NCBI GenBank assembly: GCA_001949185.1 | Contig: BDGG01000014.1 | Span: 124,001 to 188,000, forward strand | Direction: 5' to 3' | Source: Ramazzottius varieornatus | Taxonomy: Eukaryota > Animalia > Tardigrada | DNA length: 64,000 bases | In this document: in pieces, positions 1 to 64,000 of the stretch | Layout: each line of letters begins with the position of its first letter | Numbering within the stretch: position 1 is the first letter of the stretch | Translations under genes and position numbers: made by a program | Notes under the pieces: model-generated | Seen by the model: the letters and a program-made list of their open reading frames with translations, nothing else | What the model was told of the DNA's origin: nothing | Database searches by the model: none

Positions 1-1081
1 CTACGGTCGATACTGTGAATGTGACAACTTCTCTTGCGACCGCTTCAACGGCCTGGTCTGTGGTGGGCCGGACCACGGCACATGCGAGTGCGGGACTTGT
101 GTCTGCAAGCCGGGCTGGACTGGAGCCGCTTGTGAATGCTCGACGTCCATTGAGACGTGTCAAAGCAAAGACGGAGTAAGTCTTGTGGCAAATGTATCTG
201 AATGGAAATTGACATTATTAGGGAATATTTATTTTCTGATGGGGCTTTTTTTCAGAACATTTGTAACGGTCACGGAAAGTGTGTCTGCGGCGCATGTGTT
301 TGCGACGTCAACGAGGACGGTAACCCCGAGTACTACGGACCAACCTGTGAAAGCTGCCCGACATGCCCGGACGAATGTTACAAGTTGAAGAACTGTGCGC
401 AGTGTCATGGCTTCGGGACTGGGGCACTGGCCGACGACGACGATGCAACCTTCTGTGCCAGAAACTGTAGTGCCACCTACAATACGACCCAGTTTACCCA
501 TGCCGACGAACTCGTTGGTACGTTCTCCGGCTAATCTTTTTTAAACCGAAATATCGAGAATAATGAAACAATCGTGCTTTGTTTTTTTAGTGGATATGCC
601 GGGAGAAAAGATCTGTCAGTTCCGTGATGAAAGCGACTTTTGTACATTTTTCTTCTCCTACTACGAGATTCCTGGCACTATCAATGGACGCATGGTGGAA
701 ATCCAGAAAACCAAAGGTCAGCTCTTCTTGGATCTATACTCTCAACTGCAATTCATGGGTTGATTAGGTGTGACTGTGTAGTTTGTCCGGAAACCGTGGG
801 TGCCTGGGCGGTTATCCTCGGTATCATCGGCGCAGTGTTGGCTGTCGGTATGGCGCTTTTGCTGATATGGAAGATCTTGACCATCATTCATGATCGGCGA
901 CAGCTGGCCAAGTTTGACGCTGAAGTGGAGAACGCCAAGTGGGATACGGTAAGGGAATGAATTTTGCTCTTTGTCGACTTGAACCTGTCGAAGAAGTTCG
1001 TGTGGCCTTTTACAGAGTGGAAACCCCATTTTCCGACCGGCCACCAACACCTACCGCAATCCAGTATATGTTAACCGATAG
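1..1081 (+). CDS. Integrin beta subunit, 3' portion (I-EGF repeats, beta-tail, TM, cytoplasmic tail); exons ~1-175, 256-517, 591-716, 782-948, 1016-1081
   Basis: Cys-rich repeats ([33 protein letters not shown]), TM segment [22 protein letters not shown], juxtamembrane IHDRR..AKF..E..NAKWDT, tail [21 protein letters not shown]; GT-AG junctions join in frame. Confidence 0.96.
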
Positions 1082-1664
1082 GAAGTGTGCGGGAAATTGT
1101 TTCTTGACTGCCTTACAAGCCAAAAGGACCACGGAAAAAAGTCTTCTAGAAAGAAGACAAGGGTTTCGACAAAAGATTGGCAGCTGTTTTACAAGCAGCG
1201 TTTGTTGCGTGTCTTTCACCACTTTGTGCCCCAATTAACTGACTGATATGTCCGACTAGAAAAATACTACTTTTTACCACTGTTTGTGCATCTAGAACTT
1301 TTCGTCTAAACTTTTATCTGTTTTATCGGCGTTTTCATCTTTAACTTTTCTCTCACTTTTTTTCCCGAGTTGTTGGTTTTATGCATTAATCTTTCAGTCA
1401 TTCTGACGTTGGTCACTAACTTTTGCGTTCTTTTATCTGCCTCTGTTTTTTTCTCTCCTGCCTGTATGGGGTTTTTTGGTGTTTCTAATTATGATTCATG
1501 TGCGTTTGAAGCCTTCGAGCTTCTCTCCGTTTGATCCTTCTGATTCATTTTGTACTAATCCCATATTTGGCTAGCGGTAAACACGTGTTTTACGTGTCTA
1601 CGGAGTTGTCAGTTCCTCTAACCTTCGCGTACGTCCGTACCGCTTGTACGTATGCAGAAATTAA

Positions 1665-2185
1665 CACCTTGAGCACGGGGCGGGAAACTCACTTTCCCGG
1701 CGCACACTCATTTGTGCGTAGCGAGTTTCCAGTTTACCTTTTGCTCCACGTTTTTTTCCGTTTGCCCGGACAATCAACTCTTCTTGAAACTAAAACTAGC
1801 GGCTACTGCACGCTGGCTCTGCAAACCTGTGTGGAATTTTTTCCTTTCGCAACGGGATTTCGGCGTAGCCAGCAAATTACTTTCCAGCCAGGCTCTCAGT
1901 TAGTCCAGAGTTACCGAAATGTTGCGCGAGCCCAAACATTTTGGTATCTTGCGACAGTTTCAGATTCGTGGAAAGATCTGCTCAGTGGTCATTAAAAAAA
2001 CATTGAAGCCTGGTCGTTTTGAGTTGGCAGGTGGCGCACTCTACATCATATTCCAAAATTTTGGCCAATCGATGAGGTGGTGATCGGTCCAATTTGGCAC
2101 CGCCTCCAAGTTTTAACCAGTTGAAACAAGGCGAAAGTGACCGCATCGTATTCTGAAAGTACGAAATCGCGCAGTGCTTAAGGTG
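1665..2185. mobile_element. Non-autonomous piggyBac-like element (MITE)
   Basis: TIRs CACCTT(G/A)AGCAC at both ends, flanked by TTAA at 1661-1664 and 2186-2189. Confidence 0.7.
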
Positions 2186-2561
2186 TTAAGTTATGTACGT
2201 TGAGTTATGTACACCGTGATCGACAGAACGTACCTTAGCTGGTTGCCGAACAGCCTCGACGGCCTCCCAATCGGACGTACCCATGCTTGTACAGCAGCCA
2301 GTGCTTCCTGTTCTTCGTGCTGTGATACCCGGCTTCCCTAATAGCCAGCAGAGGCGTCCCATGCTTTTCCGGCGGGACTAAACTTTAGCCATGACCTGAT
2401 AACCCTTGGTGGAAATTCATGTAGGCAAAGCTTGCAGTCAAGCTGGGCGGCAGCCTCGTAGAAACAAGTCGCACTCAGTATGCACTGTGCCGACGGACTG
2501 TGTGCATTTGAGGCAGTTTGAGGGTCTTGGACAGTCTGCAGTGCGGAACCACGTTCGAACC

Positions 2562-4124
2562 ATGGCGGAAGGCCGAAAGGCCGCAGAACGCATCATCATA
2601 ATTCTACTGCCTCTTCTGTCGCTTGTTTTCTGCAGCTGGCTTTGCATCGACATTGGTGACTATTTTGTCAACGGCGAAGCCGCCACTGGACCAAACCTAC
2701 TGAGCGTTAAGAATCGAGCCGCCAAGTTCGCAACCTTCCTGGCCTATTTTCGTTCGCAATTTTCGGCCTTCCATGCCACAGCTACTTTCACCGCCTTTCT
2801 GTTCCGAAGATGTCGGATGCGAAAGACCATGTTGCAAATGCGAAGAACGGAAAAGTTCTTCTCTCTTGCGCAATGGGACCCGCCAGTAGCGGCCGGACGC
2901 TGCTTCCAGAAATATGTCTGGTTTCTCTTGGCCATTTTAACGATCGTAACATTCGCTCGCCATACCTATTTAATGTACACTATCCTTGTATCTCGGCAAG
3001 ACTTCTCGGAAGACAGCATCATCCCATATTTCGTATGGAGGCTGAGCAAAGGCCATCTCTCCCTTATCCTGCAGTCCCTCGTGCTTCTCGAAGATGTCTC
3101 CATGCTGATGATCTATCGCCTCGTCCTTTCCCACAGCAGTGTCGCTATTGAAATACTCGAGACAATCAGCCAGAAAATACAAACTACAGCCATCGTCTGC
3201 AAAAAATCCAGCTTGATCAGTAGTACCTTCTCCAAGACGGTTTTACCACAGCTGATTGACCTGGAAAACGCGGCAGTGGGAATAATTCGAGCTTTGGACT
3301 GGGCTTTCCGTTCTGTCATCGGCTGTACTGTGGTGGGGAACGCTCTCAGTCTCTCGTCGGTCATTTCCCAGTGTTTTCTGTCCGAGTCATTCAAGACACT
3401 GGAGGACTACTGTTTGTTCATCTCGGCCATTACTCAGTTGGTCCTGGCAATAAGCCTGGTGTTAGTTGGGTTCGCAGCGGTCCACAGCCAGGTACTGTAC
3501 TGCTTACCACATTATCGCGCACCCAACCACGTGAACAGTAAACGAGGCCCGGGTCAGAGACATAAAGGCTGTGAACTGATACCCTGGGCACTGGGCAACG
3601 ATATCTCACCCCGTGGTCCAGTGCGCGATAAACTGGGGGGACGACAGTCCTGTATCTTCAAATCTTTTCAAACCGTTTTTCGATAAGGCTTTTCGCTCTC
3701 AGAGGTTACGGGATATGGATCTGTGCAACGAGCTGGTAAAGTCTCGGCAGCTGGCTCGTACTCAAGCACCTGGGAAGATTACAGCTTCTGAGGAAGGTCA
3801 AGTGTTATTGGTGCTGACTTCTGTCTTCGCCAAACGACCTCGATCAGTCACTGTTGCAGGCGTGGTTGGTATCACCTACTCTCTAGGGTTTAAAGTAAGT
3901 TTTGCAAGACTACGAGCACGCATTCTGAACGTAAGGTACGAGTGTGATTGATGGACCATTATGGCCACTGTTTACAGATATTCATGGGCTTCCTCGGGTT
4001 GATCTGTTTTATGATCGAGCAACAAGAGCACCATCAACTGAGAACCCACTACATTCAAGAACAGGCTGCTCGCCAAGAGTACGCTCAGGCGATGGCTTGC
4101 CTATCCGTTGTCCAAGCACTCTAA
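2562..4124 (+). CDS. Gustatory receptor-like 7TM chemoreceptor; exons ~2562-3491, 3688-3894, 3978-4124
   Basis: Long hydrophobic first exon, two short phase-0 3' exons, C-terminal VTVAGVVGITYSLGFK|IFMGFLGLICFMIEQ resembling the GR TM7 signature. Confidence 0.75.
3495..3648. mobile_element. Short degenerate MITE of the pogo-like family seen at 16310-16915, inside GR intron 1
   Basis: Ends ctgtactgct..ttatcgcgcacccaaccacgtgaacagtaaa and gtggtccagtgcgcgataaactg..cag match the TIRs of 16310-16915. Confidence 0.65.
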
Positions 4125-5189
4125 ATCTCGTCTATAACTGCCCCAGCCAGCGGTTTCTGTAATGTTCATGACAGAAGCCTAATATTTTCTATGTAACAAC
4201 ACCGTTAGAATATCTGTGACGAATACGCAAACCAATTCGCAAGTTTAGCCAGCACATAATTATGATGCAATGGGCTCAGATTGAGAAGCCCATGTTGACT
4301 TAAAAGTCGTAGCCGCGATTGCTACCGTGGCGGTATGGCGATACCCATTTTTCGCGGGGATGAGGGGAAAATCAGTATCTCATCCTCAGGCTTGGACGCC
4401 ACAAAGTTATCCGTGGAATGGATCTGACCGATGGGCTCAAAGGCAGCAGTTCATCCAACTTATCCCATGAAGCTGAATCGGTCTCACATTTTCAATTATG
4501 ATAAGCTCTGTTTCGCTCGAATGATAGCCAAGCTTAGCGTTGTATAAAAAAAAATCGAAAAAGGAGACAAGCGAGCCACGAGAAAAGGCGATAAAAGTAA
4601 GGCCTTCACCGCCTAAAACACCAAAGCCACCGCCTTTGATGAAATTAGTATCAATTCAATCAATTCGAAGTCTCCTTACGGAATAATTTCCTAATGTACA
4701 GTCACCACCTCGAAAAGATTGACTAGAATGTGATCATCATGACGGTCACCAGTGCGAAAGCAACGGGAACTGAGCCTTCACCCACAGCCGGCGAACAAGT
4801 TGCTCAGGCGCAGCCCTATAGGTGATTTCTGACCGAGTGATCGGAGGAGGCTGATCGAATGTTTCGCTTTTGCTACATTTGACCTGTCCTCAGACGGCGG
4901 GTTCTTCCCTTTGTCAAATTTCGAAAACGATATTCTAAGGCGGTGTGGAATGAATTAACAGTAGTTGGCTTCCGAAAAAAGCGGTGTCAGTAGCTTTTTA
5001 GGCGGTCCCAGGCGGTGGCTATAGCTGTCAGGCGGTTTGGGCCGTTATGGTCGGAAACTGATTTCGGTGTCAGTCAGGATATTGGCTTCGGTCGAGCGTG
5101 CGCGTTGCGCGAAGTGCATTGCTGCTGAATGTAACGCAAACATTCTGGCTGCTTGTTCGAGCATCATGGATCCGAAAACTTGTCTTGGC

Positions 5190-8100
5190 CTAAGTGTTTG
5201 GTTTCGGTTTCGGTCTTGATCCGAGGAGTGGCCGTGACTTTCCGCCGAAGTGGTTTTCACTACGCTGCCATCTTGGACGCAGTTCGTAGCTATAGTCAGT
5301 ATCAGGCGATATCTCTTGAAGCTGAAAGAACTTGGCTTTGAGAATCGTATCCACCGTTGGTCTCACGTTGGGGTCGTAAGCGAGGCATTCGTTTATCAAG
5401 CGTAAAGCATCGTCTGGAAGATTCTTCGGCAGCTCTGGTAATTTTTTCTCCTTAACGTGTCGAACAAATGCCGGGTTGATCTGACCGTAGTATTGCGAAG
5501 GAAAGGTTTCGGTGCTTCCTGCGGCGCAGTACTTCAACGGCTGGCCCATGAACATGTGGCTTAGAACGAAGCCGAAACACCAAATATCCACGGCCTGCAA
5601 GTCGTAAATGTAGATTGGATCAGCGCTTGACGCGTCCATGATCGTCATGTTCTCCAAAATTTCTGGTGGTGCGTAGCGTAGAGTGGATTTGCTGGGTAGC
5701 GTACCACAATACTCGATATTTTGCAGACACAGCATGTCGTCGAGGTCCCCTATCTTCATCACACAAGCTTCTTGATCCGGACAGGATAGAAAGATATTGT
5801 CGCATTTGATGTCAAGATGGTGAATATCGTACTCGTGAAGGTACTGAAGCCCGAGTACAACTTGTCTACTCCATTTTATGATCAAATGAAGAGGTAGACG
5901 ACCTCCTTCTGCCGCAGTGGTGAGCGTGCCTCCTGCAAGTACCCCAACTACGTAGACGATGGATGCATTATATTAATACTAAACGGCTACTTTAAACTAC
6001 CGATCACTTCGGACATACGTCGTACATTTTGACCGTAGGTATCTACATTGTATCAGGTGGGAAAGTATGACTTCTCGGCTATTTTCAGGCACCAACTTCG
6101 AATTTCTTTTTCTTCCGTTTGCCCCGGACTTTTGCTCCCAAACTTTTTGCAAAATGATCTACCAACCATCGGCTTCCAGATTTACTCCGAACCATCCAAA
6201 ACATTCGTACTTCGCTAGTTGGAAGGTCGTTTTAACGAAGGCGGATTCTTGTCAAAATCCCGGTATTTTCGCGGAGAACAATTTTCGTGAGCGCCCAGAT
6301 CCCTCCAGAAATTTTGTATCTTAAAACTATAGTCCGACAAGTTTTTTCTCAAAAACAGTGCCCAGTATCCTTGAAGAGCGTTCACTGCCCAAGCTTTCCG
6401 GGTGGGAACCCAAACGAAATTTCAAATATTCATTCGTGTGTTCTGGGAGCAGAAACAGCTCGACCTCAAATCAGCTTTGAGTAGAGATACAACATGCTCT
6501 GGGGTGTCTATTGAACAGCATAACATAACTTTTCTAGAAGTACGCGAGTAGGAAAAAATTTAGTTCTCGCTACCTCACTAAAGTGGCGCATCTCAAGGAT
6601 GGTTTCTGCGCTCGGAAACCAGAAATTCGTGTTTTTCCGATTCCATAAGTCGTAATATGAGAACTTCTGACTGTCATCGGACCTAAATTAGTTCTACACA
6701 ACGATACATTTCGTACTTGAGTCAGCTAATCCATGTTCAGTAGAAAAATTCTGAAAACAGGGCGGAAAAGCTTCCTCGAGTTGTGTCAAAATCGGCTTTC
6801 TCTCTCAGTTGTCAACATGTTAACTTAAGTCGTTCTGTGAAAGAACGAAGAGTGTCGGTTAAAAACACCAGACATGCGAGAGTATCGATAAACCAAAAAT
6901 TAAGTCCGCAAAACAAATGTTGAAGTGTCCCCTCGAAAACCGACAAGTCATACTTTCCCACCTGATATTTTACTTCAACGATCACGGGGCATAATGTGCG
7001 ACGTCTGTCCAAAATGATCGGTAGTTTGAAGTTTTAATCGGCTATGGAAGTCCATGTCTTATTTATCAAAGCTAAAATACCACAAAAGTACCTGCACAAT
7101 ACTCCAGGAAGAGGGTGCAGCGGGAAGGTTGCGCACTGTAGCCACCGGGGTTCACCGAATCGAAGCGGAAATCGAAGTACCTGACAATGTGAGGGTTGTC
7201 GAGTTTCAAAAGCAATAATGCTTGTCTTTGTACTCTCAACACCATCCCTCTGTTTTCCAATTCTTGATCAGGTAGTGGAATCTCTTTCAGCACAACTAGG
7301 CTATCCACTGCACTGTTTGTCCAATTAGCGAGGTGGAGCTTTGTACGACTGAAAGTAGCTTGTGGGAGGGTTCTGGCATCTCTGTAGAAAACATTCTCAT
7401 GCGGTACACCCCAGCGCAGCGCATCCTTTCTCGATCTCATGTAGAACTTGACTCTTCCCAAAACATGAAGTGCTATTGGTCTGCTAATAGCATCAAGATT
7501 GAGGCACTGCAGGACGGTCTCGACGACGGCCAACGATGCCGTTTTCAAGAATTCAGTCGTGTTCAGACTGATCGTCATAAAACTATCCGACAGTGCCTGC
7601 TGAGTCTTTTTGTCGTCGCAGTTCTGGATGGCTGATTTCAGCTTCACTTCTTCAGACTGAAATAGCATGGTTTCGCCCATCAACATCTCCAAGCAGAGGA
7701 TACCGAAGCTCCAAACCCGACTTGTCTGGCCGTCAACGCCCTTCTTCATTCTCGGACCGGGAACACACATGTGGAAGTCCAGTAGCTCGGGCGCAGCATG
7801 TAACAGCTGCCGAGGAGTAGCCATCTTCATCTTGATTTGTCCGTTCGTCGACTCGGTACTATTTAGCCACTGCCGAAAATCGAGTTTCAGACTGAATGAC
7901 AAGTCGTTTCGTTTCGTTAGTAAAAAGTTCTCGCTGCACAGCGGAAGAAGAAATGCGCTTGTTGACCTATCAAAATCAAATAGACTTACTGTTGAAACTG
8001 CGGCACATAATATTGATTGTTAGCTGGCAAAGAGAGAGAGAGAGCAAGGTAGCGCGGGTCGAATTCCTATACGCGCTCAGACTTGAGATACTCACGCAGC

Positions 8101-8664
8101 AGCTCCAGCTTCTCTAAGCAGGACGCGTTCTTGTTCATCGAGAAAACACAATGCTTTCAAGACTTGTTTCATAATGCTCAATAGAAGCCGGGACGTCATA
8201 TTGAGGCCAGGCAGCTCCTCCCGTAGTGTTCCATCTAAAAAAAGCAACTAAAGGTATAGTATCCTCTTAACCGATATGTCCCCTTCCGATGACATGAATG
8301 ACGCACCGGGGCAAAGCTCCATTTGAACTGAATTTGACAAGCAGCAATAACTGTAGAACGACACAAGACGTTTGATCTTCCTTGGACACACCCAGCCGCC
8401 TTCGATATCTTGCGGTCCAAAAGCAGCTGCAACAATCTTCATTTGACGATCTCGTTCGTCCTCGTTGTCAGCCAGGTAGTTTTCCGGCAGCACCTCCAGT
8501 GCGAAGTCGCCCCTTTCCGGATGCTGACGTGAGGATATACGGTACACTTCCCGGTTATTTCTGGCGTAAATGTTCTCCAGTCCATGGATGACCAAACTGG
8601 CATCGATTTTACGAAATCTTGTTTGGGACAAAGCAGACAATTGCAAACCTTCAGCAAACGCCAT
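5190..8664 (-). CDS. Tandem-domain protein kinase: N-terminal degenerate (pseudo)kinase plus C-terminal Ser/Thr kinase (MAP3K-like); exons ~8664-8307, 8234-8096, 8023-7990, 7933-7092, 5932-5190
   Basis: Domain 2: VVLKEI, HIVRYF, LFLEYCAGGTL, HHLDIKCDNIFL, KIGDLDD, YAPPE, DIWCFG, CLAYDPNVRPT. Domain 1: FALEV, MELCPDGTL, AAPEL, VWSFGILCLEM, CLNLDAISRP. Two junctions need a 1-nt correction. Confidence 0.8.
5989..7032. mobile_element. Non-autonomous TIR DNA transposon filling the large kinase intron
   Basis: Outer IR aaactaccgatca..ggaca.acgtcg.acatt and perfect inner IR TATCAGGTGGGAAAGTATGACTT / AAGTCATACTTTCCCACCTGATA; homologous along its length to 28572-29481. Confidence 0.8.
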
Positions 8665-11600
8665 CCGTGCGTGACTACGGGATTTTTAATTTTTTACCCT
8701 GACAGTCAAAGACTGACAACACCAAAGTACATTTGGCACTATTAAAACTTCGAAGTCGCACAGTGCAGGCGTAACAGAATGGAGCTCGTTTGCAGCACAA
8801 TGCAACGAGTGTGAATGCAAGTTTCATCTTTAGCAAGCCATGGCTTTGAGAACACACTACGAACGATAGCGTCATTGTTTGAAGAGATAACTTCGAGACT
8901 GAACGCCGCGATGACGTCAAATTTTTGATCAAGACGCTCGAATAAAGCCGGCCGGTTAGATTTACGTAATTCGCGGTATTTACGTTGAAGAACGCCGTTT
9001 TCGCTTCAAAGTGGTGTGCCACAGGAACCAACCATCCGGATGATGTCACTGTTGTTCCTGTCGTCTTTGCCACCTGCTTTCACCCAGATCCAACAATCTT
9101 TGCCGGTAGATTAAATAATTTGGCTCCGACACACCAATTGCATGCCAGGATGAGTTCTGCGTGTCTCTCTGACTCATTATATTAATTTTCGGTACCAACG
9201 AGTATCGTCCGCGATGAGAAAATTGTCATGAATTATCGCGTAGCTCCCTGTAACCACATAAGGCTATCACTTATGGTAACGCCGCCGTACAGGCAGGTTC
9301 GCCTGCAGCTCTTCTTACTGTAGGGCAGTAGAATCGCTTTGAAAATCTGCCTTATTTCTAAAGTACACTGTACAATGCCATTTCTCTCGGATCGTCTTTC
9401 GACATTGATCCGAGGAGCGCCTGACACGGAATTCATGTTTGTTTAGCCAGTCGATCCCTATGCGCAACACTCATCTGCCACTCCTTGTTCTGTGTAGACT
9501 CTGTCTCATGGTCAACGGCATAAAGAGAGTGGAGATTATCACAACAGTACTCGTAACCAACGCCACGGGAAACTCGATGCACAACTTGGGACCCGCCTTT
9601 GATCGCCGAACTGCGCAGTTCCAGGCGTACCATGGTCAGCACTTCAGCTTGAAACATACTTATCTCCTTGACGCGAACATCACGAACTGCTCAGACCTTG
9701 CCAGTCAAACGAGCCGCATGATAGCCGAGTGGTATTACAAGAAAAGAATAAACGCCGAAGTTTATGCTTTTGTATCTCCGGATAATTTAATACACTTTTC
9801 CCTGCCGTCAGGTAATTCCTTGCTTAACTCCCGCGAACTAGTTTCAGTTTGTTTGGGTTTGCCGAAGTGAACAGTCTGCTGACCAACTGGGACATCCTGA
9901 TGATAGGACGTAAGTCACACTTAGAAGTTAGCTCATGTAGTTCAGGGAGTACGGTACTGTTACCTCTTTCTTTTTAAAACACCAAATTACAGTACATCTT
10001 GTCTCTCTTGCTTTCTTCTGAATATCAACCGGTTCACTTGCACATGCGTTTCGAAATGCTGCTGCCCATGTGGCCGAGAAACTCGGGCAAAACTACGATA
10101 GAACAGTGTCACCGTAGCAACCCGTAAGTGTTAGCTGAGAAAACAACCGGCCCGTCTAAAATTGCACGATTCAGTCGCGCACTGCGGTATCAAAGCAGAG
10201 CCACTAAGCAGCTAATCGAGTGGAGTGTTTCGTTTTGTGGCTGAGTTTTCGTCCATTGCGATCGTACGCTTTAAGAAAGCTCAGACCAAACAGAAAACGG
10301 ATGGAGGCGAAGCCTCATTGGTACAGCTGGAAATTTTCCCGGCTTGAATCAATCGAGCCTGGCTCGATTCAATACTTCTGTTTTGTGCAAACGGCCATTC
10401 TGAATTTGCTCCTTGGAACATTTTGCTTTTCTGAAAAAAAACGATCCCTTTCTCGGTCAAGTTTCATGATCTGTTCTCCGTCTATGAGCGCTGTGCTCGG
10501 AGAGGTGACAAGAGTTTGCTCTGGAGCGAGGAATGCCACTGTCCAACAGATGGGAACGACGAAAGAATAGAAGGAATGGCGTCTAACTACCATTGTGGTG
10601 ATCTCGTTCGTTCCCGTCGCCCCGCGTGTTTTTGCTCGAGCTCGGCACGTCGACCTCAATGTGAGAATCCTACTTTCTTACCTGATGGCCTAAGATCTGT
10701 TTGACCATGAGTCGAAGAAACTGCAGACCATGTCGTTTGCAGTGGGATGCTGGCTTGGTACTGCTGATTGTACTAATTGTTGATTGACTGATTTTATTTC
10801 TGTTGCATTTTTCCTTTTTGAAGTGTTACTCCTGACTCGTGAAATGGACAAGAGTCTCAAGGACCATTAGCAACAACGACGGAGATCCGATCTGATGAGC
10901 GAGCTCGTGGTTCTATCAAGTAAGCAGACTGATGCATCGCGTCAAGCAGTTTCAGGTCGATAGGACTTCATATGTCGGCTGGCGTATATTCTAGCTGCTT
11001 GATGACTGATCACTGCTTGTTGTCCACAGGTCAACCCATCTGCAGTCGGAACATAACTTTCCTAACTTGTCTTTGCTTATCTTATCTGTTCTTGTCCGTG
11101 TTGTGACATATTTAGAATTTGTTCGAGCTCGACACGGTGTGACAGGATCCACGATTTCCAGTTTTCCATGTATATGACTTTCTCTGATCTTCGTCCGTCT
11201 TTCCGTCATATTTTATGCAGTTGCATACTTGTCGAAGTTTTGCGCGGTTTTGATGCGTTTCGAAGAAATTAAGTTTTTCACCGGAAATCATGTTTTTCGT
11301 GCTTTAGCCAGGAAAAACAGTAAAATCTGCGCCTGAATTACGCCATCTTTCTGCTCAAAAGAACATCCAATTCAAAGCTTTTCTGACACTGAGTAAACAT
11401 TATTTTGTGTTCCAAAACTGCCTGTTTTCAGATACAGAGAAAGCTCTTTTTGATAAAATGGAAACAGCATCTTCGATGCTTCTTTAGCTTATAAATTCAG
11501 CTTTTTCTCTATCTAAAAATAGGCTGTTTTAGATCCGGGCGGGTTACCCGCACCTTTGCAGGATCCATCGGCAATTAAATGTATGTGGGCTAAATGTGTA

Positions 11601-11896
11601 AAGGCGGAAAGACATAGAGTCCAAAAAAACGTACATGTGTTTCAAATGTGAACTAGTGAAAACGTTTGGAGAACGAAATGTTTGCTGGAAGGTAGCTGTG
11701 CGAAAGAGTGAATAGCCATACCGCTATAGGGAGATTTCAGGGCTACGTCTTTCGTACGTATTTTATGTGTAACAGCACCGTGAAATTAGGGACGCAGCTG
11801 CCCATCAAAAATTTGAACCAACGAAGATACATTGTGGTCGTGTCGCGGTCGATCCATAAGAAGATAGGTTTTCGGATTTTGAGAGAGCAATTACGC

Positions 11897-11992
11897 TGAC
11901 CTCTCTCACTGGTAAACTACGTCACAAAAGCAAGCTTCGACAACTTTACAGAAGCTTGCCTGTGTGACGTAACATACCGGTGGGAGAGGTCA
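11897..11992. repeat. Small palindromic MITE/hairpin
   Basis: tgacctctctcactggta..acgtcaca..gcaagcttc / gaagcttgc..tgtgacgt..taccggtgggagaggtca inverted arms. Confidence 0.55.
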
Positions 11993-12120
11993 CTGTACTT
12001 GAGTTTTGGGAACTTCGCTGTGCACTCATGATCATAGTTTTCCATATGGAATCAGAATATTTTATCCAAACAAAATCAAGTTAAGGAAGAAGACTTTGGG
12101 GGTGAGACGATCACCACGCT

Positions 12121-13500
12121 AGATCTCGAGGCAAACCTAGCTCACAGGCGGTCTAACTGCTGTAGCCAAACCTCTGAATTCCCGGTTTCCGGCGCACCAT
12201 GATTAACGAGAAACTAAATGACATGATGCACCAGTTGACCCAGTCTGCCCTGTATAGCTTACAATGTTATGGTGCGCCGCTTGACCAGGGACACACCCGG
12301 CTCGTGCCGCCATTCCATAGACTTTACGGTACAATGGTATGCTGCGCGGAATTAATCTGTAAGAAATTAGGTTAAAGGAATTAGGCTGCATTATTGAGTT
12401 CGTTTTCTGCTGCGTGCTACCAACAAGAGCCACTGTGCTAGAAGATTCATAATGAACCCATAACAGTATTATGTCGGTCCATTCCATCGTTACAGAAATG
12501 CTAACGAGTGTGCATATACAATTGGCGAAAGGAACTTGAGGACATGGCAAATCAATCAATCAAAAATGGCTGTATGACGTGACGTCACGGCAATCAAAAG
12601 CCTTGATCAACGTTCCCAGTTCAGTCAGCTGTTTCAGGCGTAACAGGTGTTCCTTTGTGAAACCGGGAGTCTTTCTGTGATCTCTGCTGTTATATCCATA
12701 GCTTCCTCTGTCATTGTGTTCTGTAGTAGTGTTTTGAATGCGTCGAGACTACATGTTGGGTGACGTGATGATTTCGATTCCAAGGAATGCTTTCCAATCA
12801 AGTCCATCAAACCTCTTGATTGCAATCCCGCCCCGGACTCCGCCTTCGTTCTGACCGCCTTCGCTCTGACCGCAATGGTATAGTTGCTGTTGCTGCTGGA
12901 GAATAGGAAGAAGCAATATCGATGTGGTCAAGTGGAAGGAGGTATGGGAACTGATGCTTCTTCTCTGGTGAAAAACTACTTTTTATACCTGAAAAGCTTT
13001 TGCGTTTTTTTGTTTTTCCGTAATTAGTCTCATTAATAGTATCATTGGGATTTCGGTGATTTTTTGCACGGTTCCGAACGGTGCGGCACGGTATTTCCTT
13101 CATCGCCAATTGATAATATTGACATTGGTAGATATCCTTGATACTGTTCGCGTGTTCGTTAAGCCGATCTTTTGTGCAAATGTCATTACAGCCCATTGTT
13201 TTCTTCGCGCATCGACATCCTTTTCCACACATCGGACACCGTCAATCAGCAAGTGTCTGCTCGTGTCTGCCGTTGTGATACCGGCAGTCTTTCCGTGATT
13301 TCTTCCGTGATATTCAAAGCTACCTCTGTCATTGCTTTCTGTAATAGAGTTTAGAATGAGTCGAGCCTACAGGGTGAGTGACGTGGTGATTAAGATTTCA
13401 AAGAATGCGTTCCGATAAAGTACATCAAATCTCTTGATTATAATCCCGCCCCGAACTCCGCCTCCGTTTTGGTTGTTTGATTTGCCATGTCCTCACGTTC
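12121..13500 (-). repeat. Composite transposon-derived segment, near-identical inverted copy of 24757-26040; includes Tc1/mariner transposase C-terminal relics and a Cys-rich relic
   Basis: Mirror ORFs (12203..12559- = 25471..25827+; 12807..13232- ~ 24798..25223+); LESKSSRHPTCSLDAFKTLLQ resembles the mariner/maT C-terminus; internal direct repeat 12650-12850 vs 13271-13470. Confidence 0.85.
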
Positions 13501-13661
13501 CTTTCACTAGTGGTACTGCAGTCACAAGATGCCCCTTCAAGCGTGATGTATCTTCATAAATCAAATTCCTACTCGAACCTTGAAGTTCAGCTGAAGGCAG
13601 TATCGGATTTTCGTCAGTTATCACACCTTCTAGCGGAGCTACAAGAAAGGAAACTGCCGTA

Positions 13662-13863
13662 CAAACACGACGGGAAATTAAAGGACCAGTAAAAATTATA
13701 GGATCAGGCGGAAAAGACGGTAAAACGGAAATTCAAACGTAGAAAAATGTCCAAAAGTGTATTGCTGTGAATCAGTCGCGTACGTACGTGCTTCCGTACC
13801 GCCGAAGCGAAAAGGCCTGGTCCCATAATTTTTACCGGCCCCATAACTTCCCGTCGTGCGTGC
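13662..13863. mobile_element. Tc1-like MITE, family A
   Basis: Doubled TIR ..cacgacgggaaatta..cagtaaaaattatagg and core tcgcgtacgtgcttccgtaccgccg, shared with 30958, 45510, 55792, 60356. Confidence 0.7.
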
Positions 13864-14418
13864 ACTCAATCCAGGGGTACTACAGGGCATGCCAGGTACT
13901 CTACCTTTATAAATCTCTAACTGCTTCGAGGAATTCTCCCAATGTTTGGAATGTATGCTTCCCGATCCATTGGCATCGTCGTAATCAGGTACCGTCCTTC
14001 ACATTCCGGTGTCACGAAACGGTACTATACCGGAATATCGTTTGGGCACACTACCCAAGTCAGAAAATTTGAGGAAAAGAGGTTTGAAACACCTGCAGGA
14101 ATGACGAAAGCGTACCTCAAGTTCGTCATACGTGTTCTAAGTGTGTTTATGAGGACACTTCAGGCTGTGGTGTAACGAGCGCGTTTCGTCAGCCAGACCC
14201 GAAGTGTTTAGTCTGTTAAAGTTAGGAAAACGGACAGTTTCTCTCAAAAGAGACCACAAGAGAGAGGCAGGTACCGACAAAGTGTACCTGAATTTCGTCA
14301 TACCTGAGGAAAAACTTTCTGAGCAGGGCTATTAACTGTTACATTGACTAACTTTGAACATCCAGACGTTCCCTTGCTCGATGCTCGAGCGAGCGTGTGT
14401 TACCGCAGCAGGCTGGGG

Positions 14419-14916
14419 TAAGGATGCCCATTCCGTTTTCCGTTCCATTCCTAATTCCGCCTGGAAAACAGGAATTCCGCTCCGTTCCGGCTGATCTGGA
14501 TCTGGAACGCTGGAAATCCGAATCGGAATTTAAGGATCTGGCCGGAATTCCGCTTATCGGAATCCGGTTTTCCACAGCGGAATTCCCGCTTCATGCGCTA
14601 ATCGGTCAGGTTTTGGTGTCGTTTTTGCTCACTACAGAGAAGCACGGCAAACAAACTCGACAAAATTAGTCGAAGTGGCGCATGTTACCAGTGTAACTGG
14701 CTAGATTCATGCGCCACTTAGAAACGATCTTGCTGAGCCTGTCAGACGGGACTAAACCGAGCTTCCGACTGGTTTTTTGCTTCTTGAACTGCCGTTTTGG
14801 AATTTTGGTTTTTCATCTAGCCCTTCTGGAAAACGGAAAACAGGAACGGAACGGAATTCGGAATTCCGCTCCGAATTCCGTTCCAGGAATCAAGGCAGGC
14901 GGAATGGTCATCCTTA
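14419..14916. mobile_element. hAT-family MITE
   Basis: TIR TAAGGATG.CCATTCCG / CGGAATGG.CATCCTTA, exact 8-bp TSD GGCTGGGG (14411-14418, 14917-14924), dense subterminal ATTCCG/CGGAAT motifs. Confidence 0.88.
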
Positions 14917-16309
14917 GGCTGGGGTAACTCTAGGGTTAATTAAGAGCCTTACAGGAGAACGGTGATACCAGTTATGTCTTTGTAATGTGACCTGGTGGTC
15001 AGGCTTGACCGGATGGGATCCGGTCGGAATCAGAATGAAAAGTTCCTGCAGGTGCTAGTTTTCCTATGGGTTAGCGTATCTTCGCCATGGATTTGGGTTT
15101 CCGGTCACGTGAGCTCTGGATCTCGTTCCCTATGAGGAACTCGAAATTAAGCTAAGAAAGCGTTTTGCTCAGGAGGTGATTTAAAGTAAGAACTGACCCA
15201 TTCGGTTCAAATGAACGCGTGGGGCACAAAGTAACCTTCCTCGCGCATTCTCAACCCTTAGAATTATCAATTAACCACAACACGGGGTGGCGCGTCCCAA
15301 TTTTTACTAACTTTTCAGCTCTCAATTAAGTCCAGGACCGGAGAATCTTCCGCTTTGGTTACAGTGATCAGACTAAACACTGATGTATCTTACTGAGGAA
15401 ACAGTAGACATTAGGTGCGGACGTTTGACTGGCAACTTTTCGAAGTAAAGTGTTCAAAGTTTTGTCCTGACTTCAAATCTGGAACGTTTTGGTCCATTTG
15501 TTCACCCACACTAGCAAGGTACTGGAGCCATTTTATTGGTATCGAATTCATACCGCCGCAGCAGCAGAATAGGGGAAGAGTAAAAATAAACCTTTTTGGA
15601 GCCATTCTCTACAGCCTCTTCGGAAAACATTTTTGTTAGTCGCTCCAGGTGCCCTAATCACGTGAAATGATGATAGATTGTTAGCATCAGGTGCCTATCA
15701 CAAGTTCTCTTAAAGGAGTTTCCATTCACTTCCTACGGTTTTGCGGCGGAGTTTGGTGGAGAACGCCGTCTTGCAACAGTAGTGACTTCGGCGGACTGAA
15801 AAATTTCCGCTGTTGCACAACAGTTTTCCCTCGATCACACCGATTCGAAGCCTTCGTAACAAGGCCATCACCCCTGGTTCCCTGTCCTTGTCCGCTAGTA
15901 CCGCCGATAGTATCATAGAAATGTATGTCGCGGTTTCAACTTACTTCAACTGGACGAACGTGGTCATCGGTTTTGATCGAAGCGCGAACGCCGGATACCA
16001 TGCATTGTTAGGAACAATGATGCCTTTTCTACGAGTCCGTGGCTGGTAAGTGACGTTATTTCGGGTAACGTCCAAAGTGTCGACGAACTTCACCAACGAG
16101 CTCAAAGACTACCAACCTTTCAGCCGAGGTGGGTGCTCTAATTTTCTGGAAACTAGATTTTGAATCGCATGCGCTCTATTGAATCTATCTCTTTGCGGTA
16201 CTACTTTTCTTCGGCCACGCCCAACCTGTCCGCCAGCTTATGGTTAGTAAATGGTTTCCCACACTTATGTGGTCAAAGTTGTAGGCGCAAAACCCGGCGT
16301 TCTATCATA

Positions 16310-16915
16310 CTGTAGTGCTCGCAGTTTATCGCGCACTCAACCACGTGAACAGTAAATAACGCCCGATCGGGGATTTTAGACGTTGTACTGCTTTATCAAC
16401 AATCAATGATTGGCCATCGGTTGAGACAAGTGTTATTCTGAAAAGTCAAACTCAAATTGCTCATTTCCATCTGGAGCGTTTCCGGTATCCGCTCACTTTT
16501 CTCCGGTCCTCGCTTGCCCGGAATCTTTGCTTTGTGAAGCAAAAACATGAGGTTCCGTGAAGCTTATCAGCTGCTTATGGAACAGGTATCATTCGACTCA
16601 CCACCAGCTGCGCATGGCTGATTCCGGAATTCCTGTAAGCTTCGCATGCTTTCTCCTCGATAATCCGCTCTCTTCATAGTTTCTCAAAGCTTTCTCCGCA
16701 TCCTCATCGCTATAAATATACGGGTCCTAGCCATGACAATGTTTTCTACCTTCGGATCCAGTGAAAGAAACTGGAATTTGGACCGGATCGTTTTTCAAAA
16801 TAACTGACGACCCATTAAAGTCAATCAACTCACGCCCTTCTGGCAACAGCTGATCTTGCCGGGCAAACCTGACTAATCACGTGGTCGAGTGCGCGATAAA
16901 CTGCGAGCACTACAG
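16310..16915 (-). mobile_element. pogo/Tigger-derived non-autonomous element with HTH (psq/CENP-B type) relic
   Basis: ~39-bp TIR CTGTAGTGCTCGCAGTTTATCGCGCACTC.ACCACGTGA, TA TSD; minus strand reads YSDEDAEKALRNYEESGLSRRKHAKLTGIPESAMRSW. Confidence 0.85.
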
Positions 16916-17274
16916 TACTATTTTACAAAAGAGCTGGGTTTGTTCTCCAGTCGTCCAGTTCAGTTATCAGGCCGAGCGAAGCGATGCTATTTTTAGTCTG
17001 TCATGATTTTAATGGATGTCGCCAAAGATGAAGCTATCTGAAATCGCCAACTCTACAGTGTAAAATAAAGCACCACTCGATCGGGGTGATCGAATTTCTG
17101 TTTCGTAAACCGAAAACCCTACTTAGTCCGTCACGCTGGACACGACGGTAGCGATCAGCAGACTCACCTTTGTCTCCGCAATGGTGTGAGTTGGGGGAAG
17201 GGCAGGTCATGACAGGTTGGTTTTCTCGGTGTTCGGTCGCACTCGCTCGGCTTCCCATAACACTATCACTGTAC

Positions 17275-18330
17275 AGCCAGGCTCAGGGGTCATGGGCTGT
17301 GGGCCCATGGCCACCCCACGGTCTTCCTTCACTTAACTTACCTTCTGACCTCGATGTCCGATTTTGATGATTCAAGCACCCCGTCTAGAGGATACTTCAT
17401 ACCTCCCGACCACGTGACCACTGACTCGGGACTTCAATCAATCAACCGGTAAGAAAGTGTGGTTAGGACACGGAAATGAGGGCTTCTTCTGGATGCTTCT
17501 TTCCCGTCACGTGACGGCCCCAGGGAGAAACTTAAACAGCCAAAATATAGCGCAATTATCGTTCTTCTAAATTCATGAAATGAGATCTTCAGCAGAAATT
17601 GATCGCAAAATTTTCCCTGTCAGTGCAGCTGATTACTTTTTCGAAGAAACCAAATAGTTTTTCACTCATCTCTTTCATTTGGGAGCTTTACATTATATAT
17701 TTGTGCTTGTTGGGAAGAGCAATGTTTGTGCTCTCTAAAGATGGCGTGTTCATAGAATTCGGGCAAGCAGGGAGATAATCGAAGTGAAAGTATTTACGTT
17801 GCAAGAAAGGCTGTAGAACCCGTATAGTGACCTTTGTAAAAGATTTCTGCTGGAAATCTCATTTCACCAGTTTGGAAGAACGATAAAGGGACATTCATTA
17901 ATGACGTCAGGTTTTGATGTTAGGAGGCCTGACCATCCCCCCTCCCATGTCAGGCAATTCAGGCGATCAACCGGCTTTTATAACATTACTGTCAGGTTTC
18001 GGGTATCACCCCTCCCTGGGTACCTGACGTCATTAATGAATGCTCCCTAATTGCGCCATATTTTGGCTGTTTAGGTTTTTCCCCGGGGCCGTCACGTGTC
18101 GGGAAAGAAGCATCCAAAAGACGCCCTCATTTCCGTGTCCGAACCACCTCTTCTTACCGGTTGATTGATTGAAGTCAGGAGTCAGTGGTCGTAGTGGTCA
18201 CGTGGTCGAGAGGTATGAAGTATCCTCTACACGGGAGTGCTTGAATCATCAAAATCGGACAACGAGGTCAGAAGGTAAATTAAGCGAAGGAAGACTGTGG
18301 GGTGACCATGGACCGTGAGCCTGACTGGAT
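17275..18330. mobile_element. Foldback-type element with ~340-bp inverted arms
   Basis: e.g. gaggatacttcatacctc..gaccacgtgaccac (17388) vs gtggtcacgtggtc..gaggtatgaagtatcctc (18195-18227); arm similarity continues through ~17620 and ~17845. Confidence 0.8.
17887..18047. mobile_element. PIF/Harbinger-type MITE nested in the right arm of the foldback element
   Basis: TIR GG..CATTCATTAATGACGTCAGG with 3-bp TAA TSD (17884-17886, 18048-18050); the left arm shows the empty site. Confidence 0.8.
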
Positions 18331-18382
18331 CTGAAAGGGTATTGGTTTTTACAGATTCAAGCGAAGCTTCTTGGGTTTTGTA

Positions 18383-18844
18383 CTGTATACTCTCCCGAAA
18401 TTCACGTACGTCACTCCATTTAGAGTGTAAACCTAGAGAAAGAATTCTCATACGGTGACCATAACAGTCTGAATCACATTGACGTCATCAGAACTAATCA
18501 AGCAAATCAATCGTATACTATAAACTGGTCAATGTCGCTCCACAATGTCCTGCTGCGATGGAGGTTGTGTACGATCTCGTTAGTTTTGATACTGATGAGT
18601 ATTAGTAATATTACGTGCGGCTCAGGAATTTGCTGGTTGGAATTTACGGTGTGAATTTTGGTTTAGTTGTCGTGTATCTTTGCTTTTTTCCCTTTTCAAA
18701 GGTTGTTTCGTCTCTTCGGTTTTCATATAAATGATCGGTAATTCCGTCATGGAGTGACGTCAGTTTTAGTTTGTATTTTCGCCACGGTAAGACCCCAATG
18801 ATCTGAGAGTCAGTGACGTACGTGAATTTCGGGAGAGCATACAG
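18383..18844. mobile_element. Tc1/mariner-superfamily MITE
   Basis: 33-bp TIR CTGTAT(A/G)CTCTCCCGAAATTCACGTACGTCACT with TA on both sides. Confidence 0.85.
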
Positions 18845-20636
18845 TACGGGCAAATACGTAAGGTTCCTTCTCAAGATGTCGCCGTGCGATCTGATTTTGC
18901 GCTGTCCCGTCGCCGCAACTCAAATTAAAGTCTTACGTCATTTCAGGTCTACATCGTTTTCAGTGTATATAAACAAAAAACTCTGGGAAATCTTACCTGA
19001 CAATACGAGGATGAAAATGATGGTGTGGCCAGGGAGGCATTCCGTTCGGCATTGATTCTCGGACCTGATGCCTCTATTTACGCACTGCCCAACTGGACAT
19101 CCGTTAGCGAACTAACAACAGGGTACGTTTCGGCGTTCAACGTATCATTCCCATCTCTCGATCCGGTTGGTTAACGTTATGACACTGTATATTATCAAAC
19201 ATGTTCGGCTCTATACATATTCGACGATGGGAAAATCATGCCTTCTAGCCACTCGGCATAATATCGTCAGTCATGCAAGCCTTCCTGGTAGTAGGCCGGA
19301 TTTTATAGGAGGCATTCCGCGAAAACGGCACGCTGGAAACTATGGGGGACGTCATCTGGCACGGAAAGTTTTCAACCGCCGATTTGACCTGGGCTGTACT
19401 GGAAGCGTTATTGACCAGTTCGGACAGCGATTAATCCACGAGAAACTGTCTGATATGGATCCCATCGCCGGAGTCTACAAGGTAAACTTCAAGTTGAGAA
19501 CGAGTGGCGATCTCGCTTCTTGACCTGTCCCGCGAAAATTTACTTGACAGAGTCTATTTTGTAGCCCGTCTTACAACTACATTTCACTAAACCCAAAAGC
19601 GTGATGAGGCTGGACGACATTGACTGGGGTGGATCACCCAACTCGTCCAATGCCGTGCCGCTGAACGAGCCGGTCTGCGGTTACCAAGGCGATGGAGGCC
19701 CCTGTGCAGAAGGTCAAACAGTCTTTCCGATGGATTATGTCCATATGAGTTAAGTGTTATAGTACCATGTGGCTTTTCAGAAATTCTTCGACGGAGAAGT
19801 TCTGAAGCTGCAGCAATCGGGACGCTTTTGCCAGCAGTTCTACTTTACATCTGCCGCGGGTTCTGGTTCTATAGGCAAGGCAGCTTGACCCTGCCGATTT
19901 CCATTGAGAAACCGTAATTAGGACGATCGTTTTCAGCAAAAGAATTCGTCACAACTACGCAGACTGTTTCATTGACGGAGATGAGCTTACTTTTGGCCAC
20001 ACCGTAAAGAGAGGCCGGCAAGTGGCTTGGTGTTAGTCTCCACAGCTCTGTAATGTATTCAGCTGTGTGCTTCATGCGAAATATCGAGCCTTCCGTTTTA
20101 CTCGGAGCTCCGTTTTTTTGAAAAGCCTACACCTTCGTTCATCCACCTGAAATACTGTACTGCGTTCTGCTGTAGCTTCAGCTGACAGTCTTGTAATCGT
20201 TAGTGTCCTGGCGAGGTTTCGTGAAATTCTCTTCGGCCTCGTTTGCCACCACGGAGGTACCACGAACTGCTTAGTGCCCCATTGCGCAAGATAATCCATA
20301 CACCAATGTCGTCCTTGGCTGAGCTTTTGGCTGCGCCGATGTAGTGGGGAGCATCAAGCGATAAGGAAGCACCCTAGATGGCATGTCTGACTTGACTTGG
20401 CAGCGCCGTTTTAAATTAACCTACGAACTTCAGATCGCCGCCAGACGAGGATAGTACCTCAGTTGACTACTACACTCAAGCACACTGGGATTATGTGGAA
20501 GGAACACACGTATAATATCTCCCCTGCAGGGCGAAGAGAAACCACCGAGAATTGTTTGTTCATAAATACAGAATTCATGTTTTCCCCTCTGTCGAGGGCT
20601 CGAACATATTTGCGCGCTGTAGGTTGCGCAAGGCGA

Positions 20637-23397
20637 TCAGTACGGAGATGGGGTAGGGGTGGGCGCGGGACAATTCAGGACAGGAACGGATGGATCCACA
20701 TCGGTGTCCACAGTTGCGGAGGCCGGTAGGAAATTGAAGATGGGACCGACAAACTCACTGTAGTCGGCGAAAGGGCGGATGCGGTATCCGCTGTTGTAGG
20801 AGTGGTACACCTGATACTCCTTGAGGGCGATGAAGTTGAAGAGGGACTCCAAAGCCGAGTAAGCCTCGTCGTTCAGAGCATCGCCCAGGAAGAATTGAGC
20901 AGCCTCCATTTGTGCATCGACATTGAACTGGAATAACGAGCACGTGGGGCAATAAAAAAACAGTGGAGAATCTCGCAACGAGACTTACGGCATGGTAGGC
21001 CAGAGTGAACCATGACTGGCCAAGAGCTCGAGATGTTCGGTAGTTGCGGAATGACACGCGATCGATGGTTCGAATGGCCAAGGCATTGTTGTTCTGAGTT
21101 ATACCAACTGTAAACGAATCAATCAAGGTACGTGCATGCTTGATGAGATATGGCAGCGACGAATTTTTTGGCATTTGGTCAATGACCTACCAATAATCCG
21201 ATCGAATTCCCTAAGCACAAACACTGGTAAAACAAGGACTAGAAAATTGTGAGACGTGGGCTCTTACAGCCAAATGACTCTTTGTCATTTACTCACGCGG
21301 CGCTGGAGGCAGCTGCCTGATCCTTGGCTGCACTGTTCCACAGATCGTCAACGCCGACTACCCCAGATACCGCTTTGTATTCAAAATGCCACAGGAGGAA
21401 CCTACAAGTGGATAAAGTGAGGTTAGATTAGGCTGGAACTGGAATGTCGTGGTCGATATCCCCTGTTTTTATCTATACTGAGCAAGTTGTTAGTGAAGAC
21501 CCACGTGTATTCAGACTGCTTGACAAAGATTTTGGCGCCCTCTGTTTCGTTCACCCCAGCAGAGGCCGCAGCAGCTCGTGTTAGGTTCCTCCACGTTGCG
21601 TAAGCGAGAGCCAATTGGTCAACGCTAATGCCCGTGTAGCGGTCCACCGTTTTATTCACTGTGGCCGAGTATGGTGCGGGAGTCAGCGGAGTGGATCCCT
21701 CCGCCGCTTGAGGACGAGGGAACATTTCAGCCGAGACCTTCAAAGCTTTGCCTTCGATCAAGTCCAGCTTCATATTGAAGTCGTGACCGGCTTGCGTGCG
21801 GTCCGAAAACATGCGAGCGGTGGGCAAAGTCGAAGCTTTAGCCGTACCAGCTGGTGTGACTGGGCCAAAGGTTCGGTTGGCGTCGGTCGCTTGCACTAGA
21901 ATGTTGATCTTGGCGGAACTGTTTTTGGGGATGGGATACCTCAGCTCGGAGGGTGTCAAGTCGGCGTACGAAATATCCAGGCAGTCATCGTCTTCGAGAC
22001 CTTCGTATCGTTGATAGATTCGCTTTAGGTATAAGTCTGCCTGGATGGCCGCATGCCAGTTGATGTATCGGAAGACGGTTTTTAAGGCCGAGTGCACTTC
22101 GTCACTCAGCGGGCCCATGACGTAATCAGCCGCAGCAGTTTGTTGGATGGTTCGATGCTGCAACAAGTAGTATTATTTCAATGAGAGCAAGCATAGCTTC
22201 AGTGGCCATTGTGATGTGGCTGAAATCGGAGCAAAGAACACGGCTTGTCAGTTCTGGTACCAGATAAATATGGATAACATCTCCGATCTTGAATCCGGAA
22301 GAACGGTACTGCAGGTACGATTTATAGGTAACATCACTTTCCACTCGGGCATAGCCAACTGGGTCGAATCCAAGCAGATGATCTGCGCGCATAATAACAG
22401 GTTAGAAGTCTGTTTTTTTTCTACTTCAACCTTAGTACCTAAGGTAATAATCTAGAAAACTGTCCGAGTTTTTTTGGGGGCGGTGACTGTAATTTATGCA
22501 CTTAGTCTAGAAGGCTGTTCTTAATCAATTTGATCGATATTTATCAAAGGCGGTGTCGATAGATTTTTAGGCGGTGAAGGCGGTGACGATAGCCATTTCT
22601 TTTACTAGAATTGCAAATTTGAACTGGTGAAAATGGAACCAACAGAAATTTACCCAGTCTCTCCGAAATGGATCTGCCGTAAGCAGTGGAGAGCGCTTGA
22701 GCAGCGCTGCTCTCCCAGTACGACTCCTTACTCAGAGCTGACCCACCACGCAAGGGCCCAGCCTACGGGAAAATGATAGCAGTAAATTCAGAAACACTGA
22801 TAACAGGAGGCCTTATCAAAAGTTGCTTTACTTACACTCTCGCTACCGACGACGGGGTACGGCAAGCCGGCCTTCTTTGCGTCATTAGGATACCAGAGCG
22901 TTTGACTAAAAAATCACAGCACCATCTGGCGCTATACTGTATGCTAGGAATGTCTCGTTGAAGTCCTCATAAGGTGCATCGCTTCAGTACAGTGCTTACA
23001 TGTAATTGACGATGGAGCCAAACAGGTCAGGCCCTTGCGAGACATCGACGAACGCCGCCTGCGCTGCCATCTGGAAGATTTTGGCGGTCTGGTTTCGGAC
23101 GATATCCAGCTGACGGATGGAGATGCCGGAGACAAAGTCGAAAGGAATGCCACTGGTCGCCGTAAAAGAGTCGGATGTGGGGACGGTAGAACCGTTTACC
23201 GGAGCGGGCTTCGTTGGCAAACAGCTTGGTGGTGCCGCTGTGGTATAGTATGAGTCCGAATAAGCCGAAGAGCCGTAGTCTGCAGCTTGGGTACCTCCCA
23301 TCATCGGCATAGCGCTGGATGACGAAACACTTCCGGTCGTCATCTGGCCGTAAACTGCGGCCACCAAGATCGACAGCCAAGGTGATATTCTTAACAT
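20637..23397 (-). CDS. Secreted protein with two tandem globin-like domains; exons ~23397-23000, 22943-22836, 22762-22654, 22382-22261, 22157-21479, 21401-21297, 21210-20989, 20927-20637
   Basis: Signal peptide MLRISPWLSILVAAVYG, Ser/Thr-rich linker, internal duplication (GISIRQL/GISVDQL; PLSDEVHSALKTVFRYI/ALNDEAYSALESLFNFI); three 1-nt corrections needed. Gene is well supported; globin call is moderate. Confidence 0.6.
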
Positions 23398-23844
23398 GCT
23401 GGAACACCTTGAAAGGTACCTCAAAGCAAAGTGGAGGTAGTTAATGCCCTCCACTAATATTGATAGCAGTCTACAGTCTTCTGCTCAGAGTGGATGCGAC
23501 TGACACAACTAAACTGCTCGCCATGTGGTACGTAAAGAGAAAAGCTAAGCTTTTGAAGACAATTCGAGAAAAATATACGCCGCAAGGAATCGGACAACAG
23601 TACTACGTGGTTTCAATATGACTGACATGGTTCTTCGGTAATTATCGGTAATTAACGCTCAATTGGGTAAATGGACGAGCTTAAGTAAGTGCATACACCG
23701 CTCATTGGCATCCTACTGAAAACCGCGGACATGGACATGAATAAGGATATTCTGGGCCTTGAATTTGTCAATGGACAATATCACACCGTACGCGACCCTC
23801 AACTGCAGACGATTATTGTACGGAAAATGAGCAACATGTATGAT

Positions 23845-24038
23845 TAGCAGCGATGCCCGCTACAGTTAAACTTAAGCGACCCTAAATTTACAATCAGTTA
23901 TGGGGTGGCGGACGGCTTCAAAGTGGTCTATGACGCTTCACGAAAATCAATCAATACACTGGTTCACGCACTGGTGCGTCATGGACCACTTTGAAGCCGT
24001 CCGCAGAAGTTTAACTGTTGGGGGAATCGCTGATGATT
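23845..24038. repeat. Palindromic MITE
   Basis: gcggacggcttcaaagtggtc.atgacgc / gcgtcat.gaccactttgaagccgtccgc plus outer cagcgat..cagttaaactt / aagtttaactg..atcgctg. Confidence 0.65.
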
Positions 24039-24339
24039 AGCAGGTAGCCCGTGCAAGGTGGTGACGTAGGTGTGCCACGATGATTGAAGTTCGCCAGCTA
24101 ATGCGAAGTGTTTTCTCAGTCCGCTGCGACGTTCGCTGTGTGTTTTCTCAGTGACTTCAGGGGAACAATTTTAAACATTTGGGGCGTTTAAATATGGGAG
24201 CACGGAGCCAGGGGGATTGCGTGGTGCGTAGCTTGCTACAGAGTTGCAAAGTCCGTAGAGTCGACTGAAATCAGCCTGTGCGTATACACCAGACTGCGAT
24301 GCTGTCATTCGACACCGATTCTCGACTCTCGACTGTCAG

Positions 24340-24900
24340 GTGCATCTCGCCCGAGGGTACATAACGAAAGCGAAAAGTACTATCACATCCAACATCTTTT
24401 CGGAAAGCTTCGCCAAATGTCGGTGGAAAAGACTCTCCTTTTCGGGTCTACAAGGAAATGAAAAGAGAAAGTTCCTGGAATACCTTAAACTCCGGAAACT
24501 CTATTATGAACATATTTGGTCATCGGCGGCCCAGTTTTCATGCGAACGCTGCGTAGTCAAATTGTGCAGGAATCGACTTTAAGGTTTTGGCACCCCGAGG
24601 GTACTCTTGAAGCGTACACGCATCGAGAAACATGATAATTTTTGAAGTTTATCCCACCATCTGGCCAGCGGTCAAGACCTTGCCAGCTGACAAACGGACT
24701 CTCGATCCCCGGGCAAACCATTCGTTTTGATTTATCCCCGGGCAAACCATTTGACACGAGCAGACACGAGCAGACACTTGCTGATTGACGGTGTCCGATG
24801 TGTGGAAAAGGATGTCGATGCGCGAAGAAAACAATGGGCTGTAATGACATTTGCACAAAAGATCGGCTTAACGAACACGCGAACAGTATCAAGGATATCT
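24340..24900 (+). mobile_element. Degraded DNA-transposon coding relic with Cys cluster (possibly Academ-type XPG + Cys8 C-terminus)
   Basis: Broken frames read FSGLQGNEKRKFL, CERCVVKLC, FIPPS, CGKGCRCAKKTMGCNDIC, in the order expected for that domain. Confidence 0.3.
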
Positions 24901-26040
24901 ACCAATGTCAATATTATCAATTGGCGATGAAGGAAATACCGTACCGCACCGTTCGGAACCGTGCAAAAAATCACCGAAATCCCAATGATACTATTAATGA
25001 GACCAATTACGGAAAAACAAAAAAACGCAAAAGCTTTGCAGGTATAAAAAGTAGTTTTTCACCAGAGAAGAAGCATCAGTTCTCATACCTCCTTCCACTT
25101 GACCACATCGATATTGCTTCTTCCTATTCTCCAGCAGCAACAGCAACTATACCATTGCGGTCAGAACGAAGGCGGTCAGAACGAAGGCGGAGTCCGGGGC
25201 GGGATTGCAATCAAGAGGTTTGATGGAACTGATTGGAAAGCATTCCTTGGAATCGAAATCATCACGTCACCCAACATGTAGTCTCGACGCATTCAAAACA
25301 CTACTACAGAAAGCAATGACAGAGGTAGCTTTGAATATCACGGAAGAAATCACGGAAAGACTGCCGGTATCACAACGGAACACCTGTTACGCCTGAAACA
25401 GCTGACTGAACTGGGAACGTTGATCAAGGCTTTTGATTGCCGTGACGTCACGTCATACAGCCATTTTTGATTGATTGATTTGCCATGTCCTCAAGTTCCT
25501 TTCGCCAATTGTATATGCACACTCGTTAGCATTTCTGTAACGATGGAATGGACCGACATAATACTGTTATGGGTTCATTATGAATCTTCTAGCACAGTGG
25601 CTCTTGTTGGTAGCACGCAGCAGAAAACGAACTCAATAATGCAGCCTAATTCCTTTAACCTAATTTCTTACAGATTAATTCCGCGCAGCATACCATTGTA
25701 CCGTAAAGTCTATGGAATGGCGGCACGAGCCGGGTGTGTCCCTGGTCAAGCGGCGCACCATAACATTGTAAGCTATACAGGGCAGACTGGGTCAACTGGT
25801 GCATCATGTCATTTAGTTTCTCGTTAATCATGGTGCGCCGGAAACCGGGAATTCAGAGGTTTGGCTACAGCAGTTAGACCGCCTGTGAGCTAGGTTTGCC
25901 TCGAGATCTACAGGGTGAGTGACGTGGTGATTAAGATTTCAAAGAATGCGTTCCGATAAAGGACATCAAATCTCTTGATTATAATCCCGCCCCGAACTCC
26001 GCCTCCGTTTTGATTGATTGATTTGCCATGTCTCCACGTT
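24757..26040 (+). repeat. Second copy of the composite TE-derived segment (inverted relative to 12121-13270)
   Basis: Reverse-complement near-identity over ~1.15 kb; 25911-26040 matches 13370-13500 in direct orientation. Confidence 0.85.
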
Positions 26041-26364
26041 CGTGGCCGCAATGGTAGAATACATCAACTCTTGCCTAACAGAGGTTTAGGTACTGGTACT
26101 GCGCACGCCGTTCTGTAGCCTTCGGCAGCAAGAGGCTCAGGTTTTACGTACTTCTTATCACTGCTTAGTGCTTACGACAGTCAACGAGACTTAAAACCTG
26201 TAAAGGAAGCAGCTTAAAGTAACACTGGAACAAGTATAGCTTCGAAGTTCGGCCTTGGAAATTTCTTGCTGTTCCTCCTTATTCCGGATGTATGCGTAAT
26301 GACCAAACACGTACATTCACTTTGTTTCCCGAACATTCTCCAAATTACTGTATGTGTAAGTCTG

Positions 26365-27670
26365 ATGGATGAATTCACCCTTGCTGATGTCGACCGGATC
26401 CCTGGGAAGGACCGTCTGGGCGAGAAGCTCTTCCGTACGAAGAGCAATATGGGTTCTGCGATCGATGACTGAAGTTAGGAGTATTTGGGGGTGAGTTCGT
26501 CGAGCGTGTGAAGAGTTCACCGAAGATTTTACGTATTGAGGATTTCGGTGTCGGTTACGGTTTCACGACGAAACAGTTGCTGAAAGCCGGAGCGATCACC
26601 ACTGCTAACGATCTATCGGAAGATCATCTGAAAGTCCTCTGGGATACCACATCGGAGGAAGAAAGATCTCCATTGCACCTCGTGCCAGAGAACGTTGTAA
26701 ATTTGGAATTTCCAGACGGAAGCTTTGACGGAATAATGGCTTGCCGGTGGTTCAACTTCTTGACGGTTGACGAAGTCCTTAAAGTTTTGAAAAAGTTTCA
26801 CAAGTGGCTCGTACCGGGCGGCAGAATCTGTGTTACGATGGAGTTCCTGTGCTCAGCTTGGTACGTAAACGAGTACCCAAAGTACCTTAAGAGAAAGAGA
26901 AACAGAGAGGAGTGGCCCGGTGTGTTTCAAACAGAAAGTGGCCCGCAGTTTGAGGCTAACATCACTCTGCCTGCTAAATCTATTCACTATGACGAATACA
27001 TGGGTATCACCATATAGGAATGCGTCCAAAGCATTTTTGCTTGCAATTGGTTTTTTATAACATCAAGTTCTTTGGAATATTGAACCGCACCATAGGTTCA
27101 ATTTGCCGCACTTTGCCGCGAAACCAGAACAAACGGTCGAAAAATACACGCTAATGAATCAGAAACCACAGGGGTGTAAGGGGCAATCTTGGCGTTGACT
27201 CCAGCCGGAGACGCGAATCAGCAACCACGTACGATGCATGTTGTCCGGCTAAAGCTAGTGTTTGATTAACTGATCGAACACAGCTGCGCACATCGCGTTT
27301 GACCGTTACGCGTGCCGATTCATGCACCACACAGTCTTCACGCTCTTTTAGGGTGCCACTTGTAACTTTCTGACTTGTGGTAAGAACTCGATTCTGATTT
27401 CAGATTCGCGCTCCTCGGGGTCTGTTTGATGTAGCGGTTCTCGTTACAGTGAGACTTTAGGGTCCAGAAACTTTAGAACGTTCTCCTGAACAATTTCGTC
27501 AGACACACTTTGGGCGCATTCTCATATGGAGATACCCATATGTTGCGAAGGGAGCTGGAACGAGCTGGATTTGTCATTGAGAAGATCCGATACGAAGGAC
27601 GGTCTTCCTACCTGAAGGAGAACCAGGTGGATGGAAGAGAAAGGAGTTGGATCTATTGCTCAAAAACTCC
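26365..27670 (+). pseudogene. Class I SAM-dependent methyltransferase copy 1, intronless, disrupted by frameshifts and a 540-bp insertion
   Basis: LRIEDFGVGYGFTT (motif I), NDLSEDHL, FPDGSFDGIMACRWFNFL, WLVPGGRI, EWPG, LRRELERAGF. Confidence 0.8.
27000..27539. mobile_element. TIR element inserted in the methyltransferase CDS
   Basis: ~32-bp TIR ATGGGTATC.CCATAT..GAATGCG.CCAAAG; removing it rejoins YDEY|MLRRELE in frame. Confidence 0.8.
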
Positions 27671-28571
27671 CTCCGTTATCCTAACTATATTGGCTTTCAA
27701 GACAAGAAGTGAGCATCATTGTTCAAGCATTTTTGACTGGTGGAAGCATAGGACGGGGTGGGCTGTTAGCAGGTCGGATGATATGACTCGAATTCGAAAA
27801 CTCTTATCTTTAGACTGGGTCTGAATTTTGATCTGGTCTTTTTCGTTACATAGGACGCGTTAAACTCCTTCAAACGTTCGCGTGAAACCTTCGATTGCGC
27901 TCCAAGTTCCTTTCCAGGAACGGTTTTCGTTACTTTCGCTTTTTGAGTATCTTGTCTCTCTTTACGAAAAAAGCCTTGGCTGAGGTTGAAATTTAACCCG
28001 TCTAAACCTACAAATCAAGGATGCAAAAGAACTGTTCCCTGCATTCCAGGAGCTAGTGAAAATTCTGAGACTTCGAATGGTACTGTAAAAGAAGATAACT
28101 TGGTTTTATCGTACGAGAGCACGTTACTCGTTTTGGTCGATCGAAATAGGAAAAGAATCTGAAACGTTATAACCCCAGGGAACTGGCGCGCACTGAAAGC
28201 TCGACGTACCGCTCGGTATCCTACAGAACTTCTTTTTTGCGAAACCAGCACTCGTTCCTTCCAAAGCTTATCGCCTCTGGATTGGGGCCCAAGCTATGCA
28301 GTACAGCACAGAGACAACTTTCTGAGAAATAAGTACCCAGTTTTGCGGTAAAAACTGCGACCCAACTCTGGCCAACGGTTAGCTCGGCTTCTTCCCTCAT
28401 CTTTTCTACTTTCCTCTCTCACTGAATCACCTCGGTTATGGTTGCAAAACAATCGCAGCAGAGCTTAGTTTACCGTTGAGGATCACACAAGATGAAAATG
28501 CTGCTGTGCGTTGTCAGTAAACGTCGTCGAAAGTGTGCCTTCAAGATCGGAAAGTTATATTGACCGACCTA

Positions 28572-29481
28572 ATATTGAGTGCGGAAGTATGACTTGTCCC
28601 CCATTTTCGAGCACCAAATTCAAAAATTGTTTCCTCCCGTTTGACCGAAGTGTTTCATCCCAAACTTTTTGCGGTATGATGCAACATCATAAGGCTTTCG
28701 AATTTGCTCATGGATGTTCAAATCTTTGGTGTTCATCGGGCTGCAAAACCAGTTTAGTGAAAGTGCCTGTTTTGTGAAAAAACCACCACTTCCGGGAAAA
28801 CAATTTTTTCGAACACCCAGATCCCTTTTGAAAACCTAACCATGCCTGCAAAACGTATTCTGGTGGTCGGTCTTTCGAAAGCTCCATCAAGTTTTCTTTC
28901 GTAATATTGGCTGCCAAAGTTATCCGGGTGGAAACTTGGACACAAGTCCAAACAGGAAAATTCGCCTTGTGAGAGCTCAGAGAGTTCAATCGCGAAGTAA
29001 CTTCGATACAGTACACCGTGGTGCATCTACTGAACATCTCACTAGTAGATTTCGAGAATTCTGGGAGACAGGAAAAATTCAACTCCGATTACCTCACTAA
29101 AGTGGCGCATTTTAGAGGTCTACACCCCGAAAAATGGAAAATCTTGTTTTCGAAAAACCAAAAGTCGCATTCAGATAAGTCCTGACTGCTGTCATGAAGA
29201 ACCAACTCAGTTTTATACAGTAATATGATTCGCTTCAAAGTCGGTTGAACCATTAGCTGAAGAAAAAATTCGGAAAAACAGGGGAAAAAATCTTCCTCTT
29301 TGACTATAAACCAAGCGTTCTCCTCCCGTAAGCAACCCACGGACTTGATTCTTGTTGCAAAGAGGAATGTTGATGGTTAACCTATCACATGTAGCAGAGA
29401 AGAAAAGACAGAAATCTCACTTGCAAAAAGTTTCAAATGTGCTCCCTCGAAAAGGGGTAAGTCATACTTCCGCACCTAATA
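28572..29481. mobile_element. Diverged copy of the TIR element at 5989-7032
   Basis: TIR gtgcggaagtatgactt / aagtcatacttcgcac; shared internal blocks tcccaaactttttgc and tacctcactaaagtggcgcat. Confidence 0.75.
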
Positions 29482-29652
29482 CCTACCAAACTCCTAATTC
29501 AAACAACAGCGGTCCCACGCATATTGTAAGAACACACAGAAAACTGCTACAGCAAACACTTTGGCCGATTTCACGTACGTTTGTTCCAGGAACATCCCGG
29601 GTTCGGGTGTTAACAGTTAGCTTTATTACTATTGCGCCGGCCTGATACAAGG

Positions 29653-31284
29653 ATGAAGCTCACTGTGTTGCCCATCCAAGGTGCATTTCTACGACTACTT
29701 ACGGAGTCTTCTGCTACATTACGGCCGCATCGACAAGTTAGTTTAATCCAGCGTTTTATAATCTTGTTACCCCTCTTCGTTCTGATAGTTACCCTATGGG
29801 GATCCGTGACATCACTTTGTCTCCAGATATCTTACGTGTATTTTCGAACACACCGGTATTCCATCCCGCTTATTAGACAACTCTCACATCAAATCCCATA
29901 CATAAGCGAACATTTGCGGGGCTTCTTTAGCATTCTTTGGCTGACTATCTATCGTGAAAAGATTCGGCAGTTACTACAGGCCGCAGACGAGTTTGTTTCA
30001 CGTGGTACCGCGCCGTGCGATATCAAGCCGACATTCCAAAGATGGAAATTGAGGTCTGTTTTGTTGACGGTTCTCATATGCGCAATGCATATAGGAGTGA
30101 CGTGGGTTGATTGGTTGTACGATCTATACGTGTGGGATACCTCCCTGTTAGGTGAAGATTTCATGGAGCCGCTCCCAATCAAAATGACTACGTTGCAGTA
30201 TTTTATCCAGTGGTCATTATGGGTTGAGGTACCATTCATGATCTCCCAAATGCTGCATTCTGCTGCCATCATTTTAGCATGGATCCTTGGTGGCGCACTA
30301 AATGGGCTTATTGTTAAGATTGAAACATCCACCTGCGCGGTTCAAAGCACAACGCTTACACTTTCGGAATATCTGAAGCAAATGAAACTGTGGAGGAAGT
30401 CCCATGTGGACATTCTGCTGTTTTGTGAAAGTTTGAAGTATTGTTTTGGTGGGCTATTCTTTACGGTCTTTTCCTGTGACTTTCTGGCCGTCGCGGGTTA
30501 CGTGGCTAGGTTACTCAATGAACCGAGCGAAACTGCATCCGCGCTGTTTGTAAGTCGACTCATCGGAAACGCGGTTGTGTTTGCATCGTTCCAAACTGTG
30601 TTTGTCATTCCACTAGTACTAGTCAATGAACAGGTAATATGATAGCTCAACCGCTGCAGAATCTTCATCCCCAAAAGTATTGATATTAGGACAGTCAAAT
30701 AATCCTTTACAGAGCCTGAAGCTTCGCTTGGCCATCACCGAATTCGCGACCGCGATCCGACACGCTTATGGCTCGAGTTCAGCAAAGAGGTACTCTGATC
30801 TGTCAGTGACAGCAAAATGGACGGCAAGGTTTGGAGACAGCGTGGGTGGTAGCTCCTGTAGTCTCGATGGTCTCAAGCTGGTAGAATACACTCGCGCGTT
30901 CATCTTTGGTGTAAGTATGACTTGTGGGTATGCGTTGTATCGCACTACAAAACAGTACACGCACGATGGGTAATTATGGGACAGTAAATATTATGGGACA
31001 GGCCTTTCCGCCAGGGCGGTACAGAAGCACGTACGTACACGGCTGATCCACTTTGACACACTTTTCGACGCCCGGCTACGGTTGGTATTCCATTTTACCG
31101 TCATTTCCGCCTGTCCCATAATTTTTACTGCCTCATGATTACCCATCGTGCGTGTACGAGTAGTTTACATTTTTTGCAGAGCTTGATAACGGCGTGTGCG
31201 TTTGCTACTTTGGTGCACGAGTTAACGGACAGGAAGACTTTCCAAACTACGTTTTTCGTTGGCCCTTCATCACAGCCCAAATAA
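29653..31284 (+). CDS. Gustatory receptor-like 7TM chemoreceptor; exons 29653-30633, 30695-30910, 31180-31284
   Basis: Multi-TM first exon ending VLVNEQ|gt, same three-exon phase-0 layout as 2562-4124, C-terminus LDGLKLVEYTRAFIFG|SLITACAFATLVHEL; frame intact. Confidence 0.8.
30958..31154. mobile_element. Tc1-like MITE, family A, in GR intron 2
   Basis: TIR CACGCACGATGGGTAAT.ATG..CAGTAAA.ATTATGGGACAGGC, TA TSD. Confidence 0.85.
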
Positions 31285-31600
31285 CATTCAACTGCGTTAC
31301 CGCAATACAGAAGCGGCTTTCTGGAAATAGGTTTGATATGATCAGAATTTGAATCCAAGCCGTGCACAAACTGGACGCACATACCGTTGAGTTCGATGCG
31401 TTTAGGACTTTATAACTTTTATTATCAGGATTATCTAGGACAAGTGGTCATTTCGTACCGATACGCATAATAAAAATTCACCGACTTTCTCCTGACAACC
31501 CAAACGACTATTCTAGTAGCTTACTAAGTGAAGCTTCTCGCTTCCGAGTATCTGGCTGTTGCAACGGCGATCCAAGTACATAAAATTTTCACACATTTTT

Positions 31601-31692
31601 AGCCGCCATATCTGTTGCATGCGCGCAACACTTACTGTATGCCAGAGTCAACGGATATGCCGGCAGAAGTGCTGTGTACAAGTATTGCGCGC
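31601..31692. repeat. Small hairpin MITE; related copy ~57050-57192
   Basis: agccg..tatctgttgcatgcgcgcaa / ttgcgcgcatgcaacagata..cggct; core atatgccggcagaagtg recurs near 57136. Confidence 0.6.
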
Positions 31693-31849
31693 ATGCAACA
31701 GATAAGACGGCTATACACGGTCGCTCACAATATTGATCGAAGTGTGCTACAGCTCGTTCAGTGTCTGGGTCGTTGGAGGATTTTCTCTTGTCTTCCTTTT
31801 CTAAATTATCCAGGGGGGAAGAATCTACCCATAGCTTGTAGTAAGAATA

Positions 31850-32621
31850 TCCGAATCACCCATCAACGATAGCAACTCCCCACTACCGAATGAGCGCATT
31901 GCCGACAAAGTCTACCGCACCAAGAACAACATGGGAGTCATGCTTGAGGATGTGGGCAAATTTGACGGAGAGTTCCTCGACGCTGTAAAACAGTCGCCAA
32001 AGAATCCGCTGAAAATTTTGGACCTTTGCGTTGCGTACGGTTTTACAACCAAAGAACTGTTGAAGACTGGAGCGGATGTCACAGCTGATGACCTGTCGGA
32101 AGAGCATCTGAAACATCTGTGGGAAACCGTATCGGAGGAAGAACGCACTCGGTTGCAGCTGCTGCCGGGGAACGCCGTAGAACTGGAGTTTCCAGCCAAG
32201 AGCGTTGACGGAATAATGGCTTGTCGGTGGTTCAATTTTCTGACGGGTGACAAAGTTCGCAAGGTCCTGGAGAAGTCCTACAACTGGCTTGTGCCAAGTG
32301 GAACACTTTGTGTTACAGCCGAGTCCATTCATTCGGCGTGCTTTGTGAACGCGTATGCCAAGTATGTTAGAGCGAAAGAATCTAGCGCGGAGGACGAGTG
32401 ACCGGGTTTGCTGTACAGAGCGGATATGCCCAAGTTCAAAACAAACGTTGAATTGGCTGAATCGGTCTTATTATTTGATGTGGACATTCTCAAAAGGGGA
32501 ACTGGAGCGCGCTGGATTTACGGTGGGGACAATTGGTTACGAAAGTCGCTACTTGTGCACCAAAGAGACACAGAATGATGGGCGCGGAAGGGTTGGTGCC
32601 ATTGCCGGAAAGCCATTGTGA
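31850..32621 (+). pseudogene. Class I SAM-dependent methyltransferase copy 2, intronless, with nonsense codon and frameshift
   Basis: YRTKNNMG, KILDLCVAYGFTT, DDLSEEHL, DGIMACRWFNFL; TGA at 32399-32401 where copy 1 has TGG (EWPG); extra G at ~32496-32499. Confidence 0.8.
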
Positions 32622-34873
32622 TGGTTAATCGGACGCATTGTGTTTACTCACTTGAAACATCCGTCTGGTCGTGCTTTTGGGGTTAGTAGCATGCTTTCAA
32701 ATACTTGACGGAAAGTAACAACTACAGTGGATTGACGCCAACTTTAGCATTTTCTGTCTGAATTTCACCAGTACATGAGTCGTCAAACCGACATCTTCAG
32801 CATATTAATTCGGTGCATGCATTTAGAACACCGTATACCACAAAAGTTAGACATAGTACTAACTGGTCTCCCTTTGACAGATATTACCGTTTTCCCTGAC
32901 TACATACTTCATACAAATTACATGAGTGGTCAAACGGACTTTTTCAACCAGCAGCTCGCACAGTAACCCTTATGTGATTGCTGAAAATTGTTCCCATCAT
33001 CCACGAACGCATGTTGGACACGCGTCCGTAAACAGGAGGTTCTTCGGATCCGCGATGACAGCCCACTCTGAGACAGCCTCTTTATACAGGGTGATCCCTT
33101 TAGGTTGAAACGATCTTGAACGGCAATAGAATAATACACAGCGGTGATTTTGTTCTGTAGACTGGAACACTGGTTCCACAGCAGACGACGCATCTTCAGG
33201 AGTTTCTGTCGCGCCAGGAAGTGGTCATTGGTATTTCTTCCCGATACTTTGTACAGAGCTAAGAGGCTTAGCTATCACGTAAAGACATTGATATCGTAAT
33301 CGGCAAATAACATGGCTGAATGACATGTGAGCGTGATACAGAACGTCGATTTGGTGGTCCACTTTGGTCTTGGTAACTTTCGTTATCAAGCGCTTTGCGC
33401 TTTAGTTGTCCGTAACCTTCATAATTCTGCCCACAACCGAGTGAGGCAGAATTACGTCCTGCACCTCGTAATTTCAAAGGATTGACTTCACTAGAGCAGC
33501 AGGTACTGTATGAAAGCCTTCAAGTATTACGTAACATGTCGATATTAGAAGCTGCTATCTCCACCCCTTTCGCGAGCACTGTGTGAGATTCTCAGTGCTA
33601 CTACTTAAAGCCCCATTTATTGCGTAAGATTTTCAAGACCCCGTCAGAAGTGAAAACGCATTTTGGCTGACGAAACGGGGGAATACGGCAAACTGAGGTC
33701 CGTTCAAACGCTTTTCATGTTTCCTGTTCTCATCGCGTTGGCGAGGTTTTACCCTTAAAAAATCGAGATGCGTTTGTTATTTACAGGTAGATGAAACAAC
33801 AGCTGAGTTTTCGACATCAGTAACGATGTCAGAAAGTATGTTTGAAATTTTCTGTAAAAAACCGCAAAGTTACACGTACAGTTGCAGACATAATATATCC
33901 GGCGTGGTACAGCAGGAAGTATTTCACCTGGAACTCACCGAAGTGTTAGCTTCTAATTTCAGAAACAACAGCAGCAACATCCCCGCGCGCTTCTCTACCA
34001 GCTGGATTCCTCAGTCTACGAGGGGGAAGGTTTTTAACGGGTGAATGTGAACTCCTGACAAGACACTTTCTGCTCCGTATACCTGGTTCAACGTTGCGCT
34101 TGGTTAACACCCTGATTACCACCTTACTCATTGTGAGTACAATACGGCACTTTTTCGCTCCCCATGATTTCCATTTTGCCCGGTTTGAACCAAACGTTTT
34201 TTTCATTGCCTGGTCTGCGGTTTTATCACCGAAACGCAGCTGATGACCACTGATCAGTACAACTTCCGAAGGCTGGAAAAACTTACGATTTCGGGCAGTT
34301 TCGGGAGTATTTTAGGTTTCCTGTCTTTGCTCGAAAAGACAGGAAAAACAGCTACCATCGGTTTAGAAAAAAAATGAAACACTGAGGAGAGCTTCCTCTA
34401 CCGATACCAGGCTTGGGACAAACTTGGTGTCATCGGTGCGTTCAGAAAAGAATCAAAACGGCCAGGGCTACTTTTCCCACGTTGGCCTTTACGGCATGCC
34501 AATCTCCACAATTCGAAATTCTGAAAGTTGTCGATTGGTTAATTTGGGCTACGGCTTCCAGTTTCCTCCAGTTAAAGTTCTGTGCTCACTGTGAGTACGC
34601 TGGTAATCTGACAAAAAGCTTGGTATTCGGGGTGTTAAAACAATTTGCCCGTTGTACCGCCGAATGTTTGACTTCTCGAGCATTGTGGACTTCAGCGTTG
34701 GTTTCGTCAATAAAACAGGGCGTCATCTTGGTGCTCGCGAAATGGTTGAGCCTGGCAACCCGTCGATCAGGTAGAGTCTCAACCTGTCCAACGTAAACAC
34801 GAACCTGAACTTGCCTACGATAAACGTACAGATGCTTCTCGTTAAACTGCGGTAGTACAACCTGTAGGCTGTA

Positions 34874-37800
34874 ATGTCTGCGGTGGAGCCTGCAACTTCC
34901 CTGATGGGAACGCCTGCTGTTCCACCTTCACCATCTCTACACAAGGAGCCTATTCCGAAAGTCCAACCGGAACGCTATGCCGATCCACTAGCCAGTGTTT
35001 CAGCCATCCCTAGAGCCTCCGAAGTGGAAGATGACTTAGCTGTGGATGCATTCTTCTCCGCTACGAAAGACTCTGTCTCTGATCCACACATCAAAGTCTT
35101 ACGTAAACCCTCCATTGATTATGACAATGATCCCGTGGCTGGACTGCGTCTTGCAACCAATCTTCGAATCCACCGAAGTAGCAGGTTCTTGGACACGTTA
35201 CAAACGAACAAGAAAGAGTTTGACGATCAGATGAGAGCATATCAGATGTATACCGCGGTCCGAACGATACCAGATGTGAGGACGCCTGAGCTAAGCGGCT
35301 CGACGCCAAGCAGGCCTGTGAAGAGATCTGTGGTTGGGATGGATGAAGTCGACAAGGTATTCCCACCGAGTAAGTAAAATCTATCCGTTGATACCCCGTT
35401 AACCAGTTTCTCATACTGACCAAAAATTTCAATTACCTAAAAGCGAGGTTGCAAATCCTGAAAAACTTACCCGATGATGTAATGATGATGTTTGCTTGTG
35501 TCCGATTCGGCCTATTCCTCTGATCAGTCTGGGCTACTGTACGTCCGTCTAGGGCGAGTTCTAGTCTAGGCAATGTTCATAGCTTAAAGATTGCTGCAGT
35601 ACTCGCATCCATGTTCGTACTGTAATCGTGAACTTCGCGAAGCACGCCATCATACGCGCGAAACATCCCCTAGGAGGTTTGTAAGAAAAAATTTTCGGAC
35701 CGGGGTTCAACTGTACGCGTATGATGACGTACTTCGCGAAGTTCATGAAGCATTGCAGTAGGTGTTCCCACGTGTTTACCCACTTTTTGTTTACCAGCCC
35801 GTTCGGGGCAACTTGCTACCACCTATAAAATTTAAGCCTTGGGTTTCTGTCAAACCTTGAAAGTAACTTCCCTAGATTTATCAGTCTTCCTGCTACCACG
35901 AAGAAAATTGTCGGCCAGAAATCCAGCCACATGAATTCGAAATCGACAAGAACCTAATAGGCGAACAAAAAGAAACAATAACTTTCGCGTTTTTCAGGAC
36001 AGTCTTTCAAGATTCGTTTTCCGGTTTCACATGAGGTTCTGCGGTATCTTTGCTGAAGGTAGCCAGAAAAGACGTCGACTACAGGGAAAGACGTCGACAG
36101 TATGGATCTGTCGCCCAGGACAAAAGGACCGCAGAAGTAGGTTCCCCGACAGAATGGCCGAATTTGACAGTCTCAATTCATTTGCTAAGTTAGCTTGGCG
36201 CTTGTGCGATGCTTTCTGATTTTTCACAGCAGCCCGGATGGTCTCATGTATGGTGAGATCAAAATGGGGTTGACACTCGAACATGGAAATTGAGAGACGA
36301 TGTTTCAATCAGGAGCAGAGGTTTTCCCCACCGGAAGTCATACTGATCAACTTTCCCGAACTGTCTCTCCACCTTTGTGAGTGTACTATATTGCAATCGA
36401 AAAACCTTGAAAAGCTGTATATGAAGTAGAGGGAACGGGTGAAAAAGGCTCAAAGCGAATTTCTGCAGCCCGAACGGGCTGCATGCACACTGCCTTGCTT
36501 GCGCGCAATTCCGTCAGTCTTACTGAATCCTACCTGATCCTGTTTAGGTGAAATCCTACTCGCATGTTTAACTCTATCAATAAATCTACTATAGCTATTA
36601 CGTGTAATCGGATGATCCTGTACCTTTCTGCTTACAAGGATTCGGTTATTCTGTTATTCTTCCTCACAGAAATTACAGGCAATTGAAGTCAGCTGTTTCC
36701 CCCAGTGAACTGCAGCACTTATCTACGGGCTGGGGTATTTACAGAGTGTTGCACTTACCCATGCGGGACTTATGCTAAATGCAGCCCAGTTAGTTTGCTG
36801 CACATCTCGAGACACTTTCCGTAGTACATGGATTATGTTATCCCAAATGGTCTAGTGGTTAGGATTCCGCCCTCTCACGGCGGTGGCCGGGGTTCGATTC
36901 CCCGTTTGGGAAACCTTTTTATGCTGCAGTCTTTTAAGTGCATGCGCTGTACACGCACTGTCCATACTTTTCCAAGAATGGGATTACATGTATTTTTTTA
37001 CAGAGTCCAAAGCATGCACTCCACATTGACGATGACCAAAAGGAAGAGCCCTGGACGTTTGGGTCGGCTCAGCACCACATTGTGGAAGTTATCCAGGCCA
37101 GCACCGTTCGTAAAGCCAAGAAGAAGAAGAAAGAGAAAAAGAAGAAGCGAAATGCCACGCCCGAACCAACGAAGGATATCTTATCGAAAGAAGAAGCATA
37201 CCTGAACTACCAGATCGTGGTCGCTGAAGAAAAGCTACGCCAGGAACAGCTGGCTTTCCAATCTGCCTTACATGAATGCAGAAAGGACGAAGAACGCCTC
37301 GTCGAAGTCCGCAAGAGATACGATCAGGAAATCCAGGCATGTAAAAATGACTTCGCCGACCAAGAATCAGCTTTGCTAGCATTTGAAGATGAATGGAACA
37401 GGAAAGTCCACCACGACGAAGAACGACTCCGGCAAACAGCCTTTGATATCAAATACGATGCCAAAGCTCTCGAGGAACAAATTGAAGACGAAGAGAGACA
37501 GATTGCGGAGCAACAGAAAAATATTGCAGTGTGGGAGAAATTTAAAATCGGATTGATGGTCCGCAATCAAGCAAAAATCGATCAGTTACTTCGTGATATC
37601 GAAACTCAAAGAATCAATCGAGAAGCGCACATTCGACTGACGGAAGAAGCGGTAAACTTAGCCGAAGAAGCGGCGAAAAAAGCTGAAGAAAAAGCGATGG
37701 ATGCTCTGTGTAACCGCCACATCAAGGAAGTCAAGCGATCGTTACCACCTGAAGAAATTCAGGAGATTGAGAACAACGACTTCATCATTACTGAACTGAA

Positions 37801-38455
37801 CGGATTAAGAAAGGTTCGCGACGACTTTGTGCAACAAACGGACCATCTTCAGCGCAAGGTTGTCCACCAGACTGCAGCGGCGCAGATCCTTCTGGAATCT
37901 ATCAACGTGGATAATGCTAGAATTGCTCGGAAACAACTTTTAGTTCAGCGGAAAGAGTTGAGAGAAAAGATCGACACGGTGGCTAATATCAGTGATCGCA
38001 TGTCGTCGAACGAAGTTTACGCCAATTTTCAGAAGCTGGATGAAGTTCAAGCGTTTACGGGTGGCTTGACTGTCATTGGGGTAAACGTGGCCGAGGTTGA
38101 TCGTAATTCGCGAGCATCGACGTTACAACATAGAACACCGAGACGCTTCGCCCACGGTGAACTCCACGACAATGTAGCGGTGGCCGAATATGAAGAGCCA
38201 AGTGTTACAGTGACGGTGTCAGAGAACTTGTGGGATACGGGCTTGAGACCTGGGTTTTTGATCAAAGAGAACCCCTCAGAGGCTTCGAGTCGAAGTGGTA
38301 GTCCTTATAACAAGGGTACGGAGTTGTTTATGGAGCCGCCGATGAACATGGCGGAAGAGACTGGGCGAGAAAGACTGTTGCAGATACAAAGCCGGGAACT
38401 TCCGAATGATGCGAACTGGGAAAATGATGTGGCTTGTGCGAGCCATTTTTGCTAA
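34874..38455 (+). CDS. Coiled-coil protein (CCDC83/DUF4515-like, tentative); exons 34874-35356 and 37004-38455
   Basis: ~480-codon open exon with poly-Lys, EAYLNYQI and long heptad E/K/Q/R stretch; phase-0 join AAG|gtattc..tttacag|AGT to the upstream ORF. Confidence 0.65.
35626..35746. repeat. Palindromic MITE in intron
   Basis: tgaacttcgcgaag.acg.catcatacgcg / cgcgtatgatg.cgt.cttcgcgaagttca. Confidence 0.6.
36841..36912 (+). tRNA. tRNA-Glu(CTC)
   Basis: Acceptor TCCCAAA/TTTGGGA, D arm GGTCTAGTGGTTAGGATT, anticodon arm CCGCC-CT-CTC-AC-GGCGG, T arm CGGGG-TTCGATT-CCCCG. Confidence 0.96.
36916..36920 (+). terminator. Pol III terminator of the tRNA
   Basis: T5 run 4 nt downstream of the discriminator base. 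Confidence 0.75.
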
Positions 38456-38589
38456 TCAAAAAGATGCAGTTTGCGTACTTATGATTTTGATTCATGAACA
38501 CGATTGAATGAATTTGAGTGGTGAGAATCATTGCCTTTGTTCTTAAAGTACGTTCGAATCTTATACGCGTTAAAAGGAATACACGCGCT

Positions 38590-38726
38590 AGGCCTAATTA
38601 TTAGCCGGGACGAGATTTTTGGCCACAGGCGGAAAGCGGCATCTCTCGGCTAAACCGACAATCAGTCGAAGCGTTGCCGCTTTCGGCCGCTTGCCTAAAA
38701 CTTCTCCCGGCCAATAACTAGGCCAG
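38590..38726. repeat. Palindromic MITE
   Basis: ggccta.ttatt.gccggga / tcccggc.aataa.taggcc inverted ends. Confidence 0.55.
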
Positions 38727-39339
38727 ATGTCTGTAGTGCTTGCTGCGAACAACTCTTACGAAGTAAAATGAATTTACGGTAAACAGTGTAACGGGGAAAC
38801 TATGTACAGTATGAAACCGGTGTTGTTTGCTGCAGGCTGCGCAGAAAACGATCGATTGAAATCGTTATCTACTGTAGTTTGCAGCTGATCAAAGCAATAC
38901 TCTGTTTGAGAAATTAGCACAGGTAATCTTCACTACTTGCTCGGAGTGACAAGCATGTTTAGTGGGTCATCGTGGATATAAGTAAAATTCCTGGCTCGAT
39001 GTGGAATGCTAGTTGCACGAGGAACACAGTCGAAATCGAGGTTTGTGGCTTTAATCGCGAAGAGCGTACCGCATGGATTTTACTATTACTAGCTAGTGGC
39101 GCCGACCACTGGGAAGGCCGAGCGAACGCGATAAGAACCAAGCGAGGAAACAAATGAGGGGGATGACGGGTCAGGTTTTCTGACCCCTGAACCCTCTTCC
39201 CCCTTCATCCTCTCCCTATCCGGGCTGTCACCTTCCCTCAATGGACCCTCATCGCCATTCGCTTTGCGAGACCGTAGCGCGGATGAAGAGCGGAGCGGTG
39301 CCCTCATGTCCGCCGGAGTCGACTGAGTGGTATTACGAT

Positions 39340-39655
39340 TAGAGATTTGTTATCACCCGCATCAAGTTGCGCATCTGTTTTGGGTACAGAGATTGCGATT
39401 TCGGAAAGCTTCATCATTTGCGACATCGATTGAAATCGTGACAGACTTAAAAGGGCCGAGCGAAGCGAGGCCTGATGAGGTTGTAAAATCAGGAAATCAA
39501 CAAAATTTGGTTCAGGAACTCCAAAACGAATTTCCGGATGGTTCCGACGACATCTCACCCGTGCATCATGATGCAACAGAAGAAGAAAGCATTATGATGA
39601 TCTCCAAACAGATCGAACGGGAGTCTGCGCATGTGGACATGTTATTCGGGGTACA
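39340..39655 (+). pseudogene. Degenerate 5' relic of a DHRS11-like SDR
   Basis: ELQNEFPDGSDDISPVHHDATEEESIMMISKQIERESAHVDMLF aligns to exon 2 of the neighbouring SDRs; Gly-rich motif eroded. Confidence 0.65.
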
Positions 39656-40790
39656 TCTTCGATTTGTTTCCTGGTTCGCGCTATCGATGTTTGCCAGTTG
39701 TTTGAATGACAAGATTTCAAGCTTGTCACGTGACCGTTTAGCGTGAAGGTGGCGTTGCCGATGATTTAGGTAGATTTGTCCTTTTTGATTCGATTAAGGC
39801 ATTGATCACGTGACGCTACCATGCTATTAACAACACGAATTCGTTACACAGTCCGGTTGCTCGAAATCTGGTACCTGATTTTCCGATTTCAAAACAAAAA
39901 AATCATGCAAGCTAATGCGCGCCATACCGACGCAGCCGGTCCACATGCGAGTTGAGTACTTAATCACACCAGTAAAACTACGGCGTGATGTATGTGTTAT
40001 GTAATTTCGGCCTTGGCTTGTCATGCTGTACAGGCTTGATTAAGAGGCTGTCTGGAGCGGTCTCCCAAACCATCGAAGGCAATTCCACAGACGTTTAGTC
40101 CGAACTAGTCTTGCGCATAACTGGTAAAGTGAAAGTACAGTCGCTTTCTTCTGGACAATTAGACGAGTCAGCAAGGCCCCTAGGCCCCCAAATGCGAAAC
40201 AAACTACGCGCTCCGTATCCCATCCCTCATCGAACTGCAGCGGCTTCGCCGCCTCCGTGCTCTGGAGCAGCCACTGTAGTCTCAGATACGTCCACCCAAG
40301 CGCAGAGTAGCTGGAGACACACGCAGTTTGCAATAGTACTCACATCAGGGGGCTGCGCACCCTGAACGTGGGTTGGTGTTTTTGTCATGGATCTGGATTT
40401 CCGGTCAGCAGATCTTTGGTCTGCTTTCTGGGGGGTGGTACAAGCATCAATATTGTTTACGACATTTTTCAAAGTAGGTTTGACCGATTTATTTTCGTAG
40501 GCGGAAGAAACGTTACAAAGTTTCCTTTCCCGTGCATTCTTAAGCCTTAAATTTCGGCTTTATTGATTGTTATTCAGAATATGATCGGCAGACTAGCCCG
40601 AAGCACAAGCAAAGTCGCAATGGAACTCGCAATCTGTGTTGTCTGTTCTTACCTAGGACACCCGTCGAACTGCTTCCGTCGAGCCACGCATTTCAATTCA
40701 TACATTAGCTGCTTGAGGGTTTCGCTCGTTTGCTAATTGCTCATTTCTTCACTCCCATAAAAGATTTGCAATCTTTTCTCGACTTTTACG

Positions 40791-42137
40791 ATGGAACGTT
40801 GGCGAGGAAGAACAGCTCTAGTAACGGGAGCTTCAACAGGAATCGGATTCGCCATCGCGGAAGCGTTAGCTCGTGGCGGGATGCGCGTCATTGCCTGTGC
40901 CCGCAACATTGGCGGAATAGAGGTTAGTATACTCACAAAGACCTTTTTTCTGTTAGTATTTCATCAAACCTTTGATACCAAAAGAATTAAAAAAAAATCA
41001 CTTTTAAGCCTTCTAAATTTGTGCAGGAACTGAAAAGTGCGCTGAACGGCTGCAGTAACAACGTCACTGCATTTCCGTGTGACCTTACTCAGGAAGACAG
41101 CATACTGAACATGTTCAAGGAAATCAAGGAGCGCTTTGGGTACGTCGATATTCTGGTCAACAATGCAGGAACTCTGAACTTCGCATCGATAAGTGAGGGA
41201 GAAACCGCCAGCTGGAGACAAATGTTCGAGGTACGCTCGTAGAAAGGATAGTACCCATCCCTACAACCCTAACCAAGGATAAAGTGGGCGCACGACAATA
41301 AAAAAAGGGCGACTTGGTAGACCACAAAGGCCAAAAACGATACTTCAGAATGGGTGCTTGCGGTAGAATTCGTCAAAGAAAAACATGGGGGGTTTCCGGC
41401 GTGGAAGCTGCAAGGGCGAATTGAAGGAGGCGTGGTGCAAGTCACCATTTTCTGTTTGCCATCAGATAGAATTAAGCTCCGCTCTTTGCACTTAAGTACT
41501 CAACGGCCTGCCAAGTCTCCATTTTCTTCTGGCATCCACTCAACTGCAGGTACGAAAGGACCCATACAAAAAAGGTTTTGGTTTTTTTCCAGTTGAACGT
41601 TCTTGGACTGACAATCTGCTCGCGCGAAGCTCTGCAACTAATGTACGCTAATGGCGTCGACGATGGCCACATAATCAACATCAACAGGTACAACGCTTCA
41701 GTGGTTTCTTTCTGCTCGTGAATATCTAGATATCAAAGAAACGATTTCAGTGTTGCCGGACATTACATATCGGGATACCCCGCAACAAATTTCTACACAG
41801 CCACTAAGCACATGGTTACCGCTCTGACGAAAACCCTCAACACGGAACTGCGACAGAGAAAGACCAAAATACGGGTCACTGTAAGTCACAGAATGTTTTC
41901 TTTTCACTGTGCGATACTTTCAGAACTTTGATTATACTTTAGAGTATCAGTCCAGGTCTAACGGACACCCCTCTAAAACATCGGATGGGCGCGGCCAACC
42001 CCGCATTCAAAGTCGACAAAGCGAACGTTCTTCAGGCTAAAGATGTCGCCGATGCTGTGATGTACGTTATCGCATGCCCACCACATGTCAATGTTCGCGA
42101 GCTGACTATTGCCCACATCGGCTTTTCCGGCTGCTAA
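40791..42137 (+). CDS. DHRS11-like / farnesol-dehydrogenase-like short-chain dehydrogenase; five exons
   Basis: MERWRGRTALVTGASTGIG, DILVNNAG, DDGHIININS, FYTATKH (YxxxK), SISPG, PPHVNVREL. Confidence 0.92.
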
Positions 42138-42288
42138 GTCTGCAAGCTTTCAAAGGTGCGCGGAACTTCCGGTACGACCTTCCGTTCACAGGCCAAGGTC
42201 GGCCGAACCTATCCCCCAGGGCGTATGTTATTGCTTTCTCGTGCACCGCTTTATAAGCACGTTGTTCATTTCTTGCGACGTGACAATA

Positions 42289-43466
42289 CAGTCCGGTCGT
42301 TCGAGAAGTAGACATCCTTCTTCCATTTTTATTCTTCACCAGTCAAACATTAACCGTACAGCTTGCCAGAAACAGAAGAGGGTGACGTCAAGAGTCCACT
42401 AACAATCAATACGAAAGAAAATCAACACTTCTTTTCCACCATGTGAAAAGCGCCAGATTTTCGAAAGCAATTTCGTGTAGTCGAGCCGTCAACATCTGAC
42501 CATCCCTTCACAATCCACTTAACCGAATGCAAGGCCGTAAGGGACTTCTTGTACTCCTCGAGGTTTTAAAAGTTCTTTCTCTTTGCTCGGCGATGTTCGG
42601 CCTTCGCAGCGCTTTCGCGTGACTGAAAGGCTTTGATTATTCCTTGATCAAGCGGTTGAATTCTGCTACTCTGTTTCGGAAGCCAGAAAACGAGCTTCAC
42701 GTGGGATAGACTGTCGACCTTATGACCTGATGCGTTGTCCAGCCAAAGCAGAATCTTACGAATCTGTTTTTTCATTTTCTCGTTGAGTTCTGTTAGCCAG
42801 AGAGCAAAGACAACCCCCGTTATCCAGGCCTTTTTGTTGCTCGCCCAGGTACAGCCCGCTGTTTTAAAGTCCAGTTTTGCCTTAGTAAAGGCATGCGGCT
42901 TCTTGGATCGGCCAATGATGAGAGGAGGGAGCTTTTCGCCAGACGCACTGCAGCAAAACATGACTGATATCCGCGAAGGGTAGAGTTCCAGTATCCTCCG
43001 CTTTTCACTCAATGTATGCCTATCGCGTGTTCTTCCTTCACCGACAACATCGAGTTCGATAGTAGGATGAGAAACAGGCCACTTCTGTGGTAAGCGAGTT
43101 CCGTTTGCTGGATACAGGGATCTGTCGGTTGCAAGGCTCCACCGGAAGTGCCTTTCGTTGTTCGATGATTATACGCAAGATATAATCCATTGAACCTCTG
43201 TCTGTCGAACGGATCCTCAATCTTGAAATGTCTGGCTGAATCTCCAATGCTCGTTTGATAAAGACGCGGTGCGATAAGCAGGAGAATGTTCGGAACTTTT
43301 AGCAGAGAAAAGAAGCGTGAGCAACAGGCTGCTTCTGTTGCGTGAATGAACTAACGAACAATAAATCAAAAGTGCTTATGGTGAGCACTCTTGTGCTTTC
43401 CGCAATTTCGCAATTTTGCAATTTTGAAATCGAAAAATGGTGTCCACTTCTCGAGCGACCGGACTG
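42289..43466 (-). mobile_element. Tigger/pogo transposon, internally deleted, with DDE_1 transposase fragment (42566-43012)
   Basis: RISVMFCCSASGEKLPPLIIG, NKKAWIT, LLWLDNASGH, IQPLDQGIIKAF; 26-bp TIR CAGTCCGGTCG.TCGAGAAGT.GACA with TA TSD. Confidence 0.92.
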
Positions 43467-45509
43467 TATCGGCATTATACAGTACTGGCTGAGAAAAGAT
43501 TGTATTATTACCCCGCTAACCTCGACAGACATGTCAGAGAATGAAGTCACCTTCCAATTACCAAAACTCGAGCAACGCAGAAGCGAAAATTGCGGACCAC
43601 ATAGGTATGGTGAAACTGGTCTATTCGGACAAAAAAAACGAGGAAAAATGAATGTTAACCAAGTCTCAAAATTATAAAAGCATCTGCTGAGGACGAAGCT
43701 GGTTATGGATCATTTTGATGAGTAATTATGGCCGTTAACGTTGTTGGTACTTTCGGTTTGACAGAGGGAAAAGAATTCATTACCACGGGCTCCTCATGCA
43801 ATGAGTCCATCATGTACGGTTGGTATACTTTCCGGAGCATTTGTCAATAGCAACCAATCTGTTAAGCTAACCCGAAAGCCGTCCGTGGTCACAAAAAAAT
43901 ATCCCACCAGCGCTAGGCCGAGTCGATGCTTCTACAGCGTTTTGTTACACTTCAAACTCTGTTCGTATGGCTGGAGTCATGCATGATGGTACGAAATCTT
44001 GATCACGTGCACCACCTTAAATCTACAGAAGCTGAGGTCCCAAAAATAGTTCGATCTTCTAGGCTGGATTTCGGACTGGCGATTCAAAACGCGAGGTTTC
44101 GAAACGCTTGATGCCTGTGCTGGCTGACGTAGAAGAGCACAAACCAGATCGCTTGATCGCTCAGGCTGATAGCAGCTCGCGATAGCTATAGTGACATGCC
44201 GAATGGGTTGCGGTAAAGTGTCAAGTCCAGCGGCGGCCATACAAAATATTTTGCCGGGAAAGATGTACCGAGATGTACGCCCTGTGGATGACGTAATTTT
44301 TAAGTACAGGTAAAATCTGATGACCCCACCTGCTGAAAGTTCCAGTTTTGAGTTTTGGCCTTTATGTGAAAACTTCATCCACGGGATACGCACAATCCGA
44401 AACATAAACATTTTTTGTTTGAGGAAGAATGCAGACAAGGAGCCCCCCGAAAAGAAACTGACCAAGATGGTCTCTGCCTTCGGACGTCACGATGAACTCA
44501 TCCCTGGGACCATGTACAAGCGAATAGTGTAGTGAAAAAAACAAAATGTAGAAAGTGGATTATTATGTTGGATTAAGCTACAGGTAAAACATCACCGACA
44601 TCAGCAACATCAAAAGAGTCCCTCTCATCTGCCAGTTCTTTGTTGGTCGACACCACGCCCTGACCGCTTTCTAAGTCGTTCAGATGAACATTAGAGGCGG
44701 TCGAGGCTGCAGGAGTCTGAGCGGTCTCATCGGGAAAACCATCTCTTGTACCATTCAACGACAGTTGTGTGGTCTATAACGATGTCTCGATACAAGTGCA
44801 CCAATGTCTACCAGTTCAGTCGGGAGGTCAACATGGTACTGCGCAAGTACGTTTTCTCTCGGTTCAGTACTGAAACGACATCGTTTGGCCACAGCCAGCC
44901 CGTCTAGACTTGTGGACAACCAGGGCCTAACGGGTTCTTCACGCTCAATCGCCCATTGCATAACAGTCGTTCTGTGACGAATGCAGCTCGTTAAAACGCG
45001 TCTGACGAACGTAGCTTTCAAATTCGATTGAGAGGGTTTCGGAGGCTTTCAAACATATTACTGTAATGAAGTCACCAGCTTAGTTTTATGGTCTGCCCAA
45101 ATGCACGTTACGGCTATACTTTCCGTCTTCTAGATGGACCGATTGCACTAAGTCCGCTGGTGCAAAGCAATCACTTGTGCCAGACCGGTACTTGTAATGC
45201 GCAGCGACAGCAATCGATATCGTGTTTGGGTGAGGTCTATGCTGCTGGTGACTGCGGTTGTAGAACATGACGCACTAGACCTCGAGCATCTCCCGTATCG
45301 CATAAAACCAAATTCGAAAAGTTAATTTTTCCCACCTAGTTACGTCATCATACTCGTACTCCACTTTAAAATTTACGTCATCGACAGATCATACTTTTGC
45401 CATACTCGCTGTCTGTCCCGGCAAATATATTGCATTGGCCACGACTGGTCAAGTCAGACGGCTGCATGTCGAGCCCTTCCTGGTCCTCGCTCAGTAACGA
45501 GGATATATA

Positions 45510-46203
45510 CACGCAAGACGAGAAATTATGGTACAGCAAAAATCATGGGATAGGTGGAAGGACGGCAAAATGGACATTCGAGTGTAGTAAAGTGTCGAAA
45601 AATGTTTTACTGTGAATCGGTCGCGTACGTGCTTCCGTACCGCCGTAGCAAAAAGGCTTGTACTAGAGCTCGGAGCAGCGTGAAAAATCGACGCTGTGGA
45701 TGGTTTTTCGTTTTTGCTACAAATCCATGCTGTCTTCACACTGCGAAGCTTATGGTTCGGTGCACGGCTTCATGCTGTGACGCCAAAACTGAGACACCAC
45801 GCTGTACCACGCGGCGAACGTATTTTTATAAAATTTTTTAGAATTGCATTTCAGGAAAAGCAGGTCACCAAAATCATCTTCTTCTGAAGCACGTTCTCTT
45901 ATTGGGGAACACGTTCGCAGGATCGCTGAACATTCTTTTAGATACAGGCGTACTCGGGGCTCGTATACAGACCTCGTTGCTAGTGCACGTAGCTTTTAAC
46001 TACGCGGTGGAAAGCTAAGTCAGTCACCTGCGCGGGCTGTTGCGGGCTGATATCCGTGCTATGCTGCGCTGATCTACACCTACTGCCTGTGGTATTCGCC
46101 CTGATCCACGCGGAGCGAGCCGCGTGGTACCGCGTGACCACGCTGCTACCAGCTCTGGCCTGTACCATAAGTTTTACTGTACCGTGATTTCTTGTCCTGC
46201 GTG
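45510..46203. mobile_element. Longer (~0.7 kb) member of Tc1-like family A
   Basis: TIR CACGCA.GAC.AGAAAT.A.GGTACAG.AAAA, TA TSD, shared core gtcgcgtacgtgcttccgtaccgccg. Confidence 0.8.
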
Positions 46204-47151
46204 TACTCTTCTTAATTGGCCTGTGGCCACATGCCGTCCTTCGAAGGCACAGGCAATGTTGCACCGTTGTATAGCACTGGTTTGATACGGCCAAAGGACG
46301 TACGGCCTCGCGTCGGAAATAGACGAACAGTTCTACACCGGGTCGCTACAGTCCCAATCTCCCAGTGCGCAAGAGGCCGGCAGTTGTACTACTAATAATA
46401 AATCACGAAGGCGCGTGTGACTCGACTGAATACTGATTGAGCCCATAGCAGTAACAGGTGTTTCGACATAATCTGCGGGATCCGGAACGAACGAATCCCA
46501 TACATCGAGTTTCCTCGTCACTTTTGACAATATTTTACGCTTTACCAGTTTTAGCTTTACAATTCTTGGATTTTCTATATTTTTTACAATTTTTCAGCTG
46601 TATTGGCGATCACTTCCAACTAAGTGATTGTGTTTCCGGCAATACAGCTACCCACTTAAGGCAAAGCGAGATGGCGCCAGCTGTGGCGTGAAGCAAAGTG
46701 GCGCCATCACAGGAACTTCCAAGCCATCAGACTTGGGGTCGCTCGCTGTGACGCGGAAACCTCAGGTGTGGTCTGTTCAAAGGACTGCAACGAGTTCAAT
46801 CAGACCAGGAAAGGCAAACCATTCTTCTCGGAAAGCCTACGAGCTAAGTATGCGCGGTTTACGGCCCCGACTTCAATAGGCGGAAAATGTCAATGCCTTC
46901 AAGTCGTCCTGAAAGCTGACAGGCGAAGTGACATAGAACTGGTTACATAAGCTTACTGATAATAGCCGTCAAACGGCGCACAGCTGTTACCACACGCTGA
47001 ATCTAGTGCAGACAATCGACAGCGTGCTCCTTGCCGTTCGTGTGATCTTTGGCCGGACGAGACTCTCTTTTGTTACCAGACGTTATCAGCTGAAACCGCT
47101 CATTCTTTTCCGCAATTTACTGTTTCTTCCTACTCGCTCTTCTTCTGGAAG

Positions 47152-48598
47152 ATGGAACGTTGGCGAGGAAGAGTGGCGTTGGTCACGGGAGCGTCGGCGG
47201 GCATTGGTTATGCCATTGCGGAAGCATTAGCTCGTAGTGAAATGCGAGTGATTGCCTGTGCTCGGAATATTGGCGAGATTCAGGTATTCAAACTGTTCCA
47301 AATGAAGATAAGCAGCATTTTTGCAGATTTAATAGTTCTTTTGTTTTCTCGAAACTCCAAAATGGCTTGCCTGATGGATCAAACGACATTACAGCTATCC
47401 AGGCTGATCTTACGAACGAGGAAAGCATCTTAAAATCATTCCGGGAGATCGAGCTGAAATTCGCCCATGTGGATGTCTTGGTGAACAATGCCGGCTGTCT
47501 CGATATCGCCCCTCTGAGCTGCGGGAAGACGGAGAGCTGGAGACAAATGCTTGACGTACTGTATTACCTCTAAAGTTTCACGCAGTCACGTGACAGGCCA
47601 GTAAATATCGCGTGGCAGGGAAAAAAACCATACTGCCATCAATCAAAAATTCCTGGCCAATCAAGCGCAGCGATGCGCCACAATCAAACAATCAGTGATA
47701 TGAGGCCCCGGGTGTATTCACTGATCTGTCACGTGACTGCGCGAAACCTTAGAGGTACCACAGTAAATTTTGATTTCTCGCTGACCACTCATTGGGACGT
47801 CGGCAAGTGATTTTAGCCAAATACATGTTTCAAGAGGCGCACGTTTATCTTATTGTTGGCTGGAAGCGTGCGCCGCTGGGAACTCGAAAAGTTCGTTTTT
47901 CCAGGTGGCGCTCGCTCTCAGCTAGTAACAATGGAAACGTGCGCCACTTGGGTAAAAGATGTGACCGAATCCATTTGGCGTCAGTCCAACCATACACATC
48001 TGTCACCATTGTGTTATGTAGCTGAACGTTCTCGGTGTTTCGATTTGCACACGAGAAGCGTTGCGCCTCATGTTCAAAGATGGTGTTGATGATGGCCATA
48101 TCATCAATATAAATAGGTACGACAACAAGTAACTTCGCACCCTCCAAAAATCCCCTGAGAAAAGCTTGCGTTGCTTTTCAGTGTTGTTGGACATTTCATT
48201 AACGACATCGCAGACACTCACTTTTACTCTGCCACAAAGCACATGATCACAGCGTTGACCAAGGCCCTCAACGCTGAACTGCGTCAAAAGAAAACAAAGA
48301 TCCGAGTGACGGTACGTCAAGCTTAAATTTTCTCCGCACTTGTTACTGCAAGATAAACCGACACTGTTCCGTATCTCAGGATGGGTTTTTTTGTTTTAAG
48401 AGTATCAGTCCGGGTATTACTGAAACACCACTGATGAGCCGATTGGGAGAAGGGAACGATAAGTTTAAAATTGGAGACTGGTCCGGGTTCTTGAAAGGGA
48501 AGGACATCGCCGACGCGGTACTCTACGTTGTCGGGGCGCCGCCTCACGTCAACATTCGCGAACTGACCATCGCCGAAATCGGTTTCGCTGGATGTTGA
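47152..48598 (+). CDS. Second DHRS11-like SDR paralogue; exon-2 acceptor appears defective
   Basis: MERWRGRVALVTGASAGIG, DVLVNNAG, DDGHIININS, FYSATKH, SISPG; acceptor at ~47350 reads ctcg rather than ctcag. Confidence 0.85.
47559..47763. mobile_element. TA-targeting MITE inserted in the SDR intron-2 donor site
   Basis: TIR ctgt..tacctctaa.gtttc.cgcagtcacgtgacag; TA at 47557-47558 and 47764-47765. Confidence 0.82.
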
Positions 48599-49972
48599 TG
48601 GATTCTCTAATCACTGTCAAACGCTGTACGAACTACCGCGTTGTCGTTACCCTCTGTCCTTTGCAATGACTTCACAACCAGATTAATCTAACCACTCGTC
48701 AACATTACTTCTATTGCGGTGTTGTTAGCCGATAGCTAGCGTGCCATCTTTTTGTCAGGCAGGTTTCGATCAAAATGCCGAATGACAAGCTAATTACATT
48801 TCACGATCTCCACGCACACCTGGTAGTAGTTAAATCGTCTGGTTGCTTCTTCATTCCATATTCAATTTCGCGGTAAATAAACTCTTTGTAGTTCCTTTGA
48901 TCGTCCTCGTACGCCTGTCATTATGAACGAGGGAGAGGAAAAACTGCTGTGGGTACCAAAGCCTCGGCTAAGATAGGGTATGACCCCACTGAAGCATCGG
49001 CCCGCAGTGGGACGTGGATGATTGCTCTTCACGCGTGACTGACAACATCCAGGACCCCAGGTGCAATTCATGAAGAACACTCTTGCAGTAACCAGTCACC
49101 AATGTCACTTTTAGATCTTTCCGGAAATGAGCCGTCTACTCAAATTCCATTATCACTGCTATACTGCGTTTTGCGACCTCACGAAGAAGACGATATTCTG
49201 AGTGTTCCAGGTTATCCAGGACCGATTCCATGATGTTAATGGGGAGGTTGATATCGAACTTGATTAGCGTAGCGAGCTTGATTTGAGCAGGAGTCAGCCA
49301 ATCAAGATGGAGCATGCGGGTGGAGCCGAATCACTTGAACTCACTACGCTAATCCATGCCTGATTCTTGATTAAGACATATGAACCGCTAATCCAGTGAG
49401 CAATGAGTTTGAGTAGCTTTTTGACCAAGCTTTTCTGCGGCTATTTCCAAGACTCTTCCCAAATTTTCAAATATCTCACAAGATATCAAAGTGAAGTACC
49501 AACTGCTGTTCTAACTGTGTCCTGACATCGCTCATGGGTTATTCGTCAAACTACACCCATAACTGCACGCTTGACTGCGGCTTTTATATCGCACAAAACA
49601 TTGGAAATTATCACTGTAACTGTGAGTGTGACTTTAGCTTTGAGAAATTATACGAAACTTCACGTTTAACTGTGGTTTTACCACAACAGACCCTGTTTCT
49701 TCGACTGCAGCTTTAACCACTTCCTCAATTTCACTTTAGCTCTAACTGAGGCTATTCTTAGAGAATAGAAGTTAATGACTGATCCCGTTCAGCTTTCAGA
49801 ACCACAACCGACAATCTCTCATACCCGTTTGCCAATTTGAATTCGAAGTTTTGTTCAGTTTGAAATCTCGATCTGAACTAATCTTCGAAAAATGGTGCTT
49901 GTTTTGCAAATGCTCCCGGAAAACTTACGCCCGGAAAACTATATAAGTGACGTTACAACTCAATCCATCTTA

Positions 49973-50745
49973 CGAGGGAACCTTCAGACCATGTCACTCG
50001 CCGATCACGATAGAAATGATTTCACGTGATAGCTGAGACTCATGACTCTCCACAAAGTATCGGAGTGAACGAATAACCACGTCCTGGCTCCACAGAAGTT
50101 CTCGAATGCGTGGCAGTCGACATTGCAGAGATAGAATTGAGAGTATGAGACTGCGTACAGTAAAGGCCAATCAATCAAGTTACTCATCAATCAAATCACA
50201 CATCAATCAAGTCACAATGTATGCTAAGATGACTCAAACGCCATGTCATTTCAGGTCATACAGGGTATGTCATCACCAAAAACGGTAAACGAAATTTGTT
50301 AAGCAACGGTCAGATTAACCTCCGGTTTCCGATCTGACAGAAACATCCTCTGTAGCATTCTTTGTAACGCTGCAATGCCTGTTAATCCTCGTAGTATCCT
50401 GAATCTGTTGGAAGATCGACTTCGTGCCTTTACGGCGATAGGAAGTGCGACGCAAGCGGCAATTAAGCTGGTGGACGTCATTGAAGGTATGACCAACACT
50501 CACATTTATCCTGCTGCTGGCTTCTCGAAGTACGAAGGAGTCAGAAATCCTGCTTTTTGGAATTAGTTCATGGTGTTTCCATATATTTTCAGTTGATAAA
50601 CCGATGTCTTCAAGAATTTCTGTGGAGCCAGAGCATGGTTATTCGCCGTTCTTCTTGATACTTTGTAGAGAGCCATGAGTCTCAGCTATCACGTGAAATC
50701 ATTTCTATCGTGATCGGTGAGTGACATGGTCTGAAGGTTCCCTCG
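49973..50745. mobile_element. mariner-like non-autonomous element with long (~140 bp) TIRs; diverged relic ~33180-33325
   Basis: (TA)CGAGGGAACCTTCAGACCATGTCACTC.CCGATCACGATAGAAATGATTTCACGTGATAGCTGAGACTCATG mirrored at 50657-50745. Confidence 0.85.
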
Positions 50746-51249
50746 TTAGCTACAGTCGGAGTTTCATCCGACGGTGGCAACTCAATCTCTGTATTCACTA
50801 CAAGGAGAACATAGCGGTTTTGTCAATGAAAAATCGCATAGCGAACTTGTAAGCTTTTAGGCCGCTTGGGGGCGACACTGTGCACGTCCTACTGCCTTAC
50901 CTACCACAACTTCATGAACCGCGACACACACGCCCCTGCGCGGACCGCTAAACACTTTTACTACTCGTTTTTCAGCATCGGAGAAACCTCTCTTCCTGTA
51001 AGACCCGTGAAGAAACTCCCTGCATTGTCCTTTTGCTGCTGAACCAGTACGGTAAGATTTCACAAGGTTTCTTCTATCTAAAGGACCAGGAAGCAAGTAA
51101 AACAGCCCAGTACTTCGTCAGATACGACGCTGACAACTTCGCCCTGCGATTTTGCATTGACAAGTCCGCTATGTTCTCCTTGTACTATTGATAGAACACT
51201 CGTCCAAGTTTCGAACCACCTCGCAAAAAATTCTTTGCACCATTTCCAC

Positions 51250-51345
51250 TTGGACTTTTTGGGAACGTCGATCGTGACACGAGAAGTCCCTTGCATTGAC
51301 GCATACATGCAAGATCGATGACGGACACATGATTTATACTCTGCT
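51250..51345 (+). pseudogene. Isolated SDR exon-3 relic
   Basis: LDFLGTSIVTREV/..KIDDGHMIY aligns to LNVLGLTICSREA..VDDGHIIN. Confidence 0.55.
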
Positions 51346-51683
51346 AACGTGGTATTGGCGATAAGCAGAACCCTTAGCAACCCTCCGAGTAACGTTTAAA
51401 CGTGGATAAAGATTTCGATATCTTCGAGAGCGCTGGCGTATGGTGGCCTGACTAGAAGCTAACCGCCCCTCTCCGCTCCGTAGCATACCGTAGAGCCAAT
51501 GTGGGAATTTTTACACGAACCAGAGAAACCTTTGGCTGGACGATACTCTGTACCGATGTCGTATTCATCGCAGTATACTTTGCGCAATAGAACCTGAAAT
51601 GCGTGCTTGCGAACAGGGTGTAGCAAAGTTTCATGTCTACAATGTGCAAGTATTTCTAGTGATAGAAAAATTGATTTGATGAG

Positions 51684-54600
51684 TCAAGTGGTCGTTCGAA
51701 TTAGCCGCAGCTCTTCAGTCGGCAGAATCCACCAGCCGTCTTCTCTCGTTGCACTGCAAAAACCGATATTACGGTGAAACGTGAACATTAGATCCTACCG
51801 TTATTTGTGCAAGGTTTGGTCAAGTTTTAACTAACATATAACCTCTACTAAGTAAACAAAGCATTAGCATTCCAATCACCACAGCACAACATGATACAGG
51901 AACCCACAAACGAACGACGTCACCTGTTCGGAAAAGAATAGGCGTTAAGGTTGCTGCGTGGAAGGCAAGCAGATCATTACAATGCCATTGATAGTTGCAG
52001 TTCTCGCGTTCGAGTACCGGAAACTACACAAGAAGGATCAAGTCCGTCGAATCCGCAGGTCGGACGACTGGGAACCGGCCATGTGTTACCGGGCCACGAA
52101 AGAGGACTGACTTCTCTTATGTCATAGCGAACGCCTTCCAACAGATATCTAGTCTATAAGGATTTGATAAGTCTGAAAACGCCAAGGAAAGAAACGCGTA
52201 GGAGCGTTGAACTGCAGAAGTAGACGTACAGCTAAAGTTCCGCTGGGCGTGTACTGTCGCAGAAGCTTGCTGATTCCGGCAATTGATCCCTCGCGGTCGA
52301 TGTAAATAGTGCCCGTTTTGGTGCGGAAAGTACGGTCTAAGAACCTGCGATAAACCGATGATCCGTCTGCAGCGGCTGCCGACCCGTTCGTAAACGGAAG
52401 TTCGTTGACCACCTGTCACCGTAAGGCACTTACATGGATACCGCCAATTGAAAAGTTCGGGTCATGATCCGTCAGTCGGAGGTGCATCCTTGTAAACTAG
52501 ACCCTCAGACTCGGGCTCTACCAGTACAACTTTGCCTAGGGGTCCATTACAATTTTGAAATCGGCTGGTTTTACAGTAGGGTCACTTCTTCGCTCAGTTG
52601 TGAGGTCCTGTGGGGGGTTGGTCTTAGAAGATGTGTGACGAAGCGCTCAGTGCGGCCGTGCTTTGCCGCAAAGCGACCCGTTGGCTCACATTACCCACGC
52701 GTCGCTTTGATATAATCTACCGCTCGAAATTCGCTGGCGGACGTCTGTTTTCGCTTTCAGAAACGCTCGACGTCGCACATTGAGACCATCTCTCATGACG
52801 TACCATGTACAATCTAGCCACTGAGCGAGGAAGCTTGGTAGGGTTTGTTTGATCGTGCCTTGTCCTAGAATCATGACACGAACTTCATACGGCTAACTGC
52901 AGCACGTAGACGCCTGGCGTAAATGTGGGCATGGACAAATCTGTGGGCAGCGGAGCGAAAGCAGCACGGGCCTACTAGACGTGTCCAATCAAATGAATCA
53001 ATCGGAGTAATCTAGGGATCCGCTGCCAACACACCATGCTCACATTTAGTCCAGAAGCGTGTACAGTGGAACATCTACTTTTTGTACGTCACGCGCCGCT
53101 TTTCAAGACTGATTTCGAGATGTAACGGTAGTGCTTCAGCGGCAGTGGGACGTTCGATTGATGTAACGATCGCTTTATTAATTGCTTGATCTACGCATCT
53201 GTCTAAGAAGTTTCATCGACACGAGGACGATCAGTGTTGTTCAGATATGACTTTTTTAGTTTGAACTGCAATGTTGTGCTTTATGAAGGAGCCGCGGTAG
53301 GTCGCATCAGCTTCAACTTGAAGCCCAGTTGAGAAACAGAACCTAGCGAGGCCCGCCGGGCAGCGCGTACCAGGACGAACTGCAGCTCCTTCGCGAAGCA
53401 GCAGTACGCATTGTAATCTTGCACGGCTGTGTTGCGTGCACCAGCGCACTACTAGTCACTGAATCAAGCACCGACTTTGCTTCAGAAGGCGGAGAAATGG
53501 GATATCCACGTGCACTTTGAGTGCTTTTCCGTGACGGTTATTATTCGAATAACCAATATCTAGGATTTCAATTATGCATTACAATATCATCGCGTCACTG
53601 GAATCCCGATTCAATTCCGATTAATATCGAAACGACGAACACAGAATTTGTAAATTTGAATTTCTGTATCGGAATACAAGCATCAAGACGGAGTTTTGCT
53701 TGATAATATCGGTTCAAAATAGGAAAATTAGGAATTCCTTTCCGAATTCCGTTCGAGGGAGAAGGTCTTACGACCAAGACGGTAAAATGAGCGTCACTGG
53801 TGTTTCCAAAACTCAAAGTCAGAGTTCTACTTGCGTACTCTACAGTCAGTTTAAGATTTGAAAACTTGCGGTACAGGCATTTTACCGTCTTTTCTGGCTT
53901 TCCGTGAAGGGAAGACTGACCTAGCTCAAGTAGCTCTGGAGTCGACGGGCGTAGCTCATTACGCAAACAAAATATTGATCACAAGAAATCTTAGACAGTC
54001 TAATAACCGATCTTACTATACTTTGGCGGAACAATTTTCGCAAAGTGGGTTCGGATGAATTTTAGACTGAAACTGAACGAAAAACCGTTTTAAATTCATT
54101 AAAAATCGGGAAGTGACCCGAATCGCTCAGTTTGAAAACCAGTGAGAACAACTCTCTCAGATAATGAGTTTTGCCTATTGGAATCTGAAGATGCAGCTCT
54201 AATGACCAAAGGGAAGCTTTAAAGCGAGATTAATCAAAACCCATGCACCGTAAAAGCCGTTCCTTCGGCAGAAAGATTTTCACGCTTCTTGTCTAGGTCC
54301 GTGAATATTCTGAGATTTACTGAGTAGCTTCTGATTTTTCATTGGATTCTCGAAGTAGTGCGGGTCGACTGTTGGCAGCATGGCATCAAAGTGAGATCGT
54401 TTTTTACGTCTGTCTTCCTTGCTCTTTTTCCGTGCGTTAAGCCCTGCTGTTCTATGGTCATCTTATCGACCACTTTCGTGACTTGCTAATACCCTGAAAG
54501 TCACGGCGCGGAGAAAAGGCAGGTCATCAAGGACGCTGACCAGTAAACAGTGAAAAGAGACCAGCCGCAGGCAGGGCCCTTTTTACTGCTCGACCGGTCA

Positions 54601-56050
54601 AGCGGATGTTCTCGTAACTTCCTTGTACGGAGAGATTTTGAGGGGTTTTGCCTATGGAACTTTCAATGCGGAGAACCATCTTCTGGTAGAGGAAGGTTTC
54701 CTCTACACGGCCGGATAGTTTACGAAATCGTGCTCAAGAACCCCGCTTGCGGGTTAGTCTTCCCTTAATACATCGAGTTCGTGCTATCGTTTTCTTAGTC
54801 GCTCTAGAAAAGCGGTTAGTGAAGTATGTAAAGTAGCACAGCTGTTACTGTAATTGGATACTGAACGTGAATTGGTACGAGGTACCAACGAAAACTCGGA
54901 CAGAACGTGGGTGGCCATATGGGGACCAGTTTTCCTACTTACTTGTGCTGTCTTAAGAAGCATATCGTACGCCAGAAACAGGTTGATATTCTATGGAAAG
55001 CTGGATGATATTTTTTCGGCCTCATCCGTACGAGTTCATAGATAACTGAATTCCTACTTGCTGTTACGGGGAGTAAGAAAATTTGAATAGCTTTCGTGAC
55101 CGTTCTCGCCATTTCTCCCGCAGTTGGAAGCCCGACGAGCCTGTTAGTGGTTTGTCTCGGCTTATGTCCTGCTCGGCGAACAGGGCTGCGGAGTAAGCCA
55201 GCCGAATGACGTGTTCGAGAAACTCTGCTTGGAGTTTAAGTGTTCGGCGAAGTAGGCAAGTAGGCTCGACTGGGACCATCGCCGGTACCTGATCATTCTT
55301 GTCGTCCAATTGCCAACCGTAGCCTCTGACTGCTGGCGGTGAATAAATCAGATGTACCTGCGATCATCATATAACAACCCAGCTGAGGATATATATGCGG
55401 AATTCCGATGGCAAAAATGGGTTTTCAACGTACGTAGTCGTCGTTTGTCATGTTCAGTGCATGAGCGTACATCTGCGTAATGGAATCTTTGTTTGGTGAG
55501 AAACAATTGTAGCGCATTCGCTGTACTGTTCTCAGCTCTTTCAGGTAGTTAATAGGCAGAGGCAACCCGACTATTGCAACGTGAGAACACTCACCATAAT
55601 CCTTCTCAATGTCGTCGCCTGAATTCCGGAGTAAAGGAGGACTAAAAGCATTCATAACATCGGGTTCGGCGTACCAATACGTGAGTCGAATGGTTTTACG
55701 TTCGTGGCACCACTTTCTCTTTAATGAGTACAATGCTGAGTATCAACAACGCACAGTTTTCAGCCAGTCAAAATCTTGCACTCACAAAGTACACCCAGGA
55801 CGAGAAATTATGGTACATGCCTTTTCGCTACGGCGGTACGGAAGCACGTACGCGACCGATTCACAGTAACACATTTTTCGACGCTTTGCTACGGTCGAAT
55901 TTCCATTTCGCCGTCCTTCTCGCCTGTCCCATAATTTTTACTGTACCATAATTTCTCGTCTTGCGTGTAGTGTTTTGCGAACAGAGAAAGCTTTTTGCTG
56001 GAAGTGCTATATCAATGCATAAAATAAGATGCTACCGCCGGTTCACTTTC
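51684..56050 (-). pseudogene. Second NPR/ANF-receptor-like gene (ectodomain + TM + short tail), degraded
   Basis: DFDWLK, AHALNMTNDDY|VHL, GYGWQLDDKND, RRFLDRTFRTKTGTIYIDREG, VPSRPTCGFDGLDPSC, tail GWWILPTEELRL*; stops, frameshifts and an exonic MITE. Confidence 0.6.
55792..55967. mobile_element. Tc1-like MITE, family A
   Basis: TIR CAC.CA.GACGAGAAATTATGGTACA, TA TSD. Confidence 0.82.
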
Positions 56051-56062
56051 CGACTGTGCAGT

Positions 56063-56216
56063 ATAGTCCAGTCGCTCGAGATGTGTACAACTTGCCACCA
56101 GCCAAACATTTACCTTACAGCTTGCAAAAAACAAAAGAAAGTGACGTCAAGAGGCTACGGTCAATAAATTGAGCAAAGATTAGCTACATGTTTTCTACCA
56201 TATGGAACGCACCAGC
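56063..56216 (+). mobile_element. Terminal fragment of the Tigger/pogo family at 42289
   Basis: agtccagtcgctcgaga..caccag.caaacatt.acc.tacagcttgc..gtgacgtcaagag matches 42289-42460. Confidence 0.65.
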
Positions 56217-56704
56217 TTTGCGGTAAGGAAGAGAAAGTTCGGAAATTTGAGAAGAGCGAAAAGTAAATGCAACAGGCCCCCATCTCGTGTAACCTCGCAC
56301 ACGCGCTCAAGGCCACCTTGATCTCTGCCTTGAAAGCGGAAGTGGATGTAGCCGCGTTTGATGGGTCAGTGGTAACATTCGACTATCTGGCTGTTCTCCA
56401 GACTATGAGAAAGAGGACTCGAGGTTAGCATCCCTTACTGTGGCCGATGTATCCACCGGACAGATTCCGGAGATGTCATTACACAGATTAAGATCATTAA
56501 GTTGCCATGATGAAAGTCCGACTGTAGCTAAAATGAGCTGCAACTTCACTCGTCCCCAACTCCCAAATTAACGACTTGACAGTTGAATACGAATAAAGTC
56601 GTTGGTTTTTTATTTGTCTGAAATGTAGCAAGGTTCAGAACGAACACCTTACTGGTTTGAGAGGTTCGGTTGGATCGGCACATGCGCAGTGACCAATCTC
56701 TATA

Positions 56705-57047
56705 CAGTGTACAGTGTACGACAAAATTAACCGTTAAAAACGGGCGCAAACTCCAGCTGGAGCTTACTTACCCCTCAGCCAATGAGAATTAGGTTTTTCT
56801 GTATGCGCAAATTTCATTGGCTTTAGCCATATGGCTCCATCCAACACCCATTTCTGACGACTTATTTTGTCGTACACTGTACGCAAAATTTAGCCGTTGA
56901 TAATGGGCGTGACAAATAAACTGGGGATTAGTTATCCGATGACCAATACCAGCGTTACTCTGGCCCACACGCAAATTTCATTGGTCGCTGCCATCTGGCT
57001 CCATCCAACACCCATTTTCGACGGTTCATTTTTGCGTACACGGTACG
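56705..57047. repeat. Two head-to-tail ~165-bp palindromic-ended units
   Basis: cgcaaatttcattgg..ggctccatccaacacccattt..cgtacac.gtacg occurs at ~56806 and ~56970. Confidence 0.65.
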
Positions 57048-57203
57048 AAGGCGCAACAGATATTTTCGGGCTAGAAGGGTAGACATAAGTGTTGCGCGGT
57101 ACGCCGGTACGCAACACTTACGCCTCAGTCAACAAATATGCCGGCAGAAGTGTTGCGCATAAGTGTTCCGCGCATGTACCAGATATAACGGCCACATTCG
57201 TCG

Positions 57204-57604
57204 TACGGCGGGACATGGAACCGATCCGAACGCAGATCTCCACTTTTATTCGTGCACCAAGCATAAGGTGACACCTCTGACTAAAGCGTCGAACTCCGAA
57301 ATACGCCAGAAGAAGAGCAAAATTCGGTGTTACGGCAAGCTACTTTGTTCATGTTTCCACCCTGTAGCTGATATCTTTAGCATGCGTGGTGTAATAAGTT
57401 TATGTGAATACGTTGCAGAGTATCAGTCCGGGCAACGTTAAAACGAGATTGCTTCATGATCAGAAAAAGGAGAAAGAAAAGTTCAATTCTGCTTTCGGCT
57501 TCCAGATTCTCCAAGGCGAGGACGTCGCAAACGCGTTGTTGTACTCATTGAGCTGACCTTCACATGTGAACATCCGCGAGCTTGTCATTGCTCGATCCAA
57601 CTGA
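57204..57604 (+). pseudogene. 3' half (exons 4-5) of an SDR pseudogene
   Basis: TAGH..LHFYSCTKH..EIRQKKSKIR; SISPGNVKT..EDVANALLYSLS*PSHVNIREL with in-frame TGA. Confidence 0.8.
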
Positions 57605-57709
57605 ACAAGCAAAAGCTGAGCGTGGGTGGGGAGCTTTCGCGAGTAATTAACCGTTGAGCTTCCGATACCAGCTTCTATCCAGTAACGGCACTGTTGTGTT
57701 CATGAGTCT

Positions 57710-58390
57710 TTATGCACGAGTACGGGTGAAAGTAGCAACGACAGCATGGCGGATATGCGTTACGGCCAAAGTGAAGAGTATGGGGTCGTAAAAACATTCA
57801 AGCCGAACAAGTATTGTAAAGAACTCTGTAAACACTGGCCACCACAACTGCTGGATACGAAGGTACGTTGCAACAATGGTAGTCAGCGCCCACGTGAGTG
57901 CAATACTGGCAGTCAGGAGGGTCAGCAGAAAGAACCGCTGTCGTCGTTGTGGCTGGTTTTTGGATTTCGTTCGCAACGTCTCAGTGCTTCTCGAAACAGC
58001 TGATAGGTCAGTTTCTTGTCATCCTCGCCGAGCGGCTAAAGGTTCTAAAGGCAGCACGTTTGTCCGTGTTGGTCCAGGCCGACTTTGTGACCGTATTTTG
58101 TGGGCCACATATGGGTACGCTAGCAGGATCATGACCAGCGGTATGTCGTATGAATGAATTTGACTGGCAGTTGACCAATTGAATTGCGCTCTAGGGTTCA
58201 TGATGCAACCGGAACTGACAGACGGGGACCGATGGTACATCGCGTCCATGATAAAGTACGGTCCTCGGAAAATGTGAACAAAGACCCAGACAAACGCGCA
58301 ACAACAGACAGATGGTTTGAACGTATGGTGAACGCCGAGTGGTATTAATCAAGTCTTGATTATGCACAAGCGGAAACACGGATCAGAAAT
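57710..58390 (-). pseudogene. Rhodopsin-family GPCR relic (about TM4-TM7)
   Basis: GCIMN..WSTASQIHSYDIPLVMILLAYPY (TM5), FFLLTLLTASIALTW (TM6), FYDPILFTLA (DPxxF TM7); internal stop, frameshifts, no recognisable TM1-3. Confidence 0.7.
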
Positions 58391-60355
58391 AGAATCCAGA
58401 GGTGACGGCCAACTTCCGGCAGAAGGAGTAGGGCAACGGAGTGATTTCGCCTCGACTTATTTTGTCTTTTTGAGGGGTGGCAGCATCGCGCTTGTCTATC
58501 CTCGCTCAACCGGAATTCGAAGACGATTCTTGACGATTTGATTACGTAGCTGGTTCTAAGTCTGTCACAGCCAAGTTGTCCCTCCGGTGGTGTTCTTTCA
58601 TAGAGCATCTAGAGACTTCATCAGAAGGTTGTTGAATTTGCATTTTATCGGTTCCCGTACGGAAGAAGCCGTTTTTAACAGTTTGGCAAAAGGCAAAAAT
58701 CTTGAAGTGACAGGGTCGCAAAAATCTGCTGAAAACTGCTTTATTTTTGCTTTTTCCACTATATAGTTCCTTTTCGAAAAGTTTGCTTGTGAAGCGCTTT
58801 GTCGTTAAAACCTCAAGTTGTTTTGTGTCGAAGGTAGGGCGGTATTTGCATCACACGGAATTTTGATGTCTAAGTGAGCCTGAAGCATCAAAAATGCTGG
58901 GGAACTCTCACGGCGAAGGCGTAGAAACCGATCGAATCAGTCGTTGTGCGGCAGTGTAGGGTTGGCTTTCAACTGAGCCATATTCTTCTGTCCACTACTT
59001 TTTTCGTGGTTACTGAGTGAGTTTAAGGCCGTGTACATTTTCTCGACTGGGTCGTTGTGAGTGACGAGGTCGTTATGAAAAACTACGTGGACTTTCTGAA
59101 CGCTTGAAAAAGCTAGTTGGTGTAGTAGGCAAAATTTCGATCAACCCCACAGTGAACCGAAATATAGCGACAAACCAACGTTCACAAAATACGGTGGAAA
59201 ATGCGATCAACCAGCAATCGCAACCTCGCTAGTTACTTTCGAGCTTTGCTTTTCACTTGCGATTCCTATTCGCGCCATTTCTCTCTTATCGCCCCAACAA
59301 GACGGATTGCTTTCCCTTTTGCTCTCGTCCAAGGCCATCACAGCAACCCTGACTGGATCAAACTGATCATTCGGAAGCTCCATCTTCACATCGGAAGAGA
59401 TAAGGAGAAAAACGACAACTCGGTGGAGAGATAAAACGCATGATCAGTAGCAGTCTCCAGCGCTGGGTAGAAAGCTACTAGCCTTTTTTGGCTAGTAGCT
59501 CTGGTAGGCGCTTTATAATGGAGCTGGTTGGCTACGCTGGTTGCCTACCCTGATGCGTTCACAAAGTCGGCGACGAGGTTAGACGAAACGGGGTTGAAAT
59601 GACTCATCGCATAATTTTTCGACTTTGTGAACGATTTTTGGGTTGTTATGAGTAACCCACTGCTGGGTTGAACATAATCGCCTTTATGAACGCTGGTTCA
59701 TCATAATCCTCATAACGACCTAGTAGCCTACCACTAAATGAACACGGCCTAATACTATAACTACCCAGCTATTTTTATGATCAAAACTTTTCGGCAAAGT
59801 TACGCCCTGTTCAAGAAAACTGTGTCCGGAAAACCTCCTCTGAAAACTACAAGCTCTTTTCAGTGACACCTCTTCAACTGTGGCCGAACGGGTTTTGAAA
59901 GGTAAGTTGTTTGATAGAATGCAAGACAAAAGAGAAACGCTCAGTAATTGTTTTCCTGTAGTAACTCTGATCGCCCAAACCGCATCCGACCACTTTTTCG
60001 GCCTGCCTCACATTCGTTTCGGCTTGATGAAAGTTTTATGGGGAATTTTCTGGAACAAAAATGGGGTCCCTAGACATGAAATTGAAGGGCTATTGTTGAA
60101 AAATAGGTTTCGTCGCACGAGAAGCGTCGAACGAGTGACGAATGTTTTACGGAGCTGGGACAAATTGGCTGGGGCAGACTGTACAAGCAGCTACTTCAAG
60201 GCATAATAGACTAAAAGATGTTTTGAAGAGCTGCCCGGAACTCATTAAGATTCCGCGGAGTTTCCAGTTTTTCCATATGCTGCCCTTCAGACTTCATGAA
60301 CCAGTATTGTCCAGGGGAGCCGGTCCACATCACACTACAATAAGAACTTACAGTA

Positions 60356-60450
60356 CATGCACGACGGGGAATTGAGGAACCAGTAAATTATGGGACACTT
60401 ATCTACGTTTGAATTTCAGTTTTGCCGTTTTGTCCGCCTAGTCCACAGTA
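60356..60450. mobile_element. Truncated family A MITE
   Basis: catgcacgacgggg..ccagtaaattatgggac followed by the family core. Confidence 0.5.
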
Positions 60451-60667
60451 AGGTTAGGAAGTAAGGTTAGTAGGTAAGGGAAGTTAGTGAGTAAGGCATG
60501 TATGTAATGGACTCTCTGTAATGGTCTAATGGAACTCAAAATGACCAAATCTGCAGGTGTTATTGCTCAATTCATCCACTCATCTTTGAAATTATCTGAA
60601 CCGCTTGCTGATCAACAGGACTACCAGTTTCCGAAAGGCGACGGGAGAAGCAGGGGGATTACATACC

Positions 60668-63600
60668 ATGGATTACATTTCGAGTGTTGTGTGGGTAGGT
60701 GATCGGCTGACTGGACTTCCGCCGGAATTTCGCAATAGCCGGTTTCATCTGGCAAATGATCGATTGTTGATTGAAGTGCAGTTCAGTCTTCCCCTCTGTT
60801 TTTACAGGTGCCACGCGGAAAAGCGAAACCAGTTCCCGACGAGGTATGTCTGCCTAGCCACCACATTGCGACGCTCTCGGTACAACCTTGTAATCTCGTA
60901 GGTTAAACTGAAGCCAGAAGAACTGAAAGTGCTACTGGAAGAGAAGGTATCAGCTGATCCAGTGGATGACACCGACGACGACGACGACGACGACGACAAC
61001 GACACCGAGGAAAAGGAAGGCGAGGCCAATGAATGGGTGGACGAAGAGGAAGAAGAAGACCATGGAGAGGAAGATACAGATGAGAAGGCGGCGGATGAAG
61101 ATGAGCCTGAAGAAAAAGCCGAAGTCGTTGGGGAAGATGTTGACGAGGACGATGAAACAGATGCACTTCCGTCCACCTCTTCCAACTTCACCGTTAGCAG
61201 CTTGGCTGTTTTCCCCGTCAACGATGACGATCCTTATCTTGTCATCAAGGATGAAGTGAGTAAATTCATGTTGCAGAATGGAACTAGTTTTAGAATTCCT
61301 CTTTGAGACTCAATCCTGATGGCGACTGGTTTTGTTTGCAGGACGATGTTGATTCCGAAGACGAAGATTTCAAAATTCAGCCCGGTGACAACCTGTTAGC
61401 CGTCGCGCACGTTGATGAAGATGCGAATGTTCTCGAAGTTTATGGTAGGGTAATCATCTACAGCAGGTGCTCCAAATATTTGTCAATCCTATTGTGGATG
61501 TATTTTAGTGTACAACGAAGAAAACGACGATTTGTACGTCCATCACGACATTCTCCTTCCGGCTTGTCCGCTCGTTCTGGAATGGCTACCTTACCAATGC
61601 GGAGGCCCTCAAGAACAAGGTACGGTTGAAAGCTATTGCACTGTTAAGCTGAAAGAAATTAGTATACGCATAACAAAACGTGAAACTTTTTCCCCAGAAA
61701 AGAAGATGAAAATTGGAGCAATCTGATCATCCCATGTGGCGTACGCTCTTATTGTCGTTGTTCAGATGCGTGCGCCACTTGGGACAACAGTCTTGTATTT
61801 GCCGGTCTCGAAACGCTGACATGATCTTTTCTAGGAAACTTTGTGGCGGTGGGAAGTATGGAGTCGACGATCCAGATCTGGGATCTCGATATGGTTAATG
61901 TTGTGGAACCAGTCTGCGAGTTGAAAGGCTTCAAGAAGAAGCGAAAGCGCGATGTGGAGACCACTTCTGCCGGAAGTTCGATCACAGGACACAGAGACGC
62001 CGTTCTTGCTTTAGCGTGGAACTCTATGGTGGAACACATCATGGCCAGTGGCTCGGCTGACTCGACCGTGATCCTGTGGGACCTGGACAGACTGAAAGCT
62101 GCCACGGTTCTGACGGGCTTCGAGGATAAAGTCCAAGCGATCAAATGGCGACCGGACTTTGGTGACCAGCTTCTTTGTGGATCTTGTGATAAGTAAAACA
62201 TATCTCCCGAAACTGGTTTAACCTTGTTCTGCCTCCAGAACTTTCGAAGAAGGTTCTGATTGATGGGCGTCCTTTTCAGGACAGTGCGGTTGTTCGACTG
62301 TCGTCTTCAGAAAGCCAAAGCCACTTTGTGGAATGTGGAAGACGAAGTGGAAAGAGTGGCGTGGTCCAGTTTTAACAATCAGTATTTCTATGTAAGTCCC
62401 GCGCAGTCTTCTTGTGAGCTTTAGCAACTGCAAAATCATATGCTAGCTTTGAGACGGATCGAAATTTGGTGAAAAAGTCACATTGGACTGGGTAGGTATC
62501 TGCCGACCAGGCAGACAGATGCATGGGAGCATAATGTAGACGGCAGACTGCTAGGAATATGCATGTGCCGGATGGGTGGATCAGCTGGTCCGCACATCTT
62601 GTCTACCTGCGTACTTGTGTGTTCACCGCGAGCTGCGTGCTCGTTCGCGAAGACGGGACAGTGATTTTTCATGGTTTTGCAGGTGGCAACTGAAAGCGGA
62701 CAAGTCTACTCCCTCGACGTACGAAACACCGCCGACCACCTTTCCGTCATCCAGGCTCACGGAAAGACGGTGACGGGGCTGGTTAGCAGTCCCTTCATTT
62801 CTGGCATGCTCCTAACGACGTCGGAAGACAAACGAATCAGAGTGTGGGACGTGAATACGTCCACCCAAATACCTGAGATGATCCTCGAGAGAAAGTTGAA
62901 GATGGGTGAAATCCAGTTCTCCGCCATGTCGCCGGATTCGCCTTTCACTGTCGCGCTGGCAGGCGAAGATTCTGACAGTAATTTCCGCATACTGGATTTG
63001 TACAAAACGTCTGAAGGTAATTTACTATAGAATTATTTGGGACCAAAGCACATAGACCAGACAAGACCGGTTAAAAGGGAAGAAAACGGGAACGGGAATT
63101 GTCTAAATCGCCTTATAGTCTAAACTGTGCATAGAGCAATATTCGCGGGGCGGCACCCTAACGGGTACTGTTGCCGCCGAGGGAGGCTAAAAGGGAAGAA
63201 AACGGGAACTGGGATGATGGCAGCGCGTATCCCACGTTCCCAACCATTGAATTACTCCCTGTGACTCAGAATGCAATGCTGTAGCCTTATCTCATTCTTT
63301 TGTGACCTACTTTCGCTTCTCCTCAGTCACATCCATTCACAAGCTTATCATAACTAACTGTACTTTGCCCTTCACTCTGCTGAACTTTGCCCAGTGAAGG
63401 GCAAAGTTCAGCAGAGGGGTTCAAACACAAACTTACGAACAAAACCAGCTCCGCAACGACAGCTCGTGCGGAGACCACCTGAAGTGGTTTGACATGGGAT
63501 AACATGGGGTATCAAGTAGCATGCAAGGTTCATTAGTAAGCTTACGTAGCAGCCTCACACTGTATCGGCGGCAACAATTGTCTCCAGTTTGTTTGCCGGT

Positions 63601-63943
63601 ATCTTCTCTCGGAAAGCTAGCAGAATGTAACCGGTCGTTTTTCTTACGATTTACAGAAGTAAGAAGGCGCTTCGAATCCAGAACGCCAGCAGCTTACATC
63701 CACGCAAGGCAGGAAGAAGAGAAGAGGAAAGAAGAAGCCGCCGAAGAACTCAAAATCAAGAAAGAAAAGAAACAAGAACGAGCGAATAAAACATTTAAAA
63801 ATCTTTCGACGCCAAAAAATGTCTCACCAAAACCCAGAAAGCCTTTGAGGAACGACACCACACCAGCGCAGAATGGCGAAAAGAAGAAACGGTGGTCGAG
63901 GGATAAGCGAGGCAAAAATAGTGCTAAAGATAGTGGAAAGTAA
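60668..63943 (+). CDS. PWP1: Periodic tryptophan protein 1 homolog (WD40, nucleolar); multi-exon
   Basis: W|VPRGKAKPVP N-terminus, acidic tract, DNLL, YVHHDILLPACPLVLEWL, NFVAVGSMESTIQIWDLD, GHRDAVLALAWN, ASGSADSTVILWDL. Confidence 0.93.
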
Positions 63944-64000
63944 AGCGAAAATTTTTCTGGTTGATACTTCGTTTACCCTTTCTCCACGGCGTGGTTAGCC

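What the first reader, a model, noticed from the sequence alone, without database searches (positions are those of the whole stretch)
20637..23397. Secreted two-domain globin-like protein that lacks the proximal haem histidine
Seen: signal peptide, Ser/Thr-rich linker, then two repeats that align by eye (GISIRQLDIV/GISVDQLALA; LWY/LWH; RVESDVTYKSYLQYRSSG/RTIDRVSFRNYRTSRALG; MG-PLSDEVHSALKTVFRYI/LGDALNDEAYSALESLFNFI). Repeat 2 reads like a globin: A helix DRYTGISVDQLALAYATW, E helix PYLIKHARTLIDSF (distal His), GH/H helix LGDALNDEAYSAL. A phase-2 intron appears to split the Arg codon of LLR|FLLW (needs one restored G), and both repeats have a phase-0 intron in the putative G helix. Established: globins conserve introns at B12.2 and G7.0, and secreted di-domain haemoglobins occur in Daphnia and Ascaris. 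However, the F-helix region has Ser/Asn and no His in either repeat, and no CD1 Phe is evident. Inference: an extracellular globin-fold protein repurposed for non-haem or atypical (Tyr/distal His) ligand binding, possibly an undescribed family.
Basis: partly seen in the sequence, partly recalled or inferred. Interest (0 to 1): 0.85.

Follow-up and report, generated by a model that had tools for sequence, protein, structure and literature searches.

The report
Secreted two-domain His-less globin-derived protein
A tardigrade gene encodes a secreted protein made of two copies of a domain that most likely descends from a globin but has lost both haem-holding histidines, so an oxygen-carrier fold seems to have been recycled for another job outside the cell.

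Summary
The gene is real and lies on the minus strand at 23397..20637. Its "E helix with distal His" (PYLIKHARTLIDSF) cannot be spliced in frame. The only frame-consistent GT-AG model has 9 exons, including a 20-nt micro-exon, encodes 628 aa, and puts that segment inside intron 7.

The signal peptide, the Ser/Thr-rich linker and the two homologous repeats are confirmed. No standard search recognises the protein: Pfam, PDB sequences, 1.8 billion representative proteins and the ESM Atlas all gave nothing. Relatives are only exon-sized fragments and one 246-aa single-domain protein (P0007).

Block-wise profile comparison with this genome's own globins links two parts and no others:
- the start of each repeat to the globin A helix (P 0.006);
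- the last exon of each repeat to globin G7-H (P 0.0002, 0 of 400 shuffles).

In both repeats a phase-2 and a phase-0 intron sit in exactly the B12.2 and G7.0 registers of the tardigrade globins. The central, haem-pocket part shows no similarity. The F8 column is Tyr in both repeats and His in P0007.

The AlphaFold models were of low confidence, so the fold is unverified. Verdict: a probable, strongly remodelled, His-less globin derivative (about 0.6). Its function is unknown.

The parts
23000..23397 (-). Exon 1: ATG, signal peptide, Ser/Thr-rich linker and N-part of repeat 1. Ends in phase 2 (AT|gtaagc).
23347..23397 (-). Signal-peptide-like N-terminus (MLRISPWLSILVAAVYG).
   Evidence: Read from the sequence. 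P0007 and the paralogues also start with hydrophobic leaders. No signal-peptide predictor was available.
23167..23346 (-). Ser/Thr/Pro/Tyr-rich low-complexity linker.
21999..23166 (-). Repeat 1, spanning exons 1-5 from FTATSGIPFD to ...YQRYEG.
22906..22999 (-). Intron 1, phase 2. The split codon is followed by QTLWYP, with an aromatic at +5 and Pro at +6. This is the same register as B12.2 in this genome's globins.
22836..22905 (-). Exon 2 (70 nt).
22654..22762 (-). Exon 3 (109 nt). Ends in phase 1.
22261..22382 (-). Exon 4 (122 nt). Ends ...IYL| in phase 0, with an aromatic at -2.
22158..22260 (-). Intron 4, phase 0. G7.0-equivalent of repeat 1.
21505..22157 (-). Exon 5 (653 nt): last part of repeat 1 (G-H-like), the inter-repeat linker and the N-part of repeat 2 (A-helix-like).
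21672..21998 (-). Inter-repeat linker. Its start (C-x-D...P-x-E...GPVxP) is conserved in relatives.
20760..21671 (-). Repeat 2, spanning exons 5-9 from YSATVNKTVD to ...RPFADY.
21402..21504 (-). Intron 5, phase 2 (AC|gtgggt...tag|G). B12.2-equivalent of repeat 2. No base needs restoring.
21297..21401 (-). Exon 6 (105 nt). Ends in phase 2 (GC|gtgagt).
21191..21210 (-). Exon 7, a 20-nt micro-exon (cttag|GGAATTCGATCGGATTATTG|gtaggt). It is needed to keep the reading frame.
   Evidence: The paralogue has an equivalent 38-nt micro-exon.
21108..21190 (-). Intron 7 (83 nt).
   Evidence: The same acceptor position occurs in L002 and L020.
20989..21107 (-). Exon 8 (119 nt). Ends ...AYHA| in phase 0.
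20928..20988 (-). Intron 8, phase 0. G7.0-equivalent of repeat 2. Residue i after this intron aligns with residue i after G7.0 of the tardigrade globins.
20637..20927 (-). Exon 9: G-H-like module of repeat 2 (FFLGDALNDEAYSALESLFNFI), a Pro/Thr-rich tail and the stop codon.

Best explanation
Window 23397..20637 (minus strand) holds an intact 9-exon gene for a 628-aa secreted, probably glycosylated protein.

Domain order: signal peptide, Ser/Thr-rich linker, then two tandem copies of a domain of about 180 residues joined by a linker of about 100 residues, and a short Pro/Thr tail.

The domain most likely descends from a globin. Its first module keeps the A-helix motif (G-[IM]-S-x-x-Q-L...W). Its last exon keeps the G7-to-H pattern (F-[FV]-[LM]-G...D-E-x-x-S-A-L...F-x-F). 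The two ancestral globin introns (B12.2 in phase 2, G7.0 in phase 0) sit in the same registers in both copies. This shows that a whole multi-exon globin-type unit was duplicated in tandem.

The middle part, which in a globin builds the haem pocket (C-F helices), has diverged beyond recognition and carries two extra introns. There is no distal His or Gln, and the column of the proximal His holds Tyr in both copies.

Inferred, not shown: the protein no longer carries O2 through a His-ligated haem. It acts outside the cell as a binding or structural protein that uses the remodelled pocket for another ligand, or at most holds ferric haem through Tyr.

The family is small and fast-evolving in this genome. 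There is one further intact two-domain gene, two copies with stop codons, and many relic fragments. It is otherwise seen only in tardigrade-like sequence fragments.
For: Gene model:
- All introns are GT-AG and 61-271 nt long. The CDS is 1887 nt with no internal stop.
- The paralogue has the same architecture.

Repeats.

Restricted family:
- Only 9 hits among 1.84e9 representative proteins.
- Only 4 hits in the 5.8e9 set.
- Paralogues and relics within the genome.

Globin link:
- Of 20 family-block by globin-block comparisons, only the two collinear end pairs stand out: 14.3 and 17.6, against at most 9.7 for the rest.
- With the official tool, the last-exon block against globin exon 3 gives P 0.003 with 5 globins. 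This improves to P 0.0002, probability 47%, when two more globin exons found independently are added.
- Aligned columns are 7-37 to 7-37, counted from the intron on both sides.
- 0 of 400 column shuffles reach this score (z 8.3), and the reversed control scores 8.0.
- The register is stable under jackknife, and for repeat-1-type and repeat-2-type members taken separately.
- The A-helix block gives P 0.0057, with 0 of 200 shuffles reaching it (z 5.5).

Introns:
- The tardigrade globins L033, L034 and L036 have B12.2 with an aromatic at +5 and Pro at +6. L033 and L036 have G7.0 with an aromatic at -3 (L033) or -2 (L036).
- The family has (I)QTLWYP and an aromatic at -2 (I-Y-L|, Y-F-T|).

Central region of P0007, laid ungapped from the phase-2 anchor:
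- The intron-anchored offset is the best of 51 offsets for both globins tested.
- Its HHH (63-65) falls on the globin F8 His.
- The window repeats have Tyr in that column (alignment).

Precedent: F8 Tyr occurs in Daphnia HbL domains, and arthropod androglobins lack both His (PMC7457136).

Weak structural hint: 3 of the 20 weak Foldseek hits of model 2 are globins.
Against: - Pfam's Globin model finds none of the exons, nor P0007. In a six-frame scan of the whole genome it finds 7 globin places, none in this family.
- Genome-wide HMMER searches with the family block and with the globin block give no cross hits at E <= 10.
- A first whole-domain hhalign gave probability 0.1%, though on poorly built alignments.
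- The central blocks show no similarity (P >= 0.1).
- hhalign probabilities stay below 50% and rest on short, shallow profiles drawn from one genome's globins.
- Both AlphaFold models of P0007 are of low confidence (pLDDT 53-54) and disagree on residues 165-189. Structure searches give no significant match.
- The function is pure inference.
Confidence: 0.6

Rival explanations
1. This is a tardigrade-restricted orphan secreted protein family with no evolutionary link to globins. The resemblance would be chance: two amphipathic helices plus coincident intron phases.
For: - No Pfam, PDB-sequence, HMMER or Atlas link to anything.
- The central 80-100 residues show no similarity to globins.
- The predicted models are unreliable and give no significant structural match.
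- The globin idea was suggested by eye before it was tested, so some post-hoc choice is involved.
Against: - Two separate blocks score above all shuffles and above the reversed control, in the collinear cells only.
- The signal grows as globins are added.
- The alignment register equals the intron register on both sides.
- Both intron phases, the aromatic-Pro at +5/+6 and the aromatic at -2 all match.
Confidence: 0.25
2. The domains still bind haem, ligated by the Tyr at the F8 column as in haemoglobin M and the Daphnia F8-Tyr HbL domains. The protein would then serve as an extracellular ferric-haem binder or carrier rather than an O2 carrier.
For: - Tyr occupies the column of P0007's HHH and the globin F8 in repeat 1, repeat 2 and most paralogue copies.
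- F8 Tyr is known in Daphnia HbL domains (PMC7457136).
- The single-domain relative P0007 keeps His at that column.
Against: - The alignment of the central region is weak.
- No CD1 Phe or E7 His/Gln equivalent is seen.
- The L002 repeat 2 has Ala at that column.
- There is no experimental or structural support.
Confidence: 0.12
3. The locus is a decaying, non-functional gene, like its stop-bearing paralogues. The micro-exon model would then merely rescue a frameshifted pseudogene on paper.
For: - Two paralogues on the same contig carry in-frame stops, and many relic fragments exist.
- The exon 6/7 junction of the simple model is out of frame.
- There is no RNA evidence.
Against: - The 9-exon model is fully open with canonical splice sites.
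- The micro-exon architecture is shared with the intact C31 paralogue.
- With the micro-exon, the segment from the second Trp to the phase-1 intron is 24 aa in repeat 2, repeat 1 and P0007 alike.
Confidence: 0.05

Closest known systems
Metazoan globins with the ancestral B12.2/G7.0 gene structure (for example this genome's own globins at C12:563k, C2:6.99M, C17:95k)
   Same: - A-helix motif and G-H motif are similar at profile level.
- Phase-2 intron with an aromatic-Pro at +5/+6.
- Phase-0 intron in the same register.
- An extra 'central' intron in the region where globin central introns vary (PMC7457136).
   Different: - Not recognised by Pfam Globin.
- The domain is about 180 aa rather than about 150.
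- The central part is unalignable.
- No E7 His/Gln, no F8 His and no evident CD1 Phe.
- Secreted, with mucin-like linkers.
Secreted di-domain haemoglobins of Daphnia and Ascaris. Their secretion and domain count are from my own knowledge; the Daphnia monodomain HbL variants with F8 Tyr or Val are from PMC7457136.
   Same: - Signal peptide and two tandem globin-type domains.
- Replacement of the proximal His by Tyr has precedent in the Daphnia HbL domains.
   Different: Those proteins are readily recognisable globins, most of them with intact haem pockets. Here the whole pocket region has been remodelled, and both copies lack the His ligands.
Degenerate globin domain of arthropod androglobin (PMC7457136)
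   Same: An animal globin-derived domain that has lost both the E7 and the F8 His.
   Different: Androglobin is intracellular, chimeric (calpain-like) and circularly permuted. This protein is secreted, collinear and duplicated in tandem.
Non-haem globin-fold families: the RsbR N-domain, phycobiliproteins and photoglobin (PMC8717448 abstract)
   Same: A globin-type scaffold used without a His-ligated haem.
   Different: Those families are prokaryotic or algal and are not secreted animal proteins. No sequence link was tested or found here.
P0007, a 246-aa single-domain relative from a JGI metagenome contig of 975 bp
   Same: Signal peptide plus one copy of the same domain, collinear with repeat 2 without gaps from the LW motif to FFLG.
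   Different: It has one domain and no intron in the contig. It carries HHH at the F8-equivalent column where the window repeats have Tyr. Its organism is unknown.

Membership tests
Globin (Pfam PF00042 / globin superfamily) | Match to the curated Globin sequence model | tested here: not met
   - No Globin hit for any exon or for P0007 at E <= 1.
- A six-frame scan of the whole genome with PF00042 finds 7 globin places, none in this gene or its paralogues.
Globin (Pfam PF00042 / globin superfamily) | Detectable homology to bona fide globins by profile-profile comparison | tested here: inconclusive
   - The whole-domain comparison failed (probability 0.1%).
- Block-wise, the A-helix block gives P 0.0057 and the G7-H block gives P 0.0002 (probability 47%).
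- Both exceed all 200-400 column shuffles and the reversed controls. Only the collinear pairs stand out.
- The central blocks are negative.
Globin (Pfam PF00042 / globin superfamily) | Ancestral intron positions B12.2 (phase 2) and G7.0 (phase 0) | tested here: met
   - Both repeats have a phase-2 intron and a phase-0 intron.
- In repeat 1 the split codon of the phase-2 intron is followed by an aromatic at +5 and Pro at +6, as in the tardigrade globins. Repeat 2 has His-Phe there: the aromatic is kept and the Pro is lost.
- The numbering after the phase-0 intron aligns 7-37 to 7-37 with globin exon 3.
- The globin splice sites were checked in the DNA.
Globin (Pfam PF00042 / globin superfamily) | Proximal His at F8 | tested here: not met
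   - The column aligned with P0007 H63-65 and with globin F8 (L034 H63/H64, L033 H64) holds Tyr in repeat 1 (TYKSYLQ) and in repeat 2 (SFRNYRT).
- No His is invariant in the family.
Globin (Pfam PF00042 / globin superfamily) | Distal E7 His/Gln and CD1 Phe | tested here: not met
- The family column nearest to E7 holds Y/F-G-R or is deleted.
- At about +6 after the C2-like Pro the family has Ala, Gly, Leu or Ile, not Phe.
Globin (Pfam PF00042 / globin superfamily) | 3-on-3 alpha-helical sandwich fold | tested here: inconclusive
   - The two AlphaFold2 models of P0007 have pLDDT 53.9 and 53.2 and pTM 0.33-0.34.
- Model 2 lists three globins among 20 weak hits, at E 5-9 and TM < 0.3.
- The window protein itself was not folded, because the joined step was left out.
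Secreted di-domain haemoglobin (Daphnia/Ascaris type) | Signal peptide plus two tandem globin domains that bind haem | tested here: inconclusive
   The signal-peptide-like leader and two tandem homologous domains are present. The haem-binding residues are absent, and haem binding cannot be tested with these tools.

The most novel reading that the evidence does not exclude
Tardigrades would carry a family of secreted, tandem two-domain proteins that are true globin-fold descendants. In them the haem pocket (the exon-2 equivalent) was rebuilt to bind something other than His-ligated haem. This would be the first non-haem globin-derived family in animals. Single-domain relatives such as P0007, which still have His at F8, would mark the intermediate step.
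Probability: 0.35. Interest if true: 0.75.

Novelty: new variant of a known kind. Interest (0 to 1): 0.6.

Why it matters
Globins are a textbook case of a fold and a gene structure conserved across kingdoms. According to the abstract of PMC8717448, non-haem uses of the fold are known from bacteria, cyanobacteria and red algae.

A secreted animal family that keeps the outer globin modules and both ancestral introns, but has replaced the haem pocket, would show how an oxygen-binding scaffold is re-used. It would give globin evolution a dated, intron-anchored example of exon-2 remodelling.

It would also add an uncharacterised extracellular protein family to tardigrade biology. Another follow-up in this scan reported a different haem-less globin relic in the same genome, which hints at a wider trend.

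In practical terms, the work corrects the gene model: a 20-nt micro-exon is needed, and the supposed distal His is intronic.

Tried and rejected
**Searches that found nothing**
1. Pfam on every exon and on P0007, P0003 and P0001.
2. PDB sequence searches with exon 5, with profile A2 and with profile A6 gave no globin and no meaningful hit.
3. ESM Atlas look-alikes of P0007 reached a best score of only 0.78, which is uninformative.
4. Metagenome scans with A3 and with P0007.
5. The search for homologous proteins with P0007 found only itself. With the ORF over intron 7 and exon 8 it found no candidates, so that test of coding versus intron failed.

There were therefore no reads and no read laying.

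**Structure attempts**

8. I tried to place the short middle exons on P0007 with MAFFT to deepen the AlphaFold alignment. Every set of fragments collapsed onto the others. Both AlphaFold jobs therefore had alignment cover only at the two ends.
9. A beta hairpin at P0007 166-189 appeared in model 1 but as a helix in model 2, so I dropped it.

**Ideas dropped**

10. My early guesses (ferritin-like, haloperoxidase-like, lysozyme-like, lipid-binding helical families) have no support from any search.
11. My interim conclusion 'not a globin' rested. I withdrew it after the block-wise tests.

**Other**

13. Literature searches found no description of this family.
Full report
**Where and what**

The genome has 55.8 Mb in 200 contigs, and the window is C14:124001-188000. 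An earlier follow-up note of this scan names the organism as Ramazzottius varieornatus. The finding lies on the minus strand. Six-frame reading and ORF listing show:
- an ATG at 23397;
- a hydrophobic leader, MLRISPWLSILVAAVYG;
- a Ser/Thr/Pro/Tyr-rich stretch;
- a series of short coding pieces ending at the stop at 20637-20639.

**Gene model**

The e5/e6 junction needs no restored base: AC|gtgggt...tag|G splits a Thr codon in phase 2.

The only donor is GC|gtgagt (phase 2), the acceptor tag|GTC is phase 0, and no phase-2 acceptor exists in that frame. The resulting 8-exon model is 1946 nt, which is not a multiple of three.

One model is consistent. It uses a 20-nt micro-exon (21210..21191, cttag|GGAATTC...TTATTG|gtaggt) and the acceptor acag|TT at 21107. 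This gives 9 exons, eight GT-AG introns of 61-271 nt, and 1887 nt coding for 628 codons with no internal stop.

Three observations support the micro-exon model:
- The intact paralogue on C31 has an equivalent 38-nt micro-exon followed by a phase-1 acceptor at the same place.
- A relic on C2 has ttgtag|TT GGT at the same place.
- With the micro-exon, the segment from the second Trp to the phase-1 intron is 24 residues in repeat 2, as in repeat 1 and in P0007.

The joined spliced protein was never searched or folded. In one search a script concatenated the exons only to count length, stops and composition, and nothing of it was printed or sent.

**Repeats and family**

The last-exon parts of the two repeats match directly (BLASTP E 2e-6). 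The N-parts are linked through paralogues and P0007, which hit both; a direct BLASTP of the two N-parts found nothing. Three intron positions are shared by the two repeats: phase 2, phase 1 and phase 0. So a multi-exon unit was duplicated in tandem.

In this genome the family comprises:
- one more intact two-domain gene, at C31:~600-3200;
- two copies on C14 (419-422k and 968-971k) with in-frame stops;
- a partial copy at the start of contig C11 (C11:1-1400);
- relic fragments on C1, C2, C5, C6 and C14.

Outside the genome:
- HMMER against 1.84 billion representative proteins found 9 proteins. Eight are family relatives: seven exon-sized fragments plus P0007. The ninth is a low-complexity artefact.
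- P0007 is a 246-aa protein from a 975-bp JGI contig, with a signal peptide and a single, uninterrupted domain.
- A profile search of 5.8 billion proteins added only three more fragments.

**Standard recognition fails**

| Test | Result |
|---|---|
| Pfam, every exon and P0007 | no family |
| PDB sequences, by sequence and by profile | nothing meaningful |
| ESM Atlas, P0007 | best score 0.78 |
| Pfam Globin model, whole genome in six frames | 7 globin places, none in this family |
| First whole-domain hhalign against those globins | probability 0.1% |
| AlphaFold2 on P0007, two runs | pLDDT 53.9 and 53.2 |
| Foldseek and VIA searches with the models | nothing significant |

The AlphaFold alignments covered only the two ends of the domain. 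The two models disagree on residues 165-189. The second model does list three globins among its 20 weak Foldseek hits (E 5-9). At this point I took the globin idea for unsupported.

**Block-wise test**

The helix lengths in model 2 and those weak hits made me test the idea properly. I used only this genome's own globins, taken by reference, and cut both families at their introns. The blocks were:
- family: N-part, post-phase-2 block, two central blocks, last exon;
- globins: exon 1, start of exon 2, E-F region, exon 3.

Results:
- Of the 20 hhalign block pairs, only the two collinear end pairs stand out. N-part against exon 1 scores 14.3 and last exon against exon 3 scores 17.6. All the others score 9.7 or less.
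- With the official tool, the last-exon block against five globin exon 3 sequences gives P 0.003, aligning columns 7-37 with 7-37 counted from the intron on both sides.
- A genome-wide search with the globin exon-3 profile found two more globin exons. After adding them the result improves to P 0.0002, probability 47%, in the same register.
- None of 400 column shuffles reaches this score (mean 7.8, max 12.7, z 8.3). The reversed control scores 8.0.
- The register holds when any single globin is left out, and for repeat-1-type and repeat-2-type members taken separately.
- The A-helix block gives P 0.0057 over 24 columns. None of 200 shuffles reaches it (z 5.5) and the reversed control scores 8.3.

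**Introns**

Three tardigrade globins have a phase-2 intron whose split codon is followed by an aromatic at +5 and Pro at +6. Family repeat 1 reads (I)QTLWYP, and P0007 reads LNLWFP at the aligned place.

The globins' G7.0 intron is phase 0 with an aromatic two or three residues before it: F-A| in L036 and Y-I-D| in L033. The family reads I-Y-L|, Y-F-T| and L-Y-Y|.

B12.2 and G7.0 are the two ancestral, highly conserved globin introns, and extra 'central' introns vary in position (PMC7457136). The family's extra introns lie in that central region.

**Central region**

The central blocks show no profile similarity (P >= 0.1). I laid P0007's uninterrupted central 83 residues ungapped from the phase-2 anchor:
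- Offset 0 is the best of 51 offsets against L034 (9 identities in 66, shuffle p 0.015).
- Offset +1 is the best against L033.
- P0007's HHH (63-65) then falls on the globins' F8 His.
- In the family alignment the window's repeats have Tyr in that column, in TYKSYLQ and SFRNYRT.

F8 Tyr occurs in some Daphnia HbL domains, and hexapod androglobins lack both His (PMC7457136).

**Against**

- HMMER-level searches do not connect the two families in either direction.
- The profiles are short and shallow.
- The globin set comes from one genome.
- The idea was formed by eye before it was tested.
- The fold is unverified.

I therefore put globin descent at about 0.6-0.7. Function is inferred only. There are no His ligands, seven N-glycosylation sequons, only three Cys, mucin-like linkers and a fast-decaying gene family. 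This suggests an extracellular binding or structural protein rather than an O2 carrier. Tyr-ligated ferric haem remains a minority option.

**Earlier notes of this scan**

Three first-reader notes flag the paralogues with the same globin idea: s1-808269 at C14:~419.5k, s1-795745 at C14:~969k, and s1-808265. They are the same kind of reading and not independent evidence. A follow-up on another gene (s1-794861) reports a haem-less globin relic in this genome. I did not check it.

**Verdict**

The gene is a probable new, strongly remodelled, His-less, secreted two-domain variant of the globin superfamily. One reader error matters: the supposed E helix with a distal His is an intron.

Noticed in passing
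L003/L009/L013 (G000:C14:418.7-423.5k) and L005/L008/L014/L015 (G000:C14:967.5-972k): Two paralogues on the same contig carry an in-frame TAG at the same codon of the exon-1-like part (IVKTQ*AKVLQAAANAS and LVQTQ*AKVLQAAANAS), and further stops elsewhere. Either the stop predates their duplication or it was spread by gene conversion.
   Followed up: partly
G000:C2:3065.3-3067.4k, C6:2181.7k, C14:816.9k, C2:2359.4k, C5:3126.6-3127.2k, C1:6817k: Relic fragments of mainly the last two exons of the family are scattered through the genome, several with stop codons. The C6 copy joins an N-part-like piece to a last-exon-like piece.
   Followed up: partly
G000:C2:1756969-1757731 (L039): A further globin gene. 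Its exon 1 and exon 3 were found with the exon profiles. It was not listed by the Pfam Globin scan at E <= 0.01.
   Followed up: partly
G000:C12:502379-502744 (L032): A globin whose B-to-H region lies in one uninterrupted 162-aa open frame. Unlike the other tardigrade globins examined, it has no G7.0 intron.
   Followed up: no
window 26508-27017 (+): An open frame with a class I SAM-dependent methyltransferase domain (Methyltransf_11, E 3.5e-14), about 3 kb upstream of the gene. This appears to be an unrelated neighbour.
   Followed up: no
P0006 (1950 aa, ENA contig of 1.1 Mb): A long, highly repetitive Ser/Pro/Cys-rich predicted protein matched exon 5's linker in 11 stretches. This is a low-complexity artefact, not a relative.
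   Followed up: yes
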